Positions 1-64,000 of a stretch of DNA of 64,000 nt are shown one piece after another. This stretch comes from Podarcis melisellensis. Taxonomy: Eukaryota. Numbering within the stretch: the first letter of the stretch is position 1; the number at the start of each line of letters is the position of its first letter. The stretch lies in the NCBI GenBank assembly GCA_964234715.1, contig OZ174286.1; one strand, 5' to 3'. A program made the position numbers and the translations under genes. Under the pieces are notes generated by a model. The model saw only the letters and a list, made by a program, of their open reading frames with translations. It was not told where the DNA came from and ran no database searches.

Positions 1-1760
1 AGACTTTATATAGATGCTGCAGTTGTGCTGGCTCCTGGCTTTTGAGTATGTGGAGGAGCAGCCTGGATATGTCAAAACAATTGATGGAGAGAAGCTTAAG
101 GCTGCAAAGTATTGGAAAAAAGGCCAAGGCTTCCAAGGACTAGTCTTGAGAATGCTGCTGTTGATATAACCCGGAAAACGTGGAAGAGGGTGAAACAGGA
201 GTAGATAAGCAAAGTGCTTGGAGGAGGGGGTTACACTAGTCCTATTAGCATGCTAAGTATCCTGACTTCCAGCAGGGGGATTAAGAGGCACATTATATAG
301 AGCTCTTATTTCAGCTGCTGATGTTAAATTTGTGCAAGTGACCCAGATGGAAAGATCAGGTGCAGAGTAGTGAAAGATTGATAATGTTAGATTAAATCTG
401 CATTGTACATTGATCGGAGGATCTGCCCATATCAATGAGAAGGGGAAAATGTGTTTGCCATTTAACAGATTCTGGAATTGTTATAGTACCAGCAGACTGT
501 TACCAGATACTTATAGAACATTTTAAACGCTGAGGGACTAGAGAAGTTGTGAACAAGGAAAAGCATTACACAGTCAAACATGATTATTGTTGTATCTTAA
601 TGTTGCCGGGAAGCTCAAGGTTGGGTTAGATGTTTGTCCACAGAGTGACAGGCTACACGGAGTGCAGCAACCAGTCTCAGGAACGAATGTGCCTGATAAT
701 TGCACAAAGAAAAATGGGCACTAGACTTTTATATGTATAAATATGCATGTGACCACTGTGTTTCTCATTTTTCTTGATTCCTTTTGGAAGTGGGGAGATA
801 GAAATTGGGTGACAAGTACAAATGGCTAAGATCAAACAGCTGGGTCACACATAACTTGTGTACAGTGGTAGTAAGTGCATGAAATCCAATGATCCATCTC
901 CACCCATCTAGGCTGTCAGTACTTCAAATAATAAGGCATTAACTGACTATCCTTCCAGTTCACTCATGAAGTCAATCAAGAGTGTATTTGGGTCCAGTGG
1001 CAGCTAGTTGCAGCAGCTGGCAGGTTGTGGGCTGGTTTGTAGCATCTGCAGCATCTGTTTCATGAGATTTTGCACAGTTGAGTATTACAGCAGAAGTGGG
1101 CAGGAAGCAACGCAACTTGCCCTGTTCGCATCATTATGTAATTAATGAACCATCTTGCAGTGTAGGAGGATGTAGTGCTGTATTGTCAGGCAGACAAACA
1201 AAATACATAATGGTATGGAAAGAAAACAGTGAAACAGGGAAAGAAAACTTCCTGTATTTCGATCTTCAACCACTCTATAAATCTTGAGAATTTTGCAGTG
1301 TTTTATTACCTTTAGCAAAAGTGTATCTGATTTATCTTCCTGCTAGCTCAGCTTGTGTGCACCCTTTTTTTTGGGGTATGATATATAGGGGGAGTAAAAA
1401 GCTGATCTGTTAAGGAACATTTCATATAATATTCATCATATTATATTGATAGGAGTGTTCGTGAGGAGCTTTCCTTTTATAAATGCTGGAGCAGGGCTGC
1501 TCTGCTTCTCAGCCATGAACTCTGTCCTCCAGCCATGTAAAGCAGGCTATTGTACTAGGGTCTCAGTAAACACCCTGGGTTTTGCCACCTGCCTGGAATG
1601 TTAAAAAAGAGAGAATTGCCACATACATGTCATGGCTGGTGGATCTGTGTCTGGCAAGTCACCTTTTCCACTGTGATTGATCATTTGCACTTCCAGCTCT
1701 TGGCAGTATGAAATGTTGTTGTGATTGTCTCTCATTTGAGAGGCAGCTCAAGCTTGACTT

Positions 1761-1783
1761 TAGTAGTAGTAGTAGTAGTAGTA

Positions 1784-1821
<38 letters not shown>
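1761..1821. repeat. Compound (TAG)n(TAA)n microsatellite, tail of the adjacent LINE fragment
   Basis: Seen directly; explains the poly-L/V/I/S/N ORFs. Confidence 0.95.
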
Positions 1822-1975
1822 TTATTTATACCCCACCCATCTGGCTGGGTTTCCCCAGCCACTCTGGGCAGCTTCCGACAGAATATTAAAATACAATAGT
1901 CTATTAAGCATTAAAAGCTTCCCTAAACAGGGCTGCCTTCAGATGTCTTCTAAGAGTCTGGTAGTCGTTTTTCTC
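1822..1975 (-). mobile_element. L2-clade LINE 3' end fragment
   Basis: Minus strand encodes ...RRHLKAALFREAF followed by the 3'UTR (ccagatgggtggggtataaataa); same family at 15544, 51540 and 62857. Confidence 0.8.
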
Positions 1976-3874
1976 TTTGAAAAACAAAGTTTGGTAGAAG
2001 TTCGTTGCATCTCCCGGTTTAAGTGAATTAAAACAGTTAGTGGGAAAGGAAAGGTTGGTTTCTGTTCGAGATTCAAAAGAGAACAAAACTGAATGCTGAT
2101 TGATACTCAGAAAGCTTATTTTACATGTGGCGTAAATTACCTTTTGAAGCAAACTGAAGCAGTCATTGGCTCTGAGATTGGAAGGAATCTGAGCATCTGA
2201 CTGTCCCATTTTCTTCTTCAGAGTGAGTAATTTAAGACACATTATAAACACAGATTAAGTTGCTTCAGTAGTCTCTGCAGTTAAACGAGAAAGTAGGAAA
2301 AAAGTGACGTTGTGGTTTGGAGAGGTAAGCCGTACAAATTTTTAAAGCAATCCAAAATGTTTCTTTAGACTTGGGATCCAAAGGTTGTGTTTAGTTTTAA
2401 CATTCCAAGTAGTTAAAGTTTTAACTGCTGTGTGTAGAGGGCACTAAGACATGGACACAAAAATTCAAATTTCCCTCTGATTAATTAAGCAAATACAGCA
2501 TTTGTCACACTTACAAAATAATGGTTTCTGCTATTGTTATCCATTTAAAATCTAGCTGGGAGCAGCTGATCAGTGTCTCTGCGTGACTAGGACACATAGC
2601 AGATGCTAGATTGTCTGTCAGAGAAGAGGCAAGGCCTGAGTCCCAAGCCAAACATGATTTACTGCTTATTTTACACTCTCTTACACTCCAACATGTTGAG
2701 TCCCAAAACTAGGTTCTGTGTCTTCCCAGCTGTGCTTCCACGGAAGTCATGTGACTTGTGCAAAATCACGGAGCCCCAAAGATGTGCTTTCTCCAGGGTG
2801 AGGTTTTGGCGCAAAATCATGCAAAATCACAGTGCCCAAAATGACCACCTTGCTCTGGTGGGAAAAAAGGGATGTCCTGTTTCTTTCTGGGACACTTGTG
2901 GGGTATGTACTGTACTCTAACTTGCCCAGAGAACCTCTCACAAAGAAAACCATCCCAGAAGTAAAGTTGGCCAGAATGGCATTTGGTTGAACAAAACATC
3001 TGTGCAGACATCTGCATTTGCTATTATAAAGAACAGTCTTCAAACATCCATTGTTGAGATAATTATGTTTTGATTGGCCTTTGTCAAATGTTAGCTTGTA
3101 AGAGGACCACCAAGGCATAAAGCATGAAATGTCATTTAAAAATTGGTGCTTTTAATAGTGCATTTATTTATTTTTGTACACAGGATTCATGAGTCTCAAA
3201 GCATGCTAGTCAATATCCACATTAAGTCTGCAATAGGTTTGCCTTCTTTGTTTCGTTTGTTTGTAAAATGGTGCAGATGAGTGGGGAGATGGAAGAGGCA
3301 CCATCATGAAAGTGCTTGCTGGAGGGAAAATTGCTTGCTGGAGGGCAAATTGCAACCCACTGCTAAAGACCTTCCTTGCCCCCAAGGTTTTCAGTGGTGA
3401 GTTGCTTTGTGTTCCTGGCTAAACTTCTTTGGACTATAGCCTTTTTTTAACTTCCTGTTCACATCAAGGGAGACATCAAAATTGTGTGGGGGGATCACAA
3501 ATTTTAATGTTTTTTAAGGAAATTGTTTATGTGCACAACCCCATCACCAAAATTCTACAATCTAGATTTCCAACTGGAGTTTAAAAAGGCAGGGGTCAGA
3601 TTTGCAAAACAATTGCAGAAAGGAACTGTTTTATTCCTTGCCTCCCTTCTCATGAGTTCCATTCCTTGCTTTGCTGCCTCTGCCTATTCCCATCTGCTTT
3701 CTTAGCTCTGCAAGCCTTTTCTGATTTGTCCACCGCACCAATCTTACTACTTGTTCTCTTTCCTGGACTGCATCTCTGACAAATTGTTCCACGTTGTCTT
3801 TCATTTGGGTAGCTTAGCCTGACTTTGCAAAGAGATTGTAGAAATATCCCCAGCATCAGGCATAGACATGTAGA

Positions 3875-4010
3875 GGAAGTACCGTAGCTCAGTGATAGAG
3901 CTGCTGCTTTGCGTGCTGAAGGTTCAATCCCTGGGATCTCCAGGAAGGGCTAGGAGAGCCTGGGAGAGCTGCAGCCAGTCAGTGTTGAGAGTAAGCCAGC
4001 TTCCTATTTT
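3875..4010 (+). mobile_element. tRNA-headed SINE with CR1-like tail; degenerate copies at about 8570-8790, 24660-24830, 41480-41630, 41760-41980, 44145-44280, 50480-50665, 51385-51540 and 54520-54660
   Basis: A-box-like gtagctcagtgatagag, B-box-like ggttcaatccc, tail cagcttcctat; recurs across the window. Confidence 0.65.
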
Positions 4011-6156
4011 CCAAAGAATAAAAAGTATTTATGAAGAAATGAGTTCCCTAAGGCTTAAGGCTGATTTTCTGTTGCTTACACATTGTTTTAAAACATATTG
4101 TATTTCTGTTATTTTTGTCTTTAAATCTATCTGAATTGTGCAAAGCACTTTGGTTCCATGCTAGCATGAGGAGGCGAGACATGAGCATCCCACACAACAA
4201 CAAAGTAACTGCCACATAAATGGGGTGGTCTGGAAAGGTCCCTGGGGTGCTCCCCAAAAGCCTTGGTGGGGGAAAAAGAATTCCTTGATTGAGAGGGATT
4301 TCAGAGGGTAAGCAAGGGCAGCCAGCTGAATAACCGTATCTTAATTAAACTCTTAATTCAGCCTGACCACTGGATGATTATTTTTCTTCTTCTTGGCCGC
4401 TTGGAACATTGCAATGGGCAAGCCGCCATATTTCCCAGATCAAGCCGTTTTTATGATAAGTGCAGAGACTTGTTTTTCTCGGCTCTCTTTTCTACAACCT
4501 TGGAGGATAATGTGCTTATATTTAAAGCAAAACATGTCCGTTTTGTGTATTATGGAAAGCAGAAGCACATGGCTGTGCTCTTGGCGCCAACTGAAGATTT
4601 CATTCATTTTGCCAAGCCATTGCCCGCTTGCATGTGGCCAGTACTCATTTATGAAAACAGCTAGGCGCACAGATGGCTCTTACTTGTTTCCAAATAAAGG
4701 CACAGCTAAAAAGGGTTCCGTTAACCGTCTGGAATGTAAGGAGTTGTGCAGGGAAAGGACCTCAATTTGTGGGCTGAATGGAGATGATTTTCCGTTTGCA
4801 AGCTCGGTGGTTGTTGTTATGTAATTTACAAAACCAAGAAACTTTGAAGGTTTCAAAAGGTAGTCTTCTATATATAGTTGCAGAGCTCATTTTTGTAGTC
4901 CTTGCTACAACACTGAAATTGCATTCTTTGAAATGGCATTTTAAGTGCTGAATGTTGAAGAGAACGTTCACATTCTAGAGCTTCTCTAGTGATAAGAAAG
5001 GCTGGCAAGAAAGCTGGCATGCATTGTGCCTTTTGTATCTTTGACTGAAATTGGCAGAGTGCATTCGTTTTAAGAAATGAATGAAAAGCCTATGTGTAGG
5101 CCCATTTTCATTTTTCATCTTGGATGTGTCCAAGCTGCCTAAGTTTGGTACAGATTATACTGAGGACTGAGCAATGCACTAGATTTGCATGTGCAGGGAA
5201 ATTTTAATGTTGGGGTTTATTCAAATACATGATACCCCATGAGCATGGTATATTGCTCCTTTTCACAAATAAACTTTTCCTTGATGTGCTAGTTTTCTAA
5301 GTTCGTCTTTCCCATGGTAGCTTTCTAGGTGCAGGGTGTGTGTGTGTGTAGCAAGGCTAGCATAATATAATGGAGGTCAGATATCTCTCATGAAGCTCCT
5401 AAATGCAAAGATAAAACAGCCTGTTGCTGTTGTTTAGTCATTTAGCCTGAGAAACCTCAAAAGACTGAAACAGACAGACAAAACAAAAACTTTGCTGCTG
5501 AAACCACGAAGAACTGTAGCTTCGTTCTCACACATTCAAGAGATAATGACGTAAATCTAAGTTGAACCTCTTTGGGTTGCAGGTGCAAGCTCATATGACA
5601 CTGTGTTTTGTGGTGTGTGTGTACGTGCAGTGTGTACACACAGAGTGTGTTATATGAGTTTACATCTGCAGCCTAAAGTGGTACAAGTGAGATTTACGTC
5701 ATCCGTTGCATGTGTGAGAGAGAAGCCATAGTTCCTCATGATTCGAGCAACAAAGTTTGTGTTTTGTTTGTTTCAGTTTTTTCAGGCTGTTTCGTTTTTT
5801 TGCATTTAGAAGCTTCCTGAGAGAGATTTCAACCTCCTTTCTATTATGCTACCTGTCTGCGCACTGCCTGCATGCCTAGTCCCACAAGGGTATCTGCCAG
5901 GATAAACCATGCTTCTTGAAAATATTTTTAACCCCCCACCCTCAACCCCAGGGCTGCCTCCAAGATTTTTTTTTGGGGGTGCATCCTTTGATAGATCGCT
6001 TCAGCTTCTAGTGGGCTCTGGAGAAGTGACCTGATGGCTGAATGTAGCCACCTTTTCTGTTTCCCAGAATGTGACAGTGATTCCACTTCAGAGACCTAGA
6101 ATTGTGAGAAATTAAAAAGTGTGGCTAGGTCCAGCTGCCTGGTGCTGGTCAGAGTA

Positions 6157-6369
6157 CAGTCATACCTCGGGTTGAAGTAGCTTCAGGTTAAGCATTTTTG
6201 GGTTGCACTCCACGGTGATCCAGGTTTCGCTGCTCGTGCATGCGCAGACCCTCAAAATGACATCATGCGTGGAAGCGGCGAATTGCGATGCGCTGTCTCG
6301 GGTTGCGTTTGCTTCAGGATGCGAACGGGGCTCCGGAACAGATCCCATTCGCATCCAGAGGTACCACTA
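6157..6369. mobile_element. Tc1/mariner (Tigger-like) MITE
   Basis: Imperfect TIRs cagtcatacctc...gaggtaccacta flanked by TA; CpG-rich interior. Confidence 0.8.
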
Positions 6370-6861
6370 TACCTGGGGCAGAACATTTATTTGAAGGGGA
6401 CCCAGTGCAGCCATCAGCAGGCTAGAATATCTACACTCTAGTAGATTCAAAGAGCTGATACCAGCCTTGTTTGTTTTTTGAACAAACCTGGACCTGTGTA
6501 AAAACAACTGTGGAGGCCACGGTGTCAGCTGCACTAGTACAGATGGCTATAATAAGGTGTCTTAATACATTTCTGCACCTACTCTTCAAAAATTGTGTAG
6601 CAATTAGTCTGAGACTTTGGAGAACTTCTTATGGTTGGTGTTGTAGACAGTAGCTGGCTAGGTAGATCAAGGAGATGACTTAGCATAATTCAGATTCATG
6701 TGTTCAACTGTGGTGGGGGGTTAAAATGACTGTGATGCAACACCGTCACTCATTTCTTTAATGGGTTTTGAAGTGGGTAAAATGCTGCCTCCTGTTTATA
6801 ACAGAAGTTGTGCAAAAGCACGCTTTGCTGTTGACATTTTCTGATATGTAAACAAATACAG

Positions 6862-6862
<1 letters not shown>

Positions 6863-6913
<51 letters not shown>
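6863..6913. repeat. (CT)n microsatellite
   Basis: Seen directly. Confidence 0.97.
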
Positions 6914-6916
<3 letters not shown>

Positions 6917-9900
6917 AGTTTACAAGCATAACTAATTGTATTGAACATTAAGAGAGCTCAGAAAGCAAGGGATTTAAAACTATAAACTTCTGACTAACAT
7001 TCAGATGAGTAAACATACACTTTCTAGAGTTTAAAAAGCAGCATAGGGATTTTGGCAAAGATTTTGGTGAAAATAGCTCTGTTTCCCCTCCCACAATTAC
7101 CCTATTTAAAACGACTTGTGTCAGATCTCCAAACTGCTATTTGAACACAGGGGAGTTTGGGGTCGGGGGAATTTGGAGGCCGTCCAAGAAGGGAAGTTTG
7201 AGAGGGAAGAAGCAAGATGCTGGTGTTCAGGAGCATCTGCCCCCTTGAATTTTGGCTTACAAATCAGGTCATACTACACTTTAAGTATGTACATGTATCA
7301 TGGGGTAAATTGGTAAATATCTTGCTTAAATGAGCAACTTGCTGAATAAGAAGCTTCTGTAATATAGGAGCTTTGGAAGCAAAAATATTTGAGACCCTTA
7401 AATTTGACTGCTCTGTTTCTTTTTGAATAATTGTCTGGAGCAAAAGAAGTACATAAATGGGCTGTGAATACGTTTACCGCCCCCCCCCCCCCCCCGTTGT
7501 GCAGTGAAGTTAGAGCCTGTGAACTTCGGGATCTTAGGGACTCAGTTAGTGCTCCATTTCTGACCCTGGAATGATGAGGATTTTAGGCTGTTGGGGCAGC
7601 CATATGCTACATGAAAGTCTTGGCATGTCACCTACTCAAAGAGTCCCATGGAGTTTATTATTGCATTCCTCTTGATAAGTTACAACTAATTGAAATAGGC
7701 CTTGGCAGAAAAGCCAAATCCAAAAGGGATTATTTGCACACATGGTAAATCACTTAAATATGGCTTTATTGTCCAAAGATGAGAATGAAATGGAAGCATC
7801 TGTCCAATAAAATTATTTGAGTGAGATCATTCCTCTTCAATCATCCACCTCAGTTTTTCTGGATCTAATTATATATATAAAATACGCAGAAGCTCCCTTT
7901 CCGCAGAAATTCTTTGGGTTCTTTGGAGCACAGTCCTAATTGTAATGGACCGTTGACTTTTCAGAATATGATCTAGGGATTAATGAGTGCAGTACCCCAG
8001 GACAGGAGCTTAGCTGCAATGAAGAAGTGCCCCAAGGGGATGTCATTAGTTTCATTTCCACCCTCTCCTTCTTCCATGGTACTCAAGGCTATGTAACTGG
8101 AGTTCCCAGGCATTCTCCAATCCTCACAGAGACCATACTTCATACTTCAAGCTCCGTCCAATAAGAGTTCAGTCATGAAAGTCACTTTCAAGAGCAGAAG
8201 AAATAGGTTCTCCATAATAATCCACATGCTGCTGATGGTACTTGAGCCCAGAACATTAAATGGGGTTTTCCCCAACTCAGGCACACTTCAGTCAGTTTTA
8301 GGAGTTACTCAAAAAATATCCTGCGGTTAGGAATGGTGTCATTGTCATGTGTGATTAATAGAACTCACCTAGGTCTCCTGAATAAAGTGTGTAATGTGTA
8401 TTTCCTCTTAGACTTTATTTGGTTAATTTGGTGTTTGTGTGTTTGTTTGTTTGTTAGCGAGGCTACACCAAATTTTGGATCTGTAGCTTTGCAGCTATTT
8501 TTTAATTCTATGATATGCATTGATTTTTATAACCTGCATATGGGTTTCCTGGCAGTGGCTTTTTTCTAAATAACATAGGAAGCTGCCTTCAGGCAGGTCA
8601 GGGCATTTCCCCATGTAGCCCAGCATGATCTACTCTGGCTTGCCCTGGCTGTCAGAGGTCCTTGGGTAGGAGTCTGCCCCCATCATCTACTACCCAATCT
8701 TTTTAGACAGGGAAGCCAGGGATTGGACTGGGATTCTTCTTCATGCAAAATATGGGTTCTGTTACTGAATTGTGGTTCGTCCCCTGATAATATATTATGA
8801 ATTTATACAGCCCACCCTTGAGAAACCTCCTTGGTATCACTGAACACAAACAAAAAAACTTCTATGGTTCCTCACCCTTCCCTTTTTCTCTAAAATCTGT
8901 GTTTGTTCAACTTTGTTTTCTTTGTTCCTCTTCGTAGGATATGCCTGGCTGCTAGTTGATTGCACCATGCCAGCGTAGACTCTTGACATGAATGAGTTTT
9001 CGTGGCTATGTGTCATGTGCTGTGCTCAGAGTTCTGCTCTTTTTGGCCCAAAAAGATATTCCAAAGACCAACATGTTTGAAAAGCAAGGATGTGACTAGG
9101 AATGGGAACAACAGTCTCTGCTACCAAATACTTTTTGCTGGGGTTTGTTTGTTTGGCCTTGTAATGTTGTGAAGGCATTTTAGGCTTACAAATATCTTTT
9201 TGATCTGTATTCCTAAATTAATTGGCTCAAACTGTCTCGTTGTGTGAATATTTGCATTTACACAACAGGAAAGTCTGTTTCAAATTACTTCAGCTAATGG
9301 GAAGAGCTTGTTTCTTTGTTCAAGCCAAATATATTGTACAAAGTCCAATTAAGCATTGTAGAGTCAAGTAAAGGATGGCCCTTGGTGATTGGCTATATAT
9401 GTGGGGACATAGCCTTGTACAAGCAGACACAGATTTGAATAAATATGCCTTAAACCAGGTTGAGGATGAATGGATGCCCATTTCCCCATTCTGTGTGCAT
9501 TTTGCAGTTGTGTGTGATATTTATACATAGAATCATAGAACTGTATAGCTGGAAGGGGCCCTGAGGTTTATTTTGCAGTGCAAGAATCCTACCCGGGATC
9601 AAACCACCAACCTTCTGGTTAATATGTTTGTGAATATTTGATTTCTTTTTTCATTTGCATCCTTGCTTTTGTATTTAAAAAAAACACCTGAATGCCCCAG
9701 ACCAGGAAACTGCTAAAATTTCACTTTTATAGAGGTGGGCACAATTGCTGATGATCAATTAAGCAAGGGTATTTGATTAGCATCACCTGTCTGCTACTTA
9801 GCCTCTTAATTCCTATGGAAGCGTAAGGGTGTACTTAGCTTTTCACACATGACTTCTCCTTTTTGCCTTTATTTTTGTTAAATAAATCATGGCACAGTAT

Positions 9901-12039
9901 AATATGACATGTGTTGTTATTCATCTGAGGTTGTATTTACCTAATTTTAAGACCTACTAAGGAAGAGATTGTTATTATGTAAAACCACAGAATTCAAAGA
10001 GGGTGTACTTTCTTTTTCCCGTGAACGTATGTCCTGCTCAAGAACCAGACTCCTAAAGACTAGCATAAAAAATTACAATTAAATGAGGTTGTTAGGTTGC
10101 TTCTGTTAACACCAAAAATGAAAGATGGGCCTTTGCTCTTAGGAACTTGCTATTTAAAATGTTGCATTTTAGTCATATTTGAGACACCAGGGACAGTCAG
10201 AGGGTTGAGGGTGAGGGTGATGGAGAAGGCCCTCACTTTTAATGCCAGGAATTGCATTTATGAGGTTCCACATTCAGCCTCTGACCTACTCAGTTAAACT
10301 TAAAAGATACTGTGTTAGTGGAAATGAAAAGGACCTTTGCCTGTCATTCTGCAGAGTTGCTACCAGTCAAGAGCACACGATTAAGCAGAATGCAACAATT
10401 CATGTAATTGCAAGTGGATTGGACATTCTTAACCCTGCTTAGTAGGTTTGAAATATCTGCACTGAACTCTTGGAATAATGTTGAGAATAAATGATAAGAG
10501 GGAGGTTTGCAGACCCTTTTCTCAACAGCACATTCTATTCATAAGCCACCCAGCCCTAACAGTGATGGGATGAGCATGAACTTCATTAGAAGCAAATCAC
10601 ATGCAGTCACGTTATATTATGCAGCTTCTGTTGCAGTTTGCTGACTGCGTTTTTAAATCTCTACAAAAGGGGCATTATCTTATTTCAAAGCTTAAGTCCA
10701 AACAAGACTAATTTATAGATTTAGGACTTGCTACCAAGGAAAAGTCAAATGGTAAACCCAATGGCTACGATTGCGGGGGGGGGGGGCATTTTTGCCCTAC
10801 TCTCTTTTCCCCCCTATTGAAATCATTGGGGCTGATCACATGGCTAGCCTATTCGCATTGACTTCAATGGGACCAAAGTGCAAAGAAGTTAGCCTGCATC
10901 TTCCACTACCCATAGAATATATGGTACATGGAAGGTGAGCATGTAAACATGTTTTGGCCACATACCTTCTGAAGTGGTACAGTTTAGCAAGAGCTGGTCC
11001 ATGTGATTCTGCTGCTCTTGTGTCGCTTTTCTTGAGCTGCAGCCTAGCCTCTTCAAGAGAGATAAGAAGAGTTCATGAGGTTCTTGTTGGCCCAGGCAAA
11101 GCTTCTCCTGGCCATCAGATGATGTGCCAGGTCTGTTAGGAATATTTTGTGGGCATATGAATCAACAGCTTTGCTTGGTCTCCCGTAGAAGTGACAGAGT
11201 TTATCATCCTGTGACTTGCCAAGGAGCCAGGGTGTGTTTCCTACCCCATACCTATTAGTACCTTAATTAAGAACAAAATGACGTGCTGAGGACTACTGAA
11301 ACATGGTAGCAACAGCACGAGGGGGATCAGTTGCTCCCTAAAGGAAAGGAGAGAAGCTGATTATGGGGAAGGTGGGTGAAGAAGAAGTGTGGGCCTGTTT
11401 CTTAACAACGAGAGCTTGGACAGGCTCCTGACCAATATAGTAAGCTACCTCAGTCACAAGTCTGGCAGAGGAGGGTGAACTGTTTTTGCCATTACTCCAT
11501 CCTAAATATAATGAGTGTTCTCACTGCTGATCTTGCATAGATGCTTCATTAGTAATCCCGGGGATGACAGCAGCTAGCAAATTTAAAATGACTTTGGGAG
11601 CAGTCAGATTCTGGGTGACCTGAGGACTGAATCTGGAGCCACAGAGAATCAAAAACATTAAAATGGCAGAGTGACACCAACCCAAATTGTTAAGTTCTTA
11701 ATTCAGTAGCATTGTACTTCAATGTGGGGCTTGCTGTAATCCTATTGTATGTTGTTTGCCCTGAAAGGACAGTCTTCCCTGATGACTAAGTAAAGTAGTA
11801 GAGCCAAGCATACATGACTATCAGTCAATTTCTGCCTCAAGTGGGCAAAAGCCCCTCTTGCCATCTTGGACTGCAAAAAGTCTAGTAGTCCTACTGGTGG
11901 GTTTCTGGTGACTGCAGAATGTTCATACATCTTTGAATGTGTTTTGCATGTTTCCTACCTGTATCCTATGAGCTGCTTTAAACAGAAATTAAAAATGTAG
12001 AATAGGTCCCCAGAAATGGGTAAACTGGAATGGTCTGAA

Positions 12040-12175
12040 ACCACATGAGGCCACCACCTTGTTGAAGCTAAACAGGGGCTGGTCTACCAGATGGGAGACC
12101 ACCTGGGAGCCACATACATGCCGCCATGAGCTCCATGGTGGAAGACAGGCAGGATATAAATGTAAGGAAATAAAA
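12040..12175 (+). mobile_element. Degenerate 5S rRNA-derived SINE (weaker antisense copy near 8055-8150)
   Basis: gaagctaaacagggg...gatgggagaccacctggga resembles the 5S internal control region; followed by an A-rich tail. Confidence 0.55.
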
Positions 12176-15100
12176 TCTTTAGAAAAGATTTAACTTCTAT
12201 TCTATATAATTGTTGCTTCTGATTGCTTTTTACCTCATGCACTTTGAATTAACAATTTACTTTATAAAGTCCATAGTTGCACCCATTTAATTCACCTTTA
12301 ATCAAGTTTTTAAAACTGGAAATACTTTGACATGTAGGAAAGCATTTTATTGTATCTTTTAATATGACATACAATGTCAGCTGGTCTTTACAAATGTGAT
12401 CCATCCTCTTGCCCAGATCATGTTGCTCCGTGATATTTTTTTGACAGTGCATCCTTTTCTTCCCTCACCCCCACCGTATGTTGTTGATCTAAAGATTTCC
12501 TATGACTGGATATAAAACTTTCTGCAGCAATTGGGAGAGGATAGCTGAGCACCCTCTGTCTGCCAAAAGGTAGGCTGTCAGTTGCTTGAAAGGTAAACAC
12601 TACATGACCTATAAGCCAGCCAGTCAACTTGCACATTGCCTTATTAGGTAAGTAGCTGGAAATGGAGTCTGGGGACAGAATTTGCTGGATGGCAAACTGA
12701 GCATCCGCCGGGGGGGGGGGGGGAGAGAGGGAGAGAGAGAGAGAGCCCAACCTCCCAGTAGATATGGCCCAATAGACATTCACTGGACTGAAATCACTCT
12801 TCACTTGCATTTTCATTAAGTGTGGAAATTCATTTTGCAGGCACCAGAACATGGGGTTAACAGATCCATCTTAATAGCTCATAAATTAGAAATATATTGC
12901 TCTTCTTCCATTGTATCTAGAACAACAAGGTCAATACTATAAGATACTGTATAGTAATATTGCTATCAGTGTATGCATTTTTCCATTGTTGGTTTTTGTT
13001 AATTCTTGGTTGTATTGACATATTTGTAAGAAAGAAAGAAACTATTGCAAATAATACATTTCTTCATATTCGTCTTTTCCCCCTTTAGTTTGCCACAGAC
13101 TTCAGGGGAATTTCGGGGAGGAGAGCATGGAAAGCAGGCTTTTGTGTGGCTAAGGTGGACTAATGACCTGATAACGTGGTCTGATAAAGCAGATAGGATC
13201 AGGTGTAAAGCACATTGAAAGAGTTCCATTTGTGCAACAGTTCAAAACCATTGAAGTGCATCATTCAAACCCTGAGTCAGATGGTGGGTGGTGTCAATTA
13301 GTGCAATCAGTTCATTCTAACTGGATGCATTTCCTTGCATTTGTGAAGCAGTGTCCATTGGTATTAACCTAAAAAATGTGGATGACTGCCCATACAGCAG
13401 TTTTTGCCCTTGGTTTTAAGAAAAGCTAGCCCTAAAAATGGTTTGAGCATATAAAGTAGACTAGCCACAATGTTTTGTGGACTGATCGGTACAGAGTTTA
13501 GCACCATTTATTTTTTTTACAGTTTCATAATGGATCTGGAATAGTCTTTGGATAGAATATTAGGATATCAATACTCAGAAAATAAATGACACAAAACCAA
13601 AATCAGATCTGAAGCATAGAAGAGCTGTGTGTCCTTTATGCTCTGTTTATAGGCAACAACAACAACCACAAAAAGCCAGTGGATTGCTTGCGTAGTACAT
13701 AATAGCAGTGCTTGTGCACAGGATGTGGCGCTTTGGCGGGGGGAGTATCCAAGCCAACCCCATATCTTCAATTCACTCTTGTTGACTCAACTAGAGGAAA
13801 TGCATTCATTATTTTCCAGTCATACTGCCAGCGATCATGTTACATCAACACCATGGTTGGTTGTTCCATGTTGTGTAATGACCAGAGTAGTTGTAATCAG
13901 GATGTTTTCTTATCTAAAAGACCCCTCCTAAAAATGTCCAGAATGTCATAGTTGAATTACCTTTGCCAGGTGTTGTACTGTCTTTGTCTCTCCTTTTAAA
14001 AAGAACTGCAGTCTTAGAAGTGACTTAACACTCAGCAAGATATGGCTTTATTTTGGAGATGAACGATTTGGGAGTCCCTCTCTCTCACACATATATATGC
14101 AGGATGAATTTCTGCCCCTCTACCCTGGGGGGTTGTGTTTGGAACTGGATGGAGGGCAATTTGTTTTTGTTTGGCAGAGAAGAATGCTTCTTGGAAGTAA
14201 ATAAACTGCTGAAGACTGACAAGGATTTGGGGAATGAATATTGGGGTTTTTTCCATAGGAAGATGCATATGTATAAGTTAAAGTAGAGAGGCTGTGTGCT
14301 TTCAACACATCTGGCATCAACAATTTGCAATTGTTCTGTAAACGTGCTACATGTTTCTGTTCTTGGACAAATACTTTCTATTTTGATCCTCACCTATGAC
14401 CTCTTTGAAACAGTTTCTGCAGTGCAGTACAAAATTCTGCTTCTACAGGGATGTGTCCAAACTTTCCATACTCTGCAACACCGTCTTGCATCATTGTATA
14501 ACAATAGCTGTGACTGAAGGAAAGTGAAATGGATTAAACATTTTCCTCGCTAGAGGGATGATCTCATGTCAGGAAATTTTATACCCAGTTGGAAGCTCAT
14601 ATAAATAACATCCACTAAGAGAACAGAGTAACATTTGCAAATCTTCTTGGGAGGGGGAAGAGCAGCAGGAAGCTCTCTGAGATCCACCCATGTTTTATGT
14701 TTACAAGTCCGTGTATCCCCTTCACCTCCCCAGTAATTGCGTGTATCGGGATTAAAGCATGACCCACCACCACTCAGTGTGTAGTCGTTGCTGAAAAATA
14801 TGCAGCCCATTCTGAGTTGCAGCCTGGCACCAGAAATTGTATGGGGTTTGTATGGCAGTATGTCATTGCTACGTACTTAAAGGACTTGGGGCACAGGCCT
14901 ACGGCACAAATCTGGGGAGCAGACTTACAGAAGACTCAGCAGGGATGGGGCTGATCTGCACCAGCCTAGCCCCTGCTCCATACCTGCTGACACCAGGCAG
15001 GTGCATTTCACAGTATTCTTTTTTGCACCTGCTAAAAACATCTTTGTTTAGAGATATGAACCTAGATATGAACACTACTGCTGAGTGTTTTTAGTTTGTC

Positions 15101-15239
15101 ATTGATCTTATTCTTGGAATGTTTGGCTTTAATTATATTGATCTACTCTTTTTGCATGAAATGGGCAAAAAAAATACTTGCCTTACTTTCCTTTAATCGG
15201 GCTTGCTTACTTTCCCCTTCACCCACTGATGACAGATGT

Positions 15240-15683
15240 AGGAACTTAGGAAGAGCCCTGCTGAATGAGGCCAGTGACCTATCTGCTCCAGCATCCAGTT
15301 CTCACAGTAGGAAGCCCAAGAGCAGGAGCTGAGCACTACAGTTCTCTGCTCACTTGTGATTCCCAGCAACTGGTCTTCAGAGGTCTACTGCCTCTGATGG
15401 TGAAGGAAGGACATAGCTCTTGTGGCTTGTAGCCACTGACAGCTTTATCCTTTATGAACTCCTGTTCTAAAACCATCCATGCTGGTGGCAGTTGCTACTA
15501 CTTGTAGGGCAGGTTCCATAGTTTAGCTATGTGCTGTGTGATGAGGCAGCCCTGTTTAGGGAAGTTTTTAATGTTTGATGCATTACTGTATTTTAATATT
15601 TTGTTGGAAGCCGCTCTGAGTGGCTGGGGAAGCCCAGCCAGATGGGCAGGGTATAAATAAATTATTATTATTATTATAATTAC

Positions 15684-15726
<43 letters not shown>

Positions 15727-15960
15727 TATTATTTCTGTCCTGAATTGCCCAACATCCATTTTATTGTTCTAGTGTTACGATAGAAAGAGAGAGAAAACAT
15801 TTCTCTATTCACTTCCTCCACTCCATGCATAAATTTGTACTCCTCTGATCTGCTTTTTCTCTAAATGAGAAAATGCTGCAACTGTTCTTGATCAGCAAGT
15901 TTCTCCTTGATCATTTTGGTTTCCCTTGTCTTGACCATTTCCAGCTCTGCAACACCCTTT
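15240..15960 (-). mobile_element. Old CR1-like fragment interrupted by an L2 3' end (15544-15660, + strand) with a (TTA)n tail to about 15733
   Basis: The start gaagagccctgctg...ccagcatcc...ttctcacagt is shared with the copy at 58070-58430; the nested piece matches the 1822-1975 family. Confidence 0.65.
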
Positions 15961-18900
15961 GGGTGGGGACGCACATATAGCTGAAATTTCTGGGTCCCTT
16001 GCACATAGGACTCTGTCTGTTGTCTCTGCTTACTTTAGTTCTCATAGTCCCATTGCCCTTCCTCTCATCAAGTTAAGTCTGCGATATTAGTTGCATTTTC
16101 TTAGAGCCCTGTTGAAGGCTGAGAGTCCTCTTGGGAGGACAGTCTTAACGTGGATGTTTTGTGGCACATTAGATCTGTCAAACTTCATCTGCATTCATGC
16201 TCATGTGTCATTGTGTAAAGATGTTTTGTTCCTGCTGAATTTTTGACCTCACAGACCTGTGTGAGGAGAGGAACCCACACAACTGTCTGTACCACATTAA
16301 GGCTTGTGTTCCCTGGTGGAATTGGCTGCTGTTCAGAGACCTTGAGTTGACTTTCACATCCAAGGGGCTGGTTGGAACTTGTATGAATACATTTTTTAAA
16401 AAATAAAAATAATTATTCACATTTATGCTGTTTGGAAAGTCCTTGCAATATTTGGAAGCCTGCCCCCATCGTCTAAAAGCTTGGTCAGCTAACAATTAAA
16501 TACATAAAATATCTGCTAAAATCAAAGCAAAGCAAAATCAAGTGGGTTTTTAGGTGCCCTTCGAGAGGAAGGAAGTGCCACAATTTGTTTGTAGGGCCTC
16601 TGGTGTACTTTGGTCATCCAAGACTTGGTGATACCTCTAAGAAATCCTCACAAATCAGGGACCTTAGATTCTGACTTGATAATAAAACTTTATAGCCTCC
16701 AAGTGGAACTGAACAATGTAAGCTACTTAAGGAGGGCAGAAAAGCAATATGGTTTCTTGACATTTCAGTGTGTGTTCACCAAGGCTGCCCCCACCATTAC
16801 CCAGAATAGCATTTCTGCACACAGTGGCAGGAGAGGGAGAGAGAAAGAATGAGAATTGCTGCCGCTTTTTCAGTGTAGCCTTTCAGGAAGATAGGAAGCA
16901 ACCATCTAGCTCAGCATTATCTTCTCTGATGGGTAGTAGCTCTCCAGACAAGAGCATTTCCCAGCCCCCTACCCTGAGACAGAAAAATCTCTGTGTGTGA
17001 AATAAGTCCCTACTCTTGCCATTTCATTAAAAAATATGGTTGTGTGGCATAATAGACCTCAGCCACCTTTTGACGTTAGACGAAATATCAATAACTTCCA
17101 AGAGATCTTTTAGTTGCATGAGATAATCACTAGATGGCTGTATGCTGGAATATCCCTGTGTTGTGCTTCTTTGCAAAAAATCGCAGGAAAATCTTCATTT
17201 CAGCTACTTAATCCTGACACTTGAGAAGGGAGTGGATTTGAGTCTTAAGCACATGATGAGCTAGGAAGCTTAAAATGATCTCTTTGCCCCCTTCCCTTTA
17301 ATATCCCTCTTGTGTATTTCACTCTCAGCAAATCACTCTAAAGAATAGTACCTTATGTTGATATCAGCGCTGGGCAAAGGCCAGCCATTGCAGAATCTTC
17401 CTGTGACCATTCAGTGGGACATATTGCCGGAGATGAGATTATTGGGCAGTAACATGCTTAATTCACATGTGATTTTAATGCCTCTCTTGAGCTATTGGGA
17501 CACATCAAAATACAGTTAGACTTGTATTATAAATACATGCCTTTCCTAGGGCTGCCAGCTTTAAAACAACAAATTCACAGGAAGCTGCACTGACCAGCAA
17601 CAGTTTTCCAGGGTTGCAAATTCCTCTCTTTGACAAAGCCTACCTGGATCTGCCAGGGATGGAACACAGGACCTTTTGCATGCAAAATCAGGTGTTCCTG
17701 TTTTTTGTCAAATAAGGTTAGCATCGGAGCAACCTTTAAGGGGATAGAAGGCTTTTGGAATGTTGTTATCTATGGATATCCACTGTATTTTTTGACCATG
17801 TGAACTGTGGAAATATAGGTCAGAGGGACAAGTTCACAAATTCCATATATGCAGCATTTTTTAAAAAATACCCATGGTTAAAACATTCAGCTCCAAACCA
17901 CTATTTAAACTTCCCATGTTCAAAGTCCGTTTGGAAGCTAGATGTGAAAAGCTATTCACAGTGGAAGTGCTATCAATGCATTCCTGCCACCATTTTCCCT
18001 TTTGAACAGTTGTGCCTAGTCCCTTTAGAACTCTTGAATTTAAGGAGTATTCTGGAGGTTTTGAGAGATCATCTCCTGAACTACCAAACTGGAGTGAGGG
18101 TGTTTGGGGTGCATACGGAATGCATATTTGGGCAAAGGGCATCAGTTACTTTTCATGAGTCTGTGAAGACTAGAATAAGAACTTACTCCTTTAAATGAGA
18201 CACCTGGATAATCTACTCTCCCCTCACTGGAAAAACCATGCTTCCATCCCTTTTGGTTGGTTTGGTTAAAAAAAAAGAAAGGTTTTAACCCTACTTAACA
18301 TTGAAGTCTCTTCATTTGAAAGGAGTTCATCGAATTAAAAATGAATCCTGCTGTTAGGTGAATTGTGTCCTACCAATTTTTACAACCATACTTTTAACAC
18401 CTTGCGTCTTTAAATTTTGAAGTTCTTCTGAGACTGATGTCTGTTCCCAAGAACTTAGTTACTCATCTTTCCTCCCCCTCAACTGTGAACCAAACACCGT
18501 TTTGCTCATATGCTGTTCAGAATTCTCAGCAGTTTCAATATTTTGCTATTAGTCTGCCAATAGTAGGACAAGTGTTTAGCATAATGGATATGATTACCAG
18601 CATCGATCCTTCTGTAGAAACCAAACTGCTTGGCTGTCTCTGCTTTCTGTTTAAACTATCACTGCAGTATATTCTGATTACAGGTATCATATTTGCCTTT
18701 CCTTTATGGCAAATGAGGATTTATTTATTTTTCATTTCTATTCCCTAGTCAAAATAAAGGCGAGCTATTTAATTGCTAGAATATAAATAGTCATTCAGCT
18801 AACGGTTTCAAGTGGTAATATTATGAATCTCCCGGTCACCATTGTCCAATCTGTTTTAGCATTCATGTGCCTAATTTCTGTTTGTAATCTGATTACTGCC

Positions 18901-19098
18901 TTGAGCTGCTCCACTTTGCAGCCTATTGCTATGCATTTACTGTACTCCCTGGGACGCGATAGCCTGACAGCTCCAGTCCTGAGCTATGAAAAAATCTCTA
19001 CACAATATTGCTAAGACGGGCCTAGGGCTGTGGCTGACTGAGAATTAGCTGCTATTGTAGTTTTCTCCTTTTGCCTGGTCCCTTTGTTTTCTGCAACC

Positions 19099-19159
19099 AT
19101 GTTTCGAAATCCTTGGATATCCAGCTATTTGCGAAATGTCAGCTACTCCGAAGACCAAG
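19099..19159 (+). CDS. SVIL: Putative alternative first coding exon A (MFRNPWISSYLRNVSYSEDQ, phase 1)
   Basis: gcaaccATG has A at -3 and is the first ATG after an in-frame TGA at 19039. Donor AAG|GTAAGA at 19160. In frame with exons B-C-D and the canonical Met. Confidence 0.65.
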
Positions 19160-20989
19160 GTAAGAGTGCCAAGTCCATCGGAAATAATGCAACTGAATGT
19201 AATTTATTGTAATCTAAATTCAAACAGTTTTCTTTGAGCTTTTTTCCCTTCCCCTCCCTCCCGCCATGAAAAAAATATTTACCACTTTGGTAATCAGCAT
19301 TTAGTTTGGCATCTAGTCTTATTGTTTTCCCAAAGGACGCTCTTTTAAAAAATCCGATTAGATGAATCTTCTAATTAGCTTAGCTAGCAGTTGAATTAAG
19401 GCCTTGTAGATATACTGAGTAACCATTAATGGTAATATCTTTTGAGCATTTTTTTAAAAAGGTGATGTCTGCATTGTGCATATGTTAAGAAGAGGCTTGC
19501 TTGTTTGATTTTTTAAAATTGTTTTGATCGGTAGTGCAGTGATCAGTTTAAACTTTGAAGCAATAAATCATTTTATTGCCTTCAGAAAATAAACAAATAA
19601 AACAGTGCATGCATATATTAATTGCTTTCCAGTGAAGAGTTTTATTAATACAATTGCCATAATCCTGTGACCGCCCAGGGAACAAAGTATTGATACGTTT
19701 GCAGTGACTCCTTAGTATTCTGGAGAGAATAGTGGACATGATTGTCAGACTAACCACCAAAATATCAGCCAACCCTCTTGAGAGAGCCTAGAAAACAGAA
19801 ATGCTTTGACGTCTGTTAAACATCTTTATGTAATTTAAGGGCTGAATGCATGCTATTTGAGCAATAGGTTTCTTTCCCCCCACCCCTTGAAACTTTTAAC
19901 ACATAATGTCAAAAACATGTACCGTCCACTAAGTGAAACTTCATTTACGGAACTTTTTGAGGCAAGGTATCGTAGCATTTTGCAATTTGCTGTAGATTGA
20001 AAAGGTACCCTCCCCGCCCCCATCACATTCACACAAACAGTGTACCAATATTTTAAGCTGCTCTGTGCATTGCAGTTATTCAAAATGTGGGTTTGGTGCT
20101 TCATGGTTAATGGAGAGTCAAATCATAATATCACGCAGGCTTTTTCTTCTTTGGCTAGCTTCCCTTCTTCCTCCACATCCCTTAAGTTGAAAGCTTCTCC
20201 TGTTTTGGCTGGGAATGGAGAGGAATTTTCTCTGTGGCCTTCTGGAGGCTTTCATGGTTGAGAGAGGTATCCATGCCAAAAGCTGTGTTGGGTTATACAC
20301 CATTTAGAATTGCTATAAATTTTTACGCATGCCTGGCTTTAATTTAACCAAACTCATATACTGTTAGAGAATTATTAACAGCTGCTCTTTCCAATAATAC
20401 AAATCTATTATTCGTAAAGGTCGTTCTTTTTCATTAAGACGCAGAGTTTCAAACAGGGTAATAATGGTAAATCCCTGCTAATGCTTGCCTTGACTATGGT
20501 GTGTCTTTCTTTGTTTTCGAGTTGCTTTTTAGGGCAAGCTTTATCCCTATTGTTACTTTGGGGAACAAAATAAACTGGATATCATCATAGGACAAAGCAG
20601 ATGCCAAGTTGGAAAACGATGTTTGCTGACAAGACTTCAGAAACACTAAATTGTTACTGTCTATTCCAGTTAGCTTAAAACAATATTTTATTGACTACTT
20701 AATTTTTTCCAAACTTTCTACCCTTCTCTTTCAAAAGCCAAGTCATTTCAGTGTGGAGGAGGGAGAGAAGATGGGAGAGCATACTGTTACTTAGCTTTAT
20801 TTAAAACTTATTCTAGACCATGTTTCCATTTGAACAAACAAATTGATTGTATCCAAGGCTGCCAATGAATGGAACATTACTTGCTCAGGCAACAGGACTT
20901 ACTCTTGCTTTCCTTGGTGTGCATCCCATACCCTTTTCTCTCCCCTGCGCAACCTCAAATTCTGTTCCAAAAACTTAGGGGATCCAAAG

Positions 20990-22030
20990 AGTTGGGGGCC
21001 GACAGGAGGAGAGGAAGGGGAAGTCCCATTGCGTGGCAAGGTCCCAAGCCCTCCCGAGATGTTGGTACAAAGACACATGAAACCAGTATTTTAGGTTAAT
21101 GGGCTAAAAAGCCCACAACTTTATTGGTTACAGAATGTGAGTGGTATTGGCTTAGGCCAGGCATAGGCAAACTTGGCCCTCCAGATGTTTTGGGACCACA
21201 ACTCCCATCATCCCTGACCACTGGTCCTGTTAGCTAGGGGTGATGGGAGTTGTAGTCCCAAAACATCTGGAGGGCCGAGTTTGCCTATGCCTGGCTTAGG
21301 CATTGGAAACGAACTGACTCTATCTGACTCCTGCCCATCTGCAGGAAGTCTCGGAAGGGTTAATCACCAATTGGGGGAGCCCTCCTGCTGCGCATCAACT
21401 AGGAACTCCCCCAGGGTCGCCGCTCAGGGTCGTGCCATAGCCCTAGCTCCCATCTGGACTTCAGACAGAGACCACACCCATTGGATTCCTTTAATGGAAT
21501 ACCCTTGAATTAGGAGGTGTAGGTGATGGCCACTACCTCCCCTCACCTCCAACCGAATACTCCAATGCCTAACCGCCTAACCTTACAAAGTTGTGACGAT
21601 TTCCTACGAGGCAGGTGAAAAACCAAATGGCTGGTGCCAATTTGCCAAGTGAAAAAAAATCCTACCAGCCCCTTCAACAGGCAACCAACAGGCGAGGTCG
21701 ATAGCAAGGTGAAGAGATAAAGAGCCTAAACTTAGGGAGGGAGGGAGAACTGAGCAAGGAGGAAGTAGAAAAGGGGCAAGTCCTCTACCATGGGCAGTTT
21801 AAATAGCCCAAGCCACGCCCCCTGACCGACCGGATTGGTCGGCCCAAGGGATGACACGGCTGAGGGCTCCCAATGGCGCAGGGGCTATACCGCCCCGAGC
21901 GCAAGGTTCGGGCTTGTGACCAGCCCACAACGTCATCTCCCCAGGAACCGGAGATGGCTTTGTGTGAGTGGAAATCTGTTGGATACAGCCCAAAGCCATT
22001 TGATTTACTTCCTGCGAGGGCCATGGATGC
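20990..22030 (-). mobile_element. LTR-like (solo LTR or DIRS/Ngaro-type terminal repeat) element; boundaries approximate
   Basis: GC/CpG-rich island in an AT-rich intron. On the minus strand, in order: CCAAT (21834-38), GC box (21812-21), TATTTAAA (21798-805), then AATAAA (21120-25). Confidence 0.55.
21158..21293. mobile_element. hAT-type MITE, 136 bp, near-perfect palindrome
   Basis: TIR caggcataggcaaact/agtttgcctatgcctg; exact 8-bp TSD gcttaggc at 21150-57 and 21294-301. Confidence 0.92.
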
Positions 22031-22942
22031 AGGCAGTAGTTGCAAAGTAGCCTCATCTAGGGTTGCCATACTTTTCTTTCCAGATTTACACTGTTTGAAA
22101 CATGGCAGCCCTGCCATTACCTTCCTTTATATCTTACTTTTCAAGAGTATCTCTGCATGGCATTGGGGAACTTAGATTCATTGATCTAATACATTCTGCA
22201 GCAGCTCCACTTGTTCCAGCTGTTCCACAAGGCATGATGGGGGAATGTTGGAGTCAATATATGAGCAGACTCCAAAGATGGTACTGTTACCAAAACCCTC
22301 TGCAATTTTCTTGCATGGGAGGAGGGGGAGTCCAGAACAGGTTCTCACCACAAATTTCCTGCATCTTACTTTTGTGCAGTGGTTCCTGCACTTCCCACTC
22401 AGGCTAATCCAATCTTTAAACAGTAGAAACAACTACTGTAATTGCACCATTATTTTGTAATGCAAATGTGAAGTATGAATGGTAAACCTGTTTTTAATGG
22501 GAACATGCCTTGTAAGTATGGATCAAACATCACCAAGATGTGTATATAGCTAAAAACCCTGTGTTTAATGGTTTCCATGTTTAATGCAGGAAGTACATGA
22601 CAGTAATGATGTGAGCAGCATGCTTACTCATTCATGGCAAGTGGCAGTTTGGTTCACCATGGTGTGGGCTACTGTGGAACTTATGCTAACTACAGTATAA
22701 TAAATTTACCCAAGGTGCCAACAGGAGAGCTACTGGCCCAGTCCTCTGTTCATAGTTCTAAGTCATAGTCAGTGTTCTGTTATTATTTTCTCTCCCCAGC
22801 ATTGTTTGCTTTCGCCATATGAACACTTAATAATTGATTTGTTTGGCTCAAAGTGCAAGGTTAGACTATTAAAGCACTGGTGTTTTTTCCCTCTCCCAAT
22901 ATACTTTCGCTGATGTGATATAATTTCCTTTCTTTTTTCCAG

Positions 22943-23009
22943 ATTTTGACAAAGAAAATTTGGTCAGGTATAAGACTCCAAGATTACTCCAAAGGAGGAG
23001 GACACTAAG
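22943..23009 (+). CDS. SVIL: Upstream exon B, 67 nt (DFDKENLVRYKTPRLLQRRRTL); coding or 5'UTR depending on the first exon used
   Basis: Strong acceptor ttcctttcttttttccag, donor AAG|GTAAAC, open frame phase 1 to 2. Confidence 0.75.
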
Positions 23010-23011
23010 GT

Positions 23012-23048
23012 AAACAAACAAACAAACAAACAAACAAACAAACAAACA
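23012..23048. repeat. (AAAC)n microsatellite fused to the exon B splice donor
   Basis: GTAAACAAACAAAC... seen directly. Confidence 0.95.
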
Positions 23049-23837
23049 AAACACTCTTAAGAGTTCTTAGGTGTAACTGACTAGTCTCTGGTGAGAACAA
23101 AGAACAACACTTGGCTTAATCTTCATCATTGTAGTATTTATATAGCAGAAAACAAAGAGTCCTTTGACACCTTGGACACTAGCAGGTATTTTGGGCTAGT
23201 TCATGCCTAGTAAACCCTGGTTTATAGTTTACTCTGGATATTGTTGAATTGCCTCTGTTTGCTCCACACTGCCTGGAGCCAGGAGGAACAAACTATCTGT
23301 GATTAGTGTTGTGTGTGAACCATCACTCATGATCAGTTTCTCTTCCATTAGCAGCAAGTCAAGAACAAACCTTGGCTTCTGCCTGTAGTTTCTTTGGAGA
23401 AAACAGAGTGCAAGTGTTGGCAAGGATATAATGTCAAGGCAAGGTTTGTGGTTTGTTGTTCCTGGCTCCAGGTCAGGCAGAGCAATTCAGCAGCAAGAAC
23501 TAGCATGCTGCTATTTCATGGTAAGCCATAAACCATGGCTTACTGGCTATGCAAACCAGCCCATAGTATTTTATGGGGCAGGTCCCACTCTGTCAGATGC
23601 TTGAAATGTTATTCTCAGCTGGCAGGGGGGGAAAACTAAGAGTGGAGCCAAAAGCTATGAAATGTAAGAGGAACAAGGAGGTCTGTGAGGTTTCTGTTCA
23701 AAGTTCAAATTGAAATGTCACAGTCCTCCTGTACTTGGTAATTCATCGTCTTGTGACACCACTGTTGACACCTCCTGTATATCTCTGTGTGTGTGTGTGC
23801 ACGCGTGCGCGTGTGGCTCACAACTGAAGGTAACATT

Positions 23838-23913
23838 TCATGCACCTAAAAGAAGGTTGCTAACCCATGAAAACATATGTCACAATAAATCTGTGCATCT
23901 TTAAGGTGCCACA
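23838..23913 (+). mobile_element. Degenerate Penelope-like 3' end fragment
   Basis: ...catgaaaacatatg...aataaatctgtgcatctttaaggtgccaca resembles reptile Penelope termini, recalled from memory. Confidence 0.45.
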
Positions 23914-23919
23914 AACAAA

Positions 23920-24300
23920 GCGGGTGGCGCTGTGGTCTAAACCACTGAGCCTCTTGGACTTGCTGATCAGAAGGTTGGCAGTTCGAATCCCCGTGACAGG
24001 GTGAGCTCCCATTGCTCTGTCCCAGCTCCTGCCAACCTAGCAGTTTGAAAGCGCACCAGTGCAAGTGGATAAATAGGTTACTGCTGCTGCAGGAAGGTAA
24101 ACGGCATTTCCATGCACTCTGGTTTCCATCAGGTTGTTCCATTGTGCCAGAAGCGGTTTAGTCATGCTGACCATGTGACCTGGAAAGCTGTCTGTGGACA
24201 AAGCTCCCTCAGCTTGAAAGTGAGATGAGTGCACAACCCCATACTCGCCTTTGACTGGACTTAACTGTCCAGGGGTCCTTTACTTTTTTTTTTACCTTTT
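23920..24300 (+). mobile_element. Sauria SINE, near full length
   Basis: Head gcgggtggcgctgtggtctaaaccactgag, B-box gttcgaatcc (23981-90), characteristic body cctgccaacctagcagtt.gaaagc, tail cctttac...ttaccttt. Confidence 0.9.
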
Positions 24301-26164
24301 ACCCCTCTGAACATACATACATTTGGAGATATCAGCAGTCACTGCACTAATTATCCATACAGATTCACCCTAGAAATTAAGAAAGTGGTTGTATAAACCA
24401 ATCTTTTAGTCTCTGTCCTAATAATAATAACAATAATAAAAGCTCCATATCATGCTTTTGGAATAGAGCAGGCTTGGGTCCTGAAGGAGCCTTCTTGAGC
24501 AATAAATGGAACTCCAGCCAAAAGCAGGAGAGGCAGGAAAGAAACCAAGTACCTATGTTTTGCTGTTACTGCTGTCATGACATGTATGTACAGTACATGC
24601 AAATACTGGCTGGTCCTCCCTTGGTTGCAATAAAAGCTTCTGCTCTGCCCAGGCCCACTTAGCTGCCTTATGCCAAGTCACACCACAGGTGTGGCTCTTG
24701 GGAATCTCAGATCGTGGTCCCATCTCCCAGCCCTTTCAATTGGATATGCCAGGGACTGAACCTGAAACCTCATGCTTGCAAATTCCATGTTCTGCTGCTG
24801 AGTTATGTCTCCCATCTACTGAGCTGTGGTCCCTCTACATAAAGAGCAATAGAGGAACTGAAATAAAGAGAGCTGATGTATGTATGTTAGTCTGTATTTT
24901 AAAAGGAATTGTTATGTACGTTTGTTTTTGCTGCCTTTTCCATGAAGGAGTTCAAGGTTATGACTTCTTTGGGTGTGCAGTATAATGAGCCATAATGACA
25001 AAATGCCGTTTTCCTTGGGGTTTGAGTTAATGGTATTGCTGATTGTTGGGAATGGTAATTAGGTTAATAGGACAGATATTCAAAGACTGTACATCACGGA
25101 AGCAGAGAGCAGTCCTTCTTATCCTTTTCATCTTAAAACATGCCCTCTTTGCCCAAAATTATTCTCAGCCTGTGTAACAGGAGCTCAGTCAGACAGCTTA
25201 GCAGTTTGTTGAACATTACCTAGTTTTAAAACAGTAAATAATTGGAAGATTAGAAAGCCTAGTTCTTTGGGCTGTGCTTTTATGAATATCTTTTAAATCT
25301 CAAAGAACCATGGAAACATATTCAGTTGCAGAAAAAGCTATATTGACAGAAAAAATATAAATAGATCTTTAAAGGTAATACACCTAAAAACAAATGAGAA
25401 AACAGAGATGTTTCAGAATTGGAGGAGTATCACTTTGGTAGGCTACAGCACATATTCTAAGCACCTGGTGTGCAGGAGCAGATATGAGCTCTTGCAGGCA
25501 TCAATAGCTTTGAAGGCAAGTGTGTGTGTGTTGTGCAAAAATAGCATGAAAAGATTCCTGTAAATGGCATGAGCTTGCAGCGCACCCAGGAGTTGCAGAT
25601 CAAAACCAAGAAAATATGGATAGATGCTGTATTTGTAATCTCTACGATTAGTGAATGACTAGAGAATTTCTGATTATGGAGGGCAATGGTCAGGGTAGGA
25701 GTCAAGACATAGACCAACCTTCCACAACCTGGTGCCCTCTAGATGTTTCTGAGCTACAACACTTACCATTGCTGAACACTGGGCATGCAACCTGGGGCCA
25801 TTGGATACTAACAGCATCTGGAGTGCACATCAGGGGAAGGCTGGTCCAGACTGAGAATAATAATAGTAATAAACTGCAGCCAGAAGAACAAAAGAGAGTT
25901 TGTGAGATTAATATATTTTCCACAGCACAGGCATGAACTCCCACACTAATAAACCAAGGACCAGAAGAACCAATGAGGATATGGCATAATATGTTGTATT
26001 GATCATCAAGGATGATAAGCCGATGCCATGGGCTGTCCAAGTACTTTTTAGCTAAGGCACTGATGCTTCCAGTAAGGGGGGGACTGCCTGTATGCCGTAG
26101 TATAACTTGATTAATAACAGAGTATTCCACACCTTTGTTAAACATAATGTTGTCGATGCTACAG

Positions 26165-26256
26165 TTTTCAGAAAGAGTTTTCATTTGAGGATAAAGAAGA
26201 GCTTGCAAACAGCACTAAGGATATCGATGCCAACCTTTTAGCAGTGCTGCCAAAAG
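26165..26256 (+). CDS. SVIL: Upstream exon C, 92 nt (SFQKEFSFEDKEELANSTKDIDANLLAVLPK)
   Basis: Acceptor ctacag at 26164 (a second AG lies at 26171) and donor AAG|GTAGGT. Phase 2 to 1 restores the frame into exon D. Confidence 0.72.
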
Positions 26257-26964
26257 GTAGGTACAGAATTGTGTTTTCTTGTATAGTGGCTTTTTAGAAC
26301 GTCGCTTTGAAAGATTGCCATAGACATGCTTCCTTTGTAAACAACCTTTTGCCCCATTTCTGAAAGAGCCATGCTGAAAGCAGAGGGTTTGTTCTGGGAT
26401 AATAGTTCTACTCCTTGCAAAATTCTGACATGCCAACAATGAACCTTCAACTTTTATCTTGGTGTGCGAAATCTCCCAGCAATGGTCATTCACCTCCCTC
26501 TTCCCTCAAAAAGGAACGGGGAACATGAAGTTCAGTACCATCCCCAGGTCTTGTAGGGTCCTGAGGCAAGATGCCCTTAGCGGGCCTCCCTCCTTGTTGT
26601 GGGCATTATGGCCTCCATACCTAACTGCCTTTACCTAGAATAAACTCTTATCATTCACACACTTGCCTAATGGAAGACTCCAAAGAAAAAACTGTTCATT
26701 TTAGACTGGACAGAGGACTGCAAGCACAGAGCAGCTGCACTAGGAGAGCTCTTGCAGAGGAGTAACTCCGGGTAATACTAAATGAGCTGCATACTGCAGA
26801 AGGCAGCGACCATTCCCCAAGGCTCTCTGTTTAAGTCTTCTGTTTAAGTCTCTTTTCTGACCCCATTGTCCTTGCCCCAGGGCTCATCCATTCTATCACA
26901 AAACTTCCCCACTCTCTCCAAGTCCCTTCCAATCCTATGTTATTTCCAATATCATCCCCATGCG

Positions 26965-27098
26965 CAGTGTTCTTCAACCTTGGGTCCACATGTTGTTGGT
27001 CTACAACTCCCACCATCCCTGACCATTGGCTAAGATAGCTGGAAATGATGGGAGTTGTAGTCAAACAACTTCTGGGGACCCAAGCTGGAAGAACACTG
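26965..27098. mobile_element. Palindromic hAT-like MITE; related decayed copies at about 25700-25835, 28135-28330, 52600-52705, 55260-55410, 56020-56150, 62465-62600 and 63590-63700
   Basis: TIR cagtgttctt...aagaacactg; internal tacaactccca/tgggagttgtagt inverted core. Confidence 0.75.
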
Positions 27099-29570
27099 CC
27101 CTAGCATCATGAAATAGTTCCAAAGTGGTGCACAGAGAAATCAGTACATTTGCTTACATGAAATTGATCTGGGAATTAGGTATTGTTTTTATTTTTAAAA
27201 TGGCGATGCAAAATTCTCGAAGTCTTGATTTGGACACGCCTGTGTCTTCCCCTTGTGATAAAAACTGCAAAAGGCTTTCAATTTTGCTCTTAAAATAGAC
27301 TGTGCATTACTGTCACATGGCTAGTATCTAACTGGATCCTTTATCCTGCCTGAGAGAGTTCTTGCCATAATGTGGGACATTTGTTAGTGTGATAGGGAAG
27401 ACTGTTCCTTCCTGAAATTTAAAGCTGTTTGACACACAGAAAATATAATTGGAGAGACAAAGATATTTCTTCCTTTGCTTGTTTTTAAATTGCCATAGGA
27501 GTATATCTTAAGACACTCTTGGCAGATGCATATTTAACCTGCTAAAATGTAACTGGTGCCTTGTGTAAAAACACCCCCCCAACCATATATAGCTTTCAAA
27601 ACTAAGATTTATAAACTAAGATTTATAATCTTTTGCAAAATAACCCAGTTTTAAGTGCCCTGTGCAACATTTAAAAATAGATTCTAAAGTCTGTGATTCC
27701 TCTTATGGGAGAAGGGTTGTCACTTACATGATCTGTATAAAATCCTTGGGACTAAGTGACTTAAAGCAAAGCTGGTTGCAAATGCATGTCGGATCACTCA
27801 TCTTTAAAATGCTACTTTCTCTCTTGTAAGTGTTCTGCACCTCTCAGCTGTGCTGAGATAACTTGTGCAGCCCAGCTGTATCCTCCAATGGTCAAAAGTT
27901 TATGCTGATGTTCAGTCTGGCCCAGCACGTCTGTGTGAAATTGTATACTTCTCAATGGGATTGTGAAAAGAGTGAGCATGCAGGTGTCTTGCACTGATGA
28001 TACATGCATTACAGGACGTATATGAAAAGCAAAATTTAACTGACCATTTCCCCCTGCCCCCAGGGATTTACTAGTATCTGGGGGAGGGATACTTTTAAAC
28101 CTAGGTGAATGTGAATTTTACTTCTATACAGCATATAGGATGGGGTGGAAGCGAACCTGTGGCCCTCCAGATATTGTTGGACACTTCAGCACCCGCCCCT
28201 CCCAGATTTGTGTCCCTTTTGTAGGAAATGTGTACTTTTTGTGCATTCTGCAATTTCCCGGTCAAAGGTCAGGGATTGTAGGGAGTGGTAGACCATCAAC
28301 ATCTGCATGGCCCCAGGTTCCCCCACTTCTGATCTAGAGGAACTTCATGTTAGCAGGGCTACCTGTCAGGTCACTTTAAAGGGGGGTGGGGACAAAGTTG
28401 CCTCAGGAGAGCCTCCAGTCATGTGTTAACCTATGTAATTGATATAACTGTCTGGAATCTCAAGTGTGGAAAAAGTGTGATGCTGCACAGGCTAGGTCTG
28501 TGCTATTTTTATCTCGGGTCTAGCTTGAGAAGGTGTTGGGGAGATACTCCACAAGCCCATAGCTTTCACTTAGGCCTGCAAAACAGCAGCACAACCCAGG
28601 ATGCTGCTGACACCTGAGGAAGACCATTGCATCAATTACAGAGTTGAGATTGCAGGGTTTTAACCTCTCAGCTGGCTATTAACCTGGGATACGGACCATC
28701 CAGCACTGCACTGTGGGAAAGGAGAGAATCCTATTTGGTTTCCTTCACCTTCCCTCCCCTGCAAGGCTTGAACGGGACTACGGTACAAATCTCCTGTTCC
28801 AAGCTGCCTGGGGGCCTGAACAGGAACATTTATTATGGAGTGTGGAGGCATTTTGCTGCAGGTCTCACTTGCAAATAAACTCTTCAGGGTTTTGCTTCAG
28901 CGAAGTGGTGACTTGCAGTTCATATGTTAACCACGGTGACGGTCCATTGATGGCAATAAAAAGAAGTTTATGCTCTTAGGCCTGCACCTAAATAAGAGTT
29001 GGCTATGCGTAGGTGTTATTTATGTGGTTTAGGTCCTCGGCTCTTAAACACGTACCTAAAAATTGTGGCCTGAAGGGAAATGACTGCATAACTCTCCAAA
29101 GGCCCCCTTAAAAACCTGTGCCGTAGTCAGCTTTAGAGTTGCCAAACATACAGTGCATTAGTGGTTCAAGCAGTAAAATTGTTCTGTCAATTAACCAGGG
29201 CTGGGGAGTGAAAAGTGAGTGAAAGCCATGCAGTTGGCTCCACTCATGACCCACAAGATTCCCCCTCCCCAAGCTCTGGTCTCAGTGTTCCTCCTGACTT
29301 GCCAGCTTCTGATTTTGCTCTGATCCTGTGGACTGCCTTCCGCAGCATTTTTCTCATCAGGATTTTGGATAGAGCCTGAATGAACATAGCTGTGCAAACC
29401 ATGGTGTCAAAAGCAGCTGCCACTTTGTATGTAAACTTCTGTTTCCTCTTGGGGTGTTGTTTGTTTTTATTTACACTGTAACCTAGAATACAGCTGCAAA
29501 CCACTCCATTAACAAAGTGCATAGTTTCAGATTTCTAATAAGTATTTTATGGGGTTTTGTTTTGCTTCAG

Positions 29571-29628
29571 TTTCCGAATTAAGAAAACTCTTTGAACCGA
29601 ACAGGCAGGATACCTTGGAAATGAAAAG
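29571..29628 (+). CDS. SVIL: Exon D containing the canonical start ATG 29621 (VSELRKLFEPNRQDTLE-MKR)
   Basis: Acceptor ttttgttttgcttcag, ATG AAA AG|GT, followed by a 96-nt intron. Confidence 0.92.
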
Positions 29629-29724
29629 GTAAATTCTAGATCTTCCTCTATATTTCTCCTTAGGATAGATTTCCAGTTCTTTGGGGGTATTTCTGGCATA
29701 ACCTCTTGCTTTCATCTTCCCCAG

Positions 29725-29876
29725 GAAAGAAAGGATAGCTAGGCGTTTAGAGGGAATTGAAAATGACACTCAGCCCGTCCTTTTGCAAAACTGTCCAGGA
29801 TTGGTTACCCATCGTTTGCTAGAAGAAGATACACCAAGATATATGCGTGCAACAGATCCATATAGTCCTCACTTCA
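29725..29876 (+). CDS. SVIL: SVIL exon, 152 nt ([50 protein letters not shown])
   Basis: Near-identical to the supervillin N-terminus; cccag acceptor and GTAAGA donor. Confidence 0.97.
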
Positions 29877-30067
29877 GTAAGAAACATATTTGTAATATTT
29901 GCTATTCTTAACCAAATATTGTAGCAGATTTGGGCTAGGTTCTATAGAATCCTTTATCCTGTATTTCCTTTATGTTTTAAAGGGCAACTGGTATAAAATA
30001 CCTAAAACATTTTTAGAGTCTTTATTCTATGGGAGTGTCTGCTAGCACATAGTAAAGCAGGTGGCTT

Positions 30068-30111
30068 TAAGAGGGGCTTAGTCAAATACTAAGAGGGGCT
30101 TAGTCAAATAC
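30068..30111. repeat. Exact 22-bp tandem duplication (taagaggggcttagtcaaatac x2)
   Basis: Seen directly. Confidence 0.95.
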
Positions 30112-30564
30112 TTGCCCGATCAACTATTATGTTCTTCTGTATTAGGTTTTTTGTTTTTAATTGCAGCTCATGCTTAGAAATAGCTAACCATAAGGATCCG
30201 TAGAATCGATGAATAGTGAGGATGCTCAGCTCCACGATGTATCTAGGATATTATCAGCCCAGGGCAGTCTATTTAAAAAGTAATATGGTTGAAATAAAAG
30301 ACACAGCTTATAAGCAATTCTACTGTATTTTGATAGGATGTAGAATAATGGGAGAAGTCCCCACAGCTTGGTTTGGAAATTGAAGGGTAACTTCAAATAT
30401 TTGTGGTAAACGCTCAAGAAGCAGGCAGCAGTTGCAAGTTTTAAAGTTTACTTCTAATTTTCATTGCTCTCTATTAAGGTTGTTTAACTGAATTGGACTT
30501 AAACTTCCTCTGTTTTTAGCCCCAAGTCCTGGACACCAACTGCTGTTTACAAAGAGATAAGCAA

Positions 30565-30842
30565 ATCATAGAAAGTTGGAAGGGACTCTGAGGACCATCT
30601 AGTCCAGGCACCCCCAAACTTGGCCCTCCAGCTGTTTTAGGACTACAACTCCCATCATCCCTAGCTAACAGGACCAGTGGTCAGGGATGATGGGAGCTGT
30701 AGTCCCAGAACAGCTGAAGGGCCAAGTTTGGGGATGCCTGATCTAGTCTAACTCCTTGCAGTGCAGGAATATATGTCTGTCCCAAGCAACCTTGGTGTTA
30801 TCAGAATGGTGTCACCATTCTCTAACCAACTGAGCTATCCAG
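30565..30842 (-). mobile_element. tRNA-head/CR1-tail SINE interrupted by a MITE; related copies at about 9527-9625, 46885-46995 and 62640-62705
   Basis: Minus-strand head ggatagctcagttggttagag and tail ...cccttccaactttctatgat. Confidence 0.7.
30605..30740. mobile_element. hAT-type MITE, 136 bp, same family as 21158-21293 in opposite orientation
   Basis: TIR caggcacccccaaactt/aagtttggggatgcctg; exact 8-bp TSD atctagtc at 30597-604 and 30741-48. Confidence 0.92.
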
Positions 30843-31281
30843 GGGATGCCCCTAAGGGGAATTTTTAAGGCTCAAGGGACTGATGGGCCAGCCCAGGGAT
30901 GCTTCTGAACCTTGGGACAGGGGCACAAATATGCACAGTCCCACCCAGGACATTTTTTAACCAAACTGTGGGGAGCTCCCTAACCCAAAACGTCATGAAC
31001 AGAGGCAAAGGCTATTTACAGGCTCTGCAAGACATCACCCTAGCCTATTTTTTCATTTTCTCTTTAGCAAACACTGAGACGGAATAGAAAGCCCAAAGAC
31101 TTGCCCGTAGATTCCTTAATGTCTGCTTCAAAATTGTAACTTGTGTTGAATACTAAGACATTTGGAAGGAAGTCATAGGGAAGTGGATGAGTGTCAGGAT
31201 AATACAACTTTGTAGGACTTCTTTAAAAAGAGAGAAATTGGGAAACCTTCTGCCTGTTAAAATTATTCTGTGTTGTTATAG

Positions 31282-31939
31282 GAAGATCAAATGAAGAAGA
31301 AACTTCAGATTCCTCAGTAGAGAATCAGCCTAGATCAAGATACCAAGCAGAATCCAGTGGAGGAAAAACAAAGCCACCTTCTTACAGCCCTTCAGTCATG
31401 GATTCCCAGGGACCCGAGTCCAAAGCAGAAAGGATAGCTAGGTACAAGGCGGAGAGACGGCGCCAGCTGGCTGAGAAATACGGACTTTCGATAGATTCGG
31501 ATGTGGACTCAGAATATTTATCCAAATACACCAGGGCAAGGAAAGATCAAGAAGTGGCTGAGAAGAGAGTACCAAAGAGTGAGAAAAATGAGGATGAAAG
31601 TAAAGATTATAGTTCCCTGTACTCAGTGAGAACAGAGACTAAGGAGATGAGGAATGCTTCTTTGGAGTCAAAGGAAAATTATGTGCTTGAGAGGGCAAGT
31701 TCTCCAGAAAGGGAAAAACTGCATTTGAATGAGGACAATGAGAGAGAAGCCCCAGAACCTAGTTGCAACAGACATGATCTACCCTCTGCATCAGAGAATT
31801 CCACATCCTTCTCATATATCGGCCATGACTCCTCCCTAAGTGAAGTGCCAAGTTCGCCAAAGCAAACTCGCAGGGTTTCCCTTTCTTCACCAAAGCAGCT
31901 AGCTTCACCAAGTCATTCCCTCAGCGACAGCAGATTAGG
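31282..31939 (+). CDS. SVIL: SVIL exon, 658 nt (RSNEEETSDSS...ESKAERIARYKAERRRQLAEKYG...SDSRLG)
   Basis: Contains ORF 31398-31943; ttatag acceptor, AGG|GTAAGT donor; phase 1 to 2. Confidence 0.96.
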
Positions 31940-32896
31940 GTAAGTGCGCTGTTCCTGTCGCTGTTTTGTAGAGTGTCAGCAACTGTTGGTATATATAGTA
32001 CCTGCTCTAAGGTCTTTGCATTGTCTTAATATTAGGTGACAATGGCAATAAGGGGAAAACTGGGTAGGAAGCAAGCGGTGTGAGTTAGTACAATGACACA
32101 TACAGTGCACTTCTAGTGTTGCAGGAATAAGAGCAGGATTGGATATAGGATTTTGGGAAGGGAAAATTAAGCAAGACAGATCTATGCACAGCATAGATTG
32201 TATGTTTGGAACAGCCTTTGAAAGAATGGTTGAAATCCAACGAGAAAACAGATGTTGTTGTACTGGTGTACAAACAGAGTTGCTAAAACTTTGAGGTCAG
32301 TGCAGAAATAGGGGACAGATTGAGGGAAATAATTCCGAAATCATTCTAGTCTTTAAAAAGGCAAATACCTTTACAAACAAACTTACCCATTTTGAGAGGA
32401 GGGAGAACAAATATTCTGCAGACCCTCCAGTTACCACGGATAAAACCCAATGTAAATTTCAGACAATCTACATATCAATTCGAAGTGAGTGAATGTGAAG
32501 GTTTCAGGTTGCATTTTTCTGTCAGCAAACAACATACCATCAAAAGCACATGATGCCCAAATAAGTACATGGACATCTCAAAAAAAAAAAAAATGACAGC
32601 CAAGTCCCCCTTTCTCCCTTCTCACTCACAGTAATATCAAGGGCAGCTAAACTGTGTTCTGGTGTTGCAGGTGTGTGTGTATCTCTGCCCCACGTAACTG
32701 GCTGCTTGTGGGGGTGTTTGGGATGTCTGAATGCAGGCACAACAACTCCTAGGAGCCAAAGAAGTCCGCCCCCCAATGTCTTTTTTTAGGGGCCCGAGCC
32801 CTCTCAATATTCAAGGAGCATTCAGAGAGATTATGGGACAGAGAACACAATAAAAACCCCACAGCTATCTGTCATGGCAAATATGTTGACTGATGG

Positions 32897-32900
<4 letters not shown>

Positions 32901-32950
<50 letters not shown>
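32901..32950. repeat. (GA)n microsatellite
   Basis: Seen directly. Confidence 0.97.
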
Positions 32951-32957
<7 letters not shown>

Positions 32958-33708
32958 TGAATGAGAAGAAGATTGCTGAGCACTTTAAACGCAAAGACAG
33001 ACTTTAATGGAAAAAGGGGAGGAGAAGGCCTGTGACTGGCAGCAGGTGAGCACAGTTACCAAACCCTCTCTGCTGAGCCACACTGGATGATAAAGGCTGC
33101 TGCTACAGCAGAGACAGGTTGCTTGAAGGCAGCTGCTGATTGCTTTACATGTGTATTAACAAACTTGGCTGATCAGGACCAACTACCACAAATGGTGCCC
33201 TTGTTACTCTGTAAACCAATGAGAAAAAGATCAATCCAAACTGAATATTGAGAAGGGAACAACCAAAGTAGCTCGCAGTGTCACACATTCAAATACATAG
33301 ACTTATTGGAAGGACGCTGTAACAAATTCTACATTGTAGAGATTATAATAAGGTCTGTCTCTCAACCCAACCTCCAATATATGTTCCTGCCCTAGATTCA
33401 AATGAAACCTGTCTCAGCCCACTAAATGAAAGCCCCCTTGGGAAGCTTTTTAAATACAAGGGAAGATTATGGCTGCATGAATAAAAATTAGTTTCAGTGT
33501 TGAGTTCTGCAATCTTCCCGATTCTATAGATTTTTAAAAATGTTGTTTTATAATACCACCTTTGCCATCAGCGGAAGAAATGCTATGTGTTTGCCCAGTT
33601 GAAGTGGATCATGTATTTCAGAATTCATCATGTTCAATAGGGACCTAAAACTGGCGGCAGACAAATGCAATCTTTTAAGTTCCCAACTTGTTCTGCAGTT
33701 GCCCAATA

Positions 33709-33972
33709 CAGTGGTACCTCTCAAGACGAAATTAATTCGTTCCACGAGTCTTTTCGTCTTGCGAGTCTTTTCGTCTTGCGAAGCACAGTCAAGTCGCAAC
33801 TGCACCTCTTCAAGCGGTTTTAAGAAAAAGGAAACAAACTCGCAATACGTTTTCGTCTTGCGAAGCAAGCCCATAGGGAAATTCGTCTTGCGAAGCAACT
33901 CAAAAAACGAAAAACTCTTTCGTCTTGCGAGTTTTTCGTCTTCCGAGGCATTCATCTTGCGAGGTACAACTG
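33709..33972. mobile_element. Tc1/mariner (Tigger-like) MITE with internal TTCGTCTTGCGA repeats
   Basis: TIR cagtggtacctc...gaggtacaactg flanked by TA. Confidence 0.88.
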
Positions 33973-36846
33973 TATTCATTTCCTGTTTGAATTTATTTTT
34001 ACCGCGCATTCGGAGATGAGGTAAAAGTGATGGCTCTTAATTGGTCATTGTTTTGCCTATTCTGCTTGCAATGCAATTTATCTAAATTTCTGTACCAATG
34101 AAGTACCAAGAGAAAGTAATTATATCTGTGGTGGTTTTTCAGGGTGTTAGGGCCCCTTCGTGTGTATCTGGGGTGACAGGGCTAACTAGCCACCTCCTCC
34201 AATGTTGCTTCCATGGAGTCACTTTCATTTTATGCAATTATGCAGTAATGTAGCTACTCAAGTATTGTTCGAAGCCTTTGGAGGCAACTCAGCTTGCAGT
34301 AAAGCTGATGGGATTTGCATGGGGAGAAAGTAGATAGAGGAACCTCCAAGCTTCCCAGATTGTCTTTATGACCTAAACTGTTCAGACGCTAGACTGGCAT
34401 TCTCAGGGTTGCTGACCTAAAATCCTACTTCCCCCTCCTCTCAGTCTCACCTTGAGAGAGGAGGCATCTTTCCTTTGTTTCTCTCCTGCAAAGTTCAAAG
34501 AGCAATCATAGCTCTTTGCATCTCCATCTTAGACAGAACTAAGATCTTTCCTATCCAACATGTATTTCCTTTGATAAACTTGTCTTTCTTATTTTTCCAC
34601 ACTAAAAGTATCAGTATCCAGGGTAAAGGGCGTTCTTCCAAGGGATTTCAGCCAACAGTTCAAGCTTCTGTATATGGGTAGAGATTTTTATTAAGGATAT
34701 GCCAAAATTCTTCTTGCAGGTTTCTTTTGTAATGAACGATTGCTCTTGTACCTTGCTTGTGACCTTCCCATGGGTGTCACCTGGCCAACGTGAGAAATGG
34801 GGTGCTGGATTATACAGGGCTTTGGTCCAATTCTGGAGAGCTGCTCTTATGTTAAAACAGAGGAAAGCGATTGCTTATTCAAGAAGCATGGCTACATCAG
34901 CATGAACCAAACGTGATTGGTTCTATAGCATTGTGAGCATCATTTTTACTATGTGATCGCTGATTGACTGCGATCACTGAGCATAAAAGGCCTTTAATTG
35001 GGCACAGCGGCAGACAGGGAAACAATGGCAGCAAATGCCTTCCCAAAGAAAGGCAGATGTTTGGACCTTTAATTGGACTTTGAGGAAAACAATGTTTCCC
35101 CTTTCCCTGCTGTTGACCTGAAAATCAAAACAGGTGAACATACTGTTGGGAACAATGCAGGGGAAAACCATGGAAGAGGTAGACATCCTATCACTCCAGG
35201 TACAGATAAGAGTAATGAAATGTAGTTAGAGATGGAACTTACTTAGTCTTATTGAAATACCACTTCATTTTTGCCTTTTGGGCCCAGAGAATATGTGTGT
35301 TAAACTCACTCCCAGTATTTCCTAATCTTTAGTTCTTTGCATTGCGCCTGCTTCTTTTGCACACATTCTTCTAAAAAGTGTACATGTGTGTGCATGCATA
35401 TGCATGTTCACATGTGTGCATATGCATACATAGAAACTGTACTCACTTTTTCAAGTTAAAGTATGCTTTTATATTCTGGAGCTTTAGCATAGATCAAAAT
35501 AGCAGAGTACATTAAGCAGATCTGGACCAGGTCTCTCTCATTGGGATTAATGCTGCCAGCTTCCTCATTCTTTCCATTTTGGGCTACATGTCAGGTCACT
35601 CTGACTCTAGCTAAAGCTCCTCTGTGATAAAGATTAAGCTAGTTCACTCTGGCATCAAACTCTCTAGCTTCCATACCTATCTAGATCCTGGCAGCTTCTT
35701 GGGCTAGGAATGCTGATGTTTGGGAAAGGTGCCAGTGTCATTGCTTCCCCCCTTTCCCCCCTAGTTTTTTGGTGCAGTTTGTGGCTGACTTTGAATATTG
35801 ACTCAACCTGCCTTTCACCAGTATCAGAAATGAGTATTTATTCCAAGAGCCTGGTCTGAAGTAGCAAATTTTCAAGGTGATGCTAGGGTTTTAATGTGTG
35901 CATTTTAATAAAATCTTGCAGTTTTCAATCATTACCATTAAATACTGATTTATTGTACATTTCTCATTGCTTTCATTGAAGGACTAAGGCATTGTTCATG
36001 CAATCAAATCCTGGCTTTATAAACCAGGATTTGCCCAAACTGCTTGAACCTGCAGTCACTTTGCTTTTTCCTTTCACATGAGCAAACAGACCAGGAAGCC
36101 AGTTCAGCATAGCTTCCTGTTACATCTAAAACAGGAACTGTGGTAAGTGGCTTCTGAATCTGGCTTACCAGGTCCAGGTTCTTCAAAGCCTATGAACAAG
36201 TTCATTTATTTTGAAAAAATACAAATAAAGAAACATTGAACTGAGAGAAGTTATAAGATGGGGTGAGGCATCAGAAAAGATGTTTCAATAAAATTCTTTT
36301 TTAAAATGTTTATTTGATTTCTTTTTTAAATTTCTTTATAACTTTCCCTTTTCTCTCAATATAACTTCTCACCCTACATTTAAAATGAAAATTCAGGATA
36401 AACTTCTCTTTAAACAAACAAAAAGCAGGTCTAAACTAATTTCATTAAGACAATGCATCATTTGTTAATTTGACCATGTTACATTTTAGTTTCTTGGGAA
36501 TATTTTCTTGCATTAAATATCAAACCAGAAGAAGAAAGATTTGAATGTGTAGCTACAAAACAAAAAAACAAAAAACCACATCTAGGTGTAGTAGCAGTCT
36601 GTATTGAGAGCATATTTGTCTCAAGAGAGGTTTAGCTTTTTCTGTGCGTATTATGGATATGTTCCTAGTTGTATTCACACACAGCTATTCTAAAGCTACA
36701 AGCCTGCCTCTTACATTTATAAGCCAAATACCTTCAGTGAATACTGAAGAAACTGTTTAAGGAAGTGGGGGGGGGGGACAGGAGGGTTGTGTGTGCATGC
36801 ATTGACGTATTGCTAGAAGAAAATTCTGAAGCTCTATTTTCTATAG

Positions 36847-36930
36847 TAGTGCAGGGAAAACAAAACCTGATTGGTTTCTTCAGAAAGATTCGGATGGGGA
36901 TACACCTTCACTTATCAGCTGGCCCTCCAG
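36847..36930 (+). CDS. SVIL: SVIL cassette exon, 84 or 81 nt ([28 protein letters not shown]), archvillin-type insert
   Basis: TAGTAG tandem acceptor (start 36847 or 36850), donor CAG|GTATCC, symmetric phase 2. Confidence 0.93.
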
Positions 36931-38693
36931 GTATCCTACCATGCAGCTGTGTGGCTTAAATAATAATAATTTGGACTGTTAACTTCCTTTCTCCTTTTCC
37001 TTCCCCCACTATCATTTTAACAAATGTCGTTGGCACCCTTTAATGGCAGTGGATTAAAAAAAAAATCAATTTCTGTTTTTAATTTCTGCTCTAATGAAAC
37101 TTTCCTTCTGCCCCTGCCCTCTCTCCCACCTCCCCACCCCCCGGACAATTTCTGCGTCTTCCTTTTTGTCACTTACAACTAATTGATGTTCTGGTAGGAA
37201 GCACTAGAAATGCCCTTAATGTTTGCTCCACAGGTGTAAACATGGTGGCACTGGCTAAACTCAGGTCTTGCCTTTTGGCCTTTCATTAACATGTTTCTCC
37301 TGCCTTGCAGTCTGAAGTGCAACAGAATACTAGCCTGTGAAATGTTGCAAGCACTGAATGCAGAAACGTTTGCCCCTTACTGAGTGGTTTCCCTGAATGT
37401 GAAGATACAAAAAGGTGTATAGTTAATACATTAGCTTGTCTTTGGAGCAGTGAGCAGCTTGCATGTTCACATAAAGTAGTTCTCATAAAGGGATGAGTTG
37501 TCCTTCCAAAAAGTGGGTCTCTAGTGAGCAGACAAGGAAGTATTCCTAAATCCGGTGGTTAAAAACAGGCTATAGCAAAATTCTGATTGTTTAGTGCTGT
37601 GCAACATACTTTAAACGAGAACTTGGTTTGCTAATAATGTGGTGTATGAACACTTGCTATTAGTAACAGTTCCTTTAAAAAGGAAATGTGTCAAATGTTA
37701 TATAGAATAGGCTTAGCTATGATTGAGAGGCCCTATCCAACAAGGAGTTTGGTATCAGTTGTACACTCCACTTCCTTTTTCTCTAACATATATACCTTGT
37801 TTGCACACAACACTAAACCAAAACATAACTTACTGTGAATGAGCAAATGTGTGGTTCCTGGACAGGTGATCACGGCTTGTTTTACACTTGAATTTCTTTC
37901 TCAGATCCTCTGCTTAGGATATATTTTGTTCTAAGGTATCGGTAGCAGAGTATAAAATACAGTCTTCGCCCTTCATGGTGCACACACTTTCAAATTGCTG
38001 CATATTTCAGCAAAACATACATAAGCAGGAGCCTCCCTTTTTCTGTTTCACACTTCTTGTGCATTTTGCAAAGGTAGAGGCATGAGTCTTTCACAAATAA
38101 AACAAATATCTAAAAGTATTGGCTCTCAGGTTACGTGTCAAGATTCAGTTGCCTCTGCTCTCCATCTCTGTTTAGAACATTTTATCACTGGTTATAATTC
38201 AAATGGAGTATTTTTCTTTTTTCTACATGTTTTTCTTATAATGTGTTCTCAGCTGCTTTTTTTTTAACAAAAGAAACATGTTAAGGGAGCCACCCATTTG
38301 TTGTTATTTTTTGGAAAAAAATTTAGTGATATAAGTAGTTAGACGAAAACCCAAATTCTATTTATTCTCCATTTGGGCATACTTAATTACATTTCCTCAT
38401 CAGCAGATTGAACACAGCTGACTAAATTGTTCAGCACAACGCACGAAAATAGAAGTGGACAGAAAAATGACTATGCTGAAATCCATGTCTTGATCCTCTC
38501 TGACATCAGATTGGGCAAAGGGCACTTGTTAGGAAGGTTCTCAGATTTCCCACACTAGTTTAGTCTAGTTTAATTTGATGCTTAAAACTTGATGTTGCTG
38601 GATTTCCCCAAACTAGGTGCATGTGTTTCCTCCCTCCTCTCTGGCTTAGTTACAACTGTCCCACATTTTTTAATCCATTTTTCTTTCTTAAAG

Positions 38694-39551
38694 AGTAAAA
38701 GTTAGAGAGAAACTGGTGAAAGACGAAAGTGCCCGTTCAAGCCCTGAACTTCCAGCAGACACTATGACTCAAAGAAAGTTTCGCCCAGTGCCTGTTAATT
38801 TCGTGCCTCTTCAGTCAGAAACGTCTGCTTTCCATAGGGTTGCCAATCAGCCTCTTGGCTTCGCCTGCCAACCAACACATGGCTATGTTCAGCCTGCTGG
38901 AATCGCTCATATAGCTAAACAGGTGGCAGCCGAAGAACCAGAAAGCAGCTCCGTTCATAACCTTCCTGGGCCGGCAAATGTAGCGTTCATAACCAGATTC
39001 CCAGAAGATGCGAAGATGGATGATGTAAGAAGTGACTTGCCTCAGAATCATGGATCGTCATCGAAGCTCACTTACTCCAGTTTGGAGGCAGAGAAGGAAA
39101 GGCAGCCAACTTTGACTTCAGAGAATCGTAGGTTGAGCAGAGGAGATGAATTTGAGAAACTGGCAATTGGCCAGCCAAGGAACGTGATACCTGAGAAAGA
39201 GCTGGAGCGATGTATGCAATGGATGCCTGGACCTCAGGCGAAGACTCAGGAGAACGTTGAGAGGAGCGAAAGAGTTGTGTACCTACAGAGTGCTAAAGGG
39301 AAAGTTCAGGCTCGGGAAGAGACTCCAGTGAAGCATAAGCTCCTTACTCGCTCATTTTCTGATTATAGTGGTTCGCCTAAATTAGAAGTTTTTAAAAGTA
39401 AGGAGCATGTTGCAAAGAATGCAATGGAGTTTCAGAGCACTGAAGCCAAGATCCCCAATGGTGAGATTGCCATGGTTGACACAAAAGTCTCTGTTGCCCA
39501 ACTCCGTAATGCCTTTTTGGAAACTGCCAATGCCTGCAAGAAACCTGAACT
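38694..39551 (+). CDS. SVIL: SVIL cassette exon, 858 nt (VKVREKLVKDESARSSPEL...KVSVAQLRNAFLETANACKKPEL), archvillin-type insert
   Basis: Contains ORF 38716-39555; ttcttaaag acceptor, CT|GTAGGT donor; symmetric phase 2. Confidence 0.95.
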
Positions 39552-39966
39552 GTAGGTGACGTTTCTGAATATATATGTGTATATATTTTTTTAACTTGGT
39601 GTGACACTTGCACGTCCTTGGCATAAAATGGCACCCCAAACTCAACATCAGTTGCGTTCTGCAGCACTTCAAACACACGAGTCAATTCCCATCTAGTGTG
39701 TCTTGGAGGTGGAGTTGTCCTGAATTCTCTTGTTCGTTTGTGCTTCTGCTTGCTTAGTGCAAGTTCTGATGTTGGGGCAGCTGGAATGGAATGACTTTGT
39801 ACTTTTCTATGCATGGTTTTCCAGGAGCATGCAGAGTGATTGATAATGGACTGATTTGGTGGGATGCTTTATATTTGTCCTTCACCTCTCTTTCTCCCTT
39901 CCCTCTTTCCCCATCCTAATTCTTTGTTTCCTTTCTTTGCACTTTCTGATGTGGTTAAAAAAAAAG

Positions 39967-40137
39967 TGAATCTCAGTTTGAGATGCCAACATCAGGTACT
40001 GATTTGTCTGCCAGTGCTGAACACGAAAGAGGGTCACGGAGGCCAAGGCGCTATTTTTCTCCTGGGGAAAGTAGAAAGACTTCCGAGAGATTTAGGACTC
40101 AACCTATAACTTCAGCAGAGCGAAAGGAAACAGATAG
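39967..40137 (+). CDS. SVIL: SVIL cassette exon, 171 nt ([10 protein letters not shown]...[36 protein letters not shown])
   Basis: Conserved [25 protein letters not shown]; acceptor at the end of an A-run (39966), donor AG|GTAGGC; symmetric phase 2. Confidence 0.93.
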
Positions 40138-40696
40138 GTAGGCATTTGTATGGCACAGCGCACTGGAGCAGCGTTATTTAGAATAACAGCCGGCAGTAAT
40201 AATAGTAGTATTTGGAAAAAATGCAACTCAACACAAATATTAATTCAGATAAGGTGGCAATGTAGTTCAAGGTGGCTATTTTAAATTTTTGAAATAAAAA
40301 GTTCAATATTTACTCTAAAGGATGTTTATCACACAACTCTGAGCAGAAATACATTTACTTATATGTTTTAAGGTGAAAGGGGAACAATTCATAGGCTTCA
40401 AGCCCAAAGTCAGTGCTGTGTGTAACAATTGGCAGAATATTTGAAGTTCTGTCTGTTTTTATTTTTATTTTAGTTGACATCATTCTCCTTCATGCAACTT
40501 ACACCTGGCTGGCATTGCTTGCCTTCTTGCTTTTTAAGGGTCATTGTAAATGAAACACTATTGTAACTTGAAAAACCTTTTTTCCCCATTTGCAACCTAT
40601 TTGCTGTCCCTCTTGAACAAGATTAGGCTTAGGGATTTTTTTTACAATTTTTATTTCCAACTCATAATTATATTTTCTTTTGTAAAATCCCCATAG

Positions 40697-40731
40697 GTCT
40701 GTATTCAGTCCAGAAATGCCAGCTCCTGAAG
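40697..40731 (+). CDS. SVIL: SVIL exon, 35 nt (SVFSPEMPAPE)
   Basis: ccccatag acceptor, AAG|GTAAGA donor; phase 2 to 1 links to DEEKVDER. Confidence 0.88.
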
Positions 40732-41366
40732 GTAAGATTTTTTTTCTCGCCATGCTCTTTTATGGGTAAATTTTTATGTTTTACCTATCAGCCTTTAGTG
40801 GCAGGCTAGTTACACCTTGACCAAATTTGACTCCCCCTCAGCCTCAGAGGTGAAATGAGTCCCAGCCCAGAGGGGCTTACAATCTAGATAACAGCACAAA
40901 AAGAGGCAATGAGAAGGGAGAATAAATGAAGGCAGTGTTACAAGGGAGTGGAGAAAATAAGCAGGTTTGCTGGGTCTTCAGATCTTCTGGCTAGGAAGCA
41001 AGTAGTTACATGATCTTCAGCATAAATGACAAACAAATACCAGAATATAACCTCTTTTGACTGAAAATTATGGATATGAAAACCCTCTTCACCCTGGTGT
41101 GTTACCTTACAACTGCCAGGAAAGAGCAATTCTCTGACTCTCTTAAAATTGCACTATATAACATTCTGCAGCTCAGATGCTCATTAAAAAGCGATGTTAC
41201 TGTCTTGCCCAGAACCAAACAGACCTTCACTTTCTTGATGTACCTTTTTGCCAGTTGTGTTCCTGGGTTATTTACATGTGTGTATGTTTCTTTTTAAAAA
41301 AATTGAGAATCTCTTGGATTTATCTAAAGATATGTCATGTCATGTAATCTTCTTTATTATCTGTAG

Positions 41367-41428
41367 ATGAGGAGAAAGTGGACGAGCGAGCCAAGCTGAG
41401 TGTTGCGGCAAAGAGGTTGCTATTCAGG
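41367..41428 (+). CDS. SVIL: SVIL exon, 62 nt (DEEKVDERAKLSVAAKRLLFR)
   Basis: Peptide matches the mammalian sequence as recalled; ctgtag acceptor, GTAAGT donor. Confidence 0.96.
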
Positions 41429-42082
41429 GTAAGTGTCCTCCTTGTCTTCCCTCACCATTTCAGTCTGCAGAAGGGACACACCTCAGTGTCAGAGCTTTGC
41501 GTGCAGAGTGTCCCAGGTTCAATCTTCGGGCAGGGCTGGCAGAGACCCCTGAAAAGCCACTGCTAGTCAATGTGGACAATATGGAGCTAGATGCCCCCAC
41601 TGGCTTGAGGGCAGTGTAAAGCAGCTTCATGTGTTGCACTATAAGGAGTTGGGCCACAAGTGTGTAGGAGGCAAATGAGCGAGTGGGCAGGGATGGGGAA
41701 GCTGTGGCCATCCAGGCATTGCTCAACTCCCATCAATCCCCAGCCAGTGTGGCCATTGGGAGTTGGCGCATAGGTGCCACAGAAGGTGGTAGAACATCTG
41801 CTTTGTGTTCAGAAGGTCCCAAATGCAATCCATTGCATCTCCAGGGAGGACTGGGAGAGACCCCTGTCTGAAACCTTAGAGAGTTGCTGCCATTCAGCAC
41901 TGATTATCCTGAGCTAGATGGACCCAATGGCAGATGGGCCAAATGGCAGACTCAGTATACGGCAGCTTCCTTTGTTCCACGGTACAACCCTCTTCTGAAC
42001 TGAGCGACAACCCTATCACCCACTTGATTTGGGAGTCTTCCTTTCTGTTAACCTGTTAGTTCTGGTGTGCATCTGGTTCTAG

Positions 42083-42222
42083 GAAATGGAAAAGTCGTTT
42101 GACGGGAAGAGTTTTCCAAAGCCACATTCAAGGAATTCTGCGGTGGAAAGAAGGCTAAGGCGAATGCAGGATAGGTCACGCACGCAGCCCATTACCACTG
42201 AAGAAGTGGTCATTGCAGCTAC
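42083..42222 (+). CDS. SVIL: SVIL exon, 140 nt (EMEKSFDGK...[19 protein letters not shown])
   Basis: Conserved peptide; ttctag acceptor, GTAAGT donor. Confidence 0.96.
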
Positions 42223-42949
42223 GTAAGTCTTGGAAATGTGTTAGGTCTGCTATTCCACTGGGTTGTGTGTTTTTTAACGGAGCTCTAAATTCCCATTCAT
42301 TAAGTGCCTATGGCTTGGTAATAAGGAAAAGGGCTTGTTGCTAAGGAATAGCTTCCTTGAGAAATGTATGCCAGAGGGAATGTCTTTCTAGCTGCTTTTG
42401 GAGGCAAGGGATAATGGAGCAACGCAAAATGCATGAGCAATATAAGCTTATGAAGCAATAGATGAAAGATGGTAAGGGAGGAGTTAATTGCAGTTCTGGC
42501 TTGTAAGCCAAGTGAAACAGATTTCTTGCCTTGAGCCCTGCACAATTAAGCTGCTGAATCTTACTAGAAATCTAGAAGACTTCTAGACCTGTGCATCATC
42601 ACATGAATTAATAATATCCTGTGCTTTTGTACATCTTGTAACTTTCTTTCAGAGCACCAGTGTTGCTGCCCTGCAGCCAATATTTTTTATTTTATTTAAA
42701 AAAAAGTAAAATGCATATGAAAATGATTCAGTTTTATAGAAAATCAGGATGTCCTTGACCATCTTCTTTCAAATATTTTATGGGATCAACAATGCAGTTT
42801 TATTTTTAAAAATGTCCAATTATTTTAAATGAGGGGGAAAATTACTATTGGTTTGTTTACGTGGTTCAAAGTGTATGTTTTTTCTTAATGCTCTTCTCTT
42901 CTCTCTCTCTTCTTGTGCATTTTCCTTCCCTTGGCTATTTTTTTTAAAG

Positions 42950-43045
42950 TGAACCTATCCCTGCCTTACGTACTGTGAATACCCATTCTATAGTGGCAAG
43001 AATACCTAATCCCACTGTAGTTAAGAGCACTGTACATCCTGCCAG
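42950..43045 (+). CDS. SVIL: SVIL cassette exon, 96 nt (EPIPALRTVNTHSIVARIPNPTVVKSTVHPAR), archvillin-type insert
   Basis: Long pyrimidine tract ending tttaaag, donor CAG|GTACTG; symmetric phase 2; resembles mammalian [32 protein letters not shown]. Confidence 0.92.
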
Positions 43046-45289
43046 GTACTGGGGGAGACGACTTGCATGTTACAGGGAGCACAAGGGTTATTGCTAGCAA
43101 ATGCATCCATAAAACCCAAGTGTCTTAAGTGTTCCAAGCAATTTGGTGGAACTTTTAAGAACGTCGTTTGTTCTTGTCCTCTTTCTGTGTTTGACTGATA
43201 GAACAATAGACTTCTTTGCCTGTTGAGTGTTTGATTCAGAAGCTTTCCAATTAAGCGCACTGCCTCTTTTTAGAAGGTGCATTTCTCCAATGCAGAAGAA
43301 CGTTGCATGTTAAAAAGCTGAGCAAAGACATTTGTTGTGTCTCAAATAAAAGTGAAAAACCCAGGTGTTTTCTGATACCGCAACTTGCACCCTCCTCTGT
43401 TTCTCTCCACTTCTAACAATTTGCTGAATTAATGGAAGGATGAGAAATTGCACCACCTATAGGTGTAAGCACAAATTTCTTTGCTTGTTTCTGTTGCATG
43501 TTGTGATTTTAAAGTTAAGAGATGCAAAGAAAGCATTGGAAAATAACACTGTAGAAAAATCATAGGAGACTTGTGATTTCTCAAAGGGTAGCTGTTTTAT
43601 TGTGGCCCCAAAGTCAGACATGGATCTTGTATGCTAACACAGGACACTCACTTATACTACTTCGTTTTTGTTAGCGTTTTGTTACAACAGGCCAACATGG
43701 CTTATCCTTCTGGATCTTTAAATCTTGAACACTTAAATACCCCAGACCTTTCAGGCTATATAGCCTTTTTCTATTGGACATCCACATGTCTTTCTGGCTT
43801 TCAGAATGTAGATGAGCTGTCTTCCTCCTTTCTGTTCCTCTAGTCTGGTCCACAATCTCTCAGTATATTTCCTAGCCTCTTTCCTCTCTTGGGAACTAAC
43901 AAGGGTCTATTGTCATTATAGCCAAAGAGGAAAGACGTAACAGATGTGTGAAGCCAAGCAAGAGAGAGCACAGGTTGATGATAGAGCAATATTGCCATGG
44001 TATCGTTCTGATCCTCCCTGTCACCTCTTGCAAGCACCTTACAATGTAACTTTTGTCTTCAAAACAGGGTTTGGCCAAAGTTACTGTGAATATGTCTTTA
44101 GGAATATCTCCCAGATCTTGGTTTTGGCCATCTGGGCACATGGAACATAGGAGATGTAGTTCTATAGGAAGCTGTCATTGGTCCCATCTCTCTTATTAAT
44201 TGTCTACAATGACTGTACTGAACCTGGAGCTTTCTCCATGCACAGCATGTGCTCTACCAATGAGTTATGACCCTTCCCCAGTGTGTGAGCAGCTCCACAT
44301 CAATTCTTCCCTGTGTGTCCCCTATGTACATACCTTTAGCCCAGAACTAACACAGTGAATATAGACTTGTAGAAGAGGAGAGAGTGAGAGGACAATGTAA
44401 GGGTGCCATTGCTGTGTGCTTTCTCTATGAACAAGCTAATGCATGCAGGGCTTGGTTGACCCTTTACGGAACTGTTGGCTTCACCACTTCTGCTACTTGC
44501 TGTGTGGATTGGTGTTGCTGTATTGAGGTGATTCCCCCCCCTCCTGTTTCCCTTTTATGATTAGCAAAAGTTAGACAATGCAATACTAATGCAGGAGGTA
44601 AATTCACTCCACATTCAAGGACCTTCATCCCCATGGACTAGGGAAGGGAAGAGAAGGGAAGTCAAGATGTATTTATTTATTAATCTTTTTGTAAACCACT
44701 TTGAGGTTTAGGTTTTTGTTTTGTTTTAACAATCAAGCAGTTATATAAAATTTATGAAAAGAAAATAAGATAAGAAGGTGGGTACCCCTACAAAGAGGGA
44801 TACCCACTGTAGATGTAGATGTTTGGACGTCCTTCTCCCACATGTGCAGTGTGACTCCTTTAAGACCCACTGTGCATATTAATATGGAATCTATACACAG
44901 ATGTGTATGTGAGGACCAGAAGCAGTGAATAAGAGAGTTCAGAACACTTAAGACCCCAGCAGTGTGAACTGTGTGTCTATTTCACTGCATCTGTACAACT
45001 GCATCTTTTTGCCACTAGGACAACTCTTTTATGGCAGTTCGTCACTCTGCAAGCAGTGCCATTAGGGGAGCGTTTATAAACAAATCGCAAAATGCTATTT
45101 TATGTTAGCAGTTCTTCAGTCAGAATTGATGGAGCTGATTTCATAGCTTAGTCAAATTGCCAACACATTTTGTTTGTTAGCTTTCCTGATTACCCCACCC
45201 CACCCCATACTTTGCTCTCTACATCTAAAACTACAAGACTGCTAACTGCTTAGCAACTCTCAGTACTGATTCTCAGTTCCACTTTTAAG

Positions 45290-45542
45290 GCTGCAGGCAT
45301 CTGCAAACCAAAAGACATCGGCTAAAGAAGAAATCAAAGAAGCCAGAGAAGCCCTTGAGCAAGATCAGTCTGGGGAACCAGACTCTTCCACCCTGAGCTT
45401 GGCAGAAAAGATGGCCTTATTTAACAAATTATCTCAACCCATATCAAAGGCAGTCTCTACAAGGAGCAGAGGGGATATCAGGCAAAGGAGGTCGAAAGCT
45501 CGTTATCAGACACAGCCTGTCACACTTGGAGAAGTTGAGCAG
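45290..45542 (+). CDS. SVIL: SVIL exon, 253 nt (LQASANQK...[22 protein letters not shown]...[14 protein letters not shown])
   Basis: Conserved peptide; ttttaag acceptor, GTAGGT donor. Confidence 0.96.
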
Positions 45543-46189
45543 GTAGGTACAAACAGGATATTTTCTTCTAGCAGCTGATTTTTGGGCATATTTACTCAGC
45601 AGTTGTTATGTGTCATGAGTTCAAGGAGCCTTAGCCAACCCAAGTTAAGTCTCCATAGGATGTTGGTGCAAGTCGTCATCAAATGATGCACCATGTTCCT
45701 TGCTATTAATGCAGCCGTGTGACTGCTGTCACAGCATGTACAGGCAACGGCTTGCCAAGAAGCAGACATAACACATCTTTCTAATGCCACAATTTGGAAG
45801 GCTTCTGTTTGTGTTTACCTGAGAGTAAAACCTAAACTGCAGTTGCCATTACTCTTCATATTTGAATGCCAAGTCCAAGCCCTTATATCATTGCACTCAT
45901 GGTGATTTTTGGTTTCTGCTTTGAGTAATCATTTAAAGACATAGGGTTTTTTCCCCAGTTTCGGTAATAAGTAGTCTCTTAATAGAAATCCTACTGCCGA
46001 TAGGATGCGACTGGTAAACACCACTATTCCCCAAATTTTCAAATGCACAAGTGATTGGGCTATCCTAGGTTCAGTTCCCTAATCTGAATCTGGAATGCTA
46101 CATATGTTGAAGACTATGTTAGCTTAACTTGATTTTTCACCATTGAAGTTTGCGTTTTTCAACTCTGCAACACTTTTACACCATAAAAT

Positions 46190-47300
46190 AAAAAGCTCAG
46201 AAAATTACTGAATATATGTTCCCTCTTTTTCTGTCCCAGAAATGGGACCTGCAAGGCAGTAAATGATCACAGTAAAACAACTAACAATAAAAGCAATACT
46301 ATATCCAATGAAATGAACAATATATGCAGCATATGAAAACTCAGCAGTTGCAAAATTCATTGAAGAGCATACTTAAAACAGCATCTTACCAAAAGGGTCA
46401 TTGGAAAAGAGCTGTTGTCATTTTCCTATAGAAAGCAGGGACAGAGGTTCCCAGGGCAAGGGTGTGTTCAGAGCTCAGGTGCCACCACTGGTAAGGCTTT
46501 CTCCCATGAGCCCAACTATGTCACCTCTTTTTGGAGTGTGGGATGCAGAGCCTGGTCCCCTGTCAGTCACAGCATGTGGATAGTCTTATCTTGAAGAAGG
46601 CAAAATAAATAAAAAATTGTCCAGTAGCACCTTATAGACCAACTAAGTTAGTTCTATAACAACTAAGTTTGTTCTAAGTTGGTCTATAAGGTGCTACTGG
46701 GCAGTTTTTTTATTATTTTATTTTTATTTCGACTGGGTCAGACCAACATGGCTACCTTCCTGAATCTTGAAGAAGGCAGTCCTCTTGATGTTCTTCTTCC
46801 AAACCATTTAGGGCTTTAAACCAGCACTTTGAATTGGGCCTTGTGAAACATACCATAAACCACCAAAGATACATTGATCACAGAAATCATAGAATTATAG
46901 ATTTGGAAGGGATGCCCAGGGCCCTCTAGTCCACCCCCACCCCCCAGCAATGCAGGAATCTCAACACATGGTCCCCCATCCAATTTGCAACCATACAAGA
47001 CTCTTCTTAGCTTTGGAAATGTGCTAGCAGTTTTATTGTTGCACCACTGATCCTAAAACTGGGGTCCCGTCAGCAACCTAGCTGATTCTTTCTCCACCAG
47101 CTGAAGTTTCCAAAGCACTTTGAAGCCAGCCCCAAGTAGAGCACGTTACAGTAATATTATATGGATGTAAACAAGGTATGTGTAACTGTGGCAAGATTTG
47201 CCTTCTCCAGGACTGTAGTCTAAGCTAGCCAAAACCACTTGTGGCCACAGCTGCCACTTCTCTATCCAGGGTCTTGAACTCCCCAAGCTACACACCTGCT
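46190..47300 (-). mobile_element. Decayed L2-like LINE fragment with nested insertions
   Basis: Motifs such as ccatttagggctttaaa.ccagcactttgaattgggcc and agagcacgttacagta, whose minus strand reads YCN.L.LGL, typical of L2 ORF2. Confidence 0.55.
46603..46763. mobile_element. Penelope-derived palindromic insertion
   Basis: Perfect 24-bp inverted repeat (46621-44 / 46677-700); 15-bp flanking direct repeat atcttgaagaaggca. Confidence 0.75.
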
Positions 47301-47929
47301 CTTTAATTACAAAGTTGTTTACTGGCTAGTGAACTTTCCCCATTGGGTTTTAGGCACCAGTGTACAGCAGCTTCTTTCCATAATGCAAGTTTAAGCAACG
47401 AATCCCATCTGCTGCCTCGGGGGGGGGGGGGGGATAGCACTACAAGTAGAAGGGAGACATTAGCTGTGATGTTGTTCAAAGCTTTGATGCTAATACTGTT
47501 TGAGGTGCTGTTTTATATTTAAGAGTTGCATGTATATAGATTTTCACCCACCTGTGTTCAATTTTATTATACTAGTCTGCAGTGTTGAAAACAGTTTGAG
47601 TGGCAGGTCTATTTTTCTTTTGCATTTGATGCCATAATATTTCTCCAGAGGGTGATATGCTGTTGCCTGTGAGGGTAACTGTAATGTGTTTTACTTTAAG
47701 CAAGTTCACTCTCTCAGCAAGAATTGGGAGGGGAATGCGTAGGTTACATAAATTGTATCTTAAGAGGCTGAGAACAAAGCAGTAAGTAATGCCCATTGGT
47801 GAACTGTAGAATTGGAATGTGGAGGAAATGCCCCCTGAGTATAATACATATGTACACTGCAAAAGCATTTGTAAAATATTTTTTGGAAAAATGAGTTATC
47901 AAAAACTATTTTGTTACAGATTACATTTG

Positions 47930-48140
47930 TATCACACTCTGCTTCCAAATTTCTCAGCACAGCATAGATGGTGGTTCTTCTCCCCCACCCTCCCAGTTTT
48001 CTCTCACAACAACCCTGTAAGGTAGTTACACTGAGGAGAGTTTAGCTCAAGACACTCAGGGAGCTTCATGGCTGAGTGGAGATTTCAGTCTGCATTTCCT
48101 TGATACTTACTCCAGCCCTCTAACCACTATATCACTGGGC
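47930..48140 (-). mobile_element. Short tRNA-derived SINE (MIR/Squam3-like), decayed
   Basis: cacaacaaccctgtaaggtag...gagcttcatggctgag...ctctaaccactatatcactgg. Confidence 0.6.
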
Positions 48141-48404
48141 TCTTAACATACTAGCTGATATTTTGTGGTAGGTTAATGAGGAAGAGCTGTTTGTGGAAAT
48201 GAAAAGCAGCTTTTCAAAATATGGAAAGCTAGGGGAAGAGGGATCACTTCTGTTTCGTTTTCGCTGGTCATATGAAACATGAACCTTTGTTTGTGTTAGC
48301 CAACCCTCATTCTGTATCTGAAGGGGTGTGGCAGCTAAATTGCAGGCTACCAAACCTGTGGCTGTGAATTATTAATTTTTAAGTCTCTTTATATTGCTCC
48401 ACAG

Positions 48405-48978
48405 GTGCAAAGTGACAGTGGGAGAATTGCCCCTTTGTCCCCCACTATTGTAACGTCAGTGTCAACCATGGTGTCTGCATTGTCGCCGGTGTATAGTAAG
48501 GATCTGCATGTGAAGCCAGCAGAAGATGAGGTGGTGAATGAGATTGGGAAACCTGATTTCAGATACCACTCTCCAGCGGAAAACGCAGATACTTCATTAA
48601 AAAACATCCTGAAAACGGAATTGTGGCAGCCTTCGGTGGAATTGAGAGAGAGCAACTGGCAGTCGAGGGAGCCTGAAGAGACAGAGCCCAGGGGATTCGT
48701 AAAACGTGAAGAGAATGCTATGAGAAAGCGAAGCTCTTTTGAGGAAGAGCCACCGCTTCCTGTTCCTGATAAAACGGAGGACTACAACAAAGAGATGAAA
48801 TATGCATTCCCAAGAAAAAGCAGCATGGAATTGTTTAGCCCACAGCCTCTTTGTCAGCCTGCTGAACAAAAGGAATTCGCCAGCGACACTCTGAAGAATA
48901 AACGGGAAGTCAAAGGCCAGTCCTCTGAGGAAACGATGGAGTATGAAGGAATTGTGGCAAGATCAACCCTGCAGAGAG
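48405..48978 (+). CDS. SVIL: SVIL exon, 574 nt (VQSDSGRIAPLSPTIVTSVST...ARSTLQR)
   Basis: Contains ORF 48405-49013; ccacag acceptor, GAG|GTAAAT donor; phase 0 to 1. Confidence 0.94.
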
Positions 48979-50952
48979 GTAAATGCCTCAGTGTGGGCTG
49001 CCACCCCATTTAAAGAAATCTTAGCCTGTTTGTTGTTTTGAGTTCTTAAAAGCAATTAATTAAAAGGTTTGGATAGCATAAATGTGTATATGATTGAAGC
49101 AGTTATGAAGAGGGGGCGGGGACCATTGTTTATACAGGTGTCCCTAACAAGCTTTAGCTTAAGAGGCATTCTGTCCTCTGTGAGGAGGGAGGGGGGAATG
49201 CCTCATCTGTCGCTCGCTAAGGGTTGTGGGTTTGTTTTTGTAAATGCTTGTATTAAAAATAATTACCATGGGGTGGAAAACCACAGGTTGTTAGTTGTAG
49301 GAGATTTCAGCTTTCACATTGCGATCACTCTTGGGCCAGCTTCATAGCCTCCATGACACAGATGGGGCTGTCTCATATTGTCATGGTTGGAAGAGACACT
49401 GAAGTAACCCTGTTGTCATAGTCGGACCACTTCCTAGTGGTTGTTTATTTCAGCGAGAGAGAACTCTGCACTGCCCCCCTCTCCTGGGGTGAAAGACTGA
49501 TCAAGATGGTATACCCTGGTGGCTTATTGAATCCAATGGATTCCTGAATGCTTTTGCATATTTTCTGCGGTACAGAAAAGGCAATTCTGTTCAGACCACA
49601 ACCTCACTTTGGAACGGTGAGATGCACCAGGCCATTTTCCACAACCACATCTTGAGTGCCATTTTTAATGCTGCTGATTGGTGCCTTGGACAGTTGTGGG
49701 CAACGAAACAGACCACATGATGGCTGGAGCATATGTATTTATTATATATTTGCACCACTTGATTGTAAACAACGCACCCACACATAAACCATAAAGTGTG
49801 AAGATGATCATGTCTATTGTGTGGTGGTGAAGGCATACTTTTTTGCCCTTCATTGCAGTCTCAAATAACCACCCAACAGATGCTCTTTGTGGAAGCGGAT
49901 GTCTGACTTGGCACACGGGGTATTGTAGCCTTTGGAGGCCTGTTGTGACAGATTAGCAGTGGTAATTGAGTGTACAAAATCACTCATCTCCATGATGACT
50001 TGGACATCATTGTTGTGGCTTTTGTCGGATTATACAAGACAGAGACCAGAACTGTGGTGTGACATGTCTTTAAGATGCAAGAAAGGCAAGGGCTTTTGCC
50101 TGAGCATTCTCACTTGAGTCCTTTACCTGAGCTGGGGACGGCATAGTCTCTGGAAATGTGTTCCTTGGGAAACTTGAGAATTGCCTCTTTCTCCATCTTG
50201 GTCTTCCCCAGCACTGGCATTCAATGGAAGAAACACATTAGCATTGTATACTGCATCATTTAGGACCGATACACTAGCATGCTACATTGGGACTCAATGA
50301 AATCTCTTAGTATGAGTAGCCAGAAGTACCATTTCCCCCAAGCCACCTGGGCCTGTGTGTGCATGTGCGCTCACATGCACATGTGTATGATGTCAGATTT
50401 CTGGCATCTTGCAAACGATGCAAGAAACTCACCATCTATTTTCATTGCACTGGAGAGTTATGAGAACTCACAAGGACTCAAGGAAGCTGTCTTATAAAGA
50501 GTCAGACCATTGGTTCCTCAAGCTCAGTATTGTCTACACGGTCTGGCAGAACCTCTCCGGGATTTTAGACATGGATCTGTCCCAGCCCTATCCAAAGTTG
50601 ACGGGGACTGAATATTGGACCTTTTGCATGAAAAGCAGGTTCTCTTCTGCTGAGCCTGCAGCCCTTCCAACTCCCCAAACTTCCAAGTCTACAGTTCTGT
50701 GATTCTACGATTCCTTTCTTCTGAATCACTGACTCTTGGTTAGTTCTTCTAGCCACAGAATGCTAGTGACACTGTAATTTTGTAAAGCATGAGAAAAATC
50801 CACCATTGTGGTGGAAAGCACCTAATTTGTAACCTGGGCTTGTATAATTCATTATATGAAACAAAGAAGTTACCTGTCAGTTTGAGTGATGTGTTTTGCA
50901 GGTTTTTGCTTTTTTGCAATTAAGCACTAATTCTGAGCTCCCCACCCCCCAG

Positions 50953-51148
50953 AGCATGATGAGCCAATTTCAGAACTTGTGGGAACAGCAGCAACAAAGA
51001 GCTATTCTCAGTCTGCGGCTGTGGGATCCTGTAGACAGCAGGAAACCTCTGAGCTGTTAGAGGGAAAACTAGACTCCAGGGAGAGCAAAGCCGAAATTAT
51101 GGAGGACACCCTTGACGCGTCCAACAAAACTATGTCAATTAAAGAAAG
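50953..51148 (+). CDS. SVIL: SVIL exon, 196 nt (EHDEPISELVGTAATK...LDASNKTMSIKER)
   Basis: cccccag acceptor is the only in-frame nearby AG among those tested; donor AAG|GTAAAC; conserved KTMSIKER. Confidence 0.9.
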
Positions 51149-51539
51149 GTAAACAAACTCTTCTTCTTTTGAAGTATCTTGTTTTCTCTCTTCTTTTATA
51201 GTAGAAGTATTTAGTGTGGTGATGTGCAAGAACATCCACTGGGGAATTTCTCAATCTGTGTATTAAAATCATAAAATCTAAACCTGAGTGGCAATTAAAA
51301 AGGGGAGAAAAAGTTTAGTGTTGAAAGTGAAACTATAAAGGGAAGGCATCCTTGAAATCTGGGTAAATCAGTATTAAAGCTTAGGAACATAGGAAGCTGC
51401 CTTACACCAAGTCAGACCAATGGTCTGTCCAGCTCAGTGGGGTCTGCACTGACGGGCAGAGGCTGTCTATGTTTTCAGAAGGGGGCATTCCCTGGAGACA
51501 GCAGGGACCTTCTGTGCGCAAGGGAGATAGTCCACTGAA

Positions 51540-51877
51540 GGAGCGTCTCCACCACCATCATTGAGCCTGGACGCTGAGATCCATCTCCGACGAAGGGTCT
51601 TTTGGAGGTTTCTTCATTTTAAGAAGTGAATCTACAGGGAACCAGGCAGAGGGCCTTCTCGGTAGTGGCCCCCACCCTGTGTAACACCCTCCCATCAGAT
51701 GCCAAGGAAATAAACTACCCGACTCTTAGAAGACATCTGAAGGCAGCCCTATATAGGGAAGTTTTTTAATGTTTGATGCTTCACTGTGGTTTTATCATTT
51801 GTTGGAAGCCGTCCATAGTGGCTGGGGCAACCTAGTCAGATGGGCGCCATATAAAAAATAAATTACTACTACTACTA
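51540..51877 (+). mobile_element. L2-clade LINE 3' fragment nested in a SINE head
   Basis: Encodes ...QGTRQRAFSVVAP.L.N.LP...RRHLKAALYRE with a (TAC)n tail; the SINE head resumes at atggcccttcc. Confidence 0.8.
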
Positions 51878-52232
51878 TGGCCCTTCCTGAATACAGTGAG
51901 GTGAAAGTCTCAAATTAATTTCTCCATCTTCCGTTAGATAGCTGAACCAAATTGTTAGACTCCAGCAAATCAAACAATGGCTTTTTGCAAGAATGGCTGT
52001 GGGTAGTCCATGATCAGAATGTAATATTCAGCATTTTGAGTTCCCACCCTATTTCTTCAACTCAGAAGTGTCCTTAACAGCTCTGGAAATGGACATGAAA
52101 GTATGTGGATGATTCCTGGTTGAGCTAGACTCCCCCCCCCCCGCCATGCATAGCAAACAGACGTGCATACATTATAAGTAACAATTAGGCTTCTCCCAAC
52201 TTATAATTTGAGTTGCCCTGGAATGCATTATA

Positions 52233-52455
52233 CAGTCATACCTTGGTTCTTGAACGGAATCTGTTCCCGAAGTCTATTCGACTCCCGAAAATGTTTGGAA
52301 ACCAAGGCGAGAGCTTCCTGCACTCAATCAGAAGCCGCGTCGGACGTTCGGCTTCCAAAAATAGTTCGCAAACCGGAACAGTCACTTCTGGGTTTGCGGC
52401 GTTCAGGAGCTAAAACGTTCAAGAACTAAGCTGTTGGAAAACCACAGTACGACTG
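52233..52455. mobile_element. Tc1/mariner (Tigger-like) MITE
   Basis: TIR cagtcatac.ttggtt...aaccacagtacgactg flanked by TA. Confidence 0.8.
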
Positions 52456-54782
52456 TACACAGCCCCTGTAGGGCCTTTTTGATGATCTCCTCACACAGCT
52501 ATAGTTTTTTCCCCTCTCCAAGGCATATTAAGTGTATTCCAGGTCATAGTTTGGCATCAAATCAGTGGCCTGGTTCCAGCATTGCCCATGAGTTTACAGC
52601 AGGGATAGTAAACCAGTAGCCCTCCAGAGTCTGCTGGACTCCAGCACCCATAATCTCCAGCCAGCATGGTCAGTGATAACGATGATGGGAATTGTAGTCC
52701 AGCAACAAAGCAAAACAGCAATGAATATGCTGGTAATATTTGTGTGCTGAGTTTAGAACTACTCGCCAATACTTTTTCTTTTTTTCCACTTCCATGCATT
52801 TGATGATAGAGAAGTGCTGCGTAGTTATTTTCAAAATACTGTACAAAAGAAATGGCCACATTGCATGTACTAAACACAGCCCACTTGTTTGAGGAAGTAT
52901 TTGGGAGAGGGGAAAAAGACAAAGCAAGGAAGACAGGGAACTTTCAACCCCTGCTCCAATGTCAAATTGCCACAGAACCTCTGTTTGTCCCCGGAGGGTG
53001 TTGAATAAGCACATCAAAACACATCAAAGAGAACAAAGCAGACTCCTCCTGGGCAAGAGGCAGCAGGAATGGGGTTTCCTCTGGTGTGGCTTTTCCTGTC
53101 TTTCAGCTTTTACGCACAAGGATGAAGGATTACTTGGTACCAGTGTTGGAAACTGGGATATGAAAGCTAGAAGCTAAATGGCCCCTTAAACCTGGGTTAT
53201 GGGCGCAACAGCAGAATGTCTAGGCCTGCTTTTTTAATAACAAGAATGCAAAGCTGAAAATAACTACAGCTAAAATATTTTGTTCATTTTTCACATGGTC
53301 TAGTCCTTCCCCTGCCCACCTCCCTGATATTCTTAAGAGGGTCTCATCTCCAGTCTTCAGAGAGTAGCTGGAAGTGAGGAAGGCAAACAAAGGTCCTCCT
53401 TTCCTTCCACTCTGCAGTTTTATTCTGAAATCTTAGGCACAATACTGCATCCAGAGCTCACGCTAATGAAATTCACTATCGCAAAATGTGCCAAGAAAAA
53501 TGGGGGTTTCGAACACTGCTTGGTACGTATCGCTTAGATATTTCCCCAGGGAAAATTAAGGCCAGGGGTCAGAGCTCACTCTTTTGAGGTAGAGAAGTGG
53601 TAGCTGTCTCCCCCACCCAGTCGTACCTAGGTCATCTTGCACCCCTGAACTGCCCAGATTGCACCCCCTAGCCATGGACAAATTAGTTCTTCTTTCCACC
53701 TCTCCTCCAACCCCCCAACCCCCGCTTCCACATATTCAATTCACCCTCTATTTAAAACCATTTCTTATGAGGCAATAATTGATATTTATATTTATGGACA
53801 TATTTTTAGCCAATTTTGCATGCCCTCGTTGCTTGTGCCCCTGGCGGGGGCCCATCTCACCACCCTCTAGCTACGACCCTGCCCCCGCCCTACCCTGAAT
53901 CTGTGCATGGCATTTTACAGAGTAAGATAACACACACTCCACAAAAAGACAGATCCCTGCCCCAAGCTGCGTGCAGTCTAAATACTGAGAGAAAATGGTT
54001 TTGTAACTTAACATTGTTCAGTATATTGGCTGCTGGAGAGGCAGATTGTGTATAGGTTTGACTAAAATATGGGTGTGGTTTTATAATTATTTTGTTGTCC
54101 CCCCCCCCCATATATTTATGAATTGTTAACTGAATGGTTGTTGTTGTTGTTGTTCAATTTATATCCCTCCCTTCCTCCCAAAGCAGCTCAGGGCAGGAAG
54201 CATGTCTGATTATTATTTTTTAATTTTAAAAAAATACAACTAGAAATAAAATCACATTTTAAAGCAGTTTAAAGCTGTTGAAAACATCTATAAATAGTTA
54301 AAAACCCAAACATTTAAGGCAAGTTTGCAAAACCTGTAATACTCTGATTTCATGGTTGGAGGCAGTAATTCTTCTGAATACCAGCTGCTGGAAACCGTAG
54401 CAGGGGAGAATGCTCTTGGGCTCAGGTCTTGCTTGGGGGTTTCCCATTGGGGTATCTGGGTGGTCACTGTGACAGCAAGATGTGGGGGTAGATGTGCTGT
54501 AGGATGTAGGAAGCTACTTTGAGCCTTGTATTGGTCCACTGTCTACTGGCAGCCGCTTTCCAGAGCCGCATACAAAGTTTTCCCCAGCCCTACTTAGAGA
54601 TGGCAGGGGTTAAATCTGAAACCTTCTGCCAGCAAGGCATGTGCACCACCACAGAGTCATGACCCAATCCCAGGTGTGTTACTGTGCAACGTGTGCAACA
54701 GCCCCGTGAAAGGGATACAGAAGACTGGTGAGGAATGGTCAGTATAGTTCAGTGCTGTGTCTTTTGGCTTCCTCACTTTCAG

Positions 54783-54915
54783 GCTGGCACTCCTGAAGAA
54801 GAGTGGTGAAGAAGACTGGAAAAACAGGCTGAACAAAAAGCCGGAGTATGGCCGGTTATCTGTCATTGAGCGTGGCCCCCAGCTGCCAGAGATGGAGCCG
54901 CTGTTTGCGAAGAAG
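54783..54915 (+). CDS. SVIL: SVIL exon, 133 nt (LALLKKSGEEDWKNRLNKKPEY...LFAKK)
   Basis: Conserved peptide; ctttcag acceptor, AAG|GTAAAG donor. Confidence 0.96.
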
Positions 54916-57900
54916 GTAAAGTTGCCCATGTATGGGGAAGGTATTTCACTTGAAAGCACTTCGGCGCTCCAGATGCATCAAGCTAGACAAGCATGCCTGT
55001 CTGGAGGTAACAGCTGTTGCTTGTAGCATGGCAATTCATCACCAGCCAGGTTTGAACTTGAAGCACAACCAATCTATCTCTCTTATGCACCAAGGACAGT
55101 TATCTGAGATGCTTTCTTTGCTGAACAAATGATTCCCCCCACCCCGGTGTCTTGACACAAGGTTTATGTCTGAATGGAAGAATATTATACATATGCTTTG
55201 CAAAATAATTTAGGAATGCAATTATGTTAGGAGCATCTTGACTTAACATCAGAGTCAAAGCAGTATTCCTCTAATGCAACATTCCTCATCCTGGTGTCCT
55301 CCAGTTCTTTTGGAGTACAGCTCCCACCATCCATTAGCAATAGTGGCTGGCACTCATGGGAGTTGTAGTCCAAAACATTTGGAGGGCACCAGGTTGGGGA
55401 AGGCAGATCTGATGTAAAGGCAGGTTGGGGGGGGGGCTCTTATCTGGCCCGCAGGACAGAAATTAATATCCCTACCTTGGTGGGCCAAATTTGATTGGTG
55501 GGCAGGGCTGCATACCTGTGAATCCCTTAACATCAAAGTGATGTCCTGTGATGCTTCGCTTTGGGACTTTGCAGCACAGCACAGGGCTCTTTGAAAGTCC
55601 TTTCCCAACAGCTCCAGGCTTCTCCTCAAAGTGTACCATATAGCCATTTGCATTTTAAAGTAGTGCATTTGTATTTTAATCCTGAAGGATAACCATGTTG
55701 GTACATTTTAGCAAAAAGTCTCCTGGTCTCACTTTAAACAAAAAAAGTTTAAATGAGATGCAAGCTTTAGGGGACTCGTTTGCAGAAGCTTGTTCCGGAA
55801 TAACATGTGGCACAGCTCTCTTGTGTTTTATGGTTTCTGCAACCCTTAAAGGATATTTAGCTACCTAACAAGTTATTCATTGGTAAGAATCATAGGTAAG
55901 AGCTGGTCTGTGACCGTATTAATAAATTCATTCATTCAATCATAGGTAAGAAGTGAGTCCATAGCAAAGAGATGCCTAGCATTCCACAACCACAGTAGAA
56001 GAGAGAATTTTTTGAAGTCAGGCAAGGGAAGCCTGTGGTCCTTCAGATGATATTGGAGTTACAACTCCCTTCATCCTTGACCATTGGCAATGCTGGTTGA
56101 TGGGAATTGTAGTCTGGCAACATCTTGAGAGGCACAGGTTCCTCATTGCTGTTCTAAGTATTGTAGGATTTCACCTCTCTGTATCATGTAGCTCTGTAGC
56201 TCTATTTCCTGGAGTGTGAGATGTGAAATCTTAAAGAATCTATATTTTATTGAGGTCACTAACAGCAATTCATTCTTGGAACTTACAGTGCTCTTTTAAC
56301 CTGAATTATTCCATTTTATCTCTTCTCTTTATAATTGTATGGTGTAAAGTAATACTGAAAGGATTGATTAAGCAACTAAAGCATTTGCCGATCGATTTTC
56401 GGCTCAGCATTAAGGACACTGTTTTAAAACAAAAACATTCTTTGGCTCAGGTTAGTCAGTCTAATTATAGAGCATGACAATATTATTATTATGTCTTTTT
56501 TCTTCAAACCAAGAATGGTAGCTTTTGTTAAGGAAGCTTTAATTCAATTCCTTCAATATCTCCAAAGAGTATTTATATTATACCAAGGCTTTGATGATAT
56601 GGAAGTTATTTTAAATTTACCGTAATTAAATAACTGGAACAGTTGAAGGGCACATGATTAATCAGCTAAAAATTCTTTGATCACTTGATCTGCTCTGAAA
56701 ACAGCCCCCTCTCAGCCTCCTTTTTAAAAATTATAATCTTCAACTTAGCAGGTTTTTCTAAATTCTGCTGCTGAAATGAGGAAGAGTCATGGCTTCATTT
56801 TAAGACAGCAGCATTCAGTTCCTCAAAGGCCCTTGTATATATTGCGTATATGCAGTTGGGCATCTCTCTGATATTTTATGAAGGACTGCATTATTTCTAG
56901 TGCTGATGAAAGTTACACTGGCTGATCAAATCTGAATCTCTGATAGCATCCATTTATAGTAGGAATTGTTCAGAAAAACGATACTAGAAATGATTTTTTG
57001 CTTTCTTGAAAATTGTGTAAACTGTTAATTGGCTGCTGGTGCATGATGTTATGTATTGAAGCCTGTGGCTGACTTTGCTTGGTATGTCTTGCATATACTT
57101 CTGGATGTAGCTTGCAGCAGCAACCTGTAACTCTTCTAAACATAAATGATGCACTTGTAAGATGGCACAACCATCCAGTGGAATAGACCTGTAATGGTTT
57201 TCAGCAAAAGTATGGCATCAAATGCTTAAGTGAGCTTAAGGCTCTTTTGCATCTAGAGAAGAACGTCCATTATTTTTCCAGGAATTAAGCGCACCTCTGA
57301 AATGTTTAGGCATGCTAAACTATTTCAAGTGAATACATAAAATATCAAGCCTTTTTACCTCCCCACTCCACGGTGTTCCATAAAACAATAGTCATTTAGA
57401 GAATGAGGAATCAAAATAAATTGATGGCCTTAATATTGGGGTGCTCTTCTAAATTAACATGTTTTACATATAATTGAGATCTACTATGCAAACTGGTATC
57501 CTGAGTGCTGATGGTTTGTAATGCTTTTTTATGCATAGAGGAAAACATTTTCATTATAAAAGCATTTGCATACTTTGGAGTGAAACTTTATACCTTTTTA
57601 TTGTACATGCCAACTTTCTTGGTTTCAGAAATAGCTGTTGGTAGGCATACAGAGATTAGGCGAGATCCTATATAGTATGAGCATTTATGCAACAGGGCTT
57701 CTTTTTTTCTCTGCCATACACTCTTCCAGAAACCCCCCCAAATCTGCTCCACATAGTTGGGGAACACTCTGGAGCAGATTTTTGGAACATGTGGGGTGTA
57801 GAGGAGAAGAGAGAAACCAGAAGTCTCATTGGGCAAGCAGATTTTTTTGTTTACATGGGCTGCCATAATTGGACCTTATTTATCATATTATTATTTTTTG

Positions 57901-58069
57901 CCAACCTGTGATGTTATAAGAGCCATGATATTTGTGGCAGCCTTTCTTTGAATTAGAACATGCAATAATTAATAGCAACTTAATAGCAATAAGTTGTTTC
58001 CATGTTGCCTCCTGGAATGACCCCCTGTGTTTAACATTCAAATCTATTGCACGTATTGTACATAATATG

Positions 58070-58430
58070 AGAAGAGCCCTGCTGGATCAGGCCAAAGCCC
58101 ATCTAGTCCAGCATCCTGTTCTCACAGTGGCCAACCAGATGCCTAGGGAAAGCCCATAAGCAGAACATTACTGCATCACCTCTCTCCCCACTTCTGCTGC
58201 CCAGCGACTGGTATTTAGAGACCTGCTGCCTCCAACATTGGAAGCTGCACATAGCCATTGTGGTCAGTGGCCATTGGCAGCCTTATCTTCCATGAATTTG
58301 TCTATTCCTCTTCTAAAGCCATTCAGGTTTTTGATGCCATCATTATATCTTAGGACAGCAAATTCCGGATGTGCTGTTTGAAAAAGTATTTTGCTTTGTC
58401 TGTCTGAATGCTCCAACATTCAGCTTTAGC
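58070..58430 (-). mobile_element. Old CR1-like fragment
   Basis: Same family as 15240-15960. Confidence 0.6.
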
Positions 58431-59008
58431 AGCTAAAATTGTATTTGGTTCAATATACTGAAGTCTCCTAAAGCTTATCTGTTTTCATATCTGACCTTGC
58501 CTTCTTGGCTTGTTCCCTTTCCCGTCACGGTTTCATAATCGCACGAGGGAAACGTTCGAATCATCTGTTAGGTTGTCTCTTTATTGAAAAGCACACCCTA
58601 GTCGGCTTAGAGTTCCAGATTATGCAGTGAGCTCCAAGTCATGTGAGTGGAATATTAAATCAGCAATAGGGGTTTGAAATGCGTTTCATTCCAACAAAGT
58701 GCTCCTGCAAAAATGATGCTTTTTAATCTCCTACTGAGACCTAAAAGCGACCTTTTCAGGCTGACATCCTGCTTTAGAGCTATTCTTACATCAAGTGTTG
58801 ATTCCCAAAATATCCATGGCAAATGTAGTGGGTCTAGCCACTAGACGGCAGCTTGCTTTTCTTTTGGAACTGCAGCTATCGTTATGTTCAGCGGACCCAC
58901 TGTGAGTTTTAATCTGACTAGGAGCAGTGGCACTAGGAATGCAAGCTTCCTCCTGCAGCTACACCTCTCTCCTGCTCTGCAATGATTCCTGTTTGTTTTA
59001 ACCTGTAG

Positions 59009-59056
59009 GAAGGAGGAGGAGTTACAGATTATAATGCCATGTCTAAGCTGCTTTGG
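59009..59056 (+). CDS. SVIL: Putative cassette exon, 48 nt (EGGGVTDYNAMSKLLW)
   Basis: tttgttttaacctgtag acceptor, TGG|GTAAGC donor; symmetric phase 0; open frame. Confidence 0.7.
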
Positions 59057-59575
59057 GTAAGCCTGACTCTAATGCATAGGGGTTATTCTAGGCTCACTGT
59101 GGTTCTTCTTTGGGTGCAATTCTGTATTCCCTTCAGTCAATGGTTCCCTTTCTGGAAGTGGTGCATCAAAATAATGGACAGTTCTTTGTTTCAGGAAGAG
59201 CTAAATGCATTGCAGTCTGAAAGCATTGCTGTTGTGGTTAATGGTGTGCTGTAATTGACTTGCTTTCTCATGCAATTGACTTGCTTAAGATCCAGGAAAC
59301 TCCAGATGTATGGCAGCTCTATTTTGGCATGCTTCTTTCTGATACCACTAAATCTATTAATTATTGCATGTGAGTGGCTTCAGGAAAGTGTGTGTGTGTG
59401 GTTTTTATTTACTATTGCAAAATATTATCTGGTGTGGGAGAAATCTGACAGATAAGGATGCAAACTGCTACAAACGGTTTAGCATGAAGTAATCACTCCT
59501 TTGACCCTCACCGTCTTGCACATCTTCTTCATACCTTTTTAATTCTCTCATATTGCTTCTGCCCCCTGTTCATAG

Positions 59576-59653
59576 GAACCTGTCTATGCTTCTACTTATT
59601 CTCCTGCTATAGCTGCTGCCCATAAACTTCATCCCTTTGTACCTATTGATCAG
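59576..59653 (+). CDS. SVIL: Putative cassette exon, 78 nt (EPVYASTYSPAIAAAHKLHPFVPIDQ)
   Basis: Long pyrimidine tract ending catag, donor CAG|GTGAGC; symmetric phase 0; open frame. Confidence 0.8.
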
Positions 59654-59872
59654 GTGAGCAAATCTTGCAGACTCAGACATTGCAATGATTTGTCAAGTGC
59701 TTGTTCATGCGGAGGGGGTATAGGATTGTGTCTAAGTTACTCTCAGACCCATTGAAATTAATGGACCCAAGTTAGCCATCTTCATTCATTTCAATGGGTC
59801 TATGCAGAGTATGACTAGCATTAGATACAACCCATAGTTCCCTTGTCCCTTCCTTTCTCTTTCACTTTCATC

Positions 59873-59875
<3 letters not shown>

Positions 59876-59923
<48 letters not shown>

Positions 59924-59934
59924 CACACACACAC
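59876..59934. repeat. Compound (CT)n(CA)n microsatellite
   Basis: Seen directly. Confidence 0.95.
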
Positions 59935-61376
59935 TTACGTATATATGTCCGGAAATCCACAGTACTGAATTGTGGCCGGTCATTATGTACTCTCCTCCTT
60001 ATAGAACAGAACACATAGCAGCATACAACCTAATCATTTTTAACATCTAATCATTTGGGTTGCTTTCAAGAGTGGCATTCGACTTAAATTCTGAACCTTG
60101 GAATGATATGAACCTGTCTTCGGTGCATTCAAATGTTTAATGCCTTGTTTTTGAAATTCACACATCCACTGTTCTCTAGTGTCTGTGAAGCCATGGGCCC
60201 CCACCCTTCCCAGGAGGGAGCCCAGATTCCAAAGATGGTGGTCGGCTACCAACAATTATCATGACACCTCCACCCCCATTCACTGGGGCAGGATAAGACT
60301 GGATTTGTTCAACTTAACTAACCCCGTTTCCAGATGACTGATTCCTTGTAACTTGGTGCATTAGCCAAATGTTTGTTTCTTACTCTGAAGGTGGTCATAA
60401 AAGGCACTATTATTGTCATAAAAGTGTTTATGATTCACTCTATTGTTTACATATTGTTGAGCACGGTGTAGGGCCTTTTTGCTTGTTTCCTTCCCTCCTA
60501 TAGGTCTAATGTATAATAAAAACTAAAGTAACATTGCTGCACAATCTGGGTTTTTCCTCTCTACTTGGAAAAGGGGGAAGGTGGAGAAATTGTGGGATGG
60601 TTGTTGTGCTCCAGTTTGTTTGGCTTCATTCTCTTTTTCCCCACCCCTTTATGAGACTGGAGGCAATGACAGAAACCAGAAATGGTGATGTGTACCTGTG
60701 TGTTTGTAAAAATGATTTTTGTCCCGGTCCTCAGCTGAAAAGGCACCCAGAGGGGCTTACATGAGAACAATAATAAACAAGACAGAAGAATACACAATGC
60801 AAGAGGAAAACAAACAAACTGAGGCACCATTCTAAAAGTTACTAAGTTCCTATAGGAGCAGATTTTAATGAAAACAGTTCAGGGAAAGGAGAAGTCCAGT
60901 GGTCTCAGCAGAGCTGATTAATCTGCCCTGTCTCTCATCTTTCCTCCTGCCAGAGCCTGGTGAAATTATCAGCTGCTCCAATGTAAACATTATCTTACTC
61001 ATCATCAGCATATTATCATATATTTTTTATATATTGTGTGCCTGCCTTTCTCTAAATCCAAGATGTCTTACACTTATAGCCAAGGCAGGTTACAGACTTA
61101 ATATATGGATAGCCCAAATTCTGAAGCAAACATCTGAGTCAGTGGTTAGATTTCAGGGATTTGTTTTGCACCGCCTTGGAGGCAGATTATTTCTATAGTT
61201 TGGGAAGTAGTGGTGATCCAGGATAGCTATTGCACACAACCAAGCCATTGTTTGGAGGTTCTAGGTTTGAGCTTCTATAACTCAGAAAAAGGGGTTGGAG
61301 GCTTATTGCTTCTGTTCTGTTTCTGCTTCTTTGCTTTCCCTCTCCTTCTCATACTTCCATTTTCTTTTTCCTTAAG

Positions 61377-61442
61377 GTCAGTAGTGCTAGTTTGAAAGAT
61401 CCAAGCCCCCTGGCCTTTGAGCGTCACCCCTGGAGATGGAAG
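61377..61442 (+). CDS. SVIL: Putative cassette exon, 66 nt (VSSASLKDPSPLAFERHPWRWK)
   Basis: About 65-nt pyrimidine tract ending cttaag, donor AAG|GTGAAA; symmetric phase 0; open frame. Confidence 0.68.
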
Positions 61443-61689
61443 GTGAAATATTGCCTGTTCTGTCTGATTCTTTAGCTTAGAACCAAAACAATATGAAACT
61501 CAGTTTTGTGGTGACAGTCTTTGGGAGAATTGTCAGCAAACAGAATGTATTATTTGGCTGAATGGATTCCAGATTTCTGATAAGGGATCATTTTTGCAAA
61601 AAAAAAAAAAAAAAAAAGTTACATGTGCATAACTATCTAAATGCATGCAAACATATATGTGGGCTGGAATTAAAGACTCTTCAGTAGGT

Positions 61690-62060
61690 GCCAGAAGTCC
61701 AACAAGGAGGGTGCCTATTTGACCTCACCTGGAAAGGCGTTTCACAGAACTAAGCACACAATTCTGAATGCCTGGCTCCTCTAGTGGATATGATCCATAC
61801 ATCCTAGCCATTTGGGGGCACTAACAGTAACTCCCCTGAAGACCTTGGTGATTGGGCAGGGATGTAAGGGAATAGGCAGCCCTTGAGATACCCTGGACCC
61901 AATTGTTAAGGGCCTTGTTAATCAATCCAAAAACCTTGAACCTGGCCGAATAATGTATAGACAGTAAGTGCAAGCTTTTTAGCAGCTTATGTGCTGGTGA
62001 CACCATGTCTCCATCAACAGTCCAGCTGCAGGGTTTTTGCACATAGAGTGCATTGCAACA
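61690..62060 (-). mobile_element. Decayed L2 ORF2 C-terminal fragment
   Basis: ORF 61821-62108 contains DCCNALY...LKSLHLL...RFKV..LI.KAL, matching the L2 ORF2 pattern. Confidence 0.7.
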
Positions 62061-62856
62061 ATCCATGTATTCTGAAAGGAACCTTGGAAGCAGATTTAAT
62101 ATACACATGAAAGCATTTTTTTTCTCCTTCTGTCCTGTATCTTTCAGTTAAGTTTCATCCACTAGGCCACCATCTCCAATATCTCTCTTGATCTTCGTGT
62201 GTTCTGCTGTGCAGTGTGTCCATATGTTCAGAAGCAAAGTTGGTCATGCTAAGCACCAAAAAAAGTGATATGTCAGATCCAGTGAGCGTAGCAACGGATA
62301 AAGGTTTTCCCTCCCTTGGGTTTAACTCAGAACTGGGTTTCAAAGCTACCTCTTTTAATGATGTTTGAGTATGATTGCAACTTTTGAAACAAAGCAATAG
62401 GGCTCAGTGCTCTTCGCTTCATTAGTGATGAGAATGACTAATGCTATTCACATTATGGGTTCAAACAAGGTTGAGAAACCTGTCCCTCCCCCACATGTTG
62501 TTGGACAGTAGCTTCCATCATCCCTGACCCCCATTGGTCATGCTGTCTGAGGCTGATAGGAGTTCAGTAACACCTGAGCAGCCACAGGTTGCCATTCCTG
62601 GCACTGAGTTTTTTTATTGTACAGATTATCTTGCTTTTCATAGAATCATGCTAAACCATTTGTAGAGTTGTCTAATCCTACCTCCTGCAGTGCAGGAATC
62701 ACAACAAGTTTAGTTTGGGTGATTTGGTTTGATTATTTTTGGCATGTGTTGTGTTCAGTTGCAGAGAAAATGAACCCTTTTTGTTTTGAAGTCCTTTGGG
62801 ATCCTAGCAGAAATACTTCAGGCATTTTTGTCTGAATCAATGGTCTAGACGCACCA

Positions 62857-63150
62857 TTTAATAATAATAATGGGGCGGCTTCCAGCAAAATATTAAAATA
62901 CAATAATTCATCAGATATTAAAAGCTTCCCTAAACAGGGCTGCCTTCAGATGTCTTCTAAAAGTCAGATAGTTATTTATTTCTTTGACATCTGGTGGGAG
63001 GGCATTCCACAGAGCGGGTGCCACAACCGAGAAGGATCTCTGCCTGGTTCCCTGTAACTTTGCTTCTCTCAGTGAGGGAACTGACAGAAGGCCCTCAGCA
63101 CTGGGCCTCAGTGTCTGGGTAGAACGATGGGGGTGGAGACCCTCCTTCAG
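62857..63150 (-). mobile_element. L2-clade LINE 3' fragment
   Basis: ORF 62911-63168 reads RSFSVVAPALWNALP...TFRRHLKAALFREAF. Confidence 0.85.
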
Positions 63151-63842
63151 GTTTAAAGAGACCAGCACTAGTTACAAGCAGTGTGTGTTAGATATTTTTG
63201 CATTTTTCTTGAACACTTCCTTTTGTCACTACCGTGTATGCCCTTGGCACTGCCTTTTCTCTGGGTTTCATAAATGTTTTATGGTTGCACAAATATTTCT
63301 ATGTGGATCCCATCAATTCTTACCAGGCAATGAAAAGTTATTGGAGTTTTAGAACTTTGCAGATTAAGCCACTTCAACTCCCTGTAGTGGTCCAGAGTGC
63401 AGTTTATAGTCTTCCTTCCTTCCTTTGTTGCATTGCCTTGTATCCAAACGGAGAGATGAGTACATAGCAGTTGTATACATGTACAAAGAAAGGGATGGGG
63501 TAAAAGCATAAGACCCTTTCCAGGTATCTCAAAATTGACAGTTTTGCTTAGACGCAAAGCTGTTCTGAGCTGATTTGCTTCTCTTAGGTCAAGTCTGGGG
63601 AACCTGCAACCCTTCAGGTGTTCCAAGACTGCATCATCCCTCACCATTCGCCTTTCTGCTGATAAGAGTTGTTCTTTAACCTTGGGGTGGGGGCGCACAG
63701 ATTCCCCAGTTAGGGAAACTAACCTCATGATAAAGAAAGACACCATATAAGGGTTAGATCTTCACAGTTCAGAAAATCTGTCCATTTAGCCTTTCAAAAT
63801 ACCTTGAGAGATAAATACTTTCTGATATCCCCAGAGCAGCCA

Positions 63843-64000
63843 AGTAAAGGACCCCTAACCATTAGGTCCAGTCGTGGCTGACTCTAAGGTTGTGGCACTC
63901 ATCTCGCTTTATTGGCTGAGGGAGCCGGCGTACAGCTTCTGGGTCATGTGGCCAGCATGACTAAGCTGCTTCTGGCGAACCAGAGCAGCGCACGAAAACG
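63843..64000 (-). mobile_element. Sauria SINE 3' part, cut by the window edge
   Basis: gtaaaggacccct...ggtcatgtggccagcatgactaagctgcttctggc is the reverse complement of the family at 23920-24300. Confidence 0.85.

Follow-up and report, generated by a model that had tools for sequence, protein, structure and literature searches.

An alternative first exon of lizard SVIL very probably begins a conserved 90-residue N-terminal extension of supervillin

The window, a 64,000-nucleotide stretch of the Podarcis melisellensis genome (contig OZ174286.1 of assembly GCA_964234715.1), holds the 5' part of the lizard SVIL gene. One of its exons, which serves here as a known-coding control, encodes a peptide that is up to 98% identical to named supervillin models. 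Many of these matches begin near residue 90-95 of the model, not at residue 4, and the N-termini concerned are homologous to exons A-D described below. In full-length orthologous supervillin models, gelsolin repeats (PF00626) and a villin headpiece (PF02209) are present at the C-terminus, which lies beyond the 64-kb window. The features considered here are as follows:

18779..18788, + strand: TATA-like motif (GAATATAAAT), read in the sequence; core invariant, putative core promoter of exon A
18806..19098, + strand: conserved non-coding block from the lizard-bird alignment, candidate 5'UTR or exon A promoter, or both
19099..19159, + strand: exon A, coding part (MFRNPWISSYL...), ATG plus 20 codons, ending in phase 1 at donor GTAAGAGT
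22943..23009, + strand: exon B, 67 nt, entry phase 1, exit phase 2
26165..26256, + strand: exon C, 92 nt with 30 full codons, open frame, bird orthologues
29571..29628, + strand: exon D (SELRKLFE...), 58 nt, the final 16 extension codons and the canonical ATG at 29621 (MKR)
29725..29876, + strand: next supervillin coding exon, the known-coding control, peptide matching supervillin models

Exon A appears to serve as an alternative first exon and to supply a start codon of its own, and its splicing to exons B, C, and D would place 90 residues before the textbook start, making the textbook methionine residue 91. The coding part of exon A is 61 nt long, with its start codon at 19099. All splice sites of exons A-D are canonical (every acceptor AG, every donor GT) and have AAG/GTAAG-like contexts. 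Manual reading of the codons that span the A/B, B/C, and C/D junctions gives GAT, AGT, and GTT; the phases are 1, 2, and 1, and the four exons supply 90 stop-free codons ahead of MKRK. In each of exons B, C, and D, the only stop-free frame is the claimed, phase-compatible one. The 3' end of exon B encodes a basic stretch, RRRTL, and the following serine codon is split across the B/C junction; the canonical supervillin N-terminus is itself split between the short ATG-bearing exon D and the next exon. Re-reading of the window reproduced the coordinates, exon lengths, phases, and per-exon peptides given in the first-pass annotation. Its arithmetic for exon skipping is also right: exons B and C total 159 nt, and their removal by direct A-to-D splicing would keep the frame and give a 37-residue extension.

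Exon lengths (61, 67, 92, 58, and 152 nt) and splice sites are identical in the lizard and in four bird SVIL loci, the latter taken from single-product gene models. Over exons A-D, the sites that vary among the lizard and the four birds are distributed 10/10/38 across codon positions 1/2/3 (third positions, 38/58; p = 4.5e-7), and the corresponding counts in the control exon are 3/1/29. In exon A, where the ATG context (GCAACCATG) and donor of all four birds are identical to those of the lizard, the counts are 2/1/7. In exon C the counts are 0/0/15, every variable site falling in a third codon position (p = 8e-8). Exon B is the least constrained (6/6/9), and its third-position excess is not significant when this exon is tested singly in the same comparison. 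The proposal that these apparent 5'UTR exons are coding is borne out by the third-position excess and the conserved bird architecture. When orthologous exons B and C of the four birds are checked for loss of coding character, as the first-pass annotation suggested, the frame is kept and exon C is of coding type; exon B alone lacks a significant excess. Because architecture and frame are retained in four birds together with an excess of third-position changes, the extension is more than a product of chance; judged from the sequence, exons A-D are coding rather than UTR that happens to be open.

The 90-residue extension with the MFRNPWISSYL start is present in RefSeq, Ensembl, or UniProt models from turtles, birds, crocodilians, and squamates (e.g., Anolis carolinensis X28, X29, and X31; Chelonia mydas X8, X10, X12, and X20; Gallus gallus X19; Alligator mississippiensis X3). 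Models with exactly 90 residues before MKRK include those of turtles, birds (the same Gallus gallus X19), three crocodilians, and six squamates, all of them automated predictions that favor the longest open frame, and species with a broken frame would be absent from such lists. Among the sauropsid models compared, the extension is 90 residues long in nearly all, the frame of exon B is kept in all, and the exon C peptide has only scattered single-residue changes. The exons were treated individually, with orthologous proteins as search queries; no model in the protein collection searched has the exact exon A peptide of the window, so the Podarcis isoform may lack annotation. The extended isoform is already known at the annotation level, as an ordinary alternative-first-exon isoform; the earlier guess that automated X-isoform models already hold the extension is correct for dozens of species.

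Diverged versions of the extension are found in teleosts, sturgeon, and paddlefish (Polyodon, Acipenser, Lampris, Pygocentrus, Sinocyclocheilus, Anableps, Mugilogobius, and Trichomycterus), and one frog model has the C-D part in frame. Fish gene models, too, are among those that begin with the exon A peptide. In an alignment of 21 vertebrate sequences, all length differences within the extension are in frame, and one motif across the C/D junction, LPKV(S/A)EL(R/K)K.FE, shows no variation. The canonical methionine is invariant in this alignment as well and so is probably used as an additional start in other transcripts. The extension also contains a conserved basic-x-x-Ser site, which is RRRTLSF in this lizard. 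AlphaFold2 models the N-terminal 150 residues with low confidence (pLDDT 61) and short helices only, and most of the extension is predicted to lack order, as is the rest of the supervillin N-terminus; a Pfam search with the N-terminal 450 residues of the Anolis model returned no match.

Observed directly at this locus are the layout of the exons, their open frame and orthology, a coding-type pattern of substitutions, and the occurrence of the isoform in public models. Exon A is very probably an alternative first exon, and exons A-B-C-D very probably encode a conserved 90-residue N-terminal extension of supervillin. The first-pass annotation had proposed that an alternative first exon supplies an upstream ATG for a longer isoform, and the conserved coding exons and public models support this. 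The residues of the extension are very probably translated and subject to purifying selection at the protein level that predates the split between bony fishes and tetrapods. We infer that the isoform is used in this species; a search for its sequencing runs returned none of RNA, and the reads that cover 18300-24299 in candidate RNA runs are low-coverage DNA, with contigs continuous through introns and no exon joint, 19159>22943 included.

Upstream of exon A, the block at 18806-19098 (293 nt) has a lizard-bird identity of 90-92%, compared with 45-57% in its flanks and 84% in the exon A coding sequence. It starts at a sharp boundary about 25 nt 3' of the TATA-like motif, whose core (GAATATAA) is invariant in the alignment of the lizard and four birds, and it continues without a break into the coding sequence. 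The block itself is not coding: an in-frame TGA lies at 19039, 20 codons 5' of the exon A ATG, and the alignment contains an indel of 1 nt. A promoter of exon A would lie at about 18.78 kb, with the start site near 18.81 kb. An Rfam search with the leader gave no match, and its predicted RNA folding is not unusual (z = -0.63). Conserved upstream ATGs occur within the block at 18865, 18931, and 18986; if the leader is transcribed, these three could limit the use of the exon A start.

The motif positions given in the first-pass annotation, TATAAAT at 18782-18788 and the CArG sequence CCATTAATGG at 19423-19432, are as it stated, and its proposal of an alternative promoter at 18.8-19.1 kb stands in part: birds share the TATA-like motif and the block boundary fits, but the CArG element is not conserved. 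The pattern CC[AT]6GG occurs seven times in the window, about as often as expected by chance, and is absent from the first 5.2 kb of the four bird loci. A muscle promoter driven by SRF through CArG is not supported, as there is no conserved copy near the first exon. In the same comparison of the window with the first 5.2 kb of the bird loci, CArG and MEF2 motifs are either not conserved or absent.

It is quite possible, if tentative, that the 293-nt block acts on transcription, as an enhancer or promoter, and is not a transcribed leader, in which case the start site would be close to the ATG and the upstream ATGs would be irrelevant. In its favor are a CCAAT motif, the high conservation of the block with neither a coding nor an RNA-structure signal, and the conserved upstream ATGs, which would be unexpected in a leader that is translated efficiently. 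The abrupt start of the block just past the conserved TATA-like motif and its uninterrupted run to the coding sequence are, however, more like a first exon. This alternative affects the leader only, not the extension.

A distinctly unlikely alternative accepts exons B-D as coding and regards exon A as unused or very minor in this lizard, with translation starting at the canonical methionine or in first exons that the window does not include. It draws on turtles and birds, in which three or more alternative first coding exons are joined to exon B, as well as on the upstream ATGs in the conserved leader. Yet the exon A peptide, its ATG context, its donor, and the block upstream are all conserved between lizard and birds, and three Anolis carolinensis models begin with the exon A peptide. 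None of the other first exons was found in the window: those of the MILTMDA, Natator, and Mauremys types are detectable neither on its + strand nor in the 2 kb that precede exon A in the four birds. Least probable by far, and strongly disfavored, is that these are ordinary 5'UTR exons, with a frame that is open fortuitously or for RNA-level reasons, and that the extended proteins are longest-ORF artefacts: every extended protein found is a prediction and the mammalian literature treats the region as a 5' leader with the start at MKRK, but the third-position excess (exclusive in exon C), the conservation of amino acids from teleosts to sauropsids with length changes in frame only, and the single phase-compatible open frame in each of exons B, C, and D all stand against it.

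The extension read from exon A would adjoin a region of supervillin that binds both the myosin II heavy chain and long MLCK. This region has been mapped to residues 1-170, with a role in the binding of MLCK suggested for residues 1-10 (PMC3842989). The extension may have some effect on myosin II or MLCK binding. No paper that describes or characterizes the 90-residue extension was found in the literature searched, and the functional studies of supervillin or archvillin that were found all use proteins starting at MKRK; the extension, which directly precedes the MLCK/myosin II-binding region, defines an isoform class known only from automated models. For annotation, the upstream SVIL exons of sauropsids should be marked as CDS, not UTR. 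A bolder and rather doubtful proposal is that the ancestral N-terminus of vertebrate supervillin comprises the extension or, at a minimum, its B-D part, that this is widely translated, in mammals as well, and that LPKV(S/A)EL(R/K)K.FE is a binding or regulatory site. If so, the “non-coding” muscle 5' leader of mammals would be read from upstream starts, the motif would alter the interaction of adjacent residues with long MLCK and myosin II, and work with MKRK-start constructs alone would have missed one isoform class. As a separate and equally doubtful possibility, the 293-nt leader could be an element of translational control.

The closest counterparts of the lizard extension are the Anolis carolinensis isoforms X28, X29, and X31, which share 86/90 residues with the window; the four substitutions (window residue first) are S15R, D19E, N65S, and Q84P. 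Other sauropsid isoforms have different first coding exons, including the MILTMDA type and a longer form of it in birds, along with variants each confined to one species, in Natator and Mauremys. In turtles and birds these first exons join the same exon B in phase 1, and B-D are read in the same frame; the isoforms differ from the exon A type in their first exon and, presumably, their promoter. The first-pass annotation had assigned B-D to the UTR in transcripts from other first exons; in turtles and birds this is contradicted, because those first exons carry in-frame ATGs and B-D are coding there. In mammals, a Talpa occidentalis (mole) model and several Logan contigs have homologues of B-D in frame with MKRK, an exon A type of start was not seen in the models examined, and the 10 kb upstream of the hedgehog start contains a homologue of exon D only. 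Mammalian supervillin and archvillin are products of the same gene and have the same canonical methionine and downstream N-terminus as the lizard protein. In contrast to the reading proposed here for the lizard, the mammalian literature begins the protein at MKRK and calls the upstream exons non-coding; for SV1 and SV2 they form a “muscle-specific 5' leader” upstream of MKRK (Oh et al. 2003, as cited in PMC7447519; PMC6192639).

The supervillin (SVIL) reading frame extends, stop-free, through 90 codons from an upstream ATG into the canonical start MKRK. Exons were read and translated one at a time, with split codons read by hand, and the features are as follows.

19099-19159, + strand: exon A, coding part (ATG at 19099)
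22943-23009, + strand: exon B, from sequence reading and translation
26165-26256, + strand: exon C, from sequence reading and translation
29571-29628, + strand: exon D, containing the canonical ATG at 29621
29725-29876, + strand: next SVIL coding exon after D, continuing the supervillin peptide

All acceptors are AG and all donors GT, in strong context. The split codons GAT, AGT, and GTT give phases 1, 2, and 1 and place 90 codons ahead of MKRK, and the claimed frame is the sole stop-free frame in each of exons B, C, and D. Twenty codons before the exon A ATG there is an in-frame TGA. Coordinates, splice sites, phases, and per-exon peptides all agree with the first-pass annotation, whose core interpretation, a coding N-terminal extension begun at an upstream ATG, is right; the feature is real. 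Farther downstream, long plus-strand open frames (31398-31943, 38716-39555, and 48405-49013) contain further supervillin/archvillin N-terminal coding exons.

Three bases past the exon B donor begins a perfect (AAAC)n microsatellite (9.8 copies, 23012-23050). Very high-copy intronic repeats at 21100-21700 and 23900-24300, with many repeat joints and summed contig depths of up to millions in related genomes, are probably transposable elements; the former coincides with a rise in GC to 0.53 at 21-22 kb. Four sequencing runs over 18300-24299 are all genomic-DNA-like, with contigs that cross the introns and lack the 19159>22943 joint.

Evidence for translation in the DNA comes from comparison of the lizard window with four bird SVIL loci, in which all five exons recur at unchanged lengths (61, 67, 92, 58, and 152 nt) and with matching splice sites. 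Variable sites were counted by codon position.

Variable sites at codon positions 1/2/3, lizard and four birds
Exon A: 2/1/7
Exon B: 6/6/9
Exon C: 0/0/15
Exon D: 2/3/7
Exons A-D, total: 10/10/38
Next exon, known to be coding (control): 3/1/29

The binomial p is 4.5e-7 for the A-D total and 8e-8 for exon C alone, and all length differences in the extension among vertebrates are in frame. Judged from the DNA, exons A-D bear the mark of translation and purifying selection. In the four birds the frame and exon lengths persist, with a third-position excess. A UTR open by chance is excluded for practical purposes by the codon-position pattern and by length changes that are in frame only.

At least three alternative first coding exons occur in turtles and birds. 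Each joins exon B in phase 1 and leaves the B-D frame unchanged, so exons B-D code for protein in these transcripts as well, and the earlier proposal that they act there as UTR does not hold for these groups. No such alternative first exon could be detected either in the window or in the 2 kb preceding exon A of the four birds.

Public protein models carry the same isoform. The 50-residue peptide of the exon after D, which begins at residue 4 of canonical supervillin, was searched against a representative library of 1.84 billion proteins; many matches place it instead at about residue 88-95, and at their N-termini these proteins show homology to exons A-D. Species were named by looking up clusters and by two word searches that took stored orthologues as seeds. 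Turtle models (Chelonia, Caretta, Chrysemys, Trachemys, Dermochelys, and Pelodiscus) start with MFRNPWISSYL exactly 90 residues before MKRK, as do many bird models (among them Gallus gallus X19, ostrich, emu, owls, and passerines), crocodilian models (Alligator, Gavialis, and Crocodylus), and models from six squamates; in Anolis carolinensis X28, X29, and X31, 4 of 90 residues depart from the window extension, which makes the window's lizard a close relative. Paddlefish, sturgeon, and several orders of teleosts have diverged extensions (M[FY][RQ]N.WI... then ...LPKVSELRK.FE...), and a frog model has the C-D part in frame. Across sauropsids and fish, A. carolinensis among them, automated public gene models already contain the extended isoform. 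Because such models are predictions favouring long open frames, the DNA was tested as well. Among the models searched, none carries the window's exact exon A peptide, so the extension may be unannotated in P. melisellensis. Two models depart from the common structure. In Limosa lapponica (P0267), an insert of 21 residues separates exons B and C and derives from sequence just downstream of exon B (stored locus L004, 5143-5220); the insert is absent from every other species and is therefore probably a modelling artefact or retained intron piece. In Acipenser sinensis (P0001), exon B joins directly to the exon after D, so that 150 nt (exons C and D) drop out without a change of frame; this removes the canonical ATG, so the transcript, if real, could start only at the upstream ATG.

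Papers on mammalian SVIL count 35 coding exons, begin the protein at MKRK, and assign archvillin cDNAs a "muscle-specific 5' leader" (PMC6192639; PMC7447519); an N-terminal extension of supervillin is not described in the literature searched. In a short-query search, a mole model (Talpa occidentalis, P0301) and several Logan contigs showed B-D homologues in frame with MKRK. These begin from other ATGs, and none has an exon A type start; clusters that are possibly primate or human (the P0011 cluster, P0304, and P0305) lay outside this comparison. In the hedgehog (Erinaceus europaeus, locus L005, 9950-10008) the part of the exon D homologue that precedes the canonical Met is open and in frame (AELRRIFEP...), and homologues of exons B and C were not found within 10 kb upstream.

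When the exon A region of the lizard was aligned with the four birds, a 293-nt block (18806-19098) with sharp boundaries proved 90-92% identical, more conserved than the adjacent exon A coding sequence (84%), with flanks at 45-57%. The block starts about 25 nt past a conserved TATA-like core (GAATATAA, 18779-18786), contains three upstream ATGs conserved in birds, and extends into an ATG context (GCAACCATG) identical in lizard and birds. A 1-nt lizard-bird indel and the in-frame TGA show that it is not coding; an Rfam search of the block returned no match, and its RNA folding was nothing unusual. On the simplest reading, exon A would run from about 18.81 to 19.159 kb and include a leader under strong constraint. 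That the block is instead a promoter or enhancer, with the start site nearer the exon A ATG, is plausible though somewhat less probable. The CArG-like motif at 19423, which the first-pass annotation had listed with an alternative promoter, is not conserved, and its frequency is about that of chance.

The extension falls in no Pfam family. Positions that never vary among 21 aligned vertebrate sequences include both Mets, the first and the canonical one, together with Ser-Phe at the B/C junction and LPKV.EL.K.FE, a motif spanning the C/D junction; the B/C Ser follows a basic stretch, a sequence pattern of the basophilic-kinase type. Myosin II heavy chain and long MLCK are both bound by canonical residues 1-170, with residues 1-10 implicated in the MLCK interaction (PMC3842989). 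Since the extension adjoins these residues, it would most likely be an isoform-specific regulatory or docking segment beside the myosin II/MLCK site. AlphaFold2 predicts it to be mostly disordered, with short helices (pLDDT 61), and in this predicted disorder it resembles the remainder of the supervillin N-terminus, for which intrinsic disorder has been described (PMC3842989).
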